A DNA stretch of 63,491 bases, counting the filler, from Collodictyon triciliatum (taxonomy: Eukaryota), in assembly GCA_043381765.1 (NCBI GenBank). It is 26 parts of 26 records of this genome, joined end to end, with 100 filler letters (N's around TTAATTAATTAA, not from the genome) between each part and the next. Parts side by side here need not be neighbours in the genome. Positions count along the whole stretch, not along the records: positions 47,684 to 50,007 come from JBHJMP010009095.1; 25 more parts are not named here. The stretch is one strand, 5' to 3'. The notes below the pieces were generated by a model, which did not search any database, was not told the origin of the DNA, and worked only from the letters and a program-made list of their open reading frames with translations. The position numbers and the translations under genes are program-made. This document shows positions 1-63,491 of this stretch, piece by piece (the first letter of the stretch is position 1; the number at the start of each line of letters is the position of its first letter).

Positions 1-37
1 AGACATTCTGTCTCTCACCTACGCGATCGTAGGTATT

Positions 38-616
38 TTACCTCTTCTCTCCGTCTTCTGCTCCTCCTCGTAGTTTAGCCTGTCGGCTGTCGCTGTGGCT
101 GGAGAATACCTCTTCGTAGTGGACAGCGTATGCCTGCGCCTCACGGACACTCTTCGGTTCTCGATAATCCACTTCCAGCTTAGCTCTTGTTCTCAGCCCG
201 GATAGATACCTGTGGATCCTTTCGGCTTCAGTCATCTCCGAGATTGCGTCTACTATCTCGTTAAATGATCGGATATACTCCTCTATGGAGCCGGTTTGTG
301 AGAGTTTGTCTAACTTTAGTCGAAGTAAGCGCTGACTCGTCGCTCCTCTAAACTGTCGGGTTATCGCTTCTCCGAAGTCCTTCAAGCTGTTAAGCGCTTG
401 CACTTGTCCTTTATCCTCGTCCGCTCGGTAGCGTAGCCACCATTATGCTGCGGATCCATCCAGCAGTAAACTTACGAACATTAATTCCTGCTCCTGAGGT
501 ACCTTGCGTATTTGGAAGAATGTCTCCACCTTGTATAACCATGTCCTCACGTTCTGCCCTGGTGCCCCGGAGAACATATCCGGCGGTCGAATGGCTCCCT
601 CTGTGATGGACTGCAT
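38..616 (-). mobile_element. gag: Ty3/Gypsy-type LTR retrotransposon gag (capsid-like), with one in-frame stop
   Basis: ATG at 616 reads MQSITEGAIRPPDMFSG..VRTWLYKVETFF..LLDGSAA*WW (TAA at 443-445) and continues in frame to LDKLSQTGSIEEYIRSF..IHRYLSGL, typical retrotransposon gag motifs. Lies downstream of an LTR and PBS. Confidence 0.85.
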
Positions 617-681
617 GGTCTATACTCTCGTGCTAGGTTTGACGTGTTTCTGTTCTTCGGTCTTCCTCAGGAAGGTCACTT

Positions 682-697
682 CGCTTTGCTACCGAAA
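682..697 (-). promoter_or_regulatory. Primer-binding site-like sequence of the LTR element
   Basis: TTTCGGTAGCAAAGCG directly after the LTR's terminal CA; resembles tRNA-iMet-type PBS (TGGTAGCAGAG). Confidence 0.6.
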
Positions 698-941
698 TGT
701 AAGGGGATGTCCTTTTATTCTGCTATAAGCTTGTTTAATGATTCTCAACCTATTAACGGGTCGACGGACTCGTTAAATATCTCCTGGACAAAGGGTTCAG
801 GGGAGGTTTCTGAGAACGTTCCTGGAGTGGTCCACGGTGGTTCTTTGGACTGATTCTAAGAACATGCTTGGAGAATTCCGAGATGGGTCTTAGAATCAGA
901 TCAGAGATTCCAAGGACGCACTTGGGTGTCCAGTTGTTACA
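698..941 (-). mobile_element. 5' long terminal repeat (244 bp)
   Basis: Minus strand begins TGTAAC and ends CTTACA (TG..CA, TGTAA/TTACA inverted ends), has AATAAA near the 3' end, and is followed by PBS and gag. Confidence 0.8.
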
Positions 942-1690
942 CCTGACCTCGGCTTCCTTGACCCTGTTTCTGCTTGTCTGCTTGGTGGGTGTATTATTTT
1001 GTGGGGCTTTTTCTTGTCGTTCGTTGTTCGCGGCTGGCGGACGCTCTTTGAGAATGCGCTTTGGACAATTCTTACCCATGACCGTAAACTTTGCAGGGAG
1101 CTGATTCTTGTGGCTAGGAAGCTTCACCACGGCCGTGTCTGTGAAGAAGCCTTTTCCTTTTTTGTGTCCAGGTGACTTGGTCTGAACGGCTTCAGCTCCT
1201 CACGAATGGGTTGTGGCCACACGTCCAGTGGTAGTTGACAGAGCATCACCGAGGTCTGTTGATTTACTTCTGCTGGAGCTGATTGTAATATCGCTCAAAC
1301 TTACCTGCTTCAGCTCCAGAAGCTTTCGGGCGTTTTCTGCAGTGCGGAAGGCGATCAGGCAAAGGCCTTCGCTGTCCGGTAAGCTCAATTGGATGGACTC
1401 TTCTCAAAGTTTGTTCGCTTTCAAGAAGGAGGCGAGCGAATCTGTGAGCCTGCGGGCCTTGTTCTTGTTATAGACGACTTGCTCGACCCCGTGCAAAAAT
1501 ACTCTCCGATCAGACAGACTTGCAGGCGACTTCCTTGCACGGGTCTTTCTAGACTTTAGTGAAACTAGGAGGTTTTCCGCGCCAGTGTTGGAAGCAGAAG
1601 AACTGGCTGCAACTTGATAGAATTCGATGAAGTGCGGCTTGTGTATCTCTTTTTTTCAGTTTCTTATTTCACCGACTGTGGGGAATTAAG
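942..1690 (-). pseudogene. Degraded LINE (L1/Tx1-like) ORF1, interrupted by the LTR element
   Basis: Frames give RRM-like GLCLIAFRTAENARKLLE and KGFFTDTAVVKLP..LPAKFTVMG, followed by a low-complexity region; contains stops and frameshifts. Confidence 0.5.
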
Positions 1691-1699
1691 GGTTGATAA

Positions 1700-2334
1700 C
1701 CATATTCAATAAAACACACTTGCAGTTGGAGGTAAAATCAGCTTCAACAAAACAGACGGTATCCTATTAGGCCTACAGGATGGTGGAATCCTACCAGAAA
1801 ACATCGACTGGAAATACCCAAACCATGCACTCAGATACTTAGGAATAATGTATGGGAGCGTTTGCACAGAAAAGTGGGATAAGCTGCTCAACAATATCAA
1901 GTCCATAATCGCCTCTTGGAAAAGATTCCATCTGTCAGACATCGGAAAAGCGAGGCTATGGAACCAACGCATGCTATCGACCCTCATTCACAACATGAAG
2001 GGCTCTCACCTACCACAAAAGCACCTCGACACACTGGAGAGCATATGCCGCACCTTCATCACAACAAAGAGACAGCAATACAAAATCAAAACACTGATTA
2101 AGCCACCCACAGAAGGAGGCGTTGGACTCATCACACCCAAAACCGCATGGATATCACTGACCATGAAGTGGTGGACGGACATGTTCATGCAGCCGAAAGG
2201 GTTTTGGCAAATTGGGATGTGGAAACTCATCACCAAACTGTGTGCAGACTTCAAAACACAGTTGCAACAAAGGACAATCCCACGACCACCTCCAAACACA
2301 CCTGAGCCTTTGCTCTCGCGTTGGCAGATTCTGT
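1700..2334 (+). mobile_element. Non-LTR retrotransposon ORF2 fragment (end of RT domain and thumb)
   Basis: GGKISFNKTDGILLG..LRYLGIMYG..WKRFHLSDIGKARLWN..LIKPPTEGGVGL, L1/Tx1-type post-RT motifs; homologous to 51870-52431. Confidence 0.85.
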
Positions 2335-2434
2335 NNNNNNNNNNNNNNNNNNNNNNNNNNNNNNNNNNNNNNNNNNNNTTAATTAATTAANNNNNNNNNN
2401 NNNNNNNNNNNNNNNNNNNNNNNNNNNNNNNNNN
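2335..2434. other. Artificial contig spacer, first of 25 (others start at 4769, 7200, 9631, 12062, 14493, 16924, 19355, 21785, 25735, 28164, 30593, 33025, 35452, 37879, 40306, 42732, 45158, 47584, 50008, 52432, 54855, 57393, 59820, 62241)
   Basis: Identical N44-TTAATTAATTAA-N44 linker with stops in all six frames. Confidence 0.99.
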
Positions 2435-2479
<45 letters not shown>

Positions 2480-2482
<3 letters not shown>

Positions 2483-3889
2483 TCCTTTTGTGGTTAGTTT
2501 TTAATTTTAAAATTGCTCGTGAATTAATTACCTGATGGATTTTGAGCCCCACTTTTGGATATTGCTCCAGCAGTTGAACGAAATCGGATTTATGCAACTT
2601 TAAATCGAAAAAAAAAAATTAAAAATAGTACAAATGTAAAGTCCATTAAGAAAAAAAAAAGTGGCCCTTATATTATGTCTATGTGCCGTCTGTATTAAAA
2701 TCTTGGCAATTAGTTATATATTCTGTTGTTTCTAGATTTTTCTAAAGCAAACATTTCATCCAAGTGGACGATATTATATCATGGTATATTTTAATTAAAA
2801 AAAAAACTACACACATACCACGAATAATTCACAGACTTCAATGGCTTGCACTGATGCACTTCGCGTTGCATCGCTAAGTATGGCTATTTCACCTGCATCC
2901 AAACAGCCATTAGAAATCTTAGTAAATGAAGGACAGGTAAGGTAGAGTGCGAATATCATATTAAAGTATTGGTGTATGAAAATATGAATATGTGCACTAA
3001 ACCGAAATGCGCCCCTTCTCCTAATTCAGCTATAATTGTTTTGTTATCTGACGCTATAATTTGGACACGGCCACGGCTGATAAAATACATTTCGGCTCCG
3101 CGCTCCCTTTGGTAGATGTAAGTATATTATGGCTACCAGATACACAAGATTTTAATCGAAAATTGGAATGACATGGTAAGGATGGGATAAATAGAAGATA
3201 GAGAAACGTTTACAACTACTGATAAAACAATCGGGTAGGGGAAATAAATGCATGTGTAGTTGGTAGAAAGAAAAATACCCTTGACGAAAAACAAAATCGC
3301 CAGGCGGACATAATTCTGGTTGAATCTTTAGTGATAAAGCACGAATGAATGCCTCTTCGGCGTCTCTGAAAAGAGGCACTTTTTGGAGGAGATTCTTGTG
3401 CAGATGCATTGATATTTCCATCTTCATGTCTCTGGGTAAATCGTCCAAGATTGCACGTTCATCCAATCCTTTTATTGGTCGCATTTTAGGATACGTTTTA
3501 AAGAGTATGAATACTGCACAAATATGGAGGATTGGTAGTTACATACCTCTATTCAAGTGCCAAATTCTCTCATAATAAAGTCTAATCTTATTTCTAATAT
3601 CTTCGGGTAATCTCCGATACTAAGTGTAGGAATCACGTATTAGATTGGTTTTTTGGTTTTTTGGTTTTTGGTTTTCGTAGAATTAGGAATTTGATATACC
3701 ATTTTTCAAAAAAAAAAATATCAATCAACATTTGCCGTCAGAGAACGGGATGTAAATATAAACCTTCATGAATTCATCAACGGCCTGTAGCCGGTCTCTG
3801 AACTGAGATCTTGTTCGGTCAAGATTGGCTGTTATCCGATGGTTTAATATTAGAATTAAATTTCATGAGTGATAGCTTCACGAAATGTG

Positions 3890-3921
<32 letters not shown>

Positions 3922-4590
3922 AAAAAAGGGGGGGGGGGGGGGGGGAAGAGAAATTATAAAAAAAGTGATTTAAAAAAAATGGTAGACCTATGGCAGAGTT
4001 CATAGACCCTAAGATTCCGGCGAATACAAAGAGAGCTACCAAGACCAAGACAGAAGACAGAAGGCACTCTTCATCCGTCTTTGGTAAAAGACTCCCTCCA
4101 AGTCCAGCAAGATTTGTCAGTCCCCACGCAATTGCACGAATGTATTTTGATGTGATACTCTGTAATGCAAAATTGTGTAAGAACTTAGGACCCAAAAGTG
4201 TAAGAGTAATCTAGCTTACCAACTCGATAATTTTTCGATCTGCTGAAAAGTCATTTCCAGGATACCCCTGAAAGCCAGTTTTAGAAAAGTAGTAAAAGAA
4301 AGTATAACACACTAAAAAAAAAAAAAGCTATAATGAAAATAAGTTAATGTTTATAACGAATATCAGAGTTTCTTTTAATCGAATAAATAGCTTTTTTTTT
4401 TCCTTAATTAATCGAATAAATAGTTAGAGGGGTGGAAAGGGGGGAAGAAATAACGGAGTTTGAGATTTTTATACTTGAACTCTCGTCACGTAGAACCATG
4501 CACAGCCTGCCCAATGCGCTACAAGATAAAAGTGAAATCCAAGCCGTACAGCGCGACCCATGTTAGAGGTTGTCGCCCAGATATTAGCCT
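2480..4590 (-). CDS. Cyclic-nucleotide-gated (CNG/HCN/EAG-like) ion channel, partial, about 9 exons
   Basis: S5 [14 protein letters not shown]; pore [18 protein letters not shown]6; C-linker [80 protein letters not shown] (cNMP-binding domain); GT-AG introns. Confidence 0.9.
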
Positions 4591-4768
4591 TGAATGAATA
4601 AATGAATGAATGGATGGATGAATGGATGAATGAATGGATGGATGAATGGATGAATGAATGGATGGATGAATGGATGAATGGATGAATGGATGAATGGATG
4701 AATGGATGAATGGATGAATGGATGAATGGATGAATGGATGAATGGATGAATGGATGAATGGATGAATG
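4590..4768. repeat. (GAAT/GGAT)n microsatellite
   Basis: Direct observation. Confidence 0.95.
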
Positions 4769-7549
4769 NNNNNNNNNNNNNNNNNNNNNNNNNNNNNNNN
4801 NNNNNNNNNNNNTTAATTAATTAANNNNNNNNNNNNNNNNNNNNNNNNNNNNNNNNNNNNNNNNNNNNGAGCTGAACGACATCAGCCTTGTAAAATTGGC
4901 GCGTCCATCAACTCGGTTAGTGGCTTCAAAGGCTCAAAGAACTTGTCACCGAGGCCTTTCGAGATTGAAAAAGGTATTGGGCTGCCTCAGTGATACCAAC
5001 TCGTATGAGATGGTCTTCTGGTCTATCTTGAGTAAGACATATTAGTATGAACCATCACTATAGAATGAGGTCAGCACAAGAGCCACGGGCGGTGAATTTC
5101 CTCCTCTCTCTCCCATCGCATCATGTCCTTCTTGACTCGCAGTTCTGAACCACATACGCTGGGATAGAAACTACGAAACTCGCATCGATTCCCGACAGAT
5201 CATGGCTGAGCTCAGAGAGCTTCACCACTATCAACCCGGTTGTAATCATGGTCACCCGAGGAATGGGCTTTGTCAGTGTCGCGAAAGCCGTAGCGCTTAT
5301 CACTTATCTCGAGAAGTCCACTACGAAGTTGCGTCCAAATCTGATAATACAAATAAAATAAGCAACTCGAGTTTGATATCCTCATCGACGAGCATGTGAG
5401 GGTTCTTACTTTAAAGTTCAAGATCTTCCTCATGCAAGCTGAACTAATATTAGAGGAGACCAGACAGTCGTAAGCTCGGCATTTCTCAACCATCTCTCAT
5501 TCCATTTGTTATAATTTGCAGGTTTTGAGGCTTCTGCTCAGCCATTTGTTGATCTCTGTCCTTATTGCCCATACATCCCTGAGGCATACGCAGCATAATA
5601 ATTTCCCTGACAGAAACTCTGAAGCTTTGCTTCTTTGTTAATATAATACTAAGAGGAAGGCAAAATAAGGAAAACTTTCATAATGCGTAAACATGAACAA
5701 AAGCAGATTGAACTGAAGCAAATGCATCTGAATAATTCCACGAATAGAAATATTCTAAAATATACAAAAGCGGATATTATATTGTATATTTTATTTTTTC
5801 GACATTGTCATTCCATTGATTTATACAATCACAATAATTAAATCGCATGTTGCATTAATGATGATATTTACAAATTTCACAGAATTTCATTACATGTTCG
5901 GTATTCAGAATACATACATTTATCACATGCGCTAATCAGGAACAACCCACAAGTCCAAGGAATCGGGGCTACCGAATGCTATGATGATAGTAAAAATAGC
6001 TAATGACCCGAAAAAGAACAGCATCGTTGGTTAAAATAGCGCTAGTTATCTAAAAGGTGCAGTGTCTTTTGTTCAGATATTGGTCTATTTCTTTGAATAG
6101 TTCAAGAATTGTGGCTAATTTATCACCAAATTTGGAAAATAACAAAAAATTCTTCGCATTGGTTCGTTTATACTACATTTATTGTTTAAGTATCTTATTT
6201 CGAAAAAATTTTTAGATTTCTCGTAGAAAACCAAAACTAATCAAATCTGGAAATATTATAAATTGGAAAATTTAATTAACGTGTTATTAAAATTTAAGGA
6301 AATCAAAGAACTGAGAAATGTATTAAATATACCTAGTGTAATATTTCATCTCATGCTTTTATTCTAATCTCGAACACTCACTGCCCTCAATTACTGTTGT
6401 CACTAATTGTTGATTCACTAAAGCACGCGAGTGGAGTATCCTATCATATGTTGATTAGACGCAACAATATTGCATGTCTTTCTATCTTGAATTAAAACAG
6501 TCCCACCCCCATCAATACTTTTACAAAAAGAGGCAATTGTGCGCATTACAGATGGTGGATGGTTTGTGCCTGATGATTGAAGAGAAAAGGCGGTTGAGAA
6601 ATAGTGGAGACGATTGGATTTTGGGCGAGTGAGGCAACATATCGACAGGATATATGGGTAAATAACAGTGAATCTATTTGGAAATCAAGCATTCATTTGC
6701 CTCAGGTTTCCTAATGGCCACTTGCCATGATTGTTTAAACATATAAATATAGCAAGAAAGCAATTAAGATAAAATGTCTACTTGATGTAATTTAGTGTAT
6801 CGTCATCAAATATGGTGTATGATTGAAGAATGTTGGTTTGGAGACGCATGAGCCATTCATTGACTTGATAGAAAAAAACCAACATGGCTCCACATAGTGC
6901 TTTTGTTTCTGGACACCGTTTATGCTGGGTCCAAATATCTCTTGGATAAGCTGAAAGCAGCACTAATCCCGAGAGTGCATCGCAGAGTCTCGCCCTAGTG
7001 CCACATAGATTTGGGATAATAATTCATAGATGTTTGTGCTCAATAAAGTTGTCCTCGTTCTTTGGCAGACTGGATTATTGAAGAATAATGAATAGTTTTT
7101 TCACAACTCTACGTATTCGCAAGTCTGAATGTGCTATTTTAATAGCCATAGAGCGATGATTTAGAGTAATATTTATGAAATCAATAAAGAGTCCAATAAN
7201 NNNNNNNNNNNNNNNNNNNNNNNNNNNNNNNNNNNNNNNNNNNTTAATTAATTAANNNNNNNNNNNNNNNNNNNNNNNNNNNNNNNNNNNNNNNNNNNNC
7301 CCCCACAAAAAAAAAAAAAAAGAATCTGTCCAAACTACCTACCTTGTCCAGGTACCATACCTTTGGCCCCATCTAATACCACATAAGGCCCATCTATGCC
7401 ATATCCGGCCTGTCCACAACACGTGCTACCCCAACCCTCGCCTAACCCTAGCTTAACCCTACCCTAACCCTAGCTTAACACTCGTCTGGCCTGCCTCCAG
7501 CCCTACTTTCTGCCCTGCCCTACCCGCTAGTTGCCCTGGCCCTCAACAT

Positions 7550-9630
7550 TCATACTATTTTGAGTGCCCCTAAATAACAATAACTTCCAGAAGCCAACCA
7601 TATTTCACCATTCGGTCCTTGAATACTGCAAACACTCCTGACAGTAATTGTATGTCCTTCTAACAGGTGGATTTGGTTTCCTGTGGCTACATCCCAGATA
7701 CGTATTGTATAATCATTGCTTCCAGAAGCCAGCCAATTTTCACCATTCGGTCCTTGAATACTGCAAAGACTATAGACAGCACTTGTATGTCCTTCTAATG
7801 TTTTGATTTGGTTTCCTGTGGCTACATCCCAAATACGTATTGTTTCATCACCACTTCCAGAAGTTAGCCAATTTTCACCATTGGGTCCTTGAATACTACA
7901 AACACTATAGACATCTCGTGTATGACCTTCTAATGCTTTGATTTGGTTTCCTGTGGCTACATCCCAGATACGTATTGTATTATCACCACTTCCAGAAGCC
8001 AGCCAATTTTCACCATTCGGTCCTTGAATACTGCAAACACTATTGACAGGTTCTGTATGACCTTCCAATGTTTTGATTTGGTTTCCTGTGGCTACACCCC
8101 AAATACGAATTGTTTTATCCCAACTTCCAGAAGCCAACCAATTTTCACCATTCGGCCCTTGAATGCTGCAAACACAATTTATAGTTCTTGTATGACCTTC
8201 CAATATATCATGAGGAATTCCGAATTTCACCTTATTCATATACGCATTATCAAAAACACAATCACCAAGCATCGAATTCGTGAAATCGAAACCATCCAAG
8301 TTGGCACCAGTGAGGTTTGCACCATCAAGGATTGAGTTACTGAGGTTTGCATGTGGAATTTTGATGTTTGATAAATCCAATTCAGTGAAAGAAACATTCA
8401 TAAAATTCAAAAGTGTGATTGCATTAGATGCAACCTTTGCTTTGCTCTCATCAGTATTTGACATGTAGACAATTCTGAATAAAAATGGAATTATTTGTTC
8501 ACGATTCCATTCCTTATCTAGTTTTGCATCATCAAGAGTTTCACAAATGAATTCCTTGACTCTTGTAAACTCGACAGGCTCTTTGTTGATTCCGATTCCA
8601 TTCGAATGGAAGGACAAGAATTCGCATGTGTTCAATATTCTGGGATGAATCCATCCAAGTTTATCGGCAAATCTGTCTCTCATTTCAGCCCAAAATGCCA
8701 CTGCTTCGTTATGTAGCTTGTTATCCTTGCAGTATCGGTGTGCAGTCTCACAAGCCATCCAGCAGTCCCAGTTTTCATAGGATGACTTTTCGCTGTGTCT
8801 GACAGCAGCCGTTTTGTAAAGCTGAATGACGGCTTCATGCTCTTTCTTATCTTCCAAAAGTTTCGCAATTCCTATGCATTGTGAGCCATCTTTCAGCGAC
8901 ATGATGGTATTTGTCTCATTTCTGATAACAGCTGCCTTCTGTAAGTATTCAACAACTTGGTCCAATCTTAAATAATAAAAATTGATTAAAATTAGGTTAC
9001 TTTTTATTTACACGTGGTTATCTTTAAGTACTCAATTGATAAATATAATAGAGAAATTAACCTTTTAAGCTCGAAGTTTGTTCTGCCAACATTCTCAAGA
9101 GAAGTCGCATAATCAGCATGCTTTTCGCCTAGTGTTCTCGTGCGAATATCCAACGTCTTTGAATAGGACTCCAAAGCATATTTGAAGCTATAATAGTATA
9201 AACATACGAATTATTTTTTAATCTATACAACTAAAATAATTAAAAACCATATTTCATCAAAAGATACTCCTTCAAATCATGGCTGATGTTTCCAATCTTT
9301 TCATAGCAGGCCACAACATTCGGATGGTTTCTACCCAGGGCAGACATGAAGATATCCAACGATTGTTTTAATAAGGAAGAGGCTTCCGTTTTCCTATGAG
9401 AAAAAATACCTGAATATTTTATAATAGCAAATATACTATGAGAAATTACAGCGCCTAGGTAGGATCCGTTCAATTGAAATATAAGAATCCTAATACAGAT
9501 GCCATAAATTAAAAAAATTGTATAAAAGTATCCATAAGTTTAAAATTTTCAACTTTCCACTTGCAAGATGAACACTCGCAATAAACTGGATTGTCGAGGC
9601 AACAGATGCATGCTTAGCTCCCAGCGATTT
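7550..9630 (-). CDS. TPR - pentapeptide repeat - WD40 repeat protein, 5' partial
   Basis: Kinesin-light-chain-type TPR exons (SLDIFMSALGRNHPNVVACYEKIG; TLDIRTRTLGEKHADYATSLENVG), then a large last exon with ASNAITLLN, pentapeptides (ANLSNSILDGANLTGANL) and about 5 WD40 units of 135 bp. Confidence 0.85.
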
Positions 9631-9730
9631 NNNNNNNNNNNNNNNNNNNNNNNNNNNNNNNNNNNNNNNNNNNNTTAATTAATTAANNNNNNNNNNNNNN
9701 NNNNNNNNNNNNNNNNNNNNNNNNNNNNNN

Positions 9731-9796
<66 letters not shown>

Positions 9797-9924
9797 AAAA
9801 AAAAACAAAAAAAAACAAAAAAAACAAAAAAAAACAATAGAGCAAAAAACAAATCATAGATATAAAATATAGATAAATTTCGAAATACAGATACGAAAGA
9901 GTATCATTAAGAATGGAAAAATAC

Positions 9925-10790
9925 CCATGGCTCGGACCAATTTGCTGAATGATTCGAAAGGAACCAACCCACCAGGAATCTCTTTGATAAACTGCTTTAA
10001 AACTCCAAATACAGCGACAGGATCCACGGACGCCAAGTTGATTGTGATATCTGTTTGCATCGAGAATATTAGGAAGCAGACAAAAAGTAGAAAAGATGGG
10101 GCATCTTGTAATTTATGGCCGAATGATACTCGTACAGTTGCCCATAAAAATTGATATGAATACACATTGAAACATAAAAATATAAACGAATGCATTTGAG
10201 CCTTCACTTCATGTGATATTATACATTCAGTGCCACCTGAGTCGTAAATAGACTTGAGCTTTTGAACTTGCGAGCTGGGTGATGCGCTGCGAAATATGAT
10301 GTCCAAATCTACCATAGGATAAAATATGCGATTAAACTCATAAGGTTATTCTATCCAAGTGAACACCAACTGGCAACTGAAAGGAAAATATGTTTGAGAT
10401 ATCTTGGAGACAGTCTGCAATAACATTCATTAATCGCTCGCTAGAGTAGAGTATAATTAGGGTCGTCAGAGAGTGAAAGTAAAAAAGAAAAAAAAACTAA
10501 GAAACTGAGGAACAAGTTGAAAGTCTATACAATGTGGTAAAGAATGCCGAACACCACTTATTGACCAGGCGAAGAAACGCATGTTTTTGGTTAATCCGAA
10601 GCGGGCCTTTTTACCTTCTTGAACCTCGATGTAGTTTAACATTTCCAGCAGGAATGTCGGGATACCACCAGGATTTGGCCTTCTCTTCAGCACATCTGGC
10701 AAAGAAACGCCGAATACAGGCAGCGCAGTTTCTGATGGCGCACCAATGAATGGGACTTTAGAGGCTGGACTTTGACGAATAATCAAAACA
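9925..10790 (-). CDS. RhoGAP domain protein, partial
   Basis: Exons PVFGVSLPDVL..GIPTFLLEMLNYIE; DIIFRSASPSSQVQKLKSIYD; DPVAVFGVLKQFIKEIPGGLVPF. Confidence 0.8.
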
Positions 10791-11317
10791 TTTGGCAAGA
10801 AGGTCTCATTCAACATACTGTGAGTACCAGTATAGTCGCATATGCATTAATTCTGTATATATATATGCTGCATGCCATTCTATATGAAAGACTTCAACAA
10901 TCGACATATACCGTATCCTCAATATCATCAGAGGTGGTGCTGCCACATGCAAGGGGCAAATGAAAGGAAAAGGAAAAGGAAAAGGAAAAGGAAAAGGAAA
11001 AGGAAAAGGAAAAGGAAAAGGAAAAGGAAAAGGAAAAGAAGAGGGCATTGTAGGAAAAGTGCTCTCAAATCATAGAGAACGTAAAGAACAAAACGTAATA
11101 TAAATGAAAATGAAAAAAATATGTGAAAAAAACAAGTATAGATAAACGAAAAGAGAAATAGGGAGGCTTGCCTTGCGATGTCATGGAGCGAGTAACGATG
11201 CGCGACATGGAATCTCTTGCGTTACCGACTGCAATCTTATACTATTTGTCCCTCTTTTCTTCTTTTTCTTTTCTCCCTGCCTCTGTCTCTCTCTCTCTCT
11301 CTTCCTCTCTGGGAGGT

Positions 11318-11900
11318 TATGGGCGACTGGTTCAGCACGAAAGAAAGTCCAACTCCTGCAATACAAAAAGTGGTGGATTGGTTCTGCAAATCTAACTCAG
11401 CCGCTGATTTTACAACATTTGCTGCCCGACCAACACACGCTTTACGAAACAAAGGACAGATACATCATTCTTCTGTTTTTTTTTGTTTTTTTTTTTTTCT
11501 TTCTCTCGGCCCGTCCCTGTGATCGGCAGATTCTCTCTGTAAGTGCGTTGGACACCGCACAAAAGCGACACGAGATATTCGGAAGGTCACTGGAACAATT
11601 ATTGCTCGAAGCCTTTTTTGAATTTTTGAATTTTTGAACGTTTGAATAATTTACTGGACATTTTTTTTTACAGTTTGTGGGTCTGTGTCGACATTTTGCC
11701 AAAGCCCATGTTCCGTACATTCCAGTTATGGACTCGTTGACCACACCTGATCCAAGCCTCGCAGCCTCAATCCATCGATTGATCGCACACAAAGCGCTCT
11801 GGGTTGATCTGGCTATTGGTGAGCGGCGTGTCTGCCAGACTCTGTGCGCAAAGGGGCTGTTGCGCAGACGCAAGTGGGATTGGCTGGGAAGAAAGGGTTG
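11318..11900 (+). CDS. Probable multi-exon hypothetical protein, partial
   Basis: GC-richer open segments (MGDWFSTKESPTPAIQKVVDWF..; FVGLCRHFAKAHVPYIPV..) separated by pyrimidine-rich intron-like tracts; no family recognised. Confidence 0.35.
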
Positions 11901-12162
11901 ATTATATTCCACAAAAAAAGCGTAAAAGAGCAATAAAAAAACATAAAAAAAACATAAAAAAAACATAAAAAAAACATAAAAAAAAACATAAAAAAAACAT
12001 AAAAAAAACATAAAAAAAACATAAAAAAAACATAAAAAAAACATAAAAAAAACAAAAAAAANNNNNNNNNNNNNNNNNNNNNNNNNNNNNNNNNNNNNNN
12101 NNNNNTTAATTAATTAANNNNNNNNNNNNNNNNNNNNNNNNNNNNNNNNNNNNNNNNNNNNT

Positions 12163-12303
12163 TTCTACAACTACCAGGGCGCAGTTCAGCACCGCATCCT
12201 CTTGGACGGCTGCCTGGGCGCCTGCTTCGGACTCGACGGCACTTTCTATGCCACGAGTCTTTCGCAGAGGTCGGTCTCGGCCTTCTCTGCCAACCCCCAA
12301 TAA
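12163..12303 (+). CDS. C-terminal fragment of a beta-propeller (NHL-like) protein
   Basis: FYNYQGAVQHRILLDGCLGACFGLDGTFYATSLSQRSVSAFSANPQ*. Confidence 0.35.
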   Translation, partial: FYNYQGAVQHRILLDGCLGACFGLDGTFYATSLSQRSVSAFSANPQ

Positions 12304-38349: not shown

Positions 38350-40200
38350 ACGAATGAATCGATAGTCATGTCATGGCGGACTGTCTCAATAACGCAATTC
38401 AAAGTAAATATATAGTATGTTTGTTTGGTGCCATGTTTGCTGTGTGATATTTGGACAAGTACCTTTCCTTGCGTTTTGTTGTATGTCATCATGATTGCCC
38501 GGAAGACGATGAAGCGGATGAGCAGCTGCTGCAGAAAATCATCCTCCAAGAAACGAAGAACAGACGCCGCTAAATTAGTGGTTTCATGAAATCGTGCTCC
38601 GTAAATGCTTTCGGGTTTAAAATGAAAATAATAAGCGATAGTTGATATTGTCTGATTTGATTCAAAGTAGGTGAATATGGAAATTACGTGGACTGTTCAC
38701 TGTAAAAAGATAAGGAATCATTTCCTCCTGCAGATTCTATGTGGTTGATACGAAAACAAGAAGTTAATGAAACATCGTGTCATGTGATACTGTGGAGCAA
38801 ATGATGCTTGTGATGGAAAAAGATTCTATGCAAGATGACAGGATGAAAGCATCGTCTGGTGTTTCGAGAACTGAAAAAGAAAAAAAAGCACTTGGAAGAC
38901 AGTGGCGCAGGCCTCGTACTGCTGATAAGAAACTGTGCTGACTCCCGCAATCATGAAAAATGCATGAATCGGTGCGGACAAGAAAAGCGTAAAGAGATTT
39001 CCGATGGTGTGTGAGTCTGTGTGTAATTCAAAGATGTATTTCGTTTTAGCACTGAAGCTTTACTAAAAAAAAAAAAAAAAGGAAAAAAAAAAAAAAAAAA
39101 AAAAGGGACTGCTTGTAAATTCACGCATAGAAATTAATATTTTGGACAAGGAAAACTTTCTGTGATACCAACGTTCCAGTGAAAGAAACATCCACAAACC
39201 TGGAAGGTCGGGAGGATTCGCCATGGGAGAAAACAACGAAACCAAAGGCTGCCCGAATGTGGATTGCACCTTTTTTTTTTTATGTGTGTCACGAATTGTA
39301 CTTGTATCTTGCCTGCTGCTTCACTATTCAGAGTTTGAACAATATGTAAGGGGTTGATGAGTGCAATACCTTGAAAGTGGTGCTGAATTCGCTGTCGATA
39401 ATCAAGAACATAGGCTTCCGTGTGAAAGGAACCAAGTCTTCGGGATAGAGGCAGGAGGCAGATGCATTCTCTTGGGCTGGGGCCTATGTGTCACCGATAT
39501 GACGAACATCAGCAAATATCAAAACGATGCATTCGCCTTTTTATTTTTCTCTGCTGGAACTGCTACGTTTTCGCTAATATTTTAGAGGATGTCTTGCTTG
39601 TTGAGCGATTTGTTCAGAAATGAACAAAATATGAACCTGGGCGCCTGATGTGTTGAAGTTGATTCCCCGGGTGTACAGCCCTGACTCTGTGCGGAACCGT
39701 GTGGTGTTGAGCAAAGAATACAATATTTATAGGGTTGTATGAACGCGGTTTAAAACGTTTGATGTATCGCAGAATGTACAAATATGCTATTTTTATCATA
39801 TTTATATGTTGAATTCCGCTCAAATGTCATATATAATCCAAAAAGACAAGAAGAAGAAGAAGAAAAGCGTAAAAGGATAAACAATAAGGAATAAGGGACA
39901 ATACCAGATGAACCAGTCTTTCGCATTAGATCTGCTGAAATGTGAACCAATACCACACCAGAGTCGCTTATGTCCTATTTAATTTGCAGATGAGGACGAG
40001 CCATGAAATATATTTTCATATTTTGTACATTTCATGAAAGGGAAAACAAAGAGTGAAAGGGAAAAATATACCTTAGTGATGGATGCAAGGTGCACTAAGA
40101 ATTGAGAGACCGTAGGGCGATACAGAAGGTACTTTTTTGGATTTTGTCGGCGATTTCCCAGGCGCTCCAAATCCTCCTTGTTAATTGGTCGTGTGAATCA
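38138..40200 (-). CDS. SCAI: Protein SCAI homolog, 3' part
   Basis: NPKKYLLYRPTVSQFL; GVVLVHISAD; CLYPEDLVPFTRKPMFLIIDS; FGQPLVSLFSP; GNLFTLFLSAP; FLEDDFLQQLLIRFI; YLPESVPALP..AFESH*. Confidence 0.9.
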
Positions 40201-40405
40201 AGAGTTACTTTTGTTTTGTTTTGTTTTGTTTTGTTTTGTTTTGTTTTGTTTTGTTTTGTTTTGTTTTGTTTTGTTTTGTTTTGTTTTGTTTTGTTTTGTT
40301 TTGTTNNNNNNNNNNNNNNNNNNNNNNNNNNNNNNNNNNNNNNNNNNNNTTAATTAATTAANNNNNNNNNNNNNNNNNNNNNNNNNNNNNNNNNNNNNNN
40401 NNNNN

Positions 40406-40873
40406 AATACACATATAATTCTGATATCAAGCCGAACGATATCATCCCTGGAAAACACTTTGGATACAGTTTCAGCCAATCTGAAGATGGAAGTAGACTC
40501 GTTGTCGGTGCAAATCCGTGTCAGCAAGGACAATCATGCGGCATAAAGGGTATGGACTTAATTCACAATTATGATAAGCTTAGTTCACTTAATCGCACAT
40601 ATTAATTTATTTTAGAGGAGAAAAAAGAGCAAATTTTAACTTTTTTTTAAAAAAAATAATGGAAAAAAATACACCATACCATAAGGCTCCATTTACATCT
40701 TTACGAGAGATGATAATCGATGGATAGAGTGCTACAGCACAGATTCGCCGGTCTTGGACGGCTCAGATGGGTTCGGTTTTGATGTGGCCATAGAAAACAG
40801 AACTGTCATGGTATCTGCACCATTTAATGGCGATAACGCTCGAAGTGGAGTGACCTACTTCATCGAAAAATAA
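40406..40873 (+). CDS. FG-GAP repeat protein, last two exons
   Basis: GKHFGYSFSQSEDGSRLVVGA; GSIYIFTRDDNRW..DGFGFDVAIENRTVMVSAP..SGVTYFIEK*. Confidence 0.75.
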
Positions 40874-42249
40874 AGCTACTCTCGTATAAAATATACCTTA
40901 TCAACTGCGGTCAAGTCCCCAAATATTTCGCTTGAACTAAAGCCCTTTAAAAAATTATATATAAATGCAAATTTATGTACACAATTTCCTCCTTCCTGTG
41001 GTATGGGGGTCGTTTTAAGTAGTCAATTTGTTAATTAATATATGATTATTTCGACATTGTCGAACTGAATTCTAATATATAAACAAACGAAGCATTATAC
41101 TTTAAAACATGCCTCCTTTCGATTCAGTCCCAACTCTCGCGTTTCTTTTCAACATTGTAAGACTTCAACTTTTATTCTAAAAGAATTTAGGTTGCCACCC
41201 GGCTGCGTCAGCAAAGTAAGGGAAACCTCCTCATGAAGTCGGCGTGAAGGTTCCAAAATTTGAAAATTGTTTCTCTCTAAAGCCTCATATTTCTGCCTTT
41301 AATATTGGCCAGCTGGGCTTTCGTGGGTGAAAGGTTGATGAAAGCATAGTATCTGAGATAAGAGAGTGCTGTCATTGACTTTTGTTGTCTGTCTCACATT
41401 GCCATCAAACTTCTAAATCAAGAAAATGAAATTGGGAACAATTATGAAAGAAAATTATCTGGATATCAAAAGTAATTTGAGCTGTATATCTTAGGCCTTA
41501 ATTATGGCGTATTGAGCTACATAGACATTCCATGATATTATATATTAAAAATATGGCTCATTAATTTTACCCACTCCTGTCATTTTTAGCGCAGAAGTAA
41601 TAGCCGTCAGTTGGGCTTTGTCATTCATTTTCATTTGATATATGTAAGCGCAACAGTATGAGCAAAATGAAAAGAAAGCAATGAAGATTTTTTCTCTTCC
41701 TTACGTACGCCAACTAAGGATATTGCACACCGCACATAATTGATCTTATTCCTTGGCTAGTGGTAAAAAGGCATTACTTGAAGCGCATTGTTGCTAGCGA
41801 TGGTAACTGCCATGCATTTCAGATGGTTTGGTAGCAATTTTTTTTTTGTTTCTCTTTCTGTTTCCTTACTTTGTAATCCTTAGAGACTCCATTCAACCCA
41901 TGCCAAATTAAAGAAGAAAACTGATGAACCTCAACTTTCATCTTTTTTCAATATGCATCTGGCTGTTTCATCTCGATACCAATATATATTGTTATGAGGC
42001 TTTAAAAAAAAAAAACGCACTCGGAACGGACGATGCCATTATTGCATCTTTGGGATGCTGCGCATGGAATCAGCTTCATTGCGCCAGGAAAACTTCTGCG
42101 CAGCCCCATCAGGAATGCTTCGTTGCCCGTTACAGCTTTCGCCTGAAGCACAGCCATCCGGGTATTGGAGTCTGGACGGCCCAACCGCCGCCAACACCAC
42201 GGCGCCGTGGACTGCACCAGACAGGAAGGGGAAGGGTTGCAGCAAAAAA

Positions 42250-42321
42250 TTCCGATACCGGGAATCGAACCCGGGTTGTATGGGTGAGAGCCATACGTGC
42301 TACCGACTACACCATATCGGA
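42250..42321 (-). tRNA. tRNA-Glu (CTC)
   Basis: TCCGATA/TATCGGA acceptor stem, anticodon arm TATGG-CTCTCAC-CCATA, GGTTCGATTCC T-arm, T-run downstream. Confidence 0.95.
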
Positions 42322-42645
42322 TTTTGCTGATGAGGCACAAAGGCACAGTGTAGTTAATATACTAATATTGCTTCGTTTCCCTTTGTTATTCATTTCTTTT
42401 CCAAGGCACACGCTGCGCACGATGCTTTGAGCACAGCCTTTGGCGGTGGAGATCCAGCGGTCCATCATTCCTTTTTTCTTTCTTTCTTTATTTTATAGCC
42501 GTCTATCATTCTTATTTTCGCAGAAGTGCGCTTGTTTTGCCGCTTGTTTTGCTGCTTGTTTTAGTTGGCAGGGATTCAGAGTCTGCAAGGATGTCCTGTT
42601 CACTTGACCAGCAGTCACAGGCGATCACAATAAAAGTAATTATAA

Positions 42646-42731
<86 letters not shown>

Positions 42732-43049
42732 NNNNNNNNNNNNNNNNNNNNNNNNNNNNNNNNNNNNNNNNNNNNTTAATTAATTAANNNNNNNNNNNNN
42801 NNNNNNNNNNNNNNNNNNNNNNNNNNNNNNNAGTAAAATGTTCTAATAAGATAACTGCCTCAACATCTCCCTCCTATATATCAAAGAAAAAAGATAAAGA
42901 TAAAGATAAAGATAAAGATAAAGATAAAGATAAAGATAAAGATAAAGATAAAGAAAAAGAAAAAGAAAAAGAAAAAGAAAAAGAAAAAGAAAAAGAAAAA
43001 GAAAAGAAAAAGAAAAAGAAAGGGAAAATATAGGCCGTTTAACCACATT

Positions 43050-44720
43050 ATTCTACAACATATAGCCACGCGAGCGAACCGAGGCTAGGATAGGAACGAG
43101 CTCCGTCCTCTTAATCATCCTTTTTGTGTATTCATTCCCAGTCTCATACGTCGTATTCAAACTCCGAAAACTACTTAAAGAGTATGATGTTCATGGAGGT
43201 GACCAAGACACTATCTAAGCGTTTTTCATGCTAGTTTCAATCATGAATAAATCGATATAAAAGGGAAATGAGAAAATATACCAACATTGCTATTCTATAA
43301 GCATCGATTATTTTTTTTATAAACCAAGGAGACCATATATACAGGGTTCTCTCAGCATGCTCGAAAAGGTTGACAGTTTTCCATAGGATTGAGCATATAT
43401 TATTTTCAGTTTTTTGTTTACTTTTTGAAACCTGCTTTGAACAATCTGTTGTTGGCCAAGATACCACTTCAGTTAACTGGTCTGCAATACATTCAGCGAA
43501 CAAAGTGATTCCATCTCTCTTTTAAAGTCAAAAAAATAATGTAAAGTCGGTGTTTATCTCGTTCATATGCCAATATGCGTCATCGAGTCTAAGTCCATGG
43601 GTTCATTCTTGGATAAAGCTGTGCATTCAAATACTAATCAGTTCTACCACTTGGTTTTGAACCTTTCTACTATGAAAATAAATAATAGAAAAAAAGGAAT
43701 GAATATTAATGCATTTTTTCTTTCTTTTCTGTTTCTGATTAAAGAGAGTTTGAATAACCAAAATTCACACTGCCGCAAACGTCATAATTTAAGGCATGTG
43801 ATCTTTTGCCACTCTAACTACCTCAAAGCGACAGTTATAATTATAAATTGTAGTTATTCATTAAATCTACGACGTATGATCGACGGTACACAAAATTTTC
43901 CAGCTCACTTATTCAAACACTAATGTACCTAATAAAGTTATGGAATTCCTAGATTTAGTGCAGCATCTTTCAATTTATTTGCACAGTATGAAGACAGCAC
44001 TGCTCAATGAAGGCCAGGGCCTCATAACCGTTTTCCTTCATGTTTGGAGCAATCAAAGCTCCGTAAGGGAAGCTGAGGCTAGAAAAATTGTAATGGCAAC
44101 TGATAAAGAGAATATCATCCGAGATGTCCTGTTTACTATTTACAATATCCTGTATGAACCTATGGTATTACTGGCTTTTTATCATCTATGTGTGGGTGCA
44201 AAGACAAATTTCGTCCAGCTTAAACTCATCCACAACAGCATGCCATAGTTGGGGTGTAATGCAGAACTTGGAGGATAGTGCCTCCAGTACATCAGCTTTT
44301 GTCAACCGACCACACGAATCCTGATTAGTATAAGACTGTTAAAAATATCTCTAGTGCATATATCAGTGTTAAGATGATACATACATTTGCATTCAAAATC
44401 TAGGTACAAGCGGTTCTTTTTGTTTTTAGAAAAATAAACTATCAAAAAAAAAAACCCTACACGTATGATTTTTCTTGTTTCTCTTCGAATCACACACATC
44501 TCATCGCGATGGTTCCATAGTGGAAAAATAGCCAGGGCTAATATAAAAACCATGACAAGGAATAGCTCAAAGGTTGAGCTTGTCAAGTATTCTACCTTCC
44601 GTATAACTCGGGCTACTATGACAGCTAGGTCAATCGAGCCATTCTCCAAGCATATTGGCTCAATGAGGTTCTTTGCATACTCACACTGAGATAATTCGCA
44701 CAAGGAAATGCATCATACAC
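43050..44720 (-). CDS. Multi-exon hypothetical protein, partial
   Basis: Open segments such as CELSQCEYAKNLIEPICL.. and DSCGRLTKADVLEALSSKF.. separated by intron-like AT tracts; no family recognised. Confidence 0.35.
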
Positions 44721-46808
44721 ATAAAGGAATGAAAGGATGAGTCAGTCAAATGTCTATAAAAGAAAAATAATTCAATCGATAATATCGATATGGCAAAGGT
44801 AAATAATGATGAACCTTTTCGTCATGACACCGAATTATTCCTTTTCTTTCTAAATCTTCTTTCATGGTAAAATAAATCTATACAAAAATACTTTCTTTTT
44901 CTTCTTCTTAAAAAACCAACATTCTCCCGTACGACCGGACAAAAAAAAAATCATATTTTTTTAATTTCTGAGTACGATATGGTGATTACACAAAATGAAA
45001 GGAATAAATATAACAATAATAACAACAATAACAACAACAATAAAACAACAATAAAACAACAATAAAAACAACAATAAAAACAACAATAAAAACAACAATA
45101 AAAACAACAATAAAAACAACAATAAAAACAACAATAAAAACAACAATAAAAACAACANNNNNNNNNNNNNNNNNNNNNNNNNNNNNNNNNNNNNNNNNNN
45201 NTTAATTAATTAANNNNNNNNNNNNNNNNNNNNNNNNNNNNNNNNNNNNNNNNNNNNTCCTGGATACCTCGCATCAGTCCTGACCTCCTCTATGGGTATA
45301 CCGACCATCATACCCATACCCTACCCCAAACGAACCCATTAACAGACTTCCTGAGCCAGGAGACTGCAGGCAGCTAACACCTCATGACACGTGAGTCCTG
45401 AATAGCTGGCCAATTCCACTTGCAAAACCTGCGGTAACAAAGCCAAAACTCCCGACCTTGGTTGAGAGAGACACCAGGGAGTGGAAGCTTATAGCCATAG
45501 TTTCTTTTGCAAGCAAGAGGGAGAAATTCCTTCGACAACGCCTATTGAAAAGACCCTAATACGGTCTGGAAGGAGGTGAGTCAACCATGCAGAGAAGTCC
45601 TCTTTGCACTCGACCTAGTGCTTATGAAACGAACCTCTCTTCTCTTTCCACCATCCTTTTCGACACCTTGCGCCATCAAAGCAGTATTACCCCCTCCTCA
45701 TCCAATCAATATAATCCGTCCCTTTTTTTCATACTCGCGGGACACTATCATGCGTTCCCAAAAGAAAGCCATGCATCTCTTATCAATCTACAAGGACATG
45801 TCTTTTCCCTTTTCCTCCTTCATTTGATTCCTGATTTTTCTATGACTCCTAAGTCCTTACCCACTTAGGAACTCCTGGAGTGGTAGTTACTTGAAAGATT
45901 GAAAAAAGGACTTCTGTGACTTTGCATACAATAAATATTATGGATGTGACCTTCATGTTAAATTCCATAACGAATGTGAAGACATCGAACATTTCTCTTC
46001 CCTTCATGGTTTTCGTCGCAACCTGCATGTTCTCTACTACCCCGACCCCGTGAAAAGAGATATGTGGTGAGAGGCTGATAATGGTACTCATTCTCAAGTT
46101 GTAGCTCGAACGTAAGCACAAGACCCAGACTACAGGATGCACCGCAGGATACAGTCCTTGATTACCGACTTCTTCCTCGCCACCATGAGGCGTGCATGCA
46201 TACAGTAGCTAGTGAACCTTAGGCATCAATTGGGGCATTTGGTATGACATTGTAGGAAAGAGAGGGTTCTATAATGGGTGCTCAAATTTTTATGCATTAT
46301 AAATGAATTGCACAGTAAAATTTTGTAAATTATGATGTTTTAGCTCCATCGTTCCACAATTTACCTTGTTCCAGTAGCTTGCCAATTTATGTGTTTGGAA
46401 GTACACCTTCCACAAACACAAAACTATTGACCTGTAAACGTGTTCATGTGCACCACACTAACAAATCATTCTAGCCCTTCATAAAATCACCACAATCGCG
46501 CATCCTCACGAATTGTTGATAAAAGACATAAAGTTTATGGGTAAATATGATGCTTCCTTCTGTTCTGTCAGTCCTCCTTAATCATGGATGTAAATTCTTC
46601 ATAAGTTAACCAAGCTCGGGTGGCTGATTGTTCTGCATATACTTTTTGATAATAAGGTCAAATTGCTCCTCGAAAAACAAAAAAAAAAAAAAATATACAA
46701 AGGAAGACGTTTGAAATTTGTTGCACTAAAAATTATATATGGAAGATTCCCTCAACGATATTCCATAAGGTTAGGTTGAACTGAATCCGTGCCCCAGATT
46801 TCGCCTTA

Positions 46809-47018
46809 TATGAAAAGGGGTTTAGTCCTAGCACTTGTACTCGCACTTGTACTCGCACTTGTAACTGGAAGTCTTGTATATTTGGATGAGGCAAGTCTGA
46901 CGCCTGCACATGCCAGGAGGGGCGGAATAGCTGTTAAACAAAGGGAATTCCTAATGCCATCGGTAAGACAGTTTCTCAATGAAAGCCTAAGTGAAAACAA
47001 ATCCGAACTGTATGCAGG
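46809..47018 (+). CDS. First exon of a putative secreted or membrane-anchored protein
   Basis: MKRGLVLALVLALVLALVTGSLVY.. (signal-like, includes a 12-bp tandem repeat), ending at a CAG|GTAATT donor. Confidence 0.4.
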
Positions 47019-47159
47019 TAATTATTTACACGAGTTAAAATCGCATAATGGAGTAGTGATTTTAATATGTAACTCTGCATAACTCAGATTATGTGACTTT
47101 ATGAAGTCTTCAAAAACCTATGGAGAATTGTTACACATAATAGGTTGTGGAGCTCGTTA

Positions 47160-47583
47160 TAACCGGGGTAGAAGTTGTAGTTCAGTTGGCATGGGACAGA
47201 ACATGACCTGCGCGAACGTGGTTCGAACCCCACAGGGAGCGCGGTGTGTGTGATTCCGGCCCTTTATCACGCATTCCCTGTGCCTTCCTCCTGTGCCGTC
47301 AGTTATACCCAATCCAGGGCAGCCGGGGTGTGCTTCGCCGGACAAAAGAGCACACCCCACAACTTTCGAAGAAAATGACGTCACCAGAAGAGTGCTTCCA
47401 TGGAGAGGAATGAGATACCATATCTACGCCGAGCTTTGACCCCACAAAAAGTCACCCCACAGAATTGTCCCCCCTCTATTCCATGTCTGCCCTTCTTGGA
47501 AAATCCCCCATGCCCCCCAGACACCCCTTTGTAACACCCAGGCCACAGGCCAAACCGCAGGATGCAATCCTGAGTACCGACTA
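47160..47583 (+). mobile_element. tRNA-headed structured repeat (SINE-like or LINE 5' end)
   Basis: A box TAGTTCAGTTGG (47178-47189) and B box GGTTCGAACCC (47220-47230) without a cloverleaf; body shares 28/32 nt with 18728-18759 (minus strand). Confidence 0.55.
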
Positions 47584-47924
47584 NNNNNNNNNNNNNNNNN
47601 NNNNNNNNNNNNNNNNNNNNNNNNNNNTTAATTAATTAANNNNNNNNNNNNNNNNNNNNNNNNNNNNNNNNNNNNNNNNNNNNTTTTTTTGTGTTTTTTG
47701 TGTTTTTTTGTGTTTTTTTGTGTTTTTTTGTGTTTTTTTGTGTTTTTTTGTGTTTTTTTGTGTTTTTTTGTGTTTTTTTGTGTTTTTGTTTTTTGTTTAA
47801 CGCCTTGTGCATCATTCAAGCCTCCTATTTTCCTTCGACTGAAGCCAGCAATACACACTTTTTTTCCTTCTATTTTTTCTTTGCAGGGTAGTGCAAACAA
47901 CTGAAACAACAGCCATAGGATATC

Positions 47925-49553
47925 ATGACTGGAGAGATCGTCCATGTTTTCCTGGGCCGAGAAAGCGCCGAAGTTGCCTCGCACTACTGGGAGCAAATAT
48001 GCCATGATCACAAGGTCGACTGCACAGGCACACAGTTTCCCACCTCAGGGGCCTGCAGCAACCACGAAGACGAAGCGCCGCCTGCGAGTCACTTCCGTGA
48101 AGGCCGAGACGGACGCTTCGTTGGTCGAGGTATGTATCTCCTGAGCGAGCCCAAGGGCTTTGGAAGCATTTGCGAGGCTGCCGGGGAGAAGTGTTCCTTT
48201 GGTGAGATAGGAAGCGTCGGCTCGACCTTTACGAACGGGCTTGTTTGGGGCGAGCGCTTCGAGGACGATATTGCAAATAGGTTCCAACGCATGCTTGAGG
48301 TATGTGAGCACGTTCATGGCGTTCATATGACGCACTCTGCTCTGGATGCTGCAGGCTCCGGTCTTTTTCGTCAGGCAGCTAGTCTCTTTGCCGATCTGTG
48401 TCCCGAGGCGTTGCGTACGAGCGCCACTATTCTGCCGGATGTTGTCGGAGCCTCAAAAAAGGGCGACACAGTGTCGATCTATAATGCCGGAATGACAATA
48501 GAATCTCTTGTTTATAACGTCGATCACTCTGTTTGCTTTCGCCCTGGTGCAACTAACATGGCGGCCTCTGTGATGGACGGTTGGACTGCCGGTCATCGAA
48601 GACGGATGAATCCGTCTGCATCCATGCGCAAGATTGCTACGCTGCTAATTCCTTTTCCAAGGGTTCATTTCCATACGGCATTTTCGATGCCTCTGTTATC
48701 ATCTCCCGCATCATTTGCGCAGCAGCTCTCAGCTAGGTTTCATGAGAAACAAAACTGGTCTCTAGGCATCGACTTGGATTCGTGTCCGCTGATCGCTGCG
48801 TATGCTTCGTTGGGCTCGCCTTTTCATTCCTTAGCTGACGCATCTGTATTGTCTCAGGTGTCTTTGCCATGTGCTTCAAGGTATTATCTTCCAACACCGG
48901 TTTCGTGGTCATCTGTTTGTTCATCGCCTCGTCTCAAGGAGTCTGTAAAGATGATTGTCAATCACTCTGGAATATTCAGCGTTTTTCAGAATATACAAAA
49001 TCAATTTTCATCGGCCTTTCAACGCAAAAGATATGTTAATCACTTTTTGGATGGCCCTGTGGACGAGATGTGGTTTGCAGAGGCGGAGTCGAATCTATCA
49101 GATATCATAGCAGAGTATGAGACTGCTGCTCACTCTTACGATTCGATCGATGATGAAAATGATATGGACGAAAATGGAGAAAACGAGGAAGAGGTTGCCC
49201 AAGACTTATGGACCATCTCGGGCGAAGGTGGGCATATTGATGAGGTAGAAGTCGAAGAGGATGGAAATGGTGCAGATGATGAAGAAAATGATGAAGAGAG
49301 TGATGAAGAAAATAGTGCAGATGATGAAGAAAATGATGAAGAAAATGATGAAGAAAATAGTGATGATGGCGCAGATAATGATGATGACAATGATGAAGAA
49401 AATAGCGGTGATGGTGGTGGTGATGATGATGATGATGATGATGAAAATGACGAAGAGAATGATGAAGAAAATAGTGATAGTGATGATGATGACAATGACG
49501 GAGGGAATGATAATGGCAACGAGGAAGATCGTGAAAATGCTAACGATGATTAA
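47925..49553 (+). CDS. Highly divergent beta-tubulin-like protein with long acidic C-terminal tail
   Basis: EIVHVFLG..YWEQICHDH; GRFVGRG; YNAGMTIESLV; MRKIATLLIPFPRVHF; QFSSAFQRKRYVNHF..DEMWFAEAESNLSDIIAEYE; uninterrupted 542-aa ORF. Confidence 0.85.
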   Translation: MTGEIVHVFLGRESAEVASHYWEQICHDHKVDCTGTQFPTSGACSNHEDEAPPASHFREGRDGRFVGRGMYLLSEPKGFGSICEAAGEKCSFGEIGSVGSTFTNGLVWGERFEDDIANRFQRMLEVCEHVHGVHMTHSALDAAGSGLFRQAASLFADLCPEALRTSATILPDVVGASKKGDTVSIYNAGMTIESLVYNVDHSVCFRPGATNMAASVMDGWTAGHRRRMNPSASMRKIATLLIPFPRVHFHTAFSMPLLSSPASFAQQLSARFHEKQNWSLGIDLDSCPLIAAYASLGSPFHSLADASVLSQVSLPCASRYYLPTPVSWSSVCSSPRLKESVKMIVNHSGIFSVFQNIQNQFSSAFQRKRYVNHFLDGPVDEMWFAEAESNLSDIIAEYETAAHSYDSIDDENDMDENGENEEEVAQDLWTISGEGGHIDEVEVEEDGNGADDEENDEESDEENSADDEENDEENDEENSDDGADNDDDNDEENSGDGGGDDDDDDDENDEENDEENSDSDDDDNDGGNDNGNEEDRENANDD

Positions 49554-50545
49554 AATAGATATTATGGCAGAAACAGCACGAATGGAACTTATATTGACTA
49601 GGGATTATAAAACAATCAAAAATTATAAAATAAAGTTAGTAACTACAAACACACTTGCCAAATCGCACCTTTTGAATACTTTATAAAATATAGAAAAATG
49701 AACAGGGAAAGCATTCAAAACTACTTACAGAAGAAAAATGCACTTACTTAGCAGGGGAGTAGGGTTCCTAAAGTTAAATTCTAATGCTAATATCATGATG
49801 CTACAATCATTCCCACCAAGCACAGTCCTGATGCTTGCAAAGTAGAGAGAGGGTGCATTCTGTTTTACTTAATCATATAATAATTATGGTTTCTTTTTTT
49901 CTTTTTTTCTTTTTTCTTTTTTCTTTTTTTCTTTTTTTCTTTTTTTCTTTTTTTCTTTTTTTCTTTTTTTCTTTTTTTCTTTTTTTCTTTTTTTCTTTTT
50001 TTCTTTTNNNNNNNNNNNNNNNNNNNNNNNNNNNNNNNNNNNNNNNNNNNNTTAATTAATTAANNNNNNNNNNNNNNNNNNNNNNNNNNNNNNNNNNNNN
50101 NNNNNNNGTGGATTAAAGTCGGTGTGGTTGAGAGGGTGGCGTAGTTCCTACGAAAAGGAAAGAAGAAGAAAAGGGTTGAAGATTACGTGAACATAAAAGC
50201 AAGGGGGTAAAGAGAAAGAATCGAAAACAAATAAATAATTCACATATTTACATGTGAAAAGCATAAGTCAAGGCAGAGCTGGTATTATAGTCGTAACATA
50301 AAGCACAACTCCTTGTCCCTGTGGCGCGGAAAGAGGCACAGGGATTGATTTGCTACAATTGTTTCCCCGTTTTTTTTCCCCTTCGCAGGTTATTTATGTT
50401 TTCCTTGTGATGCAACGCGATCGCCTTTGTGCTTTCACAACCGGTCAACAGAACAGCACAGTAAATCCCGTGTTAACCCTTTTAACCCCCCAAAAGCCAG
50501 TGTGCTCTTTTGCCAGAAAGTTCAGCGCGCATAGAAACAACCCAC

Positions 50546-51568
50546 ATGCAGAACCCTGTTAAGCTATTCGACGTGATCCATAATGGACGGTACACGCTCA
50601 TGAATGACATTACAGAAGTCGTCCAGATGATTCTTGTAGCCCGAGAGGTAGCTCGTCCTTTCTTCAACAACCTGTGTTATGAGAGCTAAGAAACTGATAT
50701 GATAATCGTGATTACTATTATCTAAATGACGATATTACTTTTTTTTTAAGAAAAGAATCAAAACACTACAAAAAACAAAAAAGACAGAAAATCGATAAAC
50801 TATTCCTTTAGAGTCCTTTTTGTTTTGCCATGATGTTTTTAATATTTATTTTGCTCTTCTTTTATTGTTTGTTCCCAATATTTATATCTTCAGTTATTTC
50901 TTGGGTTATTTTTTTTAAGGTTGCCTTCGCAACTATTCGAACGGTCATATTTCTTTGGGCAACTAATTGATTCATCGATATATTATAGAAATCCTTCAGG
51001 GCTGTGTTGAGGATATTAAAATTATCTACTAATCACCCTGAAAGGTTTCTAAATCGATTCACTATTTAAAACATTTTCTTTTTCTTATCGAATTTTTCTG
51101 ATTCATAAAGTGTTGCGAATATTTATTTTGATTCGAATGAATAGTCTCTGATTTTTTTTAACTGGCTTCTTTATCAGCTAATAATTCTTTCAAACCGATT
51201 GTAATTTCATAGACGTGATGCAAATATAGAACTAAAGAATTCCTTGGATGAACTCAACCATTATTACAACTATCTGCAGACGAGAATGGTTTGTAACTAG
51301 AAGGATGTGTATACTTCTCCATCATTGAGAATATCAAACATAAAACCCCATCAAGGTGAACACCTTCAAACATGCCTATTTACATGATCTGATGTTCCTT
51401 TTCAATCCAGATGATTCAGGGAGAAAAAGTAAAACTCGTACTTGAGATTACTGGATCGAACTCCATGTCCATAGAGGATTTTTTGCGTGAGGTGGATAGA
51501 TATATTAGCAGGTTTTGTAAAGAAAGGGAAGAGCTCGTACAAGCCTTTCAATCTCTTGCTCATGACTG
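50546..51568 (+). CDS. Small multi-exon hypothetical protein
   Basis: MQNPVKLFDVIHNGRYTLMNDITEVVQMILVARE|..LKNSLDELNHYYNYLQTRM..|FCKEREELVQAFQSLAHD*, with GT-AG-bounded pieces. Confidence 0.35.

Positions 51569-63491: not shown

Follow-up and report, generated by a model that had tools for sequence, protein, structure and literature searches.

The window that we analysed, a stretch of 63,491 nucleotides of DNA from Collodictyon triciliatum, is made up of about 26 separate unplaced contigs, each of about 2.3 kb, sorted by length and joined by linkers of the pattern N44-TTAATTAATTAA-N44. One of these contigs, 2324 bp long (47684-50007), bears a single gene and ends in a microsatellite on either side, and that gene is the one tubulin-like locus in the window. 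The gene is genuine and complete, is apparently transcribed and encodes a protein of the tubulin fold. Its features, and those of the contig around it, are as follows.

47584..47683, no strand: artificial linker (N44-TTAATTAATTAA-N44) at the boundary between the preceding unplaced contig and the tubulin contig
47684..47787, + strand: microsatellite (TTTTTTTGTG)n at the contig 5' end, an assembly break (10.5 copies, 97% matches)
47835..47924, + strand: 5' untranslated region of at least 90 nt, from a 458-nt contig of run X2 that continues collinear into the CDS to 48289
47925..49553, + strand: complete intronless CDS of a diverged beta-like tubulin (P0001), 542 codons plus TAA (ORF, Pfam, AF2, Foldseek)
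47955..47972, + strand: position of the T1 loop, GRESAE for GQCGNQ (alignment with 67 tubulins)
48210..48239, + strand: position of the T3 loop, GSVGSTFTNG for the consensus G.GNNWA.G (alignment)
48342..48362, + strand: position of the T4 loop (tubulin signature), LDAAGSG for GGGTGSG (alignment)
48531..48563, + strand: S6-H7 junction VCFRPGATNMA, where DNEAL of T6 is lost and a deletion of about 22 residues takes away H6 and the H6-H7 loop
48594..48674, + strand: T7 loop, H8 and S7 (HRRRMNPSASMRKIATLLIPFPRVHFH), conserved in part; at residues 227-245, the core of the contact predicted for alpha-tubulin
48687..48728, + strand: shortened M-loop region (MPLLSSPASFAQQL), about 5-8 residues fewer than in beta-tubulin
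49002..49121, + strand: H11-H12, conserved better than any other segment and bearing beta-type residues (…DEMWFAEAESNLSDIIAEYE; alignment)
49122..49550, + strand: tail rich in D, E and N, 143 residues, net charge -75, largely 12- and 45-nt tandem repeats
49629..49634, + strand: AATAAA, candidate poly(A) signal, the sole + strand copy on the contig, 76 nt past the stop
49890..50007, + strand: microsatellite (TTTCTTTT)n at the contig 3' end (tandem-repeat evidence)
50008..50107, no strand: artificial linker (N44-TTAATTAATTAA-N44 pattern) between the tubulin contig and the next unplaced contig

A lone contig and an open frame

The source genome is that of an AT-rich eukaryote, rich in microsatellites and retroelements. 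The tubulin contig has a GC content of 0.42, where the typical window value is about 0.35 and the contigs of the window range from 0.26 to 0.48, and most of the other contigs likewise terminate in microsatellites. Because these are unplaced contigs joined by artificial linkers, the supposed neighbours of the gene are not physical neighbours, and the contrast drawn in the first-pass annotation, of an intronless gene among intron-dense ones, is meaningless here; where a record strings unplaced contigs together, the order of its genes should not be taken for synteny. Nor is a long intronless ORF exceptional in this material, since a separate contig carries an uninterrupted WD40 ORF of 485 codons.

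The frame itself is open over 542 amino acids and is preceded, two codons upstream of the ATG, by an in-frame stop. It had been described as intact and intronless, and so it is: all 542 codons are open, and we take the CDS to be without an intron because it is collinear with beta-tubulin, against which every indel is in frame. There is no frameshift, in-frame stop or truncation across the 542 codons. Its suggested origin as a retrogene found no support. Neither a downstream A-run or poly(A) tract nor a flanking target-site duplication was found in the flanks, of which the 3' one ends 336 nt past the stop, in the microsatellite; the repeats common to both flanks are of pyrimidine-rich low complexity only, and the intron contrast behind the suggestion had used contigs that are not neighbours. 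The AATAAA at 49629 is a weak poly(A) signal candidate because the hexamer is common in an AT-rich window.

Is the gene used? Pieces of it occur at 99-100% identity in four independent runs: X1 (595 nt), X2 (455 nt), a subsurface metagenome (164 nt) and a freshwater metagenome (151 nt), the last two without any difference. The listing of matching runs names no RNA run. Most matches in the two metagenomes fall in the low-complexity tail, at 90-95% likeness and with flanks that differ, and were disregarded; further freshwater metagenomes, with shares of 0.06-0.10, were kept out of the evidence. Two contigs, from runs of one study whose "RNA" kind is an automated guess, match at about 99% and without indels over 47835-48289 and 48705-49299; the cover of the runs leaves out 48290-48497 and the 3' UTR. 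The contig that starts at 48705 bears upstream a loose + strand end, GTATCAACGCAGAGTACATGGG, which is presumably the 3' part of the SMART template-switching oligo and would mark the contig as cDNA of the same sense as the ORF. Going by these two cDNA-like contigs, which cover parts of the ORF, the gene is apparently transcribed.

The same contigs speak to selection. Over the 1050 nt covered by other runs there are no indels, and the two cDNA-like contigs show six listed differences from the window, five nonsynonymous and one synonymous (pN/pS 1.37), a count that rests on very small numbers and could include errors in the contigs. Such a 5:1 pattern has P = 0.006 for omega <=0.1, P = 0.13 for omega of 0.3 and P = 0.62 for omega of 1, and because nonsynonymous differences so outnumber the synonymous one, present-day constraint may be weak or absent. 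The possibility raised at the outset, that the gene is unexpressed and evolving neutrally, thus comes apart into two halves: transcription is apparent, and the differences fit relaxed constraint or none at present.

Over its longer history, the frame appears to have been held open. In a neutral simulation with substitutions only, run to 30% identity, none of 300 runs remained free of stops (mean, 19 stops), which argues that nearly all of the divergence arose under selection for an open frame. What was kept is also unevenly spread: the query retains 26 of the 56 universally invariant columns, as against 50 of the 211 other columns fixed in beta-tubulins (Fisher p = 0.0014), and retention peaks in residues 346-405 (0.46), followed by residues 206-260 (0.38), and is at its lowest, 0.16, in residues 261-345.

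Most nucleotide-contacting elements are replaced or deleted

The replacements reported from the first pass were confirmed in the alignment. T1 (residues 11-16) has GRESAE for GQCGNQ; HSxGGGTGSG has become HSALDAAGSG, so that the GGGTGSG of T4 reads LDAAGSG (residues 140-146); and the H6 segment is indeed deleted, the S6-H7 junction having 7 residues where each of the 67 aligned tubulins has at least 14 (typically 23-25). T3, likewise, reads SVGSTFTNG where GAGNNWAKG is expected. The glycine at the fourth position of T1 has one exception (GGFSSR) among the T1 variants listed for the 67 tubulins. The PROSITE tubulin signature for T4 is [SAG]-G-G-T-G-[SA]-G, which the query does not match at residues 140-146.

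More broadly, 30 of the 56 columns that are invariant among 11 alpha-, beta- and gamma-tubulin references are altered, including Q12R, G14S, N100S, G141D, G142A, T143A, D206R, N207P and N210T. The altered residues of T1, T3, T4, T6 and H7 are presumably nucleotide contacts in tubulin structures. All three of what we take to be the holders of the guanine base are gone (N207P, N210T and the tyrosine of the deleted H6-H7 loop), and G141D presumably sets an aspartate in the phosphate loop. GSG of T4, DT and YN of T5 (a partial retention) and RK of H8 remain; in the T7 loop, most positions are altered. The N-terminus is MTGEI and lacks the canonical MREI, the tetrapeptide of beta-tubulin N-terminal autoregulation. 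The M-loop, which is required for lateral contacts, is the shortened segment noted above. Retention is best in three parts, namely the structural core, the region of T7 and H8, and helices H11-H12, which are of beta type; in residues 346-405, 17 of 37 beta-fixed positions are kept.

Most of the nucleotide-contacting elements, then, have been replaced or deleted: the loops T1, T3, T4 and T6, as well as H6 and the first part of H7. From these losses in the sequence, we infer that GTP binding at the exchangeable site has probably been lost and that a normal lattice would be impossible, which would make the protein a tubulin pseudo-GTPase.

The acidic tail, put at about 143 residues when the gene was first noticed, is exactly that long past E399 and contains 43 D, 33 E, 21 N, 14 G and 9 S. 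Among the 67 aligned tubulins, tails have a median length of 17 residues and a maximum of 54. This one has grown to its length via tandem repeats, and its GC3 is 0.23, against 0.50 in the core.

Relatives, predicted fold and predicted partner

Where among tubulins does such a sequence belong? Pfam recognises PF00091 in residues 5-205 (score 49.4 bits, cut-off 33 bits, E 8.4e-13), and this is the sole Pfam family at E up to 1: the Misato segment II and Tubulin_3 families (PF10644, PF14881) are absent, and Tubulin_C (PF03953) gives no match at that threshold, though phmmer aligns the region with beta-tubulin. The core had been called beta-like, and local phmmer scores agree, with 96-108 bits for beta-tubulins, 56-63 for gamma and 44-57 for alpha. 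In the PDB, the best 60 of 170 sequence matches (best E 1.3e-33) and all 50 of the listed Foldseek matches are eukaryotic beta-tubulins, and among these there is no BtubA/B, TubZ, FtsZ or CetZ. Of 63 columns diagnostic for alpha versus beta, 19 agree with beta in the query, 6 with alpha and 38 with neither; at the gamma/beta diagnostic columns, the split is 9 for beta, 8 for gamma and 19 for neither. Nearly all of the fetched hits (147 of 154) are nearest to beta references; 64 of the fetched set are "far" beta-like hits, and many of these are of the general divergent-group kind. A large part of the fetched hits also lack an exact GGGTGSG-type motif. As judged by sequence, the nearest relatives are beta-tubulins. 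Identity to them is 25-27%, whereas alpha-, beta- and gamma-tubulins share 29-42% among themselves, so that by this measure, the query has diverged from beta further than these three classes have diverged from one another.

No closer relative turned up. An exhaustive search of 1.84 billion representatives gave no match below E 1e-30 (best E 8e-27), with identities among the matches listed of at most about 37%, and those over short matches only; in JGI metagenome contigs, none of 30 pattern matches was confirmed by tblastn. Neither an orthologue nor a paralogue was found in the sequence libraries and metagenome contigs searched. It had been asked whether the gene might nest within a known divergent class, and the exhaustive search brought up no sequenced tubulin group that contains it. 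A tree of alpha-like, beta and gamma rows, part of what had been called for, gives a divided answer. In the IQ-TREE analysis, a branch with 99/97 support splits the alpha-like and gamma rows from beta and the query, yet the AU test leaves placements with gamma (p = 0.16) and with the alpha-like rows (p = 0.13) unrejected, and the branch of the query is 3.58 long, where the median is 0.73. The pairing of the query with P0053 in a FastTree of 68 rows was set aside as a meeting of long branches. An ESM Atlas feature search returned as nearest clusters those auto-named tubulin delta chain (score 0.94), which we treat as a lead only; the aligned row P0045, considered as a delta-tubulin, was ruled out as such, being alpha-like by a second ESM Atlas search. 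On balance, we take this orphan tubulin for a new form of a kind that is already known, the lineage-specific divergent beta-tubulins.

Structure prediction, likewise proposed at the outset, bears out the fold. An AF2 model, made with a tubulin alignment that favours such a result, has a pLDDT of 85.9 and a pTM of 0.88 (pLDDT 56-68 at residues 301-340), and the Foldseek matches to it have a TM of about 0.8 and E of about 1e-30. ESMFold2, which used no alignments, gave the query a pLDDT of 79-80 in the complex runs. Paired with a stand-in alpha-tubulin from another organism (P0285), again without alignments, the query scored 0.72, where the best of three controls scored 0.27. In calibration, 51 of 78 solved complexes attained that mark, as did 2 of 108 pairs that were mismatched; for eukaryotes, the figures are 39 of 65 among solved pairs without a like older complex and 2 of 126 among pairs that are unrelated. 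Contacts agree between runs to at least 81%, with a query pLDDT of at least 78, and the contacts join residues 11, 70-76, 95-101, 176-181 and 396-406 of alpha-tubulin to residues 227-245, 291, 305-310 and 321-328 of the query. This predicted arrangement is the canonical intradimer geometry, with the query seated as beta would be. Part of it (305-328) falls in the stretch where the AF2 model is of low confidence, and the score may be the model's memory, because alpha/beta-tubulin dimers are among the most often solved complexes. The fold of the protein alone held up, and its beta-like seat on alpha-tubulin was predicted but may derive from solved dimers. The idea that the protein might act as a decoy, cap or chaperone has that predicted seat as its one in-silico support.

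Competing readings and possible function

Is this a working protein of a new sort or the remains of an old one? We favour, at a probability of roughly 40%, a beta-derived tubulin pseudo-GTPase that would dock on alpha-tubulin and sequester it or end a protofilament. A decaying duplicate is a serious possibility too: a once functional, already divergent beta-tubulin paralogue recently freed from selection, transcribed, open by chance, without function, and with a tail grown by slippage. The five-to-one count is fully compatible with neutrality, residues thought essential to any tubulin are lost, Tubulin_C goes undetected, and 1.84 billion representatives hold no relative; the tail is built of 12- and 45-nt repeats with AT-rich codons, microsatellites terminate most contigs of this genome, and the core GC3 of 0.50 lies between that of the tail and the value that might be inferred for a highly expressed parent gene. 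Tubulin pseudogenes of a similar aspect have been described. Findeisen et al. annotated stop-free single-exon tubulin copies with substituted invariant residues as pseudogenes (PMC4202323), and a Trichomonas study gives ESTs for 24 of 31 tubulin-like segments (PMC9222396); our gene shares with these copies its single exon and its substitutions at otherwise invariant residues. Unlike them, it has no frameshift, stop or truncation over 542 codons at about 74% amino-acid divergence, a state that neutral simulation never reached (0 of 300 runs). Decay also sits poorly with indels that are all in frame, with the preferential retention of invariant structural positions, with a fold confidently predicted with and without an alignment and with transcription in the sense orientation.

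A specialised beta isotype that still works and polymerises, with unusual nucleotide binding and a place in particular microtubule arrays, much as in the divergent beta-tubulins of ciliates or Retaria, seems to us quite improbable. Lineage-specific "divergent groups" of alpha- and beta-tubulins have been described in ciliates, with a parallel cited in Retaria (PMC11321004; PMC5455982), and like these, our gene appears to be a long-branched, beta-derived paralogue of one lineage outside the six pan-eukaryotic classes; it also has the predicted beta-like pairing with alpha-tubulin and keeps GSG, DT, YN and RK. The ciliate and retarian proteins, however, are discussed as microtubule components, and the query is more extreme than all 67 of the aligned divergent tubulins, among which the T1 glycine is missing in one, T4 is comparably degenerate in about three and H6 is equally short in none, and not one of which joins T1 glycine loss to degeneracy of T4, deletion around H6 and a tail of more than 54 residues. 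The shortened M-loop, the presumed loss of every guanine-base holder and the aspartate presumably set in the phosphate loop count against this reading as well. A fast-evolving member of the delta, epsilon, zeta or eta class, or of a lineage-specific "cryptic" class, not derived from beta, is rather improbable: the delta-named clusters of the ESM Atlas, the AU test and the undecided gamma/beta columns leave room for it, but the top HMMER matches, both in the PDB and in the exhaustive library, are canonical beta-tubulins, 40-60 bits above alpha and gamma, H11-H12 carries beta-type residues and the listed Foldseek matches are beta chains only. As for faulty assembly or contamination by a different organism, the isolation of the gene on one unplaced contig of 2.3 kb with above-typical GC might raise the suspicion, but pieces in four independent runs at 99-100% identity speak against it, and both the GC content and the microsatellite ends fit the rest of the window; this reading is very improbable.

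We return to the proposed beta-derived pseudo-GTPase. Compared with canonical beta-tubulin (the TUBB family), it has the same fold, domain order and alignment from Met1, the best sequence and structure matches, and a core in which S1, H1 (W21, E22), S4, H5-S6, H7, H8-S7 (PFPRxHF) and the beta-type H11-H12 are kept, along with the predicted seat on alpha-tubulin; it differs in its low identity, its degenerate T1, T3, T4 and T6, the roughly 22 residues gone around H6, the shorter M-loop, MTGEI for MREI, a tail of 143 residues rather than about 17 and the undetected Tubulin_C. Such a protein would use its minus-end face (T7, H8, H10) to dock, like beta in the dimer, onto alpha-tubulin at its plus-end face. 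The dimer so formed would lack the exchangeable nucleotide and present an altered plus-end face, and for these reasons, alpha-tubulin might be sequestered, or a protofilament ended rather than extended. The strongly negative tail might add repulsion or draw basic microtubule-binding proteins. Bound GTP is needed for tubulins to fold and to be released from chaperones, and a nucleotide-free tubulin may therefore be unstable. There is a possible analogy in the septin pseudoGTPases, which are reported to have lost nucleotide binding or hydrolysis and kept their place in hetero-oligomers (PMC10731463). Like them, the query would be a subunit of a nucleotide-dependent polymer with a degenerate pocket and a kept assembly interface; unlike them, it belongs to another superfamily, and its binding is only predicted, whereas the oligomer role of septins is established.

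Among the papers listed in searches of one open-access library, we found no described tubulin without a GTP pocket and, by title and abstract opening, no tubulin pseudoGTPase. To our knowledge, every well-studied class of eukaryotic tubulin keeps the pocket, since folding, dimer formation and polymer dynamics are all linked to nucleotide binding. The boldest version of our reading, that this is the first tubulin pseudo-GTPase, a nucleotide-free, non-polymerising partner of alpha-tubulin that serves as a built-in terminator or sequestering agent and whose tail is an oversized E-hook, we hold to be doubtful. If it were true, the gene would be a genetically encoded regulator of microtubule growth, with about 75 negative charges competing for basic microtubule-binding proteins. 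A pocket-less tubulin fold maintained by selection would mean that this fold can be put to new use as a binding module that needs no nucleotide, a reuse already found in septins and small GTPases, and it would give a natural means of finding out which surfaces of tubulin suffice for pairing with alpha-tubulin or for recognition by chaperones or motors. If the gene is a dying copy instead, it is a useful example of the drift that a tubulin gene can undergo and yet remain open and transcribed.

Elsewhere in the window, a Pfam scan of the other contigs took in 134 of 150 listed ORFs; the 16 omitted overlapped the tubulin gene, were the WD40, LINE and 26855-28162 ORFs (scanned separately, or overlapping ORFs that were) or lay antisense within the LINE. 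It found fragments of gag, RhoGAP, WD40, SCAI and RVT, which are consistent with split genes and uninformative on the tubulin contig. The N-terminal part of the WD40/pentapeptide ORF has, in a homology search, one relative at 67% and otherwise distant pentapeptide proteins.

The frame, its pocket and its tail

The open frame lies exactly where the first-pass annotation put it, with an in-frame stop two codons upstream of the ATG:

47925..49553, + strand, tubulin ORF, 542 codons ending in TAA

Pfam finds the Tubulin/FtsZ GTPase domain (PF00091) in residues 5-205 at 49.4 bits (cut-off 33) and no other family at E up to 1, Tubulin_C and the Misato domain included; a sequence search of the PDB returns 170 distinct solved-structure chains at E up to 0.01, and the best 60 of these are all beta-tubulin (top E 1.3e-33, 119.8 bits). 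The AlphaFold2 prediction for residues 1-425, which drew on the query aligned with 67 fetched tubulins, has a tubulin fold (mean pLDDT 85.9, pTM 0.88; low confidence at 41-50, 81-100 and 301-340), and the 50 Foldseek matches listed from the PDB are all beta-tubulin chains, at a TM of about 0.8.

That the GTP motifs are lost, as first noted, is borne out by an alignment with beta-tubulins and other hits (67 other tubulins), and the loss is extreme.

Nucleotide-pocket motifs (usual form; form in the query)
T1, residues 11-16: GQCGNQ; GRESAE
T3: GAGNNWAKG; SVGSTFTNG
T4 signature, residues 140-146: GGGTGSG; LDAAGSG
S6-H7 junction: DNEAL, H6 and the H6-H7 loop; VCFRPGATNMA

The S6-H7 stretch has 7 residues, against at least 14 (typically 23-25) in each of the 67 others, and the M-loop region is some 5-8 residues shorter than in beta-tubulin. 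Among the T1 variants listed, the fourth-position glycine is present in all but one other tubulin; T4 is degenerate to this degree in about 3 of those aligned. At the 56 columns invariant in 11 reference tubulins (four named alpha, four beta and three gamma), the query keeps 26 residues and changes 30, including Q12R, G14S, N100S, G141D, G142A, T143A, D206R, N207P and N210T—positions that, from the tubulin structure literature, we take to contact the phosphates or the guanine base.

The long acidic tail is equally real: 143 residues follow E399 (43 D, 33 E, 21 N, 14 G, 9 S; 68% D+E+N; net charge -75), where the 67 aligned tubulins have a median of 17 after the same anchor and at most 54. Its DNA is largely made up of GAT/GAA/AAT-type codons in tandem repeats of 12 and 45 nt, and we infer that replication slippage, in a microsatellite-filled genome, enlarged what had been an acidic tail of the ordinary kind. 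GC3 is 0.23 in the tail (49140-49550) versus 0.50 in the core (47925-49139; GC 0.51), and the tail looks younger than the core. The core's values stand well above the GC3 of the window's WD40 gene (0.32) and the average for the window, about 0.35, and may be a remnant of codon bias from a highly expressed parent gene.

Relatives and class

To which tubulins does such a protein belong? With HMMER, residues 1-405 matched 796 proteins at E <=1e-3 and 141 at <=1e-10 among 1.84 billion representatives, and none at <=1e-30; the best match stands at 8.3e-27 (110.6 bits, 29% identity). Identity reaches at most about 37% among the matches listed, those above 32% being short and partial, and the protein itself is absent from that library. 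A word-based protein search gave 5 matches, all beta-tubulin-like at 26-27% identity, and JGI metagenome contigs gave no relatives. The nearest reference class is beta for 147 of the 154 fetched matches (57 at >=60% identity, 26 at 45-60%, 64 below 45%), alpha for 3 and gamma for 4, the references having been labelled through PDB searches (P0154 as alpha-class, P0103 as gamma).

In local phmmer comparisons the query scores 96-108 bits against beta references (4), 56-63 against gamma (3) and 44-57 against alpha (4). It is 25-27% identical to the beta references and 20-22% to those of alpha and gamma, whereas between the references the figures are 41.5% for alpha and beta, 31.7% for beta and gamma, and 28.7% for alpha and gamma; a greater distance thus separates it from beta than lies between the ancient classes. 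Of 63 columns diagnostic of alpha versus beta, 19 carry the beta residue in the query, 6 the alpha residue and 38 neither; for the 36 that divide gamma from beta, the counts are 9 beta, 8 gamma and 19 neither. Many of its beta-type matches fall in H11-H12. An IQ-TREE analysis (LG+C20 PMSF) took in 19 chosen rows, the query together with ten of beta or beta-like type, four alpha-like and four of gamma or gamma-like type, and left out the remaining fetched matches, many of them fragments or fusions. Its tree has a 99/97 branch that divides the alpha-like and gamma rows, four of each, from the beta rows and the query, whose end branch is 3.58 (median 0.73). AU tests reject placement neither with the gamma rows (p = 0.16) nor with the alpha-like rows (p = 0.13), and an ESM Atlas feature search puts tubulin delta clusters nearest, at 0.94. 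On these comparisons a beta origin has the best support, short of proof.

Ciliates have "divergent group" tubulins of both the alpha and the beta class, which are long-branched and lineage-specific (PMC11321004), and the same was proposed for Retaria in earlier work that the ciliate paper cites (PMC11321004; PMC5455982). Findeisen et al. describe six pan-eukaryotic classes and annotate single-exon copies substituted at fully conserved residues as pseudogenes (PMC4202323); Trichomonas has ESTs for 24 of 31 tubulin-like segments (PMC9222396), and among septins, cytoskeletal GTPases have degenerated into pseudoGTPases (PMC10731463). Among the papers listed in searches of an open-access library, none describes a tubulin without a nucleotide pocket. 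The gene is real and unusual, and fits best among the divergent, lineage-specific beta-tubulins already described, as an extreme form of them.

Selection, transcription and a possible alpha-tubulin partner

With pocket residues lost, an aspartate in the phosphate loop and H6 deleted, GTP binding at the exchangeable site would be unlikely, and with altered plus-end loops and a short M-loop the protein would also be unlikely to form the usual contacts of a lattice, whether longitudinal or lateral. Because the H7-T7-H8-S7 block and H11-H12 are the best-kept parts, docking on alpha-tubulin was tested, with P0285, an alpha-tubulin from another organism, as a stand-in and without alignments. The pair scored 0.72, and the best of 3 controls 0.27. 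Of 78 solved complexes 51 attain this mark, as do 2 of 108 mismatched pairs; in the eukaryotic set the counts are 39 of 65 for solved pairs that lack a similar earlier complex and 2 of 126 for unrelated ones. The three runs share at least 81% of their contacts, with a partner pLDDT of at least 78. The predicted contacts (alpha residues 11, 70-76, 95-101, 176-181, 220-223 and 396-406; query residues 227-245, 291, 305-310 and 321-328) have the geometry of beta on alpha inside the dimer. Since many alpha/beta dimers have been solved, this beta-like seating may be model memory, and what the prediction shows is likeness, not binding by this copy. Our main reading, to which we give a probability of roughly 40%, is a non-polymerising beta mimic with an oversized acidic tail that pairs with alpha-tubulin, which would thereby be blocked or withheld; the nucleotide-independent tubulin imagined in the first-pass annotation still stands as a hypothesis, modestly backed by in-silico results.

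Is the gene transcribed? No run on record as RNA is listed among the sequencing runs that hold its sequence, and the case for expression is two cDNA-like contigs, one each from X1 and X2, small runs of one study whose kind is only guessed as RNA. The X2 contig covers 47835-48289, starting 90 nt ahead of the ATG and continuing into the coding sequence without a joint; that of X1 covers 48705-49299 and has, on the + strand ahead of 48705, a loose end GTATCAACGCAGAGTACATGGG, presumably the 3' end of the SMART template-switching oligo, which would mark cDNA from RNA in the ORF sense. The two runs are labelled as different organisms, yet each contig matches the window at about 99% identity. Possibly the organisms so labelled are very closely related; alternatively, the gene's owner may be common to both samples (prey, symbiont or carry-over, for example). 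Core pieces identical to the gene, in a subsurface metagenome (164 nt) and a freshwater one (151 nt), show that the sequence exists beyond this assembly.

The main rival, in our estimate only a little less likely, is a decaying copy that selection released recently and that is still transcribed; that the gene is now drifting is a serious alternative. Across the 1050 nt covered by the X1 and X2 contigs at about 99% identity, five of six listed differences are nonsynonymous (H47Q, R64C, I82V, C332Y, V443A), giving a pN/pS of 1.37 (751 nonsynonymous and 206 synonymous sites), as decay would have it. The probability of at least 5 in 6 is 0.0005 at an omega of 0.05, 0.006 at 0.1, 0.13 at 0.3 and 0.62 at 1, so strong purifying selection of the tubulin-typical kind is excluded for the recent past. 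This dN/dS check was run against those two contigs, which could contain errors or come from a paralogue, and six differences are too few to separate relaxed selection from neutrality.

Against decay stand the frame itself and the uneven way in which residues are kept. None of 300 neutral simulations (substitutions only, from the gene's own core down to 30% identity) stayed stop-free (mean 19 stops, minimum 8), and in real neutral decay frameshifts also accumulate; here all insertions and deletions against beta-tubulin preserve the frame. The query retains residues preferentially at universally invariant columns (26/56 versus 50/211 other beta-fixed columns; Fisher p = 0.0014), with a tendency among the invariant ones toward lower retention in the nucleotide loops (8/25) than elsewhere (18/31; p = 0.064).

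Retention of beta-fixed columns by region (query; alpha versus beta)
1-60: 0.36; 0.54
61-130: 0.25; 0.64
131-205: 0.30; 0.54
206-260: 0.38; 0.54
261-345: 0.16; 0.41
346-405: 0.46; 0.51

The query's C-terminal helices are nearly as beta-like as alpha-tubulin's, and T2-T3-H3 and M-loop-H9-H10 are the most changed, which is not the profile of uniform decay. All three results—open frame in simulation, invariant-column retention and regional profile—favour selection.

Contigs and origin

The window as a whole is a pseudo-molecule in which 26 unplaced contigs of about 2.3 kb follow one another by falling length, a few of them out of order (3850, 2438 and 2332 bp), with an artificial linker between them that is a stop in all six frames:

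2335-2434, 4769-4868, ... 62241-62340, 25 identical copies, N44-TTAATTAATTAA-N44

Gene order therefore carries no information, and the intron-dense genes once counted as neighbours lie on separate contigs. The tubulin gene is alone on its 2324-bp contig (47684-50007), which starts in (TTTTTTTGTG)n and ends in (TTTCTTTT)n, and neither a poly(A) remnant nor a target-site duplication flanks it. The retrogene origin is thus unsupported, and both it and the genomic-context argument fall away. Most contigs start or end in microsatellites or homopolymers ((AAT)n, (TGT)n, (GTTTGA)n, (GAATG)n, poly-A/T, poly-G; for example at 2435, 4768, 14593, 28264, 35552 and 52532); evidently the assembly breaks at simple repeats, in which the genome is extremely rich.

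Other features of the window:

41-442, - strand, Ty3-type gag fragment (PF03732, PF19259)
7550-9007, - strand, uninterrupted 485-codon ORF, pentapeptide repeats (PF00805) and WD40
9857-10345, - strand, RhoGAP piece, 38 residues (Pfam)
15412-16407, - strand, 331-codon open frame, almost all degenerate SFIHSF/SFILSF/SFFHSF repeat
20040-20111, + strand, tRNA gene (Rfam RF00005)
33125-33409, - strand, single WD40 blade (Pfam)
38829-39059, - strand, SCAI piece, 44 residues (Pfam)
42250-42321, - strand, tRNA gene (Rfam RF00005)
55616-57392, + strand, LINE-like ORF, endonuclease domain (PF14529, PF03372), then start of reverse transcriptase (PF00078)

The 7550-9007 frame has at least four near-identical WD40 blades with the motif CSIQGPNGENWLASGS and a 67% identical, unnamed relative in the protein collection (P0156), and the isolated SCAI, RhoGAP and WD40 pieces look like single exons of split genes. 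The open frame at 15412-16407, on whose strand the other two frames are also open for more than 200 codons, is a minisatellite and not evidently a gene. The gag fragment and the LINE-like ORF lie on different contigs, as do the two tRNA genes, which score 56.8 (20040-20111) and 67.6 bits (42250-42321).
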